64,000 nucleotides of DNA from Octopus vulgaris. Its lineage: Eukaryota. The notes under the pieces are model-generated. The model was not told where the DNA came from. It searched no databases and saw only the letters and a list, made by a program, of their open reading frames with translations. A program made the translations under genes and the position numbers. Shown here in pieces: positions 1-64,000 of the stretch. The stretch spans positions 68,076,001 to 68,140,000 of the forward strand of contig OX597830.1 of the NCBI GenBank assembly GCA_951406725.2, read 5' to 3'. The stretch's first letter is position 1, and the number at the start of each line of letters is the position of its first letter.

Positions 1-239
1 AATGTGCTACCGGTTCCAGTGTCAGTTGTGTGTCAGGTCTGCAGGTGGTCGGTCTGTGCAGATGGAACCGCGAATGGCTCACTATCTCCAGCGACCTCGC
101 ACAGAACCGTCGAGTGTGAGCTGCCATGGTTCATGATGCCGTTAGGACCAGAGAAGAAGCCGGCTCAACCCACCCTGGGTGAACGCCATCACAAGTACAA
201 GTATGTACCAAATGTCTCAATTGTTTCTGAGGCCCAAAG

Positions 240-1370
240 CTTTAAAGGTGCTTTTTATCAGCATCAGCCACATTACCTCATGAGGCCCTGTGCTCGAAAT
301 GTGCTATTTGAATGCCACTGGCATGGGACACCTGTTACATGGCACCAGCTCAGCCACAACTATGATTTGACACTTGGCTTGACTGGTCTTCTCAAGCACA
401 GCATATCTCCAAAGGTCTTAGTCACTAGTCATTGCCTCCGTGAGGTCCAACATTCGAAGATCATGCTTCACCACCTCGTCCCATGTCTTCTTGGGTTTAC
501 TTCTTCCACAGGTTAAATCCATCCCTAGAAATCAGCACATTTACACAGCTGTCTACATCCATATGCATCACATAATCACACTAGCGCAGTTGTCTCTCTT
601 GCACACCACATCTGATATCTCTTATGCCCAACTTTTTTCTCATGACACTCTCTACCCTACATTCACAATGACCTTGTACGTCCAGCAAAGCATACTAGCT
701 TCATTTCTTTCAAGCCTACACATGTCCTTGGCTGTTACAGTCTATGTTTCACTGTCATGTAGCATGACTGTTCGCACACAGGTATCATACAATCTACCTT
801 TCACTCTGAGGGAGAGGCTCTCTTTGTTGCCATCAAAGGTAAGAGCTCTCTAAACTGAGCCCAGCCTATTCTTATTTTTGTAGCTATGCACTCAGAGCAT
901 CCACCTCCACTACTGATTTGGTCACTTAGATAATGGAACCTATCAACTACTTCTAGCTTTTCACCCTGGCATTTGATGGAATCTATTTTCTGTACATTTT
1001 TAGTGTTTATTGTACCTGTGCACCTACTACACACAAAACTATTTCCCTGTTAACCTTCCTCTGATATTGCTGCACCTCTTATGTATCCATAGCTTACACC
1101 AGGTACATCTTATGAAGTTTCTACTTATACTTTTCCTACAGACCAGGCAGGGCCATCTACTAGAAGGGATCTAGGATTTGTCTGCTTTCCTAATTACTAA
1201 GACTTTGGTTGTTTTTGCTAGATTATCTCTAAGGTCTCTGATTCTAGACGTTCCTTCCACATCTGAAATTTCTTCTCTAGTTCAGGTAGTGATTCGGCTG
1301 TAAGAACAAGGTTATCAGCATAGAGGTGCTCCCAGGGGGGGGGCATCTTAAATTCTTCTGTTATTGCCTG
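240..1370 (-). mobile_element. RTE-clade LINE 3' fragment (decayed RT and 3'UTR)
   Basis: Minus-strand translation LEVVDRFHYL.DQIS.GGGCSE...IRIGW.QFRELLPL; homologous to 6293-7021. Confidence 0.85.
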
Positions 1371-1571
1371 GAAGAGTAATTTTAACAATCACACACATTT
1401 TATTGGTGGAAGAATTTACATTTTGTGATATTGATTCCTTTCTCTATTGTATAAGGAACAGATTGATGTAAATTAAACAAAACTTGAAACTGGTTTGTAA
1501 ACTCAATGGGAAATCCATAATATCTGCTAATGATGATCCTAATTATATTCATGGACTACCAGGAGAGATAA

Positions 1572-1606
<35 letters not shown>

Positions 1607-1704
1607 TGTGCTTCATGAGAACACAGCTTATATTATATCCCCATATATATATATGGGTGTGTGTGTGTGTGTCTGGCTTTCACAGCCCTAAGCAGTTTGA
1701 TGTA

Positions 1705-1850
1705 TTACATTTTGACTCTTTGAATTTCAAGTGATTTTGGCACTGCATTCATCTTGATGTTCTTCAAAGTCTTTACATAGTCGATGAAACTGATGCACAA
1801 AGGCAGCTTGTATTCTTTCACTGAATATCGAATTCTATTTTTGTGTGTTG
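1705..1850 (-). mobile_element. RTE LINE RT fragment
   Basis: KEYKLPLCISFIDY.K motif. Confidence 0.6.
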
Positions 1851-2479
1851 AAACTAAAATGACTTCCTCATGGAGGATGAGTGATAACCACCACAACATA
1901 TTTATATTTTTATAATCGCTTTATTATATTTTCTTATAAAATATTGATTTCAAAGGTTGACTCAAGGACAGCAATTTCAGGGGAGGGGTATATAGATACA
2001 TCAACCCCAGTATTCAACTGGTACTTAATTTATCAACTCAGAAAGCCAACCTAAGCTGAACTAGAAATCAAGAAGTAAAGATGAGCAAAATGCTGCTAGC
2101 ATTTTGCCCAGCGAACTAATGATACCTCTGCCAGATTTCCCTCTTATTTTCTTATAACATATTTTTATGGAAGAATCCCGAACACCCCCGAAGTGACTAA
2201 AATTGGACAAACCGATTGCTATAAATAAGATCTGATTATTGAACTATCAGGTAGTTGACGGTGTCAGTTCAACCATGTTGTTTTACCATGTTAATTTGAC
2301 ATGGTTTTGTTTAACAGTCAGTAGTTGAATAGTGAATGCTGAGTATCGTACCTACATTGGAGTAGTGTGTGTGCGTTCTGTGTTAACATATATTTCTGCA
2401 ATAGCTTATTTTTAGATGACCACAACCAACTGTTTAATAATGAGTCATACCATTTTACACTTGATGTGTACCCCGATGT

Positions 2480-3130
2480 CATGACATTTTTGGTGACAGG
2501 ATTATTTGAAGCTCTTGCTGGACTGATATTTGTTTGAACATGGAAGGTTTACTAGTTTCCGTAATTCAGTTACGGCAGCAGCTACAATAGCAACAATAAC
2601 AACAGAATTTCAGAAGCAACAGCAACTGTTAGTACAACTGATACAGAAGAAAACAGAAAATACATCTAGTTCATTCAACCCTGACACTGTCACAAACTCA
2701 ATCTAAGAGTTCGCATGTAACCCAGAGGAGGGTACCACCTTCTCTGCTTACTTTAGAAGGTATGAGGAAGTTCTTAGAGAAGAATGCTGTAACTGGCAAG
2801 ACGAAAAAATAACTCAACTTGTTTTGAGAAAGATAACAACAGCCGAGCATGAGAAATAATGCAATTTCATATTACCAAAGAAACTGGGTGAAATCTGTTC
2901 TGAAGAAACGGTGAATCAAAGATTTTCAGTGGAAAACACTCTTTATGTAATATATGCTGACAATGCATGAATATTATAGAAAAAAAGGACGAAGATTTTA
3001 CTACATACAGTGGAATCATTTATAAGGAAAGTGAGAGATTTAAAATCAACGAATTAACACCAGATATGTTTAAATGCTTAACTTTCATCCAAGGTTTATT
3101 GGTAAGGAAAGATGCAGAAATTTTCATTAA
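2480..3130 (+). mobile_element. Ty3/Gypsy LTR retrotransposon gag remnant
   Basis: tggtgacag PBS-like site at ~2490; decayed frame NPEEGTTFSAYFRRYEEV..EC.NWQDE and ERFKINELTPDMFKCL.FIQGL. Confidence 0.7.
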
Positions 3131-4898
3131 TTTTTGTATGAGAAAGAAACAACCAAAGACATTGGGTGGCTTCTTTGTAGTTTATACAGAAAACGTTAAA
3201 CATCTCTGAAAAATACATGGTCCCCACCCCCAACTAAAAGACATGAAGAACTATCAAACAAGGTGAATAAATACCAGGGATTGGAGCAAGAAGAGAGAGC
3301 TAACACTCAATCCTTCTAGAACTCCCAGAAGGAAAACCTAAACACCTGAAAGACTTTCCCTATATTCATAACTAAATGTCTTTCTCTCTTCTTCATTGTT
3401 AAAAGTAAAGAAACTAGAAAAAATCAATCGTATTTCAATCTAATTACCATTTTAAATGACTGAAGCTTTCCTTTCCCTGTCTCTATATCTTTTCTCTCCT
3501 TTTCTCTGTGGTTAAGAGAGTGAAGGTGTGTGGCTCAGTGGTTAGGGATATTTGGCCCATGATTGTAAGGTCATGAGTATGATTCCCAGCAGTGTACTGT
3601 GTTCTTCGACAAGGCACTTTACTTCACCTTGCTGCTGTCCACTCAGCTGAAGTACTCAGCCACTTGCATGTTAATTTTATGAGCAGACAGTTCTGTTGAA
3701 TAGATAAATAACAATCTCATTGTCATAACCGATGGAGTGCCGTTTTTAAAAGAGTGAAAGAACAGGAAATGTTCCATATTGTAAGGCAAAAATGTTATGT
3801 GTTCAGTATAAGCAGTGAAAGCTAAGACGAAATAATTGCTATTCCGTTGTGTAGTGACTTCCCCCTGGACGCCTGCTCGGTTTGATAAAAATTGCCTGTG
3901 CGTCAATGTTTATATGAGAGCTTGGCCTCCAAATCTGTGAGACCTACAAATGTCACTGTTAGGTCCGAATTTACATCTATTGTGACCCTAATGATTAAAA
4001 AGATTTTCCTACCCCTATATAAGATCTTTTTCATTTTCTTCCAACCATTTGAAGGTTTATCTTGCTCCAGTCCACTCAGCTGGCCAAAATGAGTTGTAGC
4101 TGTAATAGAAAGTGGCTAGTCTTGTCACATTCTGTGTGAGGCTGAATATCTCTGAGAAGTATGTTAATGGTGTGTAATCTGTGGAGTACTCATCCACTTG
4201 CACATTAATTTTTATCTTTGTGTGGTAATGAAACATGAAAGTGACATCCAATATCTTCTGTAGTTATTTGTCTCTGATTTAACAATGTGTCTGTGTATCT
4301 ATGTATCTACTTTTCTTTCGATGTATGTATCAGTCTACTCTAAAAATACTGATAAACATTTAAAAACACAAAACAAACACCACCTTCCTTTCAGTTACCA
4401 CTCACTGTCTCTTTCACTCACTCTCTCTCTCTCTCTCTCATTTCCTCTCTGTCCCTCTTCTCTCACTTTTAATTTAACAATCTGTGTATGTATCCATGTA
4501 CGTATGTATCTATTTTTCTTTCGATATATGCAGCAGTCCTACTCTGATAAAACTGATAAACATTTAAAAGCAAAAAAAGGAACGCCACCTTCCTTGCAGT
4601 CAACACTCACTGTCTCACTCACTTTCTGTTTTTTCTCTCTCACTTCCTCTCTGTCTCCCCCCTCTCTTGCTTTCCCACTCACTTCAACTATACCTCCTCT
4701 GCTTAACACCTTTTTTAAAATTTTTACCTCTCCCTTCAACATTTTTATCTCTTCTTTTAAAATAAGCATGACACATGCCACAGGTATGTATGTAAAAAAA
4801 GAAAAAGTTAGCATATCAATATAATTTAATCAATTTCTATCTTCCCCATCACAACTTCACTACAACTATTGATTTGGTTTCTATTTCTCTTTTGATAG

Positions 4899-4980
4899 AA
4901 ATACTTTAGATGAGGAACCATCAAAACCCTGTGATGCATTCGGTACAGTAAACTTTGTAGGATGTGAGAAAACTGCAAAG
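4899..4980 (+). CDS. TRPM: Exon of a second TRPM paralog (NTLDEEPSKPCDAFGTVNFVGCEKTAK)
   Basis: tttgatag / gtaatt; same phases as exon 49885-49969; shares KPCDAFG; flanking intron sequence on both sides is alignable to 49690-50030 in reverse. Confidence 0.8.
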
Positions 4981-5689
4981 GTAATTGTTTTTTTATGTTT
5001 TTTTTTAATCTTTATTGATATCTGTTTGTAAAAATTGTATTCAATAAATTCATGATTTTGCCAATGGATTTGTATGGCAACAACATTTTAGATCTTTTGT
5101 AAACTGGCAATTATTTTTCATATTGGTGTGTATCAAAGAAAAAAGTTCACAGTTCATTTTTTTCCAGAAGGTATGGAGGTTGGTCCATACTTCTGGGATT
5201 GAATAGTCCCTTAGGTATGATCCCAGGTAGATCCAGGCAGTATTTTGGCAGTATTTTAAAAGATGTGTTCAATTTTTTTCTCCTATCTGTATTCTTCTAT
5301 CTACTTCTACTCTTTATTCCTCTATTTTTATTCCTTATGAACTGTGAATTTTCCTGCCTAGAACTTTCATACATACTCGCCTTAAGGGAGTACCCAGTGT
5401 ACAGACATGCTAGCTTATCACTTGGGATATCTTAGAAACAGCTGTAAGACTTTAAATTCACCTTACTCTAATTAAATTATTATAAATGACTTGAGATAGT
5501 CGTCCTGCCTTGATTTTTATTGTCCTTTTCCTTCAATATATACCTGCTAACACAGAACCTTAATACTGATCCCTAGCTCCAGCCTTAACTGTGAACTTAA
5601 AACCTAACGGATGACCAATTATAGTAGTTAAGTGTACCTATTCATTTAGATTACCAGTGAACTGAACTCCTCATGTATATATATGTATA

Positions 5690-5727
<38 letters not shown>

Positions 5728-5730
<3 letters not shown>

Positions 5731-7021
5731 TCATCATCATCGTTTAACATCTGCTTTCCATACTAACATGGGTTGGACGATTTGACTGAGGTCTGGCAAA
5801 CCAGGTGGCTGCACTAGGCTCCAATCTGATATGACAGAGTTTCTAAAGCTGGATACCCTTCCTAACTCCAACTACTTCGAGTGTGTAGTGGGTGCTTTTA
5901 TGTGCCACCAGCATGAGGGCCAGTCAGGCAGCACTGACAACGGCCATGCTCAAATGGTACTTTTTATGTGCCACCTGCACAGGAGCCAGTCCAGTGGCTC
6001 TGGCAATGACCTTGCTCGAATGTTTTTTCACGTGCCAACAGCACAAGTGCCAGTAAGGTGACACAGGTAACAATCACACTCGAATGGTGCATTTTATGTG
6101 CCATCGGCAAAGAGGCCGGTAGTTGGTCTGGTAACGGTCACGCTCATATGGTACCACGGATGCCAGTCATCGAATTTGATTTTGATTTCGATTTCACTTG
6201 CCTCAACAGGTCTTCGCAAGCAGAGTTTTGTGTCCAATGAAGGAAAGGTATGCATAAGTGGGCTGGTTACACCCATGGCACGGGTCACAAGGTTATTGTC
6301 TCTTTTGAGCTTGCCGGGTCTTCTCAAGCACAGTATATTTCCAAAGGTCCCGGTCACTAGTCATTGCCTTGGTGAGGCCCAATGTTTGAAGGTCATGCTT
6401 CACCATCTCACCCCAGGTCTTCCTAGGTCTACCTCTTCCACAGGTTCCCTCAACCGCTAGAGTGTGGCACTTTTTCACATCCATTTGCACCACATGACCA
6501 TACCAGCGCAGTTGTCTCTCTTGCACACCACATCTGATGCTTCTTAGGTACAACTTTTCACTCAAGGCACTTACACTCTGTCGAGTATGCACACTGACAT
6601 TACACATCCATTGAAGCATACTGACTTCGTTCCTTGCAAGCTTACGCATGTCCTCAGCAGTCACAGCCCATATTTCCAGGCCATGTAGCATGGCTGTTCG
6701 TACACATGCATCATACAGTCTACCTTTTACTCTGAGCGAGAGGCCCTTTGTCACTAGCAGAGGTAGGAGCTCCCTGAACTTTGCCCAGGCTATTCTTATT
6801 CTAGCAGCTACACTTTCAGAACACCTTTCCCCTCTACTGACTTGGTCACCTAGGTAATGGAAGCTATCAACCTCTCGCAGTTTTTCTCCCTGGAATGTGG
6901 CAGGAGTTGTTCTCTGCACATTTTCAGTGTTTATTGCTCCTGAGTATCTGCCACATACAAAATCTATCCTCCTAGTTAGCCTTCCTTTGATATTGCTGCA
7001 CCTCTTATGTGTCCATAACTT
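5728..7021 (-). mobile_element. RTE-clade LINE 3' end with (GAT)n tail, cut by the gap
   Basis: ORF 6293-7021 with RLYDACVRTAMLHG, RQLRWYGHV and GRGRPRKTW. Confidence 0.9.
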
Positions 7022-7121
7022 NNNNNNNNNNNNNNNNNNNNNNNNNNNNNNNNNNNNNNNNNNNNNNNNNNNNNNNNNNNNNNNNNNNNNNNNNNNNNNN
7101 NNNNNNNNNNNNNNNNNNNNN
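7022..7121. other. Assembly gap (100 N)
   Basis: N run; different elements on each side. Confidence 1.
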
Positions 7122-9190
7122 TGTAGACCAGTCAACACAGGGTAGATTGAAGTCTCCCATCATGAGTATGTTGCTAGAATGGCACTGTTGAATAAAGCAC
7201 TTAATGCTGTTGAGGCATTCTTTAAAGCACAGTATGGGTGTTTGGGGCGGCCTATAGAGCCCAATTACTGTCAGATCATTGGCTTTGTTGTGCACGGTGA
7301 CTGATTCACAGTAGCCGTTGGAGAATATACTATTTCCATCTGCCGTAAATGAATCATGCAGGAAAATGGCAGTTCCACCCTTCCTCCTGCCGATACGATC
7401 CGCGCGGATGGTTGTGAAATTCTTCACTCTCACTTCGGCTTCCAAGTGGGAGTTGTCAAGGTGGGTCTCAGTGAGAATGAAGAAAGGGATGTGGTGTGAA
7501 TGGTTACCAACCCAGTCTTCAATGAATTGGACCTTCCATTTTTGTGCATTGATGGAAGGGCTGACACCTTGTGCATTGAGTAGGAATGTGGAGGTTAGTG
7601 TAGTGGCTGGTTTTGACTGTTGCAGGGGGCTTGGATTTTTTGTGTGTGTTAGTGGCAGCAATGTGGGGAATTGGTGCACTGGGGTAATAGCATAGGATGG
7701 TGTTGAGTGATGGCTAGAATGTTTTTTGTATCTCTTTTGCCATGTTCAACATGGCTAAAAAAGAATGTTCCTGCTTAGGGAGCAGTTTTTGGCTGGAGGT
7801 GTGGTTGCACTGTTGGATAGGGTTGTAGTTTCCACTTTTATTGTTGTTGTTTTTGTGTCTTCCTGAAAAGACTGGACCAGCATTACTGCAGCATGGTGTG
7901 TTTCTATTTTTATTTTTATTCAGGTTTGTGTGTTGGCTTGAAGCCCCGTTTCTGTTTGTGCGTCGGGTCCCTGGAAGATGAGTGAAGGGACAGTCACTCA
8001 GCAGACATGTTCTCTCACGTTGGGAATACCGGCAGATTTTGGGACTCCGAGTTGTGTGTGTTTTGAATTTCGATTTACTATTTGGTGGCGTTGATGTTAT
8101 TGTGGGATGCGTGCTTTGGCCTTGGCCGGTAGTGCGTCTAGTGCCGGGTAGATGCGGGAAGATGCAGTCACTATTTGTGCAGAGTCTCTGGCGCAGTGAA
8201 TAGCGGCATATTTGGGGATTTCTTGTTTGTGCCGTGGGGGGCGCATTCTGCTTCCTATGTTTCTTTAAGTTTTTGTTACTGCAGTAGTATTGAGGTGGTG
8301 ATGTGGGGGAAGAGGGCAGTGGTTTCTTATTTGGTTTTCTGTTGGTATTTTTGGTGATAGAAGACGATGGTGGCAGCGGTGGTGATGATGATGATGATAA
8401 TTGTGGTGGTTGCTGTGAGAGCGGTGAAAAGATACTGGCATTTAGTGAATCATCTAGTAAGCTAGAGTTGAGGAGTGGCTGTTGTTGTTCTTGTTGCTGT
8501 GGCTGTTGTTGTTGTTGTTGTGCTTGACCGATGTTAGGGTCAGCCATTGTGCTGGGAACCAGGAGTGGCTCATTCTGTTGTTGTTGTTGTTGTGGCTGCT
8601 GATTTTCTAGCTGTTGCTGTTCTTGAACTGTGAAAATATGAAGAAGCTTTTCATAATGGCCTTTTGTCAGTTTGAAAGATACTTCGATATGTTTCAGCTT
8701 GCTTCGAATCTGTTTGACGGATCGTGTGTTGACCACTTGTGATGTTTTTTCGGCAATCTCATTCAAACACAAAACATTTAGATTTTCTGTTTGGGAAAGA
8801 GAGAACCATGTGTTTATTAAAACATCAATTTCGTTATCAGACCAATTTCGTCTGTTGCAGGCCTGCAAGTTAGTCATGTTTGTTTTTCTTTTGTTTGTTT
8901 TCCCTTTGATTTTTGAAAATATATATATATTCTTTCTTGGGAGTTAAAGAAGTGTATATATATATATAAATGTTCTCTCTTAAGGGTGTGAGTTTTTGAT
9001 TATTTGGTTGTTTGAGGATATTAAAAGAAAAACAGGTGTATATAACAATTTGTAGTTAAATGAAAACGTACTTACGGGTTTGTAGGCAAACACGTGGTTA
9101 CAAATATATATATATTTAAGGTCAGTTAGTTTTGAAGCTGTGTAGCTTGCTACTGACTTGGGAGAGAAACAAATAGACGTCCGTCCACTT
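7122..9190 (-). mobile_element. APE-type LINE (CR1/L2-like) 5' half: ORF1 7714-8877 and start of ORF2 endonuclease 7122-7679
   Basis: ORF2 has NAQG, LTETHL, RADR.GRRKGGTAI, GLYRPP and MGDFNLP (APE motifs); ORF1 is an open 387 aa with two CCCH fingers. Confidence 0.88.
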
Positions 9191-9203
9191 CAACAGTTAA
9201 TAA

Positions 9204-9776
<573 letters not shown>

Positions 9777-10135
9777 CAACAATTGAGGGTAAAATTAATT
9801 AATTAATCAATTTCACCAAGTGTTCAGTATGTAAAAGCACCATTTAAGGCGAATTCAAAATATTACATTATATAATTAGGCTTAGTAAAATAAATTACTT
9901 ATAATATCAACAATTATAATTCATTTCTCTCGGTCATACTGCCTCGGTTCTAGCGGTTAAAATATAATGTTTGCTAGATAGACCACGTGGGTGGAATGGG
10001 GAGTGCAGAATTTTACGCCTGCGCATTTTGAATTTGTTGACACTGTTAGTTGATAGAGTGGTTCATCTGAAGCGAGTAGTTCGCTGATAGGTAAAGTTCC
10101 TTCTTTTTAGTGTTTCCAAATCCAAATTAAGAAAT

Positions 10136-10198
10136 TTTGAGCTGACGAAAGAAATGCTGATTTTATTTGGCTAATCTTGAAACGTTGACCTACTCAAA
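10136..10198 (+). ncRNA. Decayed hammerhead motif
   Basis: tttgag-CTGACGA-aaga...tctt-GAAA-cgttgacc-TA-ctcaaa; stem III mismatched. Confidence 0.5.
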
Positions 10199-10390
10199 CG
10201 ATCTATGTACTTGTGATATTTTTCTGTATTTACCCCAAAACCTTCGTGAGCTGTCTGGAGTAAACATTAGCTGAGAGAAATTTTCTTTAAGTAGTAGAAA
10301 TGCTAAGAAAATTTTTTTTGGCTGCTATTTCTACTAAGTTCAGTATGTGGCAAAGTAATTTATTTTACTAAGCCCTAATTATATAATGTA

Positions 10391-10462
<72 letters not shown>

Positions 10463-10929
10463 TGTGTGTGTGAGTGTGTGTCTAGAGATGTGTGTATCAA
10501 TAAAGATATTGAGAAAATCCCATTTTTAATTGTTGAATTCACCTTACAGAAGCTGATGATCGTTTCTGTTGTACCAACATGTTTAGCTACAAAATATATC
10601 ATTCAAATCTATTTGTCCGAAAATACATGTTAATACAATGTTTTCAATTCGAGCCAAAGCTAGTTAAATTCAAAGTGAACTAAGAAAATATCTCCAGTAC
10701 AAGAACACGTACAAAAAGAACGTTAAGAAGAATCATAATCTAAGAAATTTTTGTGTTCAACTATTTGTGACATAATTGGATAACAGAAGAGTAAAAAAAT
10801 AAACATATGAACTCTACGTTATGACAGTTAGAAACAAATATTTTATGTTATATCTATTTATTAAATATAGTAAACATTTATCAAAACATTATGCTTATGA
10901 TATATGAAAAGCAATTATAATTAAGAACT

Positions 10930-13530
10930 ACCAGTGAACTACCAGTGAACTAAAGTAACACCCCTTATTTTTCGAGCCCCATCTGGAGTATTTGAGCGGT
11001 TCCTAGCAGTGATGTTTTCTGCAAGTTCTCCACCCTCATTGCAGCCCCTATTTGTTCCATGTACTCCTGAAGATTTTTATTCACTCTTCTCAGGGCTCCG
11101 AAAATAATAATACGTTTTTCAGCGACTACAACTTCTTACCCTCCCAAGCTAGCCTAGCATATCTATCGACTTTTTCTTCCTTATCGCATATCTTGTTATC
11201 AGCTTGGCGTGCTATATCTACGATCCAGCATAGTTTGTTGTCTTCCTCAATTAAGACTATGCCTGGTTTCCTATTCTCTATCTCATGGTCGCACTGAATC
11301 ATAAAATCTCACAGGATCTTTGCATTATCATTTTCGATGATGCTTTCGGGTTTATGCTCATACCAATTTTTTGCCCTGTCAAGTTCATACTTGTTGCAAA
11401 GTGTCTAAAGGACAATCCTTGCTATATTGTCATGACGTCTTTTATATTCCTTCTGGGCTAGTGGCGTACATTGACTGGTAATATGCCATACGGTTTTATC
11501 ATTTTGTCCACAAATTCTGCACTTACCACTTTTTATACGTTGCCTATTCTGTATTTGATGTAATTGGTTCTAAATACTTGATCTTGGGCAGCACAGGTTA
11601 GAGCCTCTGTTTCCGGTTTTAAATTACTTTTAGTCATCCATAGCCACCTTTTTTTCTGTCTGTCTTATTTTTAACATCCCTATGAAATTATCCATGCATT
11701 CTTTTCTTTATCCTCCAATTTTCAGTTTCATTCATTCTCAAGTGCTTGTACAGTGCTTTATCATTGCAATCTTTCATCCTACTCAAGCCTGACCTTCTTC
11801 TAATTATCGCGGTTCTGTGGCATTTTTTACATACCATGTTATGTTGTTTTCTTCTGCTCCAATGCTATGTTCACATCCAATCAGTCCTCTTCCCCCATTT
11901 TTTTTGGTACATACAGTCTGTGTCACTTTTTGGGTGGAATGTCCCATATCTAGTTAGCAACTTCCTTGTCTTTCTGCCTAAGGTGTTTAGTTTGTGTACT
12001 GTCCATGCAATTACCCCTACTCCATATCTAAGGAGTGAAACCGCCCACGTGTTGATAGCTTCAATCTTATTCCGTCCGTTTAATTTAGACTTAAGGATCA
12101 GTCTCAGTTTGCGCAAGTACTCCACCTTAAATTTTTCTGTCATTTTATTCTCAGTCAGTTTATCCATTTCCAGTCCTGAAGTTCGTCTCTTTTATCTGCT
12201 TCCCAACCTCCCCCGACGGTATAGATAGCCCATCCATACATTTGATTTTGCCTCTCTTCAAGACTAACGTAGCACATTTTTTCATTCTGAACTCCATTCT
12301 GATATCAGCACTGAAAGTATCAACGAGAACTGATTTAGGATTCCTCTTTACCATAAAGTTTGAGGTCATCCATGAATAACAAATGGTTGAATTTTTGTTG
12401 GCGGCCTTTGAATACATACCTAGCCTTTGGTTTCCTCAGTATCAGTGTTAGTGGTATCATGCACATTACAAAGATCAGTGAGGACAGGGAGTCCCCTTGG
12501 AAGATGCCTCTCCTGGGTTCTATTGTCCATAAACTTCTTCCATATGCTGTCAGGTCTGTCCCCCACTTCCCCATACTTTTTCCAAGCAATCGCTCAACAT
12601 TCAATGCAATACCAAATAGGTTCATACACTCCATGATCCATGAATGTGGGATCATATTGTATGCCTTACGATAGTTGATCCATGACATGGCTAAGTTAGT
12701 TTTCCTTTTCTTGTAGTCTCTAAGTACAGTTTTGTTCACCAGAAGTTGATCCTTAGTACATCTGTACATACACTTGCAACCCTTCTTCTCATGTAGCAGG
12801 ACTCCATTTTTTCAGGGTGTCTGTATATTGCCTCTCCAACTATTCCAGCCAATAATTATCACATAAGTGGCAAACAGGATATCAGCCTGTAATTGTCCAC
12901 CGTATTGTCTTTTCCGATATTTTTCAAGCACAGCACTATCCTACCCATTGTCAACCATTCTGGTGTTACTTGGTTGGCATTTAACAAGGTGTTGAGTTGT
13001 GCAGCTATTCGTGTATGACATTCACCAAATCTTTTGATCCAGTAGCCTTGAACTCCACCTGGTCCTGGGGCCTTCCAGTTGCTCATTTTTTTGCTGATTT
13101 CCTTCACTTCCCTAATTGAAATGACTAGTTCTGCCTCTTTTGGACATATTACTGTTTAGTTCAGTTCTTGCAGCAATCCAGCACCCTTGTGCTCCTTGTC
13201 TTTGCTCAAGATGTCACTCTAAAACCTTTGGCTTTCATTGTTATCTGGTATCAACTTTTCCTCGGTACACTCTCCATTTATTTCTTTATAGAATCTCTTC
13301 TGATCTACTCTGAATAATCTATTCTGATGATATCCCTTCCTTCCTTGGTCGTATCTTACCATTTTTGCTTTCATTGCAATGAGGCGCTGTTTCAGTTCCT
13401 CCATTACCACTTTCAGGCCCTTTGTTTCAATATTATACTTGCTGTTCAGAGCCCTGTACTTTTGTTCGCTTCCAAGCTCCCCCTTCTCTTTTCGGTCTAA
13501 CACAGAAATGACTTTAAATGCCTGATTCAC
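10930..13530 (-). mobile_element. Dong/R4-clade LINE (RT plus REL endonuclease), decayed
   Basis: NWKAPG.GGVQGYWIK, GIFQGDSLS, HLLFMDDLKLY and INTWAVSLLRYG fragments. Confidence 0.9.
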
Positions 13531-13699
13531 CCAAATCCTAATCTATATATATATGAACGTGAGTGTATCTTTGTATGTATATATAATATAATATAAGGTA
13601 AATAATTATTAATTTTAAAATCAACAATTATTACCGAGTAGTTTTCGGTATGGAAATATAACCATTATCGGTAGGAACTTTTATATATATATACATCTA

Positions 13700-13754
<55 letters not shown>

Positions 13755-13915
13755 GGTAAGCAACAGGTTGCTTAGCCACACACCGAAAATTTAGAAATAG
13801 CAGTCAAAAACTGCTTATTTCTATTTTCTACCAATATAACTCCACATATAATATATACATGTAACTCACATATGTAAAAAGAAGGAAAAACAACGAAAAC
13901 AAAGTCTTTGGTCAG

Positions 13916-13972
13916 TTACAGACGTGTTTCTGGGTTAGAATTTTAGATAACTCATTCCCGTCTTCAGCGCAA
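13916..13972 (-). ncRNA. Type I hammerhead motif (Penelope pLTR-like)
   Basis: Minus strand: ttgcg-CTGAAGA-cggg...ccca-GAAA-cacg-TC-tgtaa; near (TA)n. Confidence 0.6.
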
Positions 13973-15299
13973 TATTCCATTAGATTATAGATTTGCAAAT
14001 GCTATTTACCTACCTCTTGCATCCCGATCTCGTGCCATCGGAGATAGCAGAAGATAGTCAGTGCCTTTCTAGCACTGTCGAACTCCTTGTTCCACCACCA
14101 TGTCACCCGCGGCCTAGCTGGGATTTTGCACCAGCCACAAATTTGGTTTGTGTCCCCAGTAGATTGTCCCATAGGAATTCCAATTATCATCTAAGGTATA
14201 TTTTCCTACCTCCTCTTTCACTTCAACATCAGAGACTTCCATTATCATGTCTCTAAATTTCTGTTTCCTTGTTTGGTCCATAACCTTTTCTAATAGGTTT
14301 TATCTCTCCGATTCATTCTAACACTAATTCTGAAGTCATTAACTAGAACCTATGTTGGTGTGTACACTCTTCACCTAGAAAAAAATTCTAATTTGTGAGG
14401 AGCTGCCTATCTTATTGACCTGCGAGGAGGTAATCGACCTTATTTATGTTTTTATCAGATTGATAAGTGTTTAGGTGGATATTTGGTTTTCTGAAGGTAG
14501 CAAATCAGAACTCTAGTAGCTTTGTTCCCTCCTGAGGGACCGAAGAAGGAGCCGATAAACTCGCCGAAATTCCAGCATGACTCAAATTTATTTATAGAAA
14601 TCAAGATTTTTGAGAGAAGCATCGACACGCTGGACATAGCATAGGTAAGATATGGAAATTTATGGACACCATCTCAAAGTTTTAACAAGACTATAGTAAT
14701 ATATGGATAAAACATCATATCGCATCTACAGTAAGGGAATATATGTGTGGAACATCATATTGTAATTTTAAAATCTATAAGCATCACAAAGTTTTAGCAA
14801 ACGTAGACAATTTCATAGTTTGAAATAACAGGCTTACGCATTTTGTGGGGAGACGTACAATAGTCATCCTATCGTATGAATGTTTATAGCAGCATTGAAG
14901 ACCGAGTGGGAGAGGAGAAATGAGAGATAGCATGGTCAAAGAGGAAGCGGGTAAACTCGCCAAAATTCTAGCATACAGCAAGTTTATAGAAATCTAGATT
15001 TTTTAGAGGAGCATCGACATGTTTGACACAGCTTAGGTAAGATATTTCTACAAACATAGACAATTTAATAGTTTGAAAGGAGCATTGACACATAGGTAGT
15101 ATTGGTAAACTGGCAGAATCCTTAGCGAGTCTGGCGAAATGCTTAGTAATATTTCGTCTGCCATGTTCTGAGTTCAAATTTCTTATCATACCACTGGCAG
15201 TTGCAATGACAGGACAGTTCTCGTTTACGATACCACATCTTTTGTATTTTAATTACCGGGTACTTATATTTACTTAATTTCTCAAATACTTTAACAGAT

Positions 15300-16420
15300 A
15301 TATTTTTATCAGTGGGATTACTTAGATCTATTAGTCTACAAGTATTTTCTTCTTTTTCTTTAATGACTATGTCTGGTTGATTAACGTGGATCGCTCTGTC
15401 CGTGTTGACTGAAAAATTGAAGAGGATAGTAACATTTTTTTACCTTCAATGACTGGCTCAGGATGATGTTCATATCAGTAAGCAAAAGAACTGATTTTGT
15501 AGTGTTTTTATATTTGCCAATGTAAATACTGTCCTACCCTATCGTGATGAATTTTGTTTTCGTTTGGTGTCAGCACAAGGCAACCCGAGACGAGATGGTC
15601 TATTGTTTCATCAAATCTATCACACAATCTGCATTCATGGTCAGAACCATTTTGAAGAACGTTGGCCTGGTAGTTTTGTACGTGCAAGCTTTGGTCTTGT
15701 GCTGCCAGTATGAAACATTCAGTTTCTGCTTTCAGTCCTGTTTCCCAGCTACTGATGGCTGATGATTGGTCTACATCAGTATTTTGACTTCGAAGTATAT
15801 AGTATACATGCAGAGGCTTCTGGTTGCACTGTTCCTCAATTTGTTTCTGCCCATTCCTTTTTGCAGTCTGCTTGATTTGTTTTGCTTGTTTTGTGGCAAT
15901 GGTTTCAGATCCTTCATCTATTTCAGGGTTAATACCAAGTTCCTTTGCAAATTTCCAAACTTCGACAATCGAATGTGAACTTTTGTTCCTTTCGTGTTTG
16001 CACAGAAGCGTAATCGTCCAGCCTCTGTACTAGATAAGTACCTGTTCATTGCCATTTTGGAAGTTTTATAGCACCGTTCTACCTGCATCATTCCTTTTCT
16101 CCTATTATATCTAGGTAGGTACTGCTTTTGGTTGATGTATGTCCTTAGACGTTAGTAGCTAATTTGTCTTCCAGTAAGCCTTGTAAGATACCAGTTAATG
16201 ATGCTAAAACTATATTGGACTGCTGGAAGTGCCACCGTCTTAAAGCTTTGATGCAATTTTTCAAGCTGAATTCAGTTTTTAGTATGAGTCATATTCTCCT
16301 GTAATACTCCTTTCTTATACTTTTCCGTCATAGTAGCATGTTCTATACCATCTCCTTTGTTTATCCTCAGGTATTTGTAATTTTCTTGTGAGTCAATCTC
16401 TTTGATGATAGCATTGGTAA
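15300..16420 (-). mobile_element. Dong/R4-clade LINE fragment, heavily decayed
   Basis: Homologous to 17949-19418: YKYL.I, R.P.IVI and C-terminal REL-like segments. Confidence 0.65.
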
Positions 16421-17057
16421 CTAATTTCATGGAAGCTGTTTGCCTGATCTTGCCACTTGTAAAAGTTGCTTTAGTGCACTTACCAAGACCAAAATTCTTT
16501 TATCATTATTGAGTGAGAGAGCAGTGCATAACATCAGAATGACACTGGGGTAAAATATACAAAGCCTAGTATACCCATCATGACTACCTGCCTGATAAGG
16601 GTACACCAGATACATGCATCACAACCATATGTGTTCGTGATATAGTGAACTCATATCAAGATAAACAGTGCATGAGCTCACTAGTGGGGCCCAGTTAGAA
16701 TTTTCTTCATATTGAGTAGCTCATTCCTCTCAAAGTCACTGGATAAGGAATATTGAAGGATGTTGAACGAAACACCAATGTCTCCAGAAGTGAATTATCC
16801 AAACCCCAAAGAATTCCTCTCAATACATGGCTATGATGCTCCCCCACTACTTCTGCTCATGATCAGAGATGCACATATCATCAGCTACCAAGGGACATGC
16901 TCAACTGGTTAAGGTCAAGCAACTGACAAGCAAATTGAGAAGAATATTTGCTGTAGCCCATCTTTTATATCAAGACAATACAATGTACATGATTACACTT
17001 CCAATCAGTTAAGATCCGAAGCCACGAGAGCCACTGCCTGGTACTGCATCAGGGCAA

Positions 17058-17088
<31 letters not shown>

Positions 17089-17089
17089 T

Positions 17090-17680
17090 GCCTTTGCACA
17101 GCTTCTAATGCTGGAGATGTACTACACTGTCAGTTGTTCACTACCAATGAACTAAGGTAACACCTCTTAGTTTTTGAGCAACTTCCGGAGTATTCGACTG
17201 GTTCCAAGCAGTGCTGTTTTCTGCAAGTGCTCTACCCTTATTGCAGCCCCTATTTATTCTAAGTACTTCTCAAGATTTTTCCTCACTGTTCCCAGAGAGC
17301 TCCAACAATTATTGGTACTACTGCTACCTTTTATCACCGACCACAACTGCTTAGCTTCCCAAGCTAACCTATCATATCTCTTGACTTTTCTTTCTTACTT
17401 ATCGCATAACTTGTCAGCTGGGCATGCTATGTCTATGATCCAGCATTGATTGTTTTCTTTCTTAATTAAGACCATGTCCAGCTTCTTATTCTCAATCTCA
17501 TGATCGCACTGAATCATAAAATCCCATAGGATCTTTGCCTTTCTATTTTCGATAATTCCTTCAGGTTTGTGGTCGTTCTAAGTTTTTGCTCTGTCAAGTC
17601 CATACATGTTGCAAAGTGTGCAAAGTGTCAAATGGACAAGCCTGGCTATATTGTTGTGGCATCTCTTATAAAGATCTTAA
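17090..17680 (-). mobile_element. Dong/R4 3' fragment (REL domain and 3'UTR)
   Basis: Same 3' end as 10930-11400 and 23345-23700; bordered by (ATT)n. Confidence 0.75.
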
Positions 17681-17713
17681 GAGACGGAATATAAGATTAT
17701 TATTATTATTATT

Positions 17714-20118
17714 CTATGTTTGACTTTTGCTTTATGTCTGTACAAGTTGGCTCCAAGTCTCACCCAGAGACCTCAAGAGACAACAGGTTAGAAGTTCTGT
17801 GCCATATATTTGGTTTTTTTTTTTTCTTTGGTGTTGTACTAGTGAATGTCTAATACATAAAAATAAAAAATAAACAAAAAAATAAAAAATAAATAAAAAG
17901 TAAAAAAAAAAAAAAAATTTTTTTTAAAGTTTGTTTTAAACCTTGGGATTACATAGAGAGTATTTTGCGTAGGATATGAGCAGTTCCCATGAGCACTATC
18001 TTTTGAATTTCTGCCAGTTTGGGGTTTCCTGGTATCTGAGTTAGGTAGCACTCAGCCCCTTTTGTTATCATTCCCAGGGCACCTATGACAACAGGTATTG
18101 TTTTAGTCTTCAGCTTCCACATTTTGCTGATTTCTATTTCAAGATCTTTATATTTGCTTAGTTTTTGGTAGGTCTTGACAGATACGTTTATATCGATTGG
18201 GACAGTCATATCAATGAGGAGGCATGTTCTTTGTCTGAAGTCTTTCAATATGATGTCTGGCCTATTTGCATCTATCTTCCTGTCAGTTTGAATGGTGAAG
18301 TTCCAGAGGAGTGAGATGTGGTCATTTTCAAGCACAGGAGGTGGATTGTGTTCCCACCAGTTTTTTTCATGGGGCAAATCCAGGTTTTTGCAAATTACCC
18401 AGTGAATATATTGTGCTGCTCTATCATGCCTACTGAGGTACTCTGTAGGCGCTAGAAGACTGCATTTGGAGACAACATGGTCAATGGTTTCATTTTGTTG
18501 TCGGCATACACGACATGTTGGGCTACTGCCGTTCTTTAATGTGTTGGCCTGGTAGTTTCTTGTTGGTAGGCATTGATCTTGAGCTGCTATGATAAACCCC
18601 TCTGTTTCAGATTTTAAGCCAGAGGCCATTAGCCATTGATGGGTCAGGGCTTTGTCGATATCTGCATTATTCGCTCTCTTTGGGTATTTGCCATAGAGAG
18701 GTTTTTCTTGCCATTTATTATTCAGAATATCTAAGGCCGCAGTTTTGGCACGGGTTTTCATGCGCCTAGCTTTTTCTGTGTTTGTTTCTTGTATGTCTAT
18801 CTCTAATTCCGAAATTGGTTGTATTCGGAATTCACTTAGATATTCCTTTGCCTGTTTTGTGACTGAGTATGATGCTTTCTTGTTTTCATGTTTTGAGACA
18901 AGTTTTAACATCCAGTCCTCAGAGTTTTTCAGGTAGGTGTCTAGACCAATTGTAGCAATCTTCATTGTTATTGCCAGTTGCAAAAGACCACGGCCTCCCT
19001 CTTTTCTTGGCAGATAGAGTCGTTCTGTATCTGCCTTAGGGTAGTGCATTCTATGCATTGTCAACAGTTTCCTTATTTTTCTGTCGAGCTGACATATTTC
19101 AGTGATTGACCAGTTAACGATATTGAAACTGTAAGTCACGACTGGCATGGCTAATGCATTGATCGCTTCGATCCTGTTCCTCGCATTCAGCTCTGTCTTG
19201 AGTATTGCTCTCACTCTTCGATAGCATTCTCTCCTGATCCTTTCCTTCATCTCTGAATGCCTTATTCCTTCTCCTTCAATTACCCCTAGGTACTTGTAGC
19301 TCTCCGCTGGGTCTAGTTCTTTTATGACATTCTGTTGGTCAAGGTTAACGTTAGATGTTTCTGTCATTTTTCCTTTGATAAAGGTAGCCTTTGCACATTT
19401 ATCGAGGCCGAATTGCATTCTGATGTCGTCACTGAATTGTTTGACTATCGCTAGTAAGCCCTTGAGTTGTTGGTCATTTTTTGCAAAAGCTTTAAATCAT
19501 CCATGTAAATGAGATGATTTATATTTTTATCAAACATTTTATACCCGTACTGCGCGTCATTGAGCAGCTTTGAGAGAGGTATTAAGGATAAACAAAAGAG
19601 GAGTGGTGACAGTGAGTCACCCTGGAAAATGCCACACGAAATTTTTACATCACCTGCATTTAGGGATTCATTGTCACTGTTCAGAGTTAGTGTGGTTCTC
19701 CATGATCTCATACTTACAGTCAAGAAGTTTCGCAGAGTAGGTGCTATCTTATACATTTCCAGGCATTTCATAATCCAGCTATGTGGTAGGCTATCAAAAG
19801 CCTTTTTATAGTCTATCCAGGCTATTGATAAGTTTTTGTGTCGTTTGTGACAATCTTCTAAGATCATCTTATTGATGAGTAGTTGGTCTTTACAGCCGTA
19901 GGATCCACGTTTACATCCTTTCTGTTCATTAGGGAATATGCTGCTGTCTGTTAAAAAACTATAGGTATATTCCGTCAGGACAGATGTTAGTGTTTTGTAC
20001 ATAGTTGTTAAGCAGGTTATGGGTCTATAGTTTTTTGGTTCATTTGTTTCTTCACTTTTTGGAAGCAGGAATGTTAACCCATTAACTAGGAATTAACTTG
20101 GAAGCAGGAATGTTAACC

Positions 20119-20120
<2 letters not shown>
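17714..20120 (-). mobile_element. Dong/R4-clade LINE, 5'-truncated, nearly intact (one frameshift near 19480)
   Basis: ORFs 19451-20002 (GIFQGDSLSPLLF, YMDD) and 17949-19418 (CCHC CRVC...HVVSKC, RHD, RPDI, REL); (ATT)n on both sides. Confidence 0.93.
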
Positions 20121-20201
<81 letters not shown>

Positions 20202-20204
<3 letters not shown>

Positions 20205-21985
20205 GTTCGACTTTTGCTTTGTATTTGTACAAGTTGGCTCTAAGTCTCATCCAGAGACCTCAAAAGAAAACAAGTTAGAAGTTCATGCTGGTGTTATGAA
20301 TAGGGTGTCATATATTTGGTTTTGCACATAGTATTGTTCTAGAGAATGTTTAAGAAAACATAAAAAATATAAGTTTGTTTTAACATCTGAGATTACATAG
20401 ACTGTATTTTATGTAGGACATGGGCAGTTCCCATGAGCACTATCATTTGAATTTCTGCCATTTTGGGGTTTCCTGGTACCTGAGCTAGGTAAAAATCAGC
20501 CCCTTTTGCTATTATTCATAGGGCACCTATGACAACAGGTATTGTTTTAGTCTTGAGGGTCTACATTTTGCCAATTTGTACCTCAAGATCTTTATACTTG
20601 GGCAGTTTTAGGTATGACTTGACAAATACATTTACATCGATTGGGACAATCATATCAATGAGGTGGCATGATTTTTGTCTGAAGTCTTTCAATATAATGT
20701 CTGGCCTATTTGCATCTATCTTTCTGTCAGTTTGAATGGTGAAGTTCTAGAAGAGTGAGATGTGATCATTTTCAAGCACTGGAGGTGGTTTGTGTTCCCA
20801 CCAGTTTTTATTATAGGACAGGTCCAGGTTTTTGCAAATCATTCAGTGAATATTTTGTGTATCAATATCTCAAGCCTGTTGAGATACTCTGTATGCGCAA
20901 GAAGACTTCACATGGAGACAACATGAACAACGGTTTCGTTTTGTTGTTGACATTCATGACGTGTTGGCCTGGTAGTTCTTGTAGGTAGGCATTGATTTTG
21001 TGCTACTGTGATAAACCCTTCTGTTTCTAAATTTAAGCCAGAAGACATTAGCCATTGATGGGTAAGGGCTTTGTCAACATCGGCATTATTAGCTCTCTTT
21101 GGGCATTTGCCATTGAGAGGTTTTTCTTGCCATTTGTCAGTAAGAATATCTAAAGCAGCAGTTTTAGCACTGGCTTTCATAGGCTTAGCTTTTCCTCTGC
21201 TTGTTTCTAGTATATCTAATTCTGGAACCTGTTGAATTTGGAATTCACTTAGATATTCTTTCGCCTGTTTTGTTACTGAGTATGATGCTTTCTCGCTTTC
21301 ATGCTTTGAGACAAGTTTTTCAGGTAGGTGTCTAAGCCAATTGTAGTAATCTTCATTGTAAATTCCAGTTGTAAATTCCAGTTGTTAATTCCAGTTGTAA
21401 AAGTCCACAGACACCATCTTTTCTTGGCAGGTAAAGTCATTCTATATCTGATTTAGGGTGGTGCATTCTATGCATTGTCAACAATTTTCGTATTTTTCTT
21501 TCAAGATTACAGATTTCAGTAATTGACCAGTTAATGATATTGAAACTGTAAGTCACGACTAGTAGGGCTAAAGTATTGATTGCTTCGATCCTGTTTCTTG
21601 CATTCGGCTCTGTCTTGAGTATTGCCCTAACCCTGTGGTAATATTCTCTTTTGATCCTTTCCTTCATCACTGAATGTTTGATTCTGTCCCCTTCAAATAT
21701 CTTTAAGGTATTTGTAGCTCTCCGTTGGTTCTAACTCCTTTATGACATTCTACTGGTCAAGATTAACATTGGATGTTTCTGTCATTGTTCCTTTGATAAA
21801 AGTAGCTTTTGTACATCTATTGAGGCCAAATTGCATGCTGATGCCATCACTGAATTGCACATGGAGACAACATGATCAATAGAGTTATCTTGTTGTTGAC
21901 ATACACTATATGTTGAGCAGCCACTGTCATTTAATATATTGTGCTGGTAGTTTCTTGTAGGTAGGCATAGATCTTAGGCTGCTAT
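20202..21985 (-). mobile_element. Dong/R4 LINE, older copy of the same family
   Basis: 3'UTR and ORF fragments parallel 17714-19450. Confidence 0.85.
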
Positions 21986-22019
21986 CATTATTATTATTAT
22001 TTTTTTTTTTTTCTTTCAA

Positions 22020-23260
22020 ATTTGCTTCCATTTCTTGCCGAGTGTTTAGTTTAATGGTAGGCCATTAAACTAAACTCAATAGTTCATTCATTTTTTTTTA
22101 AAGTTAAATTAAAATACATGGGTAGTAATAGTTCTCACATCGACAATGCTCTTCTCAATACGTGTGATGTACCAGTTAAGACAATCTTTTGCACTTCTTG
22201 CAGGGATGGTAAGCCAGGGATCATTCTCATATAATTTTCGGTTCCCTTCTTGATCATTCCTAGTGCTCCTACGATCACTGGTATTGTAACCGCCTTGAGA
22301 TGCCACATTTTCTCAATTTCAATGAGTAGGTCTTTATATTTTCTGAGCTTGTCAAACTCTTTCGCTGAGATATTATGATCACAGGGGATGCTAATGTCGA
22401 TCAATATGCAAACTTTATTGTTTTGGTCTTTCACAACAATATCTGGTTTATTGGCTTTGATGGTTCGGTCTGTATGTACTGGAAAGTCCCACAGAATCGT
22501 TACATTTTCTCCTTCAGTTACAGCTTCAGGGTGGTGATTATACCACTTGTCGGCAGTTTTGATATTGTAATGCCGACTTATTAGCCAGTGTAGATATTGG
22601 TCAACTCTGTCATGTCTTAATTTATACTCCACTGGTGCTAAGACTTTACATCCAGAGATTAGGTGGCCTACTGTTTAAATCATGTCGTTGCAGAATCGGC
22701 ATTTTGGGTCTGCTCCATTTTTCATCACATTGGCCTGGTAGTTCCGGGTTAATAGGCTTTGATCTTGAGCAGCCAGGATGAAACCTTCGCCCTCTGCTTT
22801 TAGCCCTGAGCTCCGTAGCCACTGATGGGTTTGCTTCTGGTCAACATCAGCTTGTTTGCTGCGGGCCACATATTTGCCGTGCAGAGGTTTCTCCTCCCAC
22901 CTATCAGCCAATTGCTCGTGCGCTTTTTCGTTGCCATTATTTTCACCTTCTTTGCAACAATAGTTGCCGTACTTCCCTCGGGTTGTTCAGTTTGGGTATC
23001 CTGCACGAGATCAATAGTAAATTTTTAGCTTTCCTTTATGATAGAATGAAGCTTCTTTCGTCTCTCGTGATTTTCCACGAGCTTTAGCATCCAGTCATTC
23101 GTTATTTCAAGATATTTGGCCAGTCCAATTGTGGTTGTTTTGTAAGCTAGTTCAAATTGGATCAGGCCTCGACCTCCTTGGGCTCTGGGAAGGTAAAGGC
23201 GATCTACGTCTGCCTTTGGGTGGTGCATCCTATTACAACTCAGCAGCTTGCGTATTTTCC
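22020..23260 (-). mobile_element. Dong/R4 LINE 3' portion (second subfamily)
   Basis: ORFs 22135-22632 (RHD, KPDIVV, IPVIVGALG), 22675-22911 and 23025-23228. Confidence 0.88.
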
Positions 23261-23269
23261 TATTATTAA

Positions 23270-23339
<70 letters not shown>

Positions 23340-23344
23340 TTATT

Positions 23345-23700
23345 CTCTTTGCACAGCTTCTAATGCTGGAGATGTACTAAGGTGTCAGCTGTTCACGACT
23401 AGTGAACTAAAGTAACACCCTTTATTTTCCGAACACCCTCTGGAATATTTTAATGGTTTCACGCAATGATGTTTCTGCAGGTGCTCCATCCTTATTGCTG
23501 TTCCCTATTTGTTCCACGTGCTTCTAAAGACTTTTCCTCACTGTTCCCAGGGCTTCGACAATTATTGGTACTACTTCTATATCTTTCAGCGACCACAGTT
23601 GCTTAACCTCCCAAGCTAACCTGTTATATCTAGTGACATTTCTTTCTTCCTTATCGCATAACTTGTTGTCAGATGGGCATGCTATAATCTATAATCCACT
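23345..23700 (-). mobile_element. Dong/R4 3' fragment
   Basis: Same 3' end as 17090-17680. Confidence 0.7.
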
Positions 23701-25190
23701 TCACGGAATTGATCGGGGGTACCCTCACTGGATCGAACCAGATGGTGTGTCTAGATGTGGTAAGTCTGTTCACCAAAGTCCCAACTATCAGCGATTCAAG
23801 AAAAACTGGTGACAGACACCTGTCTAAAAGAACGCACTAGTATACCAATAGGAAACTTGATGGAAATGTTGACCTTTTGTGTAGAAACTACCTACTTCAG
23901 AATGGACTGTAATATATATTGGTAGGAAGAGGATTTACCTATGGGTTCGCCATTATCACCGATAAAAGCCAATATATACATAGAATACTTTGAGAATTTG
24001 GCTTTAGGATCAACACTACTAAAACCAACCCTATGGTTGCAATATGTCGATGACATCTTTATACTCTGGCCCCACCAGAGAGATGTCCAGGTACTGTTAG
24101 ATCATGCGAACTCAATAAAGCCATCCATACAGTTTACAATGGAAAAGGAAAAAGACAATCAGCTAGCATTCTTGGACGTATTAATAACACGCACCAAGTA
24201 TGGACCAGTACATCCGTATACCGCAAGCCGACCTTCACTGGACGATACCTCAACTTCAATTCCCACCATCCATACAGCGTAAATACGTCTTAAACATCAA
24301 GCAATGAATATAAGTAGCAATGTGGATACGCACCACGAAAAACCGATCAAGCTAAGTAACAATCTATTAAGCAACAACTACCCCAAAAACATACTATCCA
24401 CTCCAATTATGAAGTGAAGGGAGGTTGAAACCTATAAACTGACTGCAATCTGTCTACTCTATGTGAAAGGCCTCTCCAAAAAGATACAAAAGATATACGG
24501 CCCATATGACATCAGGACAGTATTCAAGAGTAATACAACACTTCGCAAATATCTCCAAATAAAACCACTAATAGAAGAAAATATGAACAAAGACTGCGTG
24601 TACTCCATCCCATGCAGCTGTGGTAGGTTATAAAAAGGCAAAACATGCACCCTTCCTCAAAATAAGGGTAGACAAACATCGCAAAGCTGTGACACGAGCA
24701 GATATTGATAAATCAGTATAGCTGATCATGTATAGGAAAATGGAGACCACCTCCCCCTGTGGGATGAAGTTAAAATAACAGAGAACACCACTGGAAAATA
24801 AGAAAACTAAAAGAAGCAGCACATATGCTAGGACACAACAACCTCCTAAGCAGACTGAGTGCAGATATGAGTAGCATATGGGAACCAGTATTAAGGAAGG
24901 ATAGGAAAATATTAGATTTATAAGCCCTAAAATTCACTCCATAATTGCCCACGGGCATATGACGTAGTGGTTAAGAGTGCAGGCTACTAACCCCAAGATT
25001 CTGAGTTCGATTCCAGGCAGTAACCTGAATAATAATAATAATAATAACATCGGAAAAATACCTTAGGAATGAGAACCCAGGTTCGAAATTTCCCCCAGGA
25101 CACCTGATGAAGGCTGGAGGGTATATCAGCCTAAACGTATTAGCTACAAACAAGATGAGGACAATTATCCGTCAAATGTAAATAATGTAT
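23701..25190 (+). mobile_element. Penelope-like element, decayed: RT, GIY-YIG, tRNA-like segment and hammerhead remnant
   Basis: LDVVSLFTKVP, MGSPLSP.ANIYIEYFE, YVDDIF, LAFLDVLI, CVYSIPCSCG; CTGATGA at 25104-25110. Confidence 0.88.
24953..25026 (+). repeat. tRNA-derived segment (A and B boxes), not a functional tRNA
   Basis: tgacgtagtggttaag ... gagttcgattcc; acceptor stem does not pair. Confidence 0.65.
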
Positions 25191-25490
25191 AAAAATTACT
25201 CTACTTGGTTCAATTTAGAGACATACTTTTTAAAGAACATTTGTTATAAAATACTCAGAATTAAATACATTTATCCAATGAAAATAATTATAAGATTTAA
25301 CCAGTTGACCAGAAAACCAACAACCAGATAAATCATTAAATAAAATATTGATATAAAATTCTGCACCAACGAAATACTCATATAGCCCTTCCTTTTAGGT
25401 TTCCTAACTACAGACTTCATCAGATATGCAATCATTATAGACTGAATAAACATTTAATAATCTTATTTACAGAATAGTCTGTTTACTAAC

Positions 25491-25600
25491 CTTTACTATT
25501 ACAACTGGGATGTTGCGTGATATTGAATCATACATTAACTTCAGAGTTTCCAGTTCACCTCCAACCAATACTACAACAGCTGGAACCTTGAATCCAGTCT
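25491..25600 (-). CDS. TRPM: TRPM-like exon (E-TGFKVPAVVVLVGGELETLKLMYDSISRNIPVVIVK)
   Basis: ttttag / gttagt; 110 nt; motifs VP.V.V.VGG and IPVV.V; phase-compatible with the previous exon. Confidence 0.9.
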
Positions 25601-25904
25601 CTAAAATTACAAGAGAAAATATAACATATATAAGATACAAAATATATTTGATTAGTCCATAAACTATATCTGATTAAAGTACAAAAAACAACTGGTTAAG
25701 TTGAAAGAAGTTATAACTGATTAAGGCAAATGATTACATTCTAAAATATACCTAATTCACATATACAATATAACCCAATTTAGGTCTAAAACAGGGTATG
25801 GAATACATTTGAGTAATGTATAAAATATGACTTGACTAAACAATAAAATTTGGTATCAGTTCAGCATTCTGAATTTAAAAAAAAACAAATCTATATCCTC
25901 TTTA

Positions 25905-26630
25905 CCATCATCATTTAATAATGTCCTCTAGCCACTTGGCATGGATTGGATAGTTTGACAGTAACTGGTAAGGCAGAAGATCATGTCAAGCCCAACTATT
26001 TCTTTTGGCATGGTTTCTACAGCTGGATGCTCTTCTTAATACCAACTACTTTACAGAGTTCAGTGTGATTTTTATGTGGCACCAACACTAGTCAGGTGAC
26101 CAAGTAACTTGCAGGACAAGACCACTCAACTGAGGAAGAGATCAGTGTTAAGTGAGGTGGCTTTGTGCCAGGTGATGATGAATGATGGGATAGAAACAGG
26201 TATGTTGCAGTAGAGGAGATACAATGCTATTCCAGGTGGAAGCAGAGGGAGAGAGAAGAGGGTGAAGAAGATGTGCTGGGGCATTCCATCAAATTACAGG
26301 GAGGTGTATACATAGGAACTGGTACAGAGATTGAATAGGGTGAATGGGTAGGTAAGTGTGAGAGTGTGAAAGGAGAGTAGAAGATAGAGGGGAGAGGAAT
26401 GCAGTGAGAGGTGAACCTGGGCGGAGAGAGGAGTATAGGAAGACACGGTGTAGGTGAGAGCTTCATCAGGGACACAGACTGTGTGCAGGGATATAGACAT
26501 AAATAATTATGCCTTTAGGGCCTCAAATTTGTACTTAGTTGAACAGGTCCTCTGAAGCCCAAAGTACCAAACATCAAAGTCCTTTGTCATCTCCCCTGTG
26601 AATCTCAAAATCTGGAGGTCATATTTCCCC
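25905..26630 (-). mobile_element. RTE LINE 3'UTR remnant
   Basis: catcatcattta...ttctacagctggatgc motif shared with 5728-5900 and 57597-57830. Confidence 0.6.
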
Positions 26631-26744
26631 CACTTTGTTGTACAATTTACTAGGACTTTCTCTTTTCCTTAGGTTCCATCAACACAAACACATAAACGCG
26701 CGCGCGCACACACACACATATACACACATATATACATATATTCT

Positions 26745-27125
26745 TTTACTCATTTACTTGCTTCAATCATTTGACTGTGGCCATGCTGGAGCATCGCCTT
26801 TGGTCGAGCAAATCGACCCCAGGACTTATTTTTTGTAAGCCTAGTACTTATTCTATCGGTGTCTTTTGCTGAACTGCAAAGTTAGAGGGACATAAACAGC
26901 ATCAGTTGTCAAGCGAAGTTTGGGGGACAAACACAGACACACTTACATATATACATATATATGACGAGCTTCTTTCAGTTTCCGTCTACCAAATCCACTC
27001 ACAAGGCTTTGGTTGGCCCAAGGCTATAGTAGAAGACACTTGTCCAAGGTGCCAAGCAGTGGGACTGAACCCGGAACCATGTGATTCATAAGCAAGCTAC
27101 TTACCACACAGCCACTCCTACGCCT
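26745..27125 (-). mobile_element. tRNA-derived SINE
   Basis: Minus-strand head ggagtggctgtgtggtaag...ggttcagtccc; inverted homolog at 56972-57305. Confidence 0.85.
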
Positions 27126-28609
27126 AAGGACCAAAACCCTTCAAAGGGATGTTAAACATCCGAGTCCACCAGTACAATCCAAGGAAAGAATATATAAAAA
27201 CAATATATTCAGTATTGGTATAATCAATAAATAAAGTATCAGGAAAGGAAAAAAATATAGGCGTAGATAATCTTTTAATCTTTAATCTAAAATTGGTACA
27301 AATCCAATAAAAATTCTACAAATTGTCTCCAGTCCTAATTAATTCCAAAAACAAAAATGAAGAAGTCCCTTTTGAAATCAGAATTAGGCTTTTCTTCAGG
27401 AATTACTTATTGGAATGAATATGTACCAGCAACAAAAAATATTTATAAACACCTTTAATAGCCCAGACAGGAACAAATAATTAAATAATGCTAGGAGGAA
27501 ATTACTTGAACGCCAAGCCGTTCAAAATAAGAAAAATATATATAAAAAAAACCAACTCCAGCGTTTGATTTATATAACAATTATGGATATATAAATATTT
27601 GATAACGACAATTATCATTACCGTCTAAACTATATATAAAGTTAATGAAACAAAACTTTGAAGGTGTGCCAGGTACTGAAATTCATAGGAGGCTTTTAGC
27701 ATGATACAAGGACAAATGTCTTGCTTCTGACTAGTGTTTGAAGTTTGCCCCGTTTTTATTGGGAGTTCATGGTTCAAATTAGCATATGTTTTGAATAGGA
27801 ATTGTTTTGTAGAGGATAGTCACATGACTAATCTTAGAAACTTTTGTGGCTTCTCCGCTACGTCCGTCCGTGTGTTAGTATTAAGTGACGATGTTTGGCG
27901 TTGTAAGTTAAGGCTGATACGGTTGACTGAACGAATCCAAACAATCAATGCTCTAAATGTTTTCTGCTAAATGTTTGTAGGGAATGAACACATGATTAAG
28001 TTTATAACCTTTTGTATGTTTCCCATTACGTCCGTGCTTTAGTGTCAGGTGACAGTATATTTTGCACCTAAAAAGAGGGCCGGCGTGGTTTAGGGAACAT
28101 GTTTATCTATTATCAAGACGCACACATTTGAACAACTTACAGATTTCAAAACTCTACTCAACAGCATAAACAATAATATTAACTTTACCATGGAATACAG
28201 TAAAACTCCACTACCAAGGGCAATATCAGGTTCCCAATAACTCAGTTCTAGTTCTGAGTAGTACAAGCTTAGCCAGTTCATCTGCCATTGTCCACCTTCT
28301 CCAGTTCAAATACTATTGTAATTAACTATTGTTGTTGTCTATATCTGTTTACTCTGTGACAGGGATCTTGAAAAGTTTGGTTATATTCTGTCTGGGTTCA
28401 ATTTTTAAATTTATCACCATGGGCGGTCTGACAAGAGTGCTAGATACCGTCTGCATTGGCCTCAGAGTTAATGAGCCATGCAAACCCCTACTACAATAAA
28501 GAGTGTCTATCAATATAATGCTACATCCTTTTCTGCTGTATTTTAGCGAATTCTGTTTTCAAACTCTTCTTGGTCTTGATGTACCCCTGTATCACATTGT
28601 CATGAGTTT

Positions 28610-28850
28610 GAGAATCAGACAAGTTCTTAAGAGAGATCAAATGGTAGTCTTGGATTATTACACAATGGTAAAAGAATGAGCTTTGGAAGCTCTAGGCAAA
28701 TCAATGAAGGATAGTATGACGATAGATTTCCAAAAGGCAGAGTAGCTGTGTTGTTGTCAAGTGACTTCCATCAGACCCAACCAGCGATCCCAAAATAAAA
28801 AAGTAACAATGAAATTCATGCCTTAATTCAGCATCACTTTAAACCAAAAT
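28610..28850 (+). mobile_element. Helitron PIF1-helicase remnant
   Basis: Decayed VLDYYTM..ALEAL.KSMKD and VAVLLSSDFHQT.PAIP, matching WDExTM..ALEALD and LLSGDFRQ.LPVIP. Confidence 0.6.
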
Positions 28851-29349
28851 TAAAGTCTTTAATTACGGAGATGTAATTGCATAGCAAGGGATTTGATCTG
28901 AGATCGTGTGCTGAAACAAAAACAATTTGAGCCTGCAAGATGTTTCTAAGCTATTCAAGAACATACAAAAACCGTTAGTTTCACTTCAACAATTAAATTT
29001 AACTTGTGTCCAAATACTTTCATTGCTTTGAACCCGCGACCTGTTCACTGACAAAATTTTGTGCTGCATCGGAGAAAGTAGCAGTTTATGATATATATGT
29101 GTGTTTACGTATGTATATATGTAAGATCACACTTGAGTGCTACTGGTAACATGTAACCCATTAAAATCTGTTGCATGGTTGGGTCGTCGGTGACTAAACT
29201 GGCAACCCCACCAAGCTTGCATGGTGAGTAAGATGATTGTTGGACAACCTGCGGGATGAAGAATAAGACCTGTTAGAAGGCGGAGGAACTCATAAGCTGT
29301 AAATGGCCATCCAACAAATATGTGTAAATATGTTTATATCAATGCAAGT

Positions 29350-31100
29350 GTTAGAAATGACTACGTTTCATGGCTTGTTTTAGGTGAACATGGGATTGAG
29401 AAATATATTAAAAATTGAGTAGCTCTTTTGACGTTTTGAACTGAGAATAATCTGGTTGTTACCAACAATCTGTTTAAGCAGAAAAATAAATATGAAACCA
29501 CCTGGATGCACCTATGATCTAAGCACTGGCATCTCATAGATTATATTTTGATCAGAAAATGTGATATGAAAGATGTTTCTAGTGTTTGGGTCATGAGAGG
29601 AGCAGAGGGCTGGACTAACCATTATCTAGTGTGTGGAAAAATAATTTTTTTGATAATGCCTAAAAGTTGACTGCTTGGTCCTATGGTATGCAAAAAGTTA
29701 AATGTTGCAAACTTCAAAACAATCTATGGGAAGATTTAGAAACAAAAGTATTTCAGGCTGCAAGTTCATCAGTGGGATTTAAATCGCGAACGTCCAGTGA
29801 CTAGTTCTCAGATAAAATCAACAGAAATTCATGACCTACTTTTCGAAAAACAATACTTAGGCAATACACTTCTTTCTCAGTCCTTGAACCCCAACTCAAA
29901 CAAAGCTTACCAAAAGCTGAAAGGCAAAGTGCTGACTGCTCCAAGGAAAATTAAAAAGGAATGGTGTAATGATAGAGTAAAAGAAGCAGCTTATAGAAAT
30001 GATGCCATGGGTTTGAACTCTTATGCCAAGGAACTATACAGCCCCAAATCCTCTTCAATAGCTCCAGTGAGAACAACAAATGGACGTTTGTTTCTGACTG
30101 ACACAGCTTCTATTCATAAGTGCTGGGTGGAACATTTTTCTGCACTTTTGAATAGACCGTCATCTGATGACATGAAGATGATAGAAAAATTTGAACACCT
30201 GGCTATAGAAGAGATGGCGTTTGAACCAACTCTGAATGACATTTATTTAGCTGTGAATAAGCTTAATAGCAATAAGTCTCTAGGGTCTGATGTAATCTGT
30301 GCAGAGGTCTTGAAATATGGGGGTGACAAAATGTTTGTACTCTTAACTATATTAATTAGTCAATGTTGGAGAACTAAGAAAATGCCTCAAGACTGGATTG
30401 ATGCCATTTGAGTTTCCTTGTATAAATCGGGGCCAAAGGATCTGTGTGGTAATTTTCGTGGGATTTAGCTTTTGTTTGTGGTTGGAAAGGTACTTGCCCG
30501 CGTTCTGTTAGAACGTTTAAATACCTTCATAGTTCCAAATAAGGTGTCTGATTCTTAATGTGATTTTTCACTCCTCCAGGAGAACAGTTGATTGTATCTT
30601 TACTATCAGACAATTTTAGGAAAAGTGCATTGAACAGAATCTTGCCCTATACCATTGCTTTGTTGATTGAAGCAAAGCATTCGATACTGTTAATCGAAAT
30701 GCTCTGTGACTAATTCTAAGGAAAATAGGTTGCCCAGAAAAATTTGTTAACATGGTCAGGGCTTTGCATCAAGATATGACAGCTAGAGTGATATTTTGTG
30801 TGTACAGTATGTGACAGATAATGCCTTTCTTTCGTTGGGCTCAAATATCATTTGTGAATCCATGGAAAGCAAATCTCCACCAGTTATTTTGCCTGTATGT
30901 CTGTGCACACCTTCCAATGCAATGTATGCCAGGAGGTTTGCAAATCTAACGGAGGCCTCAAAAGACATTTTAAGATCCACAAAGATCAGAACTTAACTGC
31001 AGCTCTTGGTGGTCTAAATCAGATATGCAATCTATGTGAATGGCCTTTCAAAATATTGTCTGGTTTAAAAAGCCACATCAGATGCCATGATGGTTCTAAA
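29350..31100 (+). mobile_element. RTE/BovB-like LINE, decayed (APE end, RT, C2H2 tail)
   Basis: TTWMH..SKHWHLIDYI, WVEHFSALLNRPS, PQDW.DA, FVD.SKAFDTVNR. Confidence 0.85.
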
Positions 31101-31147
31101 GCGTAGGTACAGGAGGTAGTCAAACTCTGCATGAAAAGTAGACAGCT

Positions 31148-31600
31148 GTATGTATGTATGTATGTATGTATGTATGTATGTATGTATGTATGTATGTATG
31201 TATGTATGTATGTATATATGTATGTATGTATGTGTACATGCGTATGCATGCATATACGCATGTATGTATGCATGCATGTATGTATGTATGTATGTATGTA
31301 TTTATGTATGTATGTACGTATGTACATATGTATTTGAGTATTTACATGTGTAGACGTGTCTGCATGTGTGTATATGTGTATGTACATGTAAACTTTTCTT
31401 TTTCCTTTTATTTTCATATAGTACATAGACATACACACACACACACATATGTAATATACATATATATACACAATACCCAAATTACATGCATATAAACATT
31501 CATACACGCATACATACTCATGTATGTATGTGTATGACTGTGTATATGCATGTGCATATGGGTATGTATGTTTGTATACACATATAGATGTATGTCTATG
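31148..31600. repeat. (TATG)n / (CATA)n simple repeat
   Basis: Direct observation. Confidence 0.95.
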
Positions 31601-32287
31601 TAAAATACAAAAGAAATGAGAAAAAAAAGGTTTTGAGTTTAACCGTTGTCTGTGAAAATAGAGACATATATATGTGTAGATGGATAAACATCTACACATA
31701 TATATTTATATGAAGATTATACATATAAATGTGTGTGTATATGTGTTTATATGATTGGTTGTGCCTGTACATATGTATAGGCATGTTTATATTTGCTTGT
31801 ATGTATCTATTCGACAGAGTAATAGTTCTATATACAACCTGAACAGAGAGGAAGGATAGCAACCAGGACACCAGCCCAAATGTAAAAACAGTATTCCATA
31901 AAAGATTACATAAAATATTTATAAAAATGAAGAATACATTTAGAGAAATCATAATGATGAGAACAATGTAGAGAATAAAACTTCAAAGAGAAAATTCAGT
32001 CATGTTTCAAACTTATTGTGACCTCATTAGCCAAGCACCGACATCACTGTACTTGTCAAAATTGTGATAGGAGTATCGTTGAGTAAAGGTGGATTGGATG
32101 GCATAGACAAATAGAATTGTCTCGATAGAAATATATTACCATTAACTTAACTATGACTTATAAAAGACTTGTTCCTTATTAAAAAGAGAAATTTCGTAAG
32201 ACGCATGTGTAAATTTAACAAGTTATTTTTAACATTTCATCTCAGCTCTATAGATTATGTTTAGATTTCTTTGCAATAACAACTTAC

Positions 32288-32447
32288 CTGGGATTTCATA
32301 TTGTGAAATAGTATATTCTAACTTTTTTCTGAACTCAGCTTCTACTCCAGGAGTTCCATCAACAAGGATAAAATGTGAATGATTAGGATCCAAAGCAGAT
32401 GTTGAGTCAATATCATGTTTTATCTCATAATTTGCAGGCCATGATCC
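32288..32447 (-). CDS. TRPM: TRPM-like exon (GSWPANYEIKHDIDSTSALDPNHSHFILVDGTPGVEAEFRKKLEYTISQYEIP)
   Basis: ttctag / gtaagt; 160 nt; LDPNHSHFILVD signature and E..FR..LE. Confidence 0.95.
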
Positions 32448-33189
32448 CTAGAAGTTAAATCAATATTTTATCTGTTTTACATATTATCAACATCATTGTA
32501 ATCTAACAATATAATAATACACGTTTTATTTGTTATGACACACAAAAGTACAGCAAAGTGGGACGGGAGGGGGAGCAAAGAGAGACAAAGAGAGAAGGGA
32601 AAGAGAGTGGGAGAGAAAGAGGGAGAGGTGGAAAGAGGGAGGGAGAGGTGGAAAGAGGGAGGGAGAGGAAGAAAGAATATAAGAATAAGGACTGAGATCT
32701 ACTGAATGTGTTGGTGGGGGAGGTTTTAATGTTCATAGGCATTAGAAAAAGGAACACCAATGAATTGCTATACAGACACATAATCACACCATCATGCAGA
32801 GACACACACAAATGGTACCTTGGGCAAGTGACAACTACTAAAGCCCAGGTGGCAACCAACGCCTTGTTAATGGATTTGGTAGACAGAAACTGTTCTGAAG
32901 CCTGTGGTGTATACATTTATTCGTTTGGCTCAGACAGGAAAAAGTATGTTCCATCATAGAAAAGTCAGTTGTTCTGCTGACATGAATATCACTCTGAAAA
33001 TTAAGGAGAAACAAATAATTATGGACAACTGCTTCGAAGCCTCTAGCTTCTATATCCAGATTATAAATTCACATTTATACCAATAATAACACTGTATAAC
33101 ATGATTTTTGTCCTCTGATAGCAGATGTTGTTTCCTAATTCCTTGCTCCTAGAAAGTATGAAAAATGGCTAATATTTGCTTCAAACTTG

Positions 33190-34860
33190 CTTCTGTTGCA
33201 TTTATTGAAACCCCAGAGAAGAATTCCCTTGAAGTCAAAAAATGGAAATGATGTTAAAGATCCTCCTGAAATAATGAGTAGATGGAGAGAATGCTTTGCA
33301 GATCTTTTCCACAGTCCTTCTGTGGTAAACATGGATGTCATAAATAACATTCCGCAAAGAGAACTAGTGTAGCACATGACTAAAACACTTTCAACAGAAG
33401 TAAATCTGGCATTGTATAAATTGAAATCAGGTAAAGTTCCTGGATTGGTGGGAATCATATTTCATCAGAAATTCATAGCCTATTAAGAATAAGGGCCCAA
33501 AATCAGTGTGTAGTAATTCTAAAAGGATAACCCCACTGGAACATACTGGGTAGATACTTCCAAGGATCATGTTAAATCGTCACATTGAAAATGTGTGTCA
33601 CCATGCAATTTCCGAGGAACAGTGTGGTTTCAGACCTGAGCAAGGAACAACGGAATTAATATTTTCTGTGAGGCAGGTTCAGGAGAAATGCATAGGGGAA
33701 CAAATGCCACTATACCAGGTCTTCATAGATTTAACCAAGGCATTTGCCACAATAAACAGAGAGGCTCTGTAGATCGTTTTGTGCAAACTTGGTTGCCCAA
33801 CACATTTTGTATGAATCTATAAGGAACTACATAGAAATGTGAAAGGTCAGGTGGTCTTTAATGGGGAGCTATCTTGTGAATTTTCGGTGAAGAACGGTGT
33901 CAAACAGGGAGACATTCCTGTTCCTTGACGCTTCTCTATGTGTGTTGCTACATTGATTTGGTATGCCTTCAACGATTGCAACAGGGGAATCAGGATCGGA
34001 TTTCGGATATCTAGTCACATTTATAATTTGACCTGATCTAAATGCAAAGCAAAGACTTCTAAAACGCTTGTTAGAGAATTGTTTTACGCTGATGGTGCTG
34101 ATTTGTTGGGACACTCAGAGGAGGATATTCGACAAATAACAGACAGATCTTTCACTACATATGCACTTTTCGGTTTCACAATTAGTCTTGGGAAAATCAA
34201 AGTAGTGTTTGCTCCCGCTCCAGTGCAAATATATTCTGAATCAAACATTTTTGTGAACGGAACAAGGTTAGAAGTCATTGATTCTTTTATATATTTTGGA
34301 AGCACACTGTCAAGAGATGTTGGTCTTGATGTAGAGATGTACTATCAAATAGGAAAGGCAAATGTTGCATTTGGAGAACTGGAAAAACGAGTATGATTGG
34401 ATAGTGGTATTTCCTTGCAAACAAAAACCGATGTCTATAAAACATGTGTATTGACTACACTTTTTTTTTTATTCAAGTGAGATGTGAACCACTCAGAGGC
34501 TTCATATGAAAATACTGGAGAGATTTCACCAAAAGTGAAATGTATGCTCTGGATTGGAACAAGTGGAGAAGTGCTGTTGCAAGACTTGGAACAAAAAGAT
34601 GATTCAGTGCTTTGAGCTTAAAAGGTTCTGTCAGAAAGGAACAATTGTAACCGAAATCGACAGTGAATATTGGCTATGTATTGTGTGCAATCGCGTTCTG
34701 TTGTCAAAAGCAGAAAATGTAAATAATATGAAGTCACATGAAAGTTGGAATACTCAGGCAGATAATAATCTTGAACCCTGGCCACTTTTAACAACGTATA
34801 ACATGTCACAAAATTTGTAAGATAATATCTAGACTTAATATACATATGCTGGTTCATAAA
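33190..34860 (+). mobile_element. RTE/BovB-like LINE RT, decayed
   Basis: EEQCGFRP, FIDLTKAF, GVKQGD, FYAD, FIYFGSTLS. Confidence 0.85.
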
Positions 34861-35137
34861 AAAACATTCCTTCAGAATCAGGTTCCGAGGACAAAGACGT
34901 AAAAGAGATTTGATTATCTATCACTTGTGTTTTATACCGTCAGTTAGCAGCTGGCCCCAAAAGGTCATCTGAGGGTTCATCAATTGAAAGACTTTGCCAT
35001 GTGATGGGGTACTGTGTGTGCGTTGATGGGATGGCTATCATCTGTCAAGATGAAGTAATCATCATCATCATCATCATTATCAGAAGAAAAAACAACAATG
35101 CACGAGAACGTGGTACATACAAAGTATTATTTAGAGG

Positions 35138-35176
35138 CTGTCTTACATTTCGAGCAAAGCTCTTCTTCAGAAACAG
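35138..35176 (-). ncRNA. Minimal hammerhead motif with an extra A before stem II
   Basis: Minus strand: ctgttt-CTGAAGA-a-gagc ttt gctc-GAAA-tg-TA-agacag. Confidence 0.55.
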
Positions 35177-35728
35177 GAGACAGAGGAAAGTCCAAGAGAA
35201 AAGGAAGACAGAAGAAAAAATCACCAACAATTCACATGTAGTTACATTTTGGAATGACCAGAAGGAGATAGACAAAGAAAAAGTTCTTTCTAAGACAGGA
35301 GAGTGTAAAAGGAGGGATATATGTGTATGTGTAAGTATATGCATGTGTGTGATAGCATGCGTGTATGTGTTTGTGTGTGTATATGTGTGTGTAGCAGTAA
35401 CTGAGTGTGTGTAGCAGTAACTGAGTGTGTGTAGCAGTAACTGAGTATGTGAGTGTATGTGGGTGGTGGTAACTGCGTGTGTGTGCATATGTGTTGTAAG
35501 TGGTAATAACTGTTTATATGTATGTGTGAGTGATCTTTGTATCTGTTAATGCTGGAGGAAGAATTCGGCAGCAATGGTACCAGAAGTAGTGGTCTTTGGT
35601 GTAGTTGTGTGGGTGCATATATCCTGTATGTATTAATTTCATCCTTGTGTACAAGTCGCATCGGTGGTTTTGAATCGTTTTGACTACCATCTTTCACCTA
35701 ATGGTGCTACAAGTATTACCCTTCATTT

Positions 35729-35781
<53 letters not shown>

Positions 35782-35977
35782 ATAATAATTCTCTAAAAGG
35801 GATATAGACAGTAACTGCTCGATAACATAAGGGACTAAAGCCATCTGAATATGGCTAGGGACAGGGCAGGGTGGTGGGGGTGTTACTGTTGCATTTAGCC
35901 CAGGCGAACATCGACGTCACCAGAAGGCTCGACACCGTCACGGTGCCCTTACCCTGCAAGGGAGGTAATTCCCCGAT

Positions 35978-36051
35978 GAAGCGGAAACCACACACGGACC
36001 ATGGTTTCAAGGTGTATTGCCTATCATCGGCGTGTGGTAGGCCTCCGCTTC
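35978..36051 (-). ncRNA. Type I hammerhead ribozyme (family A, copy 1)
   Basis: Minus strand: ccacacg-CCGATGA-taggcaatacacctt-GAAA-ccatgg-TC-cgtgtg; predicted cleavage between 35997 and 35996. Confidence 0.8.
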
Positions 36052-36620
36052 CTCGACGAATTCTCACTCTGCAGGATTTTCTTATATAGATTTTCAAGCA
36101 AAACACATTTGCTGATTACGAAAATCTGTTCGAAAGTAATAATAATTCTCTAAAAGGGATATAGACAGTAACTGCTCGATAACATAAGGGACTAAAGCCA
36201 TCTGAATATGGCTAGGGACAGGGCAGGGTGGTGGGGTGTTACTGTTGCATTTAGTCAGGCGAACATCGACGTCACCAGAAAGGCTCGACACCGTCACGGT
36301 GCCCTTACCCTGCAAAGGGAGGTAATTCCGCTTCATCGGGGAATAACCTCCCTTTGCAGGGTAAGGGCACCGTGACGGTGTCGAGCCTTTCTGGTGACGT
36401 CGATGTTCGCCTGGGGCTAAATGCAACAGTAACACCCCCACCACCCTGCCCTGTCCCTAGCCATATTCAGATGGCTTTAGTCCCTTATGTTATCGAGCAG
36501 TTACTGTCTATATCCCTTTTAGGGAATTATTATTACTTTCGAACAGATTTTCGTAATCAGCAAATGTGTTTTGCTTGAAAATCTATATAAGAAAATCCTG
36601 CAGAGTGAGAATTCGTCGAG

Positions 36621-36694
36621 GAAGCGGAGGCCTACCACACGCCGATGATAGGCAATACACCTTGAAACCATGGTCCGTGTGTGGTTTCCGCTTC
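36621..36694 (+). ncRNA. Type I hammerhead ribozyme (family A, copy 2)
   Basis: CCGATGA 36642-36648, GAAA 36664-36667, palindromic stem III ACCATGGT, GUC cleavage after 36675; stem I cacacg/cgtgtg extended by gaagcgga/tccgcttc. Confidence 0.82.
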
Positions 36695-36979
36695 ATCGGG
36701 GAATTACCTCACTTTGCAGGGTAAGGGCACCGTGACGGTGTCGAGCCTTTCTGGTGACGTCGATGTTCGCCTGGGGCTAAATGCAACAGTAACACCCCCA
36801 CCACCCTGCCCTGTCCCTGGCCATATTCAGATGGCTTTAGTCCCTTATGTTATCGAGCAGTTACTGTCTATATCCCTTTTAGGAATTATTATTACTTTCG
36901 AACAGATTTTCGTAATCAGCAAATGTGTTTTGCTTGAAAATCTATATAAGAAAATCCTGCAGAGTGAGAATTCGTCGAG

Positions 36980-37053
36980 GAAGCGGAGGCCTACCACACG
37001 CCGATGATAGGCAATACACCTTGAAACCATGGTCCGTGTGTGGTTTCCGCTTC
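36980..37053 (+). ncRNA. Type I hammerhead ribozyme (family A, copy 3)
   Basis: Same motif; core 37001-37007; cleavage after 37034, 359 nt from the previous site. Confidence 0.82.
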
Positions 37054-37339
37054 ATCGGGGAATTACCTCCCTTTGCAGGGTAAGGGCACCGTGACGGTGT
37101 CGAGCCATTCTGGTGACGTCGATGTTCGCCTGGGGCTAAATGCAACAGTAACACCCCCACCACCCTGCCCTGTCCCTAGCCATATTCAGATGGCTTTAGT
37201 CCCTTATGTTATCGAGCAGTTACTGTCTATATCCCTTTTAGAGAATTATTATTACTTTCGAACAGATTTTCGTAATCAGCAAATGTGTTTTGCTTGAAAA
37301 TCTATATAAGAAAATCCTGCAGAGTGAGAATTCGTCGAG

Positions 37340-37413
37340 GAAGCGGAGGCCTACCACACGCCGATGATAGGCAATACACCTTGAAACCATGGTCCGTGTG
37401 TGGTTTCCGCTTC
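37340..37413 (+). ncRNA. Type I hammerhead ribozyme (family A, copy 4)
   Basis: Same motif; core 37361-37367; cleavage after 37394, 360 nt from the previous site. Confidence 0.82.
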
Positions 37414-37612
37414 ATCGGGGAATTACCTCACTTTGCAGGGTAAGGGCACCGTGACGGTGTCGAGCCTTTCTGGTGACGTCGATGTTCGCCTGGGGCTAAA
37501 TGCAACAGTAACACCCCCACCACCCTGCCCTGTCCCTAGCCATATTCAGATGGCTTTAGTCCCTTATGTTATCGAGCAGTTACTGTCTATATCCCTTTTA
37601 GGGAATTATTAT

Positions 37613-37656
<44 letters not shown>

Positions 37657-37657
<1 letters not shown>

Positions 37658-38040
37658 CAATAATAAATCTCTGAACGAGATGTAAACAGTAAGCGCTCGA
37701 CAACGTAAAGTATACTAGCCATCTCAATATGGCTAACCACTAGGGGTGGGTGTTACTGTAGCTTTTTAGCCCCAGGAGATCATCGTCTCCAGCTGGCTTT
37801 AGACACAATTTCTGTGCCCTTATGATATTTGCAAAGGGAAGTCATCCCCTCTCGTAAACCTAAGTGATACGCATGGACTGCAGTTTCGAGATTACTGTCT
37901 CTTGTCAACACACGGTAATCACCGGTTTTTGATGAGGAGAGACCTGTTTGCGAATATCTATTTAATGTTTTTCCCAGTAACCACTGTCACTGATTTCGAA
38001 AAACGGTCTGAAAGCAATAATAAATCTCTGAACGAGATTT
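37657..38040 (-). mobile_element. Retrozyme-like element family B (357-bp unit plus ~27-bp terminal redundancy)
   Basis: Diverged homolog of family A; gcaataataaatctctgaacgaga occurs at 37657 and 38014; abuts (TA)n. Confidence 0.8.
37864..37922 (-). ncRNA. Type I hammerhead ribozyme with U3-A8 core (family B)
   Basis: Minus strand: gtgattaccgtgtg-TTGACAA-gaga cagtaa tctc-GAAA-ctgcag-TC-catgcgtatcac. Confidence 0.82.
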
Positions 38041-38044
38041 TAGA

Positions 38045-38822
38045 CACAAATTAAAAATTCAATATACCAGAGTAAAATTACTACTGGTAATGAAGTATTT
38101 TTTTATATAGGAAGCACATCTTCTCAGTTATCTAAAAGAATTTCTAATCATTACTCTACATTTAGGGATAGGAATAAACATAACAGTACAGGGCTTAGTA
38201 AATTAATTTGAGATCTAATAGACCACAGTAAACAATTTAATTTAGATTGGTTGATTCTCTCAATCTTGATACCTTATGACAAATGTAAGGAATTCTATCT
38301 TCTCTGTAATTCTGAACTATTTTTTATTCTTTTTTCTAAAAATCCCCTTGTAAACACGATTATAGAGCATGCGTACTGATGTAAACATTGGCAGAAATAC
38401 ACCTTTAGTTCATATAAGTGATATCTATCATTATATATAATTTAAACATTAAATTTCTTCCATTTCAAATTCACTGGATATATCTTTTCCAAGTCTATAT
38501 AGTTTTATTTAATATACATATAGTTATATACTTCTCATTTATTTGGTTTTTCTTTCCTTTATCTCTCCTCTTTCTATAGGCTACCTTTGACGTTATATCC
38601 TATAACGTTTTTTTAAACAAACTTTATAGCATTCAGTTAATCACTATACATATCCATCATTTTCTGTTAAAATGTCTTATTGATGAGTTTTATTTCTTCA
38701 TTTCGCTGAAGAGAAGATTACATTGTTTTACACCATTTTATTCCTTTGGAATAAAACCAGTGATGTCTTCGAAACGTGTCGGAAGTAAAAGAATTTGAAT
38801 AACACCTGTGTTTAACTCCATT
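38045..38822 (+). mobile_element. 5'-truncated Penelope-like element: decayed GIY-YIG endonuclease plus pLTR
   Basis: Translation near 38062-38215 IYQSKITTGNEVFFYIGSTSSQLSKRISNHYSTFRDRNKHNSTGLSKLI; hammerhead at ~38700-38790; (TA)n from 38823. Confidence 0.8.
38697..38790 (+). ncRNA. Penelope-type minimal hammerhead (partly decayed)
   Basis: CTGAAGA 38706-38712, long stem II gaaga.../...tcttc, GAAA-cgtg-TC 38771-38780; stem I imperfect. Confidence 0.65.
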
Positions 38823-38829
38823 TATATAT

Positions 38830-38893
<64 letters not shown>

Positions 38894-39269
38894 ATGTGTG
38901 TGTGTGTGTATTAGGGATACAACCTTTTTGCAACTCCATTGACCCGTATCATATTCTTGCTTGAAGATGTATTATTGTATGCTGCTGATGACAAAAATTG
39001 CTATCATTTTTTATAGAGATTAATAATAATGAAGTTACAAGTATTTAAATTTATGAGATTTTAGCCATTCAAAGACATCCACATGCTGGCAGATCTTATG
39101 TAAAGATTTTTCTATCCATGAAGTGTGGTGTCGTTGAGTCAGCCTACTCGGGATTACTGCAGTGCAACCGTACAAGAATGCCTCTAGAAAAGTTAGGCCA
39201 AACTTTGGACACCATTCTTTTCCTTGACTGACTTACCAAGGCCATTGGTAACCCATTACAGTGGAAGCA

Positions 39270-40620
39270 AAAGCAAAAGAGAAAAACTTCCTTTTTGTGA
39301 GAAGTTGGAATGTGCGCACACTCCTGGCTCTGGATGACACAGACAGACCCAAACAGTGCACTGCTTGTTTGAGCGGAGAACTGAATCCTTACAGTGTGGA
39401 CATCACAAACCTACCCAAAACAAGACTCACTAGCACTCTTTTTCTGTAAAGTTAGAAATCTTACAGAGCAGTGAATCCTCGGTCATGGTTTTGTGAAGAA
39501 TTCCGTAGTGAACAGAACACAATCTGTCTCCCACCTCTATCATTGAGTGCCTCAAGAACAATCGTCTTGCGTTAATCTTAGTTACTGCTGCTACCCTTGA
39601 TTCTAGATATGAGATCAAAGATTTGTAATACTCTAATCTCAACAGGACAAGCCAAGAGAGATTTTAATGCCAGGGTCGATGAACTAATGAACACTGGACG
39701 AGAATTCTGGGAAAACAGGATGTGGGAAACTGAAACTCAAACATACCGCTGTTCATTGGCTTATGCGCTGAAAATGAGCTTATGGTTATTTACATTTTCC
39801 CAACCAGCAAAAGACCACGTAAGAGCATCCAAGATAAAAGTGCTGGCACAACCTGGACTACTTTCTCACTTGATCCTGTGATGAGAGCAACGTACCAATG
39901 AACCACAGCCTCCCTGCCACAGAGGACTGCTGGAGGGATCATTGACTGCACAGGTTTTAGTTGCGAAACTTTCCATATCGCAATGTATCTACAAAGATAG
40001 AGTGGACACTTTGATGGTTTTGTTTCTAAACTGAAGACCTACGATGTTGGGGCGATCACTCATCACACCTCATGGAACTTTCTGAAGAAGGTACCCCACC
40101 ATTATCATTGACGGGCAGTGGACAGTGTTGAAGTATATTGGTTCATTTTAGGTAAAACGATCACCAAAGCTCCTGGGGGAATAACTGGCTTTTACAAACA
40201 CGCTCATTAAGACTGGTTTGACCAAAATGACGACCATATTGCCAAGCTGATCGATCAGAAGAGAGAATTTCGTCTGGTATAGGATTTCCCAATGTGAACC
40301 CACTTGCGATGCTTCTGGTAGGCCAAGCAGCAATGCCAGTGCAGGATCCATGAACTCCAAAATCTCTGGTGGCTAGCAAAAGCAGGGGAGATACAGTTGT
40401 TCGCAAACAGTAAAGACCCTAGGCAGGCGTTTCTATGCTGGGGAAAGGGGAATCGTTGGTTCTCCTAGTAGAGTAAACAATACACTCATATCCACTGCCA
40501 GATTAACCCCTTTGATGGACAATCAAGACACACTTAAAACATGGAAGGAATACTCTTGTCAACCGGCCATCTACTGCAATGATTGACCTCCTCTGAAGTA
40601 TCCCCTAATATCCTATCTGA
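39270..40620 (+). mobile_element. RTE LINE APE region, heavily decayed
   Basis: SWNVRTLL...DRP motif and DFNARV. Confidence 0.7.
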
Positions 40621-40645
40621 GACTGGATGTTAAACAGAAATTTAC

Positions 40646-40809
40646 CTCTTCATTCACAAGGGATTCGTTGTTATGTACACAGTTCCATGATGCAATACCT
40701 ATTGTTACCACTTTCTTCTTGCCAGTCACTACAGCTTCATTATCATGTATAGCCTCCCCAATATGTTTTGCAACTCCAGTATGTAAGCCATCACTTATGA
40801 TCCAGGCAC
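40646..40809 (-). CDS. TRPM: TRPM-like exon (G-AWIISDGLHTGVAKHIGEAIHDNEAVVTGKKKVVTIGIASWNCVHNNESLVNEE)
   Basis: ttgcag / gtaaat; 164 nt; motifs AWI..G...GV.KH.GEA and V.IGIA.W. Confidence 0.93.
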
Positions 40810-42034
40810 CTGCAAAACAAGAGAACAATAATTATATTCAAACATTGATTGCTTATTCTAAATGATTGTAGATTTTTGGATAAAATAATTTCTGGTATTT
40901 AGTTATATTCCTTCACATTCAGACTTCAAATCACACAAAAGGAGTGAATTTTCTTTTTGTGCATGTAAGGTTAATGGGAAATTCACCAGCAATTAACTGA
41001 GGTTGATTTAAGTATTGACATAGTTCTCATTATGGAAGCCTTGATTTACTGTGTTGAATCAATCCAGGACTCTCCTATTGATTTTTTAAAATCAATTCTT
41101 GACAAGATAATAAGCAAAATAAAATGTCACCCCTGATAGAATTTGAACTCGTAACCAAAAGCTAAATACTACAATAGATTTAGTCCAGCATTTTTCAGTT
41201 ACAGTCGTTTGCTCCCAGTATATTGCTATTGATTCCATATTGCTAACTGGAAATGTGTTGTGTGTTAGAGAGAAAGATTAATGTCTTACATGAAAGTGTG
41301 GCATGGTTTCACTTATTGGCCCAAGTCTAGTAATGCTATGGAATAATATATGAATATCACTCTTTCCGTTTCCCAATACCTCACGTAACATCTACATGGT
41401 CATTTGACCTTCAGAAAACAACAATTATATCTCCTCCATCAAAATATACCCTACTGCCTTAGAAAACGACTGAACACATTGGATAAAGTTGTCTGACGAA
41501 CCTGTATAAGGTGGGATGGTCATTGCAGCAATGATTTTGAGCATGAATCTGTTCAATTAAGCTGGACTTTGGTTTAAATCACAAACACTTAAACTATAAA
41601 ATCTTTATAACAAGTCAAAATAAATTATTATTACAAAAAAGAGATAAAATTGCAGCAAGGAATATATTTGTAAGTCATTCAAGAACACAAAAACCGTTAG
41701 TTTCACTTCAACATTTAATTTTCATTTGTGTCAAGATATTTTCATCGCTTTCAAACAGTGACCTGTTCACTGAAAAGACTTGGTGCTGAATCTGAGGGAA
41801 TAGCAGTTTTTTAGTAATATATCTGTGTTTTATTTCAAGATTTCTTGCCAATAAAGAAAGAGCCAGTCTCCATCCTATATCCAAGGCTCCTTCATTGGAA
41901 TTTCATCAACAACTGTATGTATATATTGATTCATTCATTCATTCTAGTTTCAGCTCATGAGATATGCAGATTTTTGCTTTATGTATGTATTCTCATGCAT
42001 ATTGTTACATATCTAAACATGCTCATATATATTT

Positions 42035-42330
42035 AAATGATACACTTCTGGAAAGTTTTATAGATTTTTACAGTTCCAGTGATGGATTGGATCTGTAGTT
42101 TCAGAATTAGCTTTCTCCTTTCTGGATTTGAGAAGCCTAATTTCTCAAGATTGGTATTTAGGCAGTGTATTGCATATCCCAGAGCCCCAATAACTACAGG
42201 TACAAACCTGAACTTGTAATCTGGATAGAGTAACTACAAATTTCTCAATAGGTCGGCGTAGGTATTCTCTTATTCACTGATCCTCGGCTTTACGTTAACA
42301 TCCGCTGGGCAGGTAATTCTCACAACTTTA
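42035..42330 (-). mobile_element. REL-endonuclease non-LTR element 3' fragment
   Basis: Minus-strand ITCPADVNV...YADLLRNL..LYPDYKFRFVPVVIGALG. Confidence 0.75.
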
Positions 42331-42796
42331 CTCAGTATGTATATATGTATGTATGCATATATGTATGCATGGATGTATGCATATATCTATATGTTTTGCA
42401 CATGCATGCATATATGCATTTACGCTTGTATGTATGTATGTGAACATTTACGTAAGTGGATAAACATGTCTGTGTGTGTGTATATGTGTATGTACATGTA
42501 AAGGAATGTTTATGTACTGATATGTATGTCTGTTCAAGTTGTATATATAACTGTTACTCCGTTGAAGGTTGTAGATATATATTTTCCTTTTACCACCGTC
42601 TAAGGGTGAATAGATACAATGTCTTAGATACATACATGCAAATATAAACATACTTATGCTTATTTACAAGCACACACAATAAACATGTATACACGCACAT
42701 ATCACACATATATACGTATAATCTTACAATTTGCACTTATACACGTTTATCCACCTAGACAGATATGTCTCTAGTTTCACAGACAACGGCTAAACC

Positions 42797-42869
<73 letters not shown>

Positions 42870-43879
42870 CTATGTATGTATTTACATAGACTTATCTACT
42901 ACAAGTTGCTGTGCAGACTGAACAAAGAATACTACCAGCCGAAGATGTTGGAAAATTATTACTGCTATCCTAAGTGGTAATGCCTTCGTCGGTACAACAA
43001 ATACACAAATATTATTTGGATGGGTGTTGAGTCTTCAGAGTTCATCCACCCCAAGAAAAGTTTTGTTTTTCGTCCTGCAGGAGATCCAAATAACAAGCAA
43101 AAAAGAGCCTCCTCACAGAGTGCGCTCTGGGGGTGTTGCCGGTTTAGTCGAGAATGGCCCAACTTTGTGGAAGTTGATCACCATTCAGTCATTCGGATAT
43201 GATTTGATTTTACTATTTCAGTCTTGGTGGTGGCGGAGAGGTGAATGTCACGTGTCTGAATCAATTAAGTACAAGAGAGATGAGTGAAGAAGAGGAAGTA
43301 AAGGGAAGATAGAGAAATGAGAGAGGAAAGAAAATGTACTGCCTAGTGTGACTGTACACAAGAGATGGTGGTGGAAGTGGTGAATTCAGAGGGTGAGTGC
43401 ATTGGTCACGAGAGAAGGTGGGAAAGTCTGTTACTGAGTGAGGAAGCAAAAGAGCAAAACATACATCGATGAGAGAGAGAAAGAACGTGAGAAATGTAGT
43501 GATGTAGGTAGTTAAATATTTTGGGATTAATTCACAACGATCTTCAAGACAATAAAAAAAAAACCTATATTGTTATGATTAAAAAATAGCTCACTTTCCG
43601 TTAAAATAGGAATTTAGAATTTAGAGTCAGTTTTATACATGTTGTTAGGGAAATGAAGGTGAATTGTATGATTAGAGGAAGTGTGGTGCAGTTTATAGTA
43701 TTGTATGGATCACAAAATCATCAAAAGTATCAGAAAGAGAGGGAGAGAGAGGGAGGGAGGGATCAAAAGATAGTGATACAGGAAGTTAAGGATTTTGGGT
43801 TTAACAAAATGTTCTTTCGATAAAAACTATGATAATCATTATCATTATTATTATTTGATGAAAACTCTCAGCTTATTTT

Positions 43880-45000
43880 GCTGGGTATAATAGAAAGTGT
43901 CACTCTGTGTAGAATTCTTGCAGCTCCAAGCAATGCGGATTTTTCTAGGTGTTCTATCTTCACACTTTCACCAATCTTTTCAGCCACATTGGTAGCTGAG
44001 TGCTGATATTTCCAAGGGCACCAATTACTATTGGTATCACATCTACTCTCCTCATTGACTACAACTTTCGTATTTCCCACTTCAAATCGTCAGCGTTGTT
44101 TACTTTTACTTTTTTCTCTTTGATCCTGTTGTCACTGGGACATGCTATGTCGATTATCGTGCATTTTCTTTCTTTCTTATTCACCACAACGATGTCCAGT
44201 TTCCGATGCATGGTCAAGTTACCACACTGAATCATTGCATCTCATAGGACATTGCACTTCTCATTCTCGGTGACTCTTGGGTTTTCTTATACCACGTCTT
44301 TGCTCTTTGTTGGCCATGATTTTAACGGAGCTTCCAACGGATCATTCTTACTAAATTGTCATGCCGTCTTTTGCATTCGAGTTGTACCAATTTTGGGCAT
44401 TCACTAACGATGTGCAATACCGTTTCATTCATCTCACCACACATTCTGCTTTTGTTGCTGTCGGTAGTGTTGTTGATTCTGCATTTCTCATAGTTAGTCC
44501 TTAACACTTGTTCTTGAGCTGCGTGTATAAGTGCTTCTGTCTATATTTTCAGGTTACAACTACTCACCGATATCTCTGGCAAACTGAACGTACATTTTTG
44601 TTTCCATCCATGCTGTTTTCTTCCCCTATAAATTTTTCTTTCTTGACACATTTCTCAGTTTTAATGGCACCAGCCTCCTTCGCATGTTTCTACAATGGGC
44701 CTACGGCATTTTTATGTATCACAATAAGCCTTTTTCATCTGCTAAGATAAAATCCTGGCAACTGATCAAACCTCCCCCAACCTTTCTTCTGTAAAAGTAC
44801 ATCCTATCGGTCTCACTCCCAGGGTAGTAGGCTTCTTGCGTTGTCAACATTCTTTTCACTTCATATCTATTTTCATCAGTTCTTTCTTTTTGTAATGTTA
44901 TAATTCCAGCTCCATACTGATGTGATGCTATCGTTCATGCTTGGATTTTATTCCACCCAGTCAGTTTTGAGCACCACACCAACCTTAATTTTCGAGTGAG
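43880..45000 (-). mobile_element. Dong/R4 LINE 3' fragment
   Basis: LRTNY.K, RMCGE..ETV.HIVSEC, RRHD, KSALLG.ARIL. Confidence 0.8.
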
Positions 45001-45203
45001 CAGGCAAAATCATTATCACGCTGGATGGAATGCTTAGCAGCATTTCGTCCGTCTCTGCGTTCTGAATCCAAATTACACTAGGAGCAACTTTGCTTTACAT
45101 TATTTCAGAGACGATAAAATAAATACCAGTGAAATATTGGGGCTGATGTAATCAACTAGCCCCCTCCCCTAAAATCTCAGGTCTTGTGTTTATAGCAGAA
45201 TGG

Positions 45204-45259
<56 letters not shown>

Positions 45260-45260
<1 letters not shown>

Positions 45261-46070
45261 TTCTCTTTATCTACTCTATTGCAGATACAGTACAGTGGAG
45301 ACACTTTCTCATTTCTCAGGTTGATGCTTTGGTCTTGCTCTACCAGTATAGTGCTCTCGGTCTCTCTTTTAGAGTTACTTTCATCAGCCACTCCCACCTA
45401 TTTTCCAGCAACTTCTGTTATGGCTACATGGAATTGATTGCGTAGTCCCTTCTGGTGTAATTCTTCAATTTTTGTACTTCTTCCTTTGTTTTCCCTTTTT
45501 CTCTGCTCTAAATACTCCTTCATTCCTAACTGTCACTAGCAAGGTTTCATTACTTTGGACTAGGTATCTCATTAAGCTCTCGATTTCGATATGGACGCAG
45601 TCTTTCACACTTATCAGTCCCCTGTATCCATTAGCTCTCTTCATGTGCAGGTGATCAGTGTCTGCACGTGGATGATGGGCTCCATGCATCGGTAGCATCT
45701 TTCTTGACTTCCTGTCCATCTCCTTTAGCTCCTCCCTCTCTGTCCACTTCATGATTCCATTGCCATATCAAACTCCTGCGATTGCGCCCGAATTTATTGC
45801 TGAAATTATGTTTCTGGCATTCCGTTTGAAGGCAATATTTATTCTCACTCACCGCAGGTACTCTCTTTTTGTCTTTTTCTTCATGTCATTGTGTTTGATT
45901 CTATCTGCCTCAAGTATTCTCAGGTATTTATAATTGGATTGAGGTTGACTTGCCTTCATCATTTCACCACCTGATAAACCTGTACCTTTTGTCCTGGCAA
46001 GCTTTCCTCATCTCATCACCATTGTAGCACATTTTGAGAGTCTAAACTCCATCTTAATATCATTGGGGAA
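45260..46070 (-). mobile_element. Dong/R4 LINE fragment
   Basis: DIKMEFRLSKCA, MDRKSRKML.MHGAHHPRAD; bordered by (ATT)n at 45204-45260. Confidence 0.8.
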
Positions 46071-46365
46071 ATCCAGACAGACTGGACTAGGCTGTCCAGT
46101 TCTGCTCCAATTTTTGTTCCCGTACCTCTTCCCAGGTGATACCCCAACTTTGTTTCCATTCTCACTATTATTGTTGTTGTTGTTGTTGTAAAGGCGGCAA
46201 GCTGGCAGAATCGTTAGCACGTCGGTTGAAATGCTTAGTGGTATTCCGTTTACCGCTGTGTTATGAATTCAAATTCCACCGAGGTCGATTTTGCCAAAAT
46301 TTCAGGCCTGGTGCCTATAATAGAAAAGATTATTGTTGTTGTTATTATTAAATAAAACTTTATAC

Positions 46366-46546
46366 CTGTGATTTGTGCAGCTTTAACCAAACCACGCCCA
46401 AGAGCTTCTCTAGCAAATGGATCCAACTGAAAGTCTTGTCTTTCTCCAATCACAGAAATAAGTAAGTTTGGCAATGATGAATACCATAGGCGTTTTATCA
46501 AATTAATTGTAGTTTCCATAGAGATTTGGTGATCCACACGGACAAA
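46366..46546 (-). CDS. TRPM: TRPM-like exon (FVRVDHQISMETTINLIKRLWYSSLPNLLISVIGERQDFQLDPFAREALGRGLVKAAQIT-G)
   Basis: AG/GT boundaries; 181 nt; MHR1 motifs FVRV, W..PNLLISV.G and GLVKAA..TG. Confidence 0.93.
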
Positions 46547-47019
46547 CTGTACGAGAGAAAAAGAAATAAAAAACAGATTTACGTAATCTAATGTTTAATA
46601 TAATGGGAAAAAGCAATTTAGTGAATAAATTTTATTGTAATGTTTTATTGTATGTATCCATAATATAGAGATTGTGGTATTTGACGTTAAATAATTGAGA
46701 AGTTATAGGTTTATCCTGTCTCAGATGAAGTTAAGACAATTCAAGCAACAATTTCATTGAATATTGGACATTGATTTTATTGTAATAATTATTTATCATA
46801 ATATGTTGACTGGAAAACAATCATCATCCTACAGATACCAACTGGAGAAATAAATATAGCCATCTCATACCTCCTGACTTTCATTATATTCTATATATAT
46901 ATATGAATTCAGATGAATATTGTACTTATGTTGAGGCACCAGAACTTAGTACGGTATTATCCATACAATTTCAAAATAAGGTGATTAAAATCAAAATAAG
47001 CAACAAGGATATCCAGAGG

Positions 47020-47111
47020 TAATGCAGTACGATCGTTTCAAGCAACTCCATTTAATTGAACAATGCAATCATTACATCAATTTAAATGCAGAACAATCCT
47101 CAGCTACATAA
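47020..47111 (-). ncRNA. Type I hammerhead, inverted copy of 47441-47532
   Basis: Minus strand: ttatgtag-CTGAGGA...GAAA-cgatcg-TA-ctgcatta; palindromic stem III. Confidence 0.72.
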
Positions 47112-47440
47112 AGACACAGAATTTAATTAAATTAGCAAATCTCATGATATTGCTTCAAATAAATCTTGACAGTTTTTATGACTATACCTACTATGATTTC
47201 TGTCGACTCCCTCAGCCTCCTTCCTAACAGCCACTGCTCCTTGTGATAAACTAGTCTATAAATTAAAACTGAACCCATAAAACAATGGCAAGCAAATCTG
47301 TAATTAGTCTTTCTTCCTGATACCTTTGTAGCTGAAGTGAAAACATCATGTTCTTTATCTATCTCCTTACCTTCAAGGAAAATTTAGGTAAAATTATATT
47401 AATATGTCCATCTGTTTTAGTTTAATTAAATTCTATGTCT

Positions 47441-47532
47441 TAATGCAGCTGAGGATTGCTCTGCATTTAAATTGATGTAGTGATTGCATTGTTGAATTAA
47501 ATGGAGTTGCTTGAAACGACTGTACTGCATTA
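47441..47532 (+). ncRNA. Type I hammerhead (Penelope pLTR-like)
   Basis: Perfect stem I taatgcag/ctgcatta, CTGAGGA 47449-47455, long stem II, GAAA-cgactg-TA; cleavage after 47524. Confidence 0.72.
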
Positions 47533-47717
47533 CCTCTGGATATCCTTGTAGCTTATATATATATATAAAGCAATGCGCATGCCTGAAACCTCTTAAAGTG
47601 TGAAAAGGCTATTTCCAGGACCCCCATTTACATGCATACACGCACACAAACACACACATGCGCACACACACACATGCAGCATGCTCTCACACACATATGT
47701 ATATAACATCATTAACA

Positions 47718-49500
47718 TCATCATCATTTAATGTTCATTTACCATGCTAGTGTGAGTAGGATGATTTGAGGGGACAGGCAAATCAGAAGACTACACCAAG
47801 CTCTTCAGTTTATTTTGGCATGGTTTCTACAACTGGATGCCTTTCCTAATGCCAACCACTTTACTGAGTGTACTGGGTGCTCTTTACGTGACTGCAGCAA
47901 CCATGAGGTCACCAAGTAACTTGCAGTACAAGACCCCCCTCAAATGGAGTGTAAGATGTTGTGTGGAGGGAAGTTGGTTCAGTGAAGAGGGAAAAGGAAA
48001 GGTAATTTGATAGCATTGAAAAGGTGGGGGATACTCAGTGTAAAATATGAGTGGATAGGGACAATGTTAAGAATGAAGCATCGACATAAAATGAAGCAGT
48101 TTTTGGTAGTAAGAAAGATAACTGATATCACAGAAGAGTAGATGATATATACATTTATTTTCCCCAGTTAACTATAGCAGCAAAATACTGCAGTTAGGAA
48201 AGTGATGGAGAGAGCAGTGATAGGAAAATGAAGGGGGTGAATGTTTTATGAAGAATTTAAGTGAGGTAGTGGTAGAGTATATATAGACATTATGATTCTA
48301 GAACCTTTGTTTAGTCAAGATGTGTGGCCTTCTCAAGCACCGCATATGGTCAGGTGTCCTCTTTGTCATCTCTGTGAAATTTAAAGTTCTAAGATCACTA
48401 TTTCATCTCATGTCAACCCCAATCTCCCTTTTCCACAAGTTCCATCGATTTTCAGTAAACAGCATTTCGTTATACAGCTAACCTCACCCAAAAGCATCCA
48501 TGAACATATTCGTAAAGTCTTGAACAAAACATCGATTCCTTTTCTGCTCACATTTTTCTCAATATGTTTGTACATTATTGTTCATATACACAGATTTTAT
48601 ACATCTTCGCATATCCACTGTGTTTAGAGTCCACATCTCATTACTATGTCTATGTAGCACTGTCGTTCGTACATAATCATCATACCATCAGTTTTTCATA
48701 ATGAGAGAAATGTTTTGTTACCAACAAAAGGTAAAACTCCTTCAAATTTCTCCAGCCTAATTTTTATTCTAGTCGTTATAATTTCCGAACAACATTCTCC
48801 ACTGCTATGTAATAATAACTATCTTTTCTGTCTAAGGATCATCCTGGGCATTTCACAAAATCTATTTCCCATGTACATATAGAATTTTTTTGCATGTGCA
48901 TCAGCTGCATATGAAGTTTACTTTCTCTATTAAACTGTCTGTGATACTATGCAACTCCTGTGTTTCTATAGTTTTCACTGAGGACACTGCGTGGAATTTA
49001 TTTCTAACAGCCATTCTATACAGGGTTTGTGTGGCTATCACAAGCCATTTGGCTTCTGCTATCTCCCTCTATAACTACCATCATAGAATAAGGATCTCTG
49101 TCAAAGGTTTTCTGCAGGCCAATGAATGTTCAGTAGAGCAGCTTACTTTTAACTAAATGCTTCTGCAGCAGTTACTTCGCTAAAAAAGAAAAGACTTCTC
49201 TAGTACTTGTCCCTAATAAAAAACCAAACTATATCTCGTCTAGTGTAACTTTTTCTCTAATTATTTGAGCTGTAGTTGTTCCCATAACTTTGTCCAGCTA
49301 TTTGATACTTCTGTGATTACCTTTCTCTAGTATCTTCTTTATCCTTGTGATAGTCGGTTGTAATAATGTAATGCCTGTCACTGGGCAGACCACTTTCCTG
49401 TATAATCTGATTGACTATACAAGTAACTAAGCCATAACCCACACTGCAAAGTATTTTAAACATTATAGCAGTCATTCCTAATGGTTCATGGAGTTTTTCC
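47718..49500 (-). mobile_element. RTE LINE, heavily decayed
   Basis: Shared 3' tail motif plus minus-strand remnants homologous to 58050-60700. Confidence 0.6.
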
Positions 49501-49884
49501 TGCTTTTATATTCTTCAGTATTTTATTTATGATACTGCTACCATCTAGAATTACTAGTCCCTCTGTTGAGTCCATATTTGAAAGACCTTTCTTTCATGCC
49601 ATCTCCACATATATGAACCTTTAACGAGGTCACCTTTACACTTCTTTCTTTTCAGAATCATTAAGTGCAAGTGTACTGCTATCCATTATTACTCACCAAT
49701 AGGAAAAATAAGAGCCAACTGTACCAGAAAAGGAAAAGGTATGTAAATATATTTTTAAAAATGCATGTAAATTGTTGCTGCTATTGAAATTCTTTGGCAA
49801 AATCATGAACTAATTATTCAATAAAATTTCTACTGACAAACGTTAGCAATAAAAATTAAAAAGAAAAACATTAAAAGCAATTAC

Positions 49885-49969
49885 CTTTGCAATATTCCAA
49901 CCATCTTCTGGAAACTTTACCTCACCAAATGCATCACAGGGTTTTGGTGGCTCTTTATCTGTAGCGTTT
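49885..49969 (-). CDS. TRPM: TRPM-like exon (NATDKEPPKPCDAFGEVKFPEDGWNIAK)
   Basis: tttgatag / gtaatt splice sites; 85 nt; carries the TRPM P-x-D-A-F-G-x-V/I-x-F motif. Confidence 0.88.
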
Positions 49970-50472
49970 CTATCAAAGACAAACAGAAACCAAATGAACA
50001 ACTGAAATAAAGTTGTGATGGGGAAGGTAGAAAAAGGAAAATAACAAAATCAAGAGAGAAAGAACAACTCCAATGAAAGATACAAAGATCCACAGATGTA
50101 GATACATAAATCCATTCATGGAAGTAAACATCTTTTAATTTAGTTAAATAAAATAATGATTAATTTTAAATAAACTGAAAGGAATACAAGAAGTTATTTT
50201 ACCGTCAGAAGTAAATGAAGAAAATGGGGTACACAGTCGAATAGTGATTCTACATCTGGGATGGTGCTTCTGCTACACATACAGGTATCATAAGACAACA
50301 TCCAGAAAAAGGTTACTCAATTGACTGGCATGAAGTCACCAATATACATCAAATTCTGACACACAGATGTGCTGTGTCTTCTCTTTGCCTTTTCAACCAC
50401 TACTAAAATAGCCTCTGCGTCTAAGAGCTAGTTAGTCTCTTGTAACCCTACCTGGATATCATTGATACACAC

Positions 50473-50638
50473 ACTTTTACCATCTAGTTTCCTGGATCAG
50501 TTGGTTTCTGATTTTAGTTTAGCAAATAAATAATATTCGCTAGGTGAAATCTTCTTCAACAGGTACACCTTAGATTAAATATATGAAACATGAGGCAAAT
50601 CAGAAACCAATTGGTCCAGGAAACTAGATGGTAAAAGT
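50473..50638. mobile_element. MITE-like element with ~42-bp terminal inverted repeats
   Basis: acttttaccatctagtttcctggatcagttggtttctgattt / aaatcagaaaccaattggtccaggaaactagatggtaaaagt. Confidence 0.65.
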
Positions 50639-50862
50639 TTTTATTTTTTCATTTTGTTCCTGTCGAATTTTATCCTTAATTTTGTGGTTATGGAACCTAG
50701 CTGTTCTTTCTAGCGTGTTGAATCCCACGAGTGGATTTCTTATGTGTTTAAATGTACACTGTATTTTATGAGTAGTACATAGTCTTTGGACTAAATTTTT
50801 ACACGCTAGGCCACTGAAAGTGAAAATTTCTATCAATTTCCATTTCCCTTCGATATGATTAA

Positions 50863-50921
<59 letters not shown>

Positions 50922-51785
50922 CATGAGCAAAATGCCCCGACCCTCCATTCAATGGATGGCGCTGAGTTGTCAAACATTTAAACCAAATGTTCTCAAAACA
51001 ACTTGTCCGACCGTCCCATTTTGTGGCATTATTTCAAGCCAGCCGGCTTTTTTTTGCACAAACTGCATGTGCATTTTTCTCGCGTATATGTAGTATCGAT
51101 CGCAACAGCTGATGTACTTGCACATACAAATGCACGTTCCCATGGCTTTATCGATCGCATTCTCACCTGGAATCGATTTTTGTGATATTGAGTGACAGAC
51201 ACACCATATTGAGCTCTCACTGGCAGCCGTTAGCTGCTCAAGACCAGAGCAAGATCTCACAAACTTCCGGTGGGCATACGCAATGAGACAGTAGGCCTTT
51301 CCGGAAGGACACCTATATAAGACAGCTCTTGATTGTTTTCATTCTCTGTTCCTGCACGCCTCTCATGCTAGAATCAGCTCATCTCACTAGCAGCAACCCA
51401 CTGTCTCACACATACAACATGCCAGACGATACACTGCACTAGTGATGGTTAATGAGAGCCAAACTTCGAGCCTGTAAATAAATGTTATTCAGATTTGTTA
51501 TCTCACTTTGTCTTCAACTTGATACTTTGACTGGATTTAAATTTATAATGGGAGACACAAGATACCCTACCAGTATCTTGGCTAACAATGGCCCCCCATT
51601 ATTAGTATCTCTCAAGCATATAAAAAGAGACATATGAAAATCAACACGTAAGCTTAAGAGTTATCTCCTTACTGACATCCTTAGAAGAAGTTGTCTACTA
51701 ATTACTGGGATAATTTCAGCTGATCAAAGTTTTTCAACTCACTATATACCACAACTGAAAACCAGGGACATATTTTTTGTATTAC

Positions 51786-51823
51786 CTCAATTTTATGTTT
51801 TCCTGCATCCATTTCTTTATATC
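51786..51823 (-). CDS. TRPM: TRPM-like channel, first exon recognised (DIKKWMQENIKL-R)
   Basis: tttcag acceptor and gtaat donor; 38 nt; resembles the TRPM N-terminal W-I-x-x-N/T-I-x-K-R motif; its phase 2 end joins the next exon in frame. No start codon exon identified. Confidence 0.7.
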
Positions 51824-54034
51824 CTGAAATAAAAAAAAAGATGTAATTTGAATGTTTGAAAGAATGATGGAGTTCCGTTTAACATTAATTCTATAACATG
51901 GAGTCTCAAATTTTACAACAAATTATACCTTGAAGACGTAAGTGAATACTTGTAGTGCAAAACATGAATGGAGACATGATTATCTGGTGGTGATAATCCA
52001 ATCCATATTAACAAAGACACATGATTTCTTTTAATCTTATTTATAGTTTTTAGTATGGTACACTGGAATATGAATGGATGGAATATGAATGAATGAATGA
52101 AATCATCTGGGTTGAAACAGAATTTCAACCTATTTAAATAACTGTTTAAAACTTGTAAGCTATGTCAGATTATGAAATGTATACAGTATCTCTCATATAC
52201 TTTTAAAAATGGCTAAAAAGAATGGAAAATGAGTATAGAAAACAGTTGAATGATCCTGTTATTGAATATTTTGTAGCTCCCATGAAAATAAGTTGCAACT
52301 CCAGTCTTGTTAGACCTTTTAAAACTAATATTCTAAACTTTCTTTCTATCAGGCTGCTAATATTTGGAACTGGATCTAATAATTCCATAAGATTTCTGAA
52401 TAACCTGCATAAGGTGATTCCATATGACATATTCATAATAGAATATAGCTTAAAGAAATATGGCTCATTCAAAGCCAACAAAGTCATTGTATGTTAACCC
52501 CACTTTGTCTCTGATGCATTTTATACATTGAGAGGTTTGGCTGAGAAAATGGAGGTATATAGAGAAGAGTATAACTAATTATGAGGTACTGGAAGAAATG
52601 GTGAACTGTGACACGAGAATGCAGGGTTTAACAAATAAAATTATGCAGGGTCAACAGGATTTGTGATATACAATAGAATTGACCTATGCAACAATGTGTC
52701 ACCACAGAAAAATAGATGTTTAAATGATAATGATGATGTTTAATAGTACTTATCATCTTGGTTGTTTTATACGAAGCACATGACAACAATTTTATTGGAA
52801 GAGAAATACAAAGCTATGATAACTTCTTATTTCTCTTCAAACAGAAACTGAAACTAGGACTTGAAACTGAGAATTAAAACCAGGTGACTGCCTCAGTTCA
52901 CTGGGTGTTTATCTTCCAATGTAAGAGGCTTAGTAATGTCCAACTATAAGTACATTCTTCAAAGTCTTTCTTCCTTTGTTTATGAAGCCAGTGCCATTCA
53001 ACTTCATAATTATACTCTCTGATTAGTTTTCTCTTTTTGCTTTAAATAGAAATCACAGTGGAGCTCAAAACAGTCCTCCAAATCAGTGGATCCTATGGGA
53101 TCATCCAACCCATGCCAGCAGGGAAGATAGAAGTAAAAGGATTATATTACTACATTATTATATGTTTGTGTGTGTGTGCACGTGCATATATATATATGTA
53201 TATTATGGTAAGGCTTCAACAATTCATATAGCACTCAATCAGCTAAGAAAGTAAAGAAATTATTAGTATAATAAAACCCCAACTCTTATGGAATAAAACT
53301 AATCAGGGTTTCCTGGTTGAAATATTAATTTATTTCAACACTTTTCAAGCTGGTAATAACAAGACACTTATTCAGTTGCATTCAAAGCAGTTGACAACTG
53401 AATACGAACGCTCATTTAGAAAAAGGCAGAAAGAAAGAATGCAGAGAGGAAAGCACAGGGGAGATAACCAATGTTACAACAAACATTATTCATATAACAA
53501 TTACACAGATCAAATTGGAATGGTTTATGATGTGTCCAGTGGTCTATCTTTAATTTCTGCTAAGATGCATTTTTTGAAATGCAGATGTAAAGAAGAAACA
53601 ATGTTCCTGGAATTTACATGGTCATTAGAGACCTTCAAGTTCTTTAAATGATAATTTTTGGAGGGAACATATCAAACATCTTTTTTGACTCTTAATACAT
53701 ATTTTTAATCCTATAATAAAGAGACCAAAATACGTGGCTTTTTTTACATGGTGGTAGCATCGATGCTCCCTTACATGGGGCTGGTACAGATGCATTTTTA
53801 TGTGACACTGGCATGGGTGCCTGTTATGTGATGCAGACATTAATGATTTTGAGGTAGAGCTAGCACGAATGCTTTTTATGTGGCACCAGCATCTATGGGG
53901 TTTCCAAATAATTTGCAAAACAAGAATATCTCAGCTTAGAGAGAGAGAAGTTGGATTATGATAGAAGGACAGGGATAGCAGTCTTACCACAGAGGACATA
54001 CTTGGTAACCCAATATGACAAGAAAGGGTAGTGA

Positions 54035-54071
<37 letters not shown>

Positions 54072-54885
54072 AAGATAGTAAGTGTGTGAGTGTGAGAAAT
54101 AGAGAGAGAGAAAAACAGTGTGTGTGTATGCATGTGTATGAGAGAGAGAGAGTGGGGGTTACCTATATGGAACAGTGGCAGGGAAGTGTATAAGTAGCAC
54201 AGAGGGGATAGAGTATATGTGGCATAAGAATGTGAAGGGACATTCATGGTCGTACAGGACATGCCTGTATGTATGGATGACCACGATTTTACTTTGCTTG
54301 ACATGTTTTTTTCAAGCCTAGCAAATCGTGAGAAGTCTCAGCCCTTCATCATCTACTCAGTGAGTTTATATATGGGAATATATAAGTAGATTTGTGTGTG
54401 TGAATGTATGTGTGATTCTCTCTATGTGTATGTGTGTATGTATCTGACCAATGACTACTAAAGGTCATAGTGGGAAATTCACATGTGCAGCCAACCATGC
54501 AGAACAAATGGGAAATACAGCCAAACAGAAGTCAATACCACTGAAGGTTTAGCCTGTGTCACACACTACCCTCAATAGTAGTCGGACAAACATGCTATCA
54601 GAGTTCACACCATGAGGTTCTCAGCCACAACCAAATTCAAACTACTACAAACAGAAAGAATGGCCTTGAAGTGGAAGATTTTAAACTAACAGAGATAATA
54701 CTTGTATACCGCCTGAGGAAACACAACTAGATCTCTTTATGCAAGCAAACAGTTGCATAATTAAATACTTGTATCCTTGGAGAACTATGTAGTGAATAAC
54801 AAACAAATGTCCAACAGTACTCCCTTTTCATGACTTCAATTTCTTCAATTATATATGTGTGTGTGTGTAGATATATACAGAGTGA

Positions 54886-54930
<45 letters not shown>

Positions 54931-55400
54931 AAAGAAAGAGAGAGAGAGGGAGAAGTAATGTTTATGTAATGTTTATCACTATCTGAAACAGGGGTGTTTA
55001 AAAGGTGTGACATGCAGTGTCTGATTTTGCAACAAGCATACTAGCAAGTTAAGAAAACGCATATAAGAAATGAAAGCAGATTTTACACAGAGCAGTAAAT
55101 TTTCTATATATTGTGAGAAGGGGAGAACTACTGCTATGTCTCGCAGATGAGTATCCACCACCAAGGATGACCATAAGGAGATCCAAACCATACGGCCTAG
55201 TAATCTCGGGGCTAAAATAGTAGGGAGCTATCTCCACTCTTGTAATATATATCAAGTGCAGAGTGCATTGAATAACAAGCTGGAGCTAAACTAGCAGTAT
55301 CGTCGGTTCCAAGAGAACACCCGTATTTAGGTGGCGGTAAACTCCCAGTATAAATACCGCTTTATCTCTGATAGAGATTGTCTTAACTAGCTAGTTTATT

Positions 55401-55430
<30 letters not shown>

Positions 55431-55434
<4 letters not shown>

Positions 55435-56944
55435 ATTTCCAGATGAAACGACTGGTTATACTGACACCAGTTTCTGTAAGAATCAGTCAATTACTCCTTG
55501 AGATATTTTGCAAAGAAAGAGTACAGGCTGCAATAGTTTTGTGCCAGCCTCAGTATCTCTTCCAAAATGAGAAATGTTAAGAGGACTAAGATCATCCAGG
55601 CCTTAGTAATGGTACCAATATTCATTCTCTGGCTTCCATCTTCAAAATCCTTTTAAAAACTAACAAAAGAATTGTGAATAAGTTTTAAAATGTGGGTATA
55701 GAGAGGGAGGGGAGCTAGATCAGGATGTCATAACTACAAAAGATATCATCATTTTAATCTGGACCTGAAGAGATCGGTCAGAAGAGATCCATCTCAATCC
55801 ATAAGACATTTGGCACATAAGAGTGGATTTTCGGCTACGAAATTTCCAAGAATGGTGATAAAAGACTTGAAAAGGAAGTAGTACTGAGACCTGTGAGGTA
55901 CCTTGTTACTCCGGGACAAAAGGTTAGAAGGTTGGAGAGAGTGAAGATCATGTTGAACAACGGGAAACACAACCCTAGATTGAGCTTTGCTCAAATGAGA
56001 TTTTCACCCAAGATAAGCATACAAACATGCAACAACCACGTTTTGGCTTCAGCTCCTCAGGAGAGAGAGCCAAAAGTGTCATTTTTTGGTGCAAAACGCT
56101 ACTAAGATGATGCTTTTCGCCTATGTGGCCTCTGATGGCATGAAAATGCAACTGATTATGTTTGAGAAGACTGACAGGAGTTTGTTATGTTCAGATTTTG
56201 AAAGATGTAAAAACCTGGATTCTTTCTTAATATCCTGAGACAAATCACGAGGGATACCCCAACAATTTCGCTAAGGATTTCAAGTTTACATGTCCTTGTC
56301 TATCAAGTACAGTGGCTGGAAAGTTCCTCAGGGATGAGCTTGAGAACAGGTTTGAGGATTTGAACCATCTGGACGTCAGCATCTGGGATGAACTGATAAG
56401 AAAAAGTTTGAGTGAAGATTCACAGTAACTTGCACACCTGCAAAACATCCATGGGAGGAGAGCATTGATAAGGAATTCATTAAGAGAGCTTATAGTGCAG
56501 TTCAGTAGAGTGTTGAGGAAATCATCGCCAAAAGAGGAGCAAATCTTGATGCCGAACAGGTAGGATTTCAGCTAGGCATATCTTTGGCACCTCAAAATAA
56601 ATCTTGAAGTTTCTATTCGATCTTTACTCGAATCATCTATGAGCTTTGAATACTGAGTTATGGTTAATTATTTATGAAAATGTCATTTCTATGAATCAAA
56701 TGTTTGAAACCAAAGTTTGGACAATTTTGTTGATACACCCAGGATATACACCTGGTCCATGTTGATTTGCTGAATTCTACAAGCTCTTTTCATTCTCTCT
56801 CTGTTTATTTTCTCTTATTCTCTTCTGTTGAAGAGCGTAGGCTTGAAACGTAAAAGACTTTTTATTTTTCCCGTTCTTCAAATTAATACACTTGCTTGTT
56901 TTTCATACACCTGTCATCGTCTTTATTTTTCTATAAATTTCAGC

Positions 56945-56945
<1 letters not shown>
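55431..56945 (-). mobile_element. Penelope-like RT remnant between (TA)n tracts, with an inverted hammerhead-like end at ~56820-56857
   Basis: Minus-strand frameshifted DKGHV, SNK..QYY and DDIFCSYDI..SLYP; plus-strand CTGTTGA-a-gagc gtag gctt-GAAA-cg-TA. Confidence 0.55.
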
Positions 56946-56971
<26 letters not shown>

Positions 56972-56975
<4 letters not shown>

Positions 56976-57305
56976 CCACAGCGTGGCACCTTGGGCAAGT
57001 GTCTTCTACTATAGCCTCAGGCCGACCAAAACCTTGTGAGTGGATTTGGTAGACAGAAACTGAAAGAAGCCCATCGTATATATATGTGAGTGTGTGTGTT
57101 TGTATGTCTGTTTTTGTCCCCCACAACATCGCTTGACATCCGATGCTTGTGTGTTTATGTCTCCATAACTTAGCGGTTCGGTAAAAAGCGACCGATAGAA
57201 TAAGTACTAGGCTTACAAAAAATAAGTCCTGCGGTTGATTTGCTCGACTAAATGTGGTGCTCCAGCATGACCTCAGTCAAATGACTGAAACAAGTAAAAG
57301 AATAA
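56972..57305 (+). mobile_element. tRNA-derived SINE (5'-truncated), same family as 26745-27125
   Basis: ggcaccttgggcaagtgtcttctactatagcc...gataga ataagtactaggcttaca. Confidence 0.85.
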
Positions 57306-57596
57306 AAGAAATAAAAGAATATATATGTATGTCTGTCTGCTGGAAATAACAGTCAAAACTCTTATTTAAATTGCCAAAAATTAACACTGATGATAACTTA
57401 ATTCTAATTATAATCCTTCAGCTATTTAATGCTTTTTCAGGGCTTGCAGTCGCCTATATTATTGATTCTGTTATTATCCTTTTTATAATAGTCATTCCAG
57501 ATGATAACAAAATTAATAATGTCTAAGCAAATTAATTTTCGAGAATTACATTTTTCTTCTCACGAATTGTTTGCCCTTGTATATATATATATATAT

Positions 57597-57830
57597 ATCA
57601 TCATCATCGTTTACCGTCCGTTTTCCATGCTGGCATGGGTTGGACGCTTCGACCGGGGTCTGGGAAGCCAGGAGGCTGCACCAGGCTCCAGTCTGATCTG
57701 GCAGTGTTTCTACAGCTGGATGCCCTTCCTAACACCAACCACTCTGTGAGTGTAGTGGGTGCTTTTTATGTGCCACCGGCACAGGTTCCAGGGGAGGCTG
57801 GCAACGATCGGTTGGTGCTTTTTACGTGCC
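57597..57830 (-). mobile_element. RTE LINE 3' tail
   Basis: Near match to 5728-5960. Confidence 0.8.
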
Positions 57831-58049
57831 ATATATATATAAGCATATGTATGTATGTATAGTTTAGGGCAATCAGTAAGTTGTCATAATAGGACTCAGA
57901 GTTTCAAATGCCAGAGCTAAGAGCTACGATCCATTCTCATCAGCTATGATGACAACCGACGCAATAAAAAAAACGTTTGAATATATGGAAAGTTATTCTA
58001 ATAGCTTAGCTCCAGCATTCTGAGTCCTATTATGACAAGGTTATTAGGG

Positions 58050-60695
58050 TTTTGTGATGCTCATGGCTTACTGGTCTGTAACACTAACTTCAGAAAACCA
58101 GCCAACCATTTATCAATCTGGGGGATACACCAGTCAGATTGACTACATCCTCACCAGACACAGGGATAGATATATGCTCATAAATGCAAAATCTTATCCT
58201 GGTGAAGAATGTACAACTCAGTATAAGCTAGTGGTTGGTGACTTCAGGCTTTGGGACAGAAAGATCCAGAGACACAAGCCAATATCGAAAAAAGGTTGTA
58301 GAAGCTTAAGGATCCTCCAAGAGGGCAAAAATTTAGATATGTCCTTAATGAGGCCTTTGATGAGAAAGAAGAAGCGGCAAAGACATGACACAGAGAACCA
58401 CTGGAAGTTCCTACGGAAGAGCAACAGACCAAGTTTTTGGTTGGTGACAAAGCCTCATCCAGACCAATGATGATGTGGTGTGGAATAGTGACGTTGTCAT
58501 GGCCATAAAACAGAAGAGATGGATCTAGAGAGAGTGAAAAGGAAAGGGTGGCAAAGAATCATATCAGAAAGCTAAACATCAGGTATCTAGCAAGGGTAGA
58601 AGTAGAAAAGACTAGAGACTGTAAATGTTCTGGATTGCTAGACAATGTGCCAGAAAGAATCGAGACAATGTGGGAGAGACGTGTGTATGGATGGATAATG
58701 TGAACAAGAAGGATACATGGAAAAGTTACTATGCAAGAGTTGTGAATGCGGAGAATGAATAGGATAAAGGAATCTCCCACACAGGAACCCAACAGAAGGG
58801 CCAGCTATCCTAGTCAACAGTAGTATGGTACAGAAAGCAATTAAAGGCATGTAAACTGGTCCATCCGGAATTACTGACTAGATACTCAAATTATCCGGTA
58901 AGGTAGGATATGGACTTGTCACCCGCATATTTAGTCAGGTCATTCAGGAGGGTGTAATGCACAGTGACTGGCATAGCAGCTTTATTGTTAGCTGCTACAA
59001 GGGTAAGGGTTATGCTTTTGATAGAAGCAATTATAGAGTCATCACACTCCTAGACCAGGCGAGCAAAATTACGAAGAGAATTATAGCCCTATTAATTAGG
59101 AGCTGAATTAGCCTTGACTAAATGCTGTTTGGTTTCTTCCGGGGAAGAAGCACTACCGATGTTATTTTCTTAGTCAGGCAAACTGCAAGAGAAGTACTTA
59201 GCTAAGAATAAACTAATACATTTGGCATTCGTTGATTTAGACAGAGTCTTCGATAGAATACTCTGCTGTGTAATATGGTGGGTTCTGAGGAATTGAGTGA
59301 TAGATGAGTGGCTTGGGAACGCTGCACAGGCTAAGTACAGCGATGCTATTAGTAAGGTGAGAGTTAACCACGAGTACAGTGAAGAATTGGTGTAAAGGTT
59401 GGTGTTCATCAAGGCTCATTCCTCAGTCTCCTCCTTTGCATCATTGTCCTCCATGCCATAACAAAGGAATTCAAAACCGACCACCCCTGGGAGTTGCTAT
59501 ATGCTGGTGATCTTGCCTTTATAGCAGATTCCATATCAGAGCTGGAAGAGAAATTACAAGTGTGGTAGCAAAACCTGAAAACTAAAGGATTTACGGTAAT
59601 CTTAGCAAAGACTAAGATCTTAGTAAGCGAGAAAACAGTCAGGACGCTACACACTTCAGGAAAAGTAGGAAAAGTGTAGGCAAGAACTTCATATGCTGCA
59701 CTCAGTGTAAGCAATGGACCACACATGAGGTGCAGTAGATTAAAAGGAAGTTTATTGGAGGCAGACGTGTTTGTATATAGAAGATGTACAGGATCCATAA
59801 AAATTACTGAGACTCAGGAAATTGATTCTTTCAAATGCTGTGGAGGCCCGTTAGAAGTAGTAATTTCTGATGCCTATCAGATCAAATTAGTTGTGAGGGG
59901 ATGCACAAAGTGTGTGATGGTTAGAATATGAATAGGATGGAGGACATTCAGTGAGATTTTATCTCAGTTGGCTAGGAAAGGTTTCTCTCTCCGAGTAAAA
60001 GGTAGACTGTATGGTGCGTGTACATTGAGAGTAAATACATGGTAGTGAGATGTGGGTCTTAAATGCAAAGGACATGTGAAGGTTTGAGAGGAATGAGGCA
60101 AGTATGCCCCACTGGATGTAAAATATAAGTGTACATGTTCATCAAAGTCCTAGTGTTTTGAGAGAGAAGTTAGGCATAAGAAGAATTAGATGGAGTACAC
60201 AAGACAAAGAGTGTGCTGGTTTGGTCATATGATGCAAATGGATACTGACAGCTCCATAAAGAAGTGCCGATCTCTTATAATTGATGGAACACGTGGAAGT
60301 GGGAGGACCAGGTACACATGGGACGAAGTACTGAAGAATGACCTCAGGAGATTTAAATTTTCAGACGAGATAACAATTTTCAGACAAGATGCCTGGCACC
60401 TTATTGTACTTAGGAAGACCCCACCCCTCATCAGAAGTGATAAAGTCGCTTCCCCCGAAAGAGAAAAGTGTTCTGCAAGAGCCATGTGCTGGTGCCAGGT
60501 AAACATGCTTGTGCAGTTCCACGTAAAAGCACCCATCACACTCTGTAAAGTGGTTGGTGTTAAGAAGGACATCCAGCTGTAGAAAACATGCCAAATCAGA
60601 CTGGAATCTGATGCAGTTCTCCAGCTTGCCAGCACTGATAAAACCGTTCAACTCACGCCATCATGGACAATGGACATTAAATGATGATGGTGACA

Positions 60696-60700
<5 letters not shown>
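58050..60700 (+). mobile_element. RTE LINE, long decayed copy with 3'UTR
   Basis: YQSGGYTSQIDYIL, GVHQGS.LS.LL, WELLYAGDL, WFGHMMQMD, (GAT)n tail. Confidence 0.88.
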
Positions 60701-60747
<47 letters not shown>

Positions 60748-60759
60748 TATGTGTGTGTG

Positions 60760-61052
60760 TGTAAAGATTTTTTCCGAACATAATGTGACAATCCTGATTT
60801 GGACGAATGTTACTGTTATTTAGCCACAGGAAACATGGTCTCCAGCTGGCTAACGACGCACTATTCCCTTTCAAACAAGGGAGCTTAGTGTCCTCACTCA
60901 GCTCAGAGAGCAATATCTATGTATCAATGCTTTCAGTTTTATTTCCCTTCATCAACATAGAATAACTGTTCAGCTAGAGATGGCGACACTAGTCACTTGT
61001 TTGATAGATATACTTTTCAAAGTGACATAAAATAACTGATCTCAAAAATAGA

Positions 61053-61060
<8 letters not shown>
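60760..61060 (-). mobile_element. Decayed retrozyme-like element (family C) with hammerhead at 60916-60961
   Basis: Shares the tgttactgt..tttagcc.cagg...catgg/cgtctccagctggct block with families A/B; minus strand tctatg-TTGATGA-ag...ct-GAAA-gcattga-TA-cataga. Confidence 0.65.
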
Positions 61061-61110
<50 letters not shown>

Positions 61111-61117
61111 TATATAT

Positions 61118-61166
<49 letters not shown>

Positions 61167-62169
61167 ATATATATTTATGGCTCTACTAATATGTGATATA
61201 GTAGCTGCAAATACTAAAAGCAGTATCCAACCATACTAAAAGGAAAACTACTACACTGGCCATAATATTATAATAAATAGAAGCCTACTGTAAATATATA
61301 AAATATATAACACATATATATAGATCTACCAATAAGACAGTTCTACTAATTGGAAAAATAATAGATGGCTCTTCTAGTCTGAAGAATAATAGTTTGGTGT
61401 ATCAGAATAAAAAAATAATAACTTGTACCAATGTGTGAAAATATATAAAAATATTCATAAACAAGATATACAACATTCGTTTTATATAAATTCATTGATG
61501 AAATTCTCAACAAAGTAGTCATCACAATTCATGCAAACAGATCAAGCGAAAATAAAATATAGGAATTTAAAAAGACTTACAATTTTTCGCCAAAATATAT
61601 CAAGTGATCTGCAAAATCGGCAAAAAATAGAAGAAAAATTGTTTTTGTATGAAATGGAATAAAGGAAATGTAAAAGGAACTAAAATTTAAGGAATTATAT
61701 GGCATTTGAAAAGTTATACCAAGAGAAATTGATTCAGTCAGAGATGAAGGGTGAGAGGTAAGCAAAGAATAAAGGTAAGAATTTAGAAAGAGGTAATTTC
61801 TCAAAGAAAGACAAGTAGAAATGTGATGAAAATTCCTAAGAGTGGCAGAAAAGGTGGAAGAAAACGCTATGTGACAGAGGCAAGTGACAAAGATAAGGAA
61901 TCAAACCTTAAAAAATAGATCTATTCACACACTCCCTCACACATATACATTTACAACTGTACCAATATAAAATAGGTTATTAAATAAATATATCAAATCA
62001 TATCCATGTATATTTAGCGTTTCTGTAAAATTATATCCAATGAGGGCTCAGCCATTTAGGATAAGAATCAAACTTGGCAGTTTCATAGATACTTTGCAAT
62101 TCAACTAGATTCACAGAATCCATATGGCTAATGTTCGTTTCTACTCTAGGTGCAAGGCATGAAATTGCA

Positions 62170-63450
62170 TGCTGCATTTGTTTCATCTTATGCCCAACTT
62201 TTCTCTCAATACGTTAGAACTTTGTCATATATGCACACTGATATTGCACTTTTCCCCAGTCTACGCATGTTGTCTATATTCATAGCCATTCATAGCCCAT
62301 GTCTCGCTACCATGGAGTATAGCCATTCGCACACAAGCATCATTTAATCTATTTTAACTCTGAGAAAGAGAGAGTCCTTTTCTTGCCAACAGAAGTAATA
62401 GTTCTCTGAACTTCCTCCATCCTATTCTTATTTTGAAAACAATATTTTCAGAGCATTGCTAATTTGGTCACCTAGGTAACAGAAAATATCTACAACCACA
62501 AGAGAGCCTCCTGCGCATTTGAGAGAATCCAAGTCCCATGTGCTTTTAGAGATTATTGTTCCTGCACATGTCATATACGAAGACTTTATTTGTTAATCTA
62601 CCTCTGATTCCACTACGCCTCTTATGTGTCCCTGGCTTACACTGGATGCAATGAATGGTATTACTTCCCACTCCTTTCCTACAAAGTGACCAATTTAAAT
62701 GATGGAAATAGAGTCTTATCTGCTTTCTTGTTAACAACAACTTTGCTCTTTACTAGGTTAACTTTAAGGCCTTTGATTCTAGGTTTTTCTTTCTGTACCT
62801 GAAATTTCTTCTCTAGTTCTACTATTGATTCGGCCAGAAGACCAAGATCATCAGCGTATATTAGTTTTCTTTAGCATCCAGCTTTGAATTCCTCAGTTAT
62901 GGTCTGGAGGACTATAATGAAAAAGTGTGGGCTGAGAACTGAACATTGGTGAACCCCTACTTGTATGCTAAGTTCCTCACTGTATTCATAGCCGACTTCA
63001 CCTTACTGACTGCACCACTTACATGGCTTGTGCATTTTTAACGAGTCACTGATCAATTCCTAACTTCCTTAGATACCAGCAGATAACAGAGTGGGGTATC
63101 TGTCGAAAGCTTTCTCCAGGTCAATGAAAGTTAATTTTGGCCAAATACGATTCCTGCAGCTGTTTCACTTGGAACATGGTATCTGCGGCAGGTACAAAAT
63201 AAAACTGCATCACATCTAGTCTAATTCTATACCTAATCAACTGAATTATAACCTTCTCAGCAACTTTCATGACCTGGTCTAGCAGTTTGGTACCTTTGTA
63301 GTTGTTTCTATATAAGGCATCACCTTTATCCTTGTTACAGCTAACTATAATACTACTACATCAGTCATTGAGGATGGTGTCTTACTGAATAACTCGATTA
63401 ACTATACAGGTGGTTAGGCTGTATCCTACATCACCGTACATTTTAACTAT
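62170..63450 (-). mobile_element. RTE LINE RT fragment, decayed
   Basis: Minus-strand GVHQCSVLSP, YADDL, CRKGVGSNTIHCIQCK..THKR.SGI. Confidence 0.8.
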
Positions 63451-64000
63451 GACATTCAATTACAAAATGTATGGTACGTAGTATAGCAGTCTGGAAATAT
63501 TGCAATCTCTCTCCTCCCTCTCCAGCGAACAATACAAAATGCTGGTGAGCCAACAATCTATCAAGCTACCATGTCTATGTAGTGTACAAGAACAACACTT
63601 TCAGATACTAATTTTTCACATGGAATCGGTTGGGCATGCATTCTCTGCTACAAGTTTTCAATCTCTTCCTATTCAACCTCAATACACATAGTCAACTTCA
63701 TATGCACACTAACATAAACACTCACATCTTCCCAGGACTTTACAGACAGTGCTGCCAAATTAACACAGTTCTACTTAAATTAGTAAGAAACACGGCCTCT
63801 AAATAGATTGAAAGTAAAGCAACATCTATCAACCCCACATTTTTTGCCAACAACACTGGAGAGCATTAAATACAGTCACTTATAAAACACGTACACACAC
63901 AACACACACACAAAATATTACAGTTCTTTGAACTGTGACAAAGACAAATTATTGGTTGAAATGGATATAATTATTAGATAGTCTGATACAAGAAAGATGG

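Follow-up and report, generated by a model that had tools for sequence, protein, structure and literature searches.

A retrozyme and a Penelope-like element joined 5'-to-5' between (TA)n tracts in Octopus vulgaris: a possible trace of one integration event with two RNA templates

Organization of the locus

The window, i.e., the whole 64-kb stretch of Octopus vulgaris DNA that was analysed and to which all positions refer, contains an array of hammerhead-bearing elements set among (TA)n tracts. By sequence inspection, an (AT)n tract at 35732–35778 forms the left end of a fold-back of one retrozyme family, termed A. The left arm of A (35779–36329, minus strand) consists of 1.5 units with its 3' end on the TA tract and one type I hammerhead (core from 36030), and the right arm (36326–37616, plus strand) of 3.6 units of 359–360 nt with three hammerheads (cores at 36642, 37001 and 37361). 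A (TA)20 tract at 37616–37655 is common to the 3' ends of the A right arm and of a second retrozyme family, B. The copy of B (37656–38038, minus strand) spans a single 357-nt unit and a further 26 nt of terminal redundancy, and its 3' end abuts the TA tract; its type I hammerhead (37862–37922, minus strand) has its core at 37908–37902, a U3–A8 variant pair, a palindromic helix III and a cut site at 37876. An 11-nt junction patch follows (38039–38049, plus strand), which is an exact copy of B 37798–37808 and whose last 2 nt fit the next element as well. That element is a Penelope-like element (PLE) on the plus strand, comprising a 5'-truncated remnant of a C-terminal GIY-YIG endonuclease with two premature stops (38048–38421) and a 3' untranslated region or pseudo-LTR (pLTR; 38422–38822). 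A minimal type I hammerhead at 38706–38780 (plus strand), with a long helix II and a palindromic helix III, is cut after 38780, 42 nt before the 3' end of the PLE, where a last (TA)n tract begins (38823–38889).

The first-pass annotation had given the order as (TA)n, B on the minus strand with its 3' end at TA, the PLE on the plus strand and (TA)n, and inspection bears out this order and orientation; the PLE motifs (IYQ...FYIGST...NH) and the hammerhead at 38706–38780 also lie where it had placed them. It had B at 37657–38040 and fused directly to the PLE. B does lie on the minus strand at the TA tract and the joint is 5'-to-5' without TA, but B extends from 37656 to 38038 and the 11-nt patch lies between the two elements. 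Every RNA-sense 3' end at the locus contacts TA, whereas the two inner joints are TA-free and 5'-to-5'; the geometry is indeed the one shared with the A fold-back.

The site is a compound TA hotspot with at least two insertion events within 3.1 kb, in a window that holds 19 TA runs of at least 16 nt. The outer flanks have only a 6-nt word in common, off the edges, and both ends lie in TA, which hides target duplications. No open reading frame (ORF) of at least 150 aa lies over the locus. An Rfam search of the window at gathering thresholds gave 0 matches, and the hammerheads are called here from a motif scan and inspection, without an Rfam match. The joint between B and the PLE is known from this one assembly and one locus. 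Elsewhere in the window, remnant ORFs of reverse-transcriptase (RT) type lie at 17949–20092 (minus strand), 6293–7159 (minus strand) and 29740–30411 (plus strand), all three of which we take to be other non-LTR elements, and a scaffold gap of 100 N occupies 7022–7121.

Retrozyme families A and B

The two families are about 62% identical in alignment, with a local alignment score of 183 that was reached by 0 of 200 shuffles. The motif scan places a type I hammerhead at all four A positions and in B, each with a palindromic helix III; hammerheads of this form are described as working as dimers (PMC4209133). U3 and A8 in the B core form the covarying compensatory pair reported for Cercyon PLE hammerheads, and the idea that the B ribozyme is decayed was therefore rejected. 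Core position 4 of the A hammerheads is C instead of U in 4/4 copies (36642, 37001, 37361 and 36030), whose activity is only predicted. Predicted circular folds beat 60 shuffles each (z = −4.8 for A and −3.9 for B), with a predicted pairing of the circular monomers of 67% and 63%, respectively. Both families match metazoan non-LTR retrozymes in their short non-coding unit, type I hammerhead, tandem or monomer copies (×3.6 and ×1.5 for A, ×1.07 for B) and lack of an LTR. Tandem, non-coding units of ~350–390 nt, as in mussel, with a type I hammerhead are described for these elements (Cervera and de la Pena 2020, PMC7229834). Homology of A or B to the PLE 3' region of the locus was undetected (17/200 shuffles for A and 27/200 for B score equally), and the A/B motif had 0 matches in metagenome scans. 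A fragment homologous to unit positions 36–131 of A/B lies at 60804–60883 on the minus strand (E = 6e-6); it lacks the hammerhead, and a TA tract is found some 60 nt away.

Both arms of A and the copy of B have their 3' stop at the identical aligned base, ±1, approximately 220 nt past the ribozyme cut (unit position ~219–221). For random ends, the expectation for two more ends within ±1 of the first is ~(3/358) squared, a figure that a T/A-rich primer preference would soften. A common internal 3' end far from the ribozyme cut fits what is expected of PLE-type internal priming. In addition, B runs over its own ribozyme cut site and repeats 26 nt, from which we infer that its template was probably circular or else an uncut multimer, rather than a linear monomer released by cleavage.

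The arms of A overlap by 4 nt (36326–36329). Its units differ mutually at only 10 columns of 360, and on the basis of this near-identity A is likely to be the later arrival, entering the same TA tract after B and the PLE. One G present in all four right-arm units is missing from both left-arm units, and the two variants that mark the mirror-adjacent right unit do not occur in the first left unit. These differences hint that the A arms were not copied from each other, and homopolymer errors could explain the indels.

The Penelope-like element

Read on the plus strand from 38047, the PLE gives QIKNSIYQ...FYIGST...KRISNH, with in-frame TGA stops at 38209–38211 and 38377–38379; with X at the two stops the remnant has 124 residues. 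An exhaustive protein search with its first 54 aa returned 36 proteins with E ≤ 0.001, the best of them at E = 8e-14; the two best relatives are Octopus sinensis proteins with 68% and 56% identity. Word-index protein searches with the remnant gave no match. P0005 and P0007 were rejected as relatives, being unrelated repeat proteins (at least 2 of the 10 rows inspected). No Pfam family was found above cut-off in the remnant or in five relatives (6 proteins), and metagenome scans returned no relatives of P0002. The GIY-YIG label is based on motifs in the relatives, which we take to be those of PLE endonucleases. At the matching stretch the relatives read LSSNSKIKNSIYQ, and PLE sequence therefore begins at 38048. 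In P0038 (544 aa), RT-like motifs, among them a YRDD that is presumably the RT motif of that name, lie upstream of an Asn-rich linker, and the domain of the remnant follows. The remnant aligns with the C-terminal endonuclease of its relatives, i.e., with the C-terminal EN+ PLE architecture. The Octopus sinensis PLE remnants P0002, P0003 and P0038 are annotated as host proteins.

There are no cysteines between IY and YIG in the remnant; a CKH (CxH) is present, and a CxxC kept in the relatives is decayed here. The CxCX5C linker, whose place falls outside the truncated piece, is absent from the six closest relatives (P0002, P0003, P0038, P0004, P0006 and P0012) and present in P0008, P0022, P0040 and P0036, with a shorter form in P0035 and P0041. 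In its endonuclease without CCHH, a CxH near the end, the hammerhead and the (TA)n target, the element would fit, on sequence features, the Hydra clade of C-terminal EN+ PLEs (PMC8557442), although the window copy is without RT and its closest relatives are without CxCX5C. The Hydra clade has CxxC and CxH flanking conserved E and N residues and a CxCX5C linker, whereas here the distant relatives have it and the closest Octopus sinensis relatives have the Asn-rich linker (PMC8557442). In P0002, P0003 and P0038 this linker between RT and endonuclease replaces the Cys linker, which may be compared with the N-rich inserts of Adineta Penelopes (PMC3846280). Naiad, which has a similar TA target, was rejected as the identity of the element, as its endonuclease is described as N-terminal and canonical hammerheads as absent (PMC8557442). 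Selenocysteine at the two TGA codons was likewise rejected, with most of the family depth reading another base at both. In the PLE hammerhead (fold z = −1.8), helix I of the window copy has lost its first pair, at a base from which 96% of the family depth differs.

Other copies of the two families

Contigs of four public runs were aligned to 37656–38822, with 5,767–8,104 contigs per run, where depth is not copy number; from these counts the B and PLE families are both abundant. Among the 15 joints listed of 76, five are strand switches inside the PLE, one is a strand switch inside B and nine are skips inside the PLE. The strand switches indicate that both families have made inverted joints at other loci. 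A link from B to the PLE occurs in 0 of these 15 listed joints of 76 and in 0 of the 12 table rows listed of 22, and none of the 32 contig pieces listed (there are 29,482 further pieces) bridges 38038–38048. The summed depth is 934–2,636 at 38046–38084 versus 34,799–147,817 at 38124–38162. Twenty sequencing runs match part of 35300–39400, with a best share of 0.58 and no RNA run among those listed; these shares are uninformative on the presence of the joint, since B and the PLE make up 27–38% of the words and polymorphism removes words too.

The first-pass annotation had regarded very different ages of the two halves as evidence against a single event. Among the 40 places listed of 144 that differ from the family majority, 10 fall in the 383 nt of B and 30 in the 775 nt of the PLE (Fisher p = 0.31); where the majority exceeds 85%, the same 40 of 144 places give 8/383 and 19/775 (p = 0.84). 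These counts are lower bounds from non-random rows. The difference is not significant in this sample, and the ages of the two halves look similar from these sequence counts.

The B segment 37695–37850 has a summed contig depth tens to hundreds of times that of the hammerhead part at 37890–37967, an excess that points to a segment common to a far more abundant repeat in which the ribozyme half is missing or diverged. In one run, 29 contigs leave B at 37768 with a consensus like the sense-strand 3' end of B, up to the identical stop. They hint at head-to-head pairs of B in which one arm is very short, although their median loose length is only 11 nt. Few family contigs cover 38460–38560 and 38046–38123, and other copies carry approximately 25–30 different letters in place of 38460–38560; the sparse coverage and the replaced segment place the window copy in a small PLE subfamily.

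The joint and its patch

No TA run lies at the joint, where a TA remnant had been named as a trace that would speak against a single event: the sole AT run in 38015–38075 is one ATAT within the PLE coding sequence. On both strands of the window, the 11-mer of the patch, and likewise the word formed by its first 10 letters, is confined to 37798 and 38039. Of 56,970 control 11-mers, 14 are found in B; when B and the PLE are taken together, with either strand allowed, the number is 78. The last base of the patch is the window copy's minority base at 37808, at which 89% of the family depth differs, and the PLE could supply this base as well. From its sequence, the patch looks like the product of a template jump, after which the ends annealed over 2 nt. 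Templated patches are also left by later end-joining repair, and the minority base at 37808 would indicate such repair only if the PLE were unable to supply it. We also considered 38039–38046 as a decayed continuation of B, which needs three substitutions and one insertion in 9 nt and is less likely than an exact patch; that reading would leave a direct fusion of B and the PLE unaltered.

Origin of the joint

The inverted arm at this joint is an unrelated retrozyme, which rules out self-priming or fold-back on the RNA of a single element. We propose instead that the joint between B and the PLE records one PLE-driven integration in which both strands of the TA target were primed and took different templates, B RNA and PLE RNA, and we put the probability of this reading at roughly 0.6. 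In work with purified Poseidon PLE protein, AT-rich DNA is nicked and both strands are extended, with synthesis beginning at fixed positions inside the RNA; the protein is a predicted dimer for which ribozyme cleavage is unnecessary (PMC11167929). The TA-free joint, the shared internal 3' end, the geometry of the locus and this published both-strand priming are all consistent with one event and two templates.

In the proposed sequence of steps, the PLE endonuclease would nick both strands of (TA)n. One 3'-OH would prime on RNA of the PLE itself, at a point 42 nt beyond the PLE hammerhead, and the other on B RNA at a fixed internal site, at unit position ~219–221 after the cut. The B cDNA would be extended by one turn and 26 nt and would then jump, copying 9–11 nt from elsewhere in B, before annealing to the truncated PLE cDNA by approximately 2 nt, with repair sealing the joint. 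Family A would land later in the same TA tract by a similar two-strand route. The enzyme is likely to be that of the PLE family at the locus, although the enzyme of another PLE could have copied both RNAs. The broader claim that PLE-type machinery primes on the A and B retrozymes is better supported than the claim of a single event, as the fixed 3' ends and the A fold-back, with its 4-nt overlap, support it too.

The first-pass annotation had concluded that one integration event copied two different RNAs. The geometry, the missing TA remnant and the common 3' ends uphold this idea, but two insertions and a deletion also fit the locus, and a B-to-PLE joint is absent from the 15 joints listed of 76. 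According to this other account, B and the PLE entered the same or neighbouring TA tracts separately, TA and the inner arms were lost by target-site or later deletion, and end joining left the patch. The compound TA site was hit repeatedly, at least twice within 3.1 kb, which favours chance neighbours, and both families are abundant (5,767–8,104 contigs per run) in a window with 19 TA runs of at least 16 nt. The patch carries the window copy's minority base at 37808, which would suit copying from the genomic copy in the window, and both deletions and joints with microhomology have been described in PLEs (PMC3846280). Yet the account requires an extra deletion that removed all TA and spared both 3' ends, the two halves are similarly diverged among the rows listed (40 of 144 places), and the neighbouring A fold-back is a head-to-head pair at such a site without any deletion. 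We consider two insertions less likely than one event but still plausible, and the main rival to it; the weights given here to all the explanations are judgements and not computed values.

The two halves may also have been copied from one RNA, either a read-through from a locus with B upstream of the PLE, twin-primed in cis so that B became inverted, or an existing B/PLE chimera copied whole. PLEs are described as carrying flanking DNA and other sequence between pLTRs (PMC3846280), and cis twin priming is the standard origin of LINE-1 inversions (10.1101/2025.02.02.635956). An amplified chimera is unseen, with a depth of 934–2,636 at 38046–38084 versus 34,799–147,817 at 38124–38162, and the joint is spanned by none of the 32 contig pieces listed, which makes this origin improbable; in its cis twin-priming form, the PLE enzyme would still be priming at the internal site of B. 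We give even less credence to a misassembly of two repeats between TA tracts. The absence of the joint from the listed contig pieces and the homopolymer deletions in the A left arm, which are typical of long-read error, would suit an artefact, but the joint lies in non-repetitive sequence with an overlap of at most 2 nt and a templated patch, and the many private changes in both halves leave no shared repeat for the assembler to cross.

Comparison with known systems and implications

PLEs usually carry an inverted 5'-truncated copy beside their 5' end (Craig et al. 2021, PMC8557442; PMC3846280), and the locus resembles such inverted-pLTR insertions in its head-to-head arms, outward 3' ends, microhomology at the joint and a (TA)n target that hides duplications (PMC3846280; PMC8557442). 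In those insertions both arms are one element, whereas at this locus a non-coding retrozyme unrelated to the PLE forms the inverted arm (PMC3846280; PMC8557442). How PLEs form inverted arms is unsettled in the literature (PMC3846280); in Adineta, no cross-mobilization between PLE types is described, and self-priming is favoured for the head-to-head forms (Arkhipova 2013, PMC3846280). The AT-rich target and fixed internal start, and on the reading proposed here also the extension of both strands independently of ribozyme cleavage, are shared with Poseidon PAc as studied in vitro (Frangieh et al. 2024, PMC11167929), where only the element's own RNA is described as template and the start lies in an AC-rich stem-loop, whereas the retrozyme ends here follow a UUAUUAUU run. 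LINE-1 chimeras with tRNA, 5S, U5 or Alu in opposite orientation, ascribed to twin priming, likewise combine two RNAs in one insertion (10.1101/2025.02.02.635956). They are confirmed by target duplications and orthologues, whereas the PLE machinery here is deduced from one locus (10.1101/2025.02.02.635956).

PLEs have been proposed as the mobilizers of retrozymes (PMC7229834). Co-occurrence and pLTR trees serve as evidence for the retrozyme–PLE relation in recent work that lists the mobilization mechanism as open (Li, Clavereau, Pollet 2026, bioRxiv 10.64898/2026.07.22.740005). Kinship to pLTRs is reported for Xenopus retrozymes, unlike A and B, which are without homology to the 3' region of the PLE at the locus (10.64898/2026.07.22.740005). 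A term search of that preprint's text gave 0 hits for 'junction', 'head-to' and 'target site'. Where the retrozyme evidence available in these reports consists of co-occurrence and pLTR kinship (PMC7229834; 10.64898/2026.07.22.740005), the present locus offers a physical joint together with an internal 3' end at a fixed position. The literature searched, mostly outside subscription journals, yielded neither a retrozyme/PLE head-to-head junction nor octopus retrozymes. The component parts are of known kinds; the mixed retrozyme/PLE joint is new.

More generally, and tentatively, PLE integration may normally take two RNA templates, one per strand, either of which retrozymes could fill by means of a conserved internal priming site. 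Mixed joints would then record mobilizer pairs without kinship, and the octopus PLE with the Asn-rich linker would be the partner of A and B; we regard this generalization as possible but doubtful. The mobilizing enzyme of animal retrozymes has so far been argued from co-occurrence and sequence kinship, and the locus now points to a candidate enzyme family and, within the retrozyme, to an exact position as the candidate start site. If B and the PLE arrived in one event, their mixed joint would bear both on the mobilizer of retrozymes and on the origin of PLE inverted arms, and would be physical evidence for Penelope enzymes moving retrozymes.
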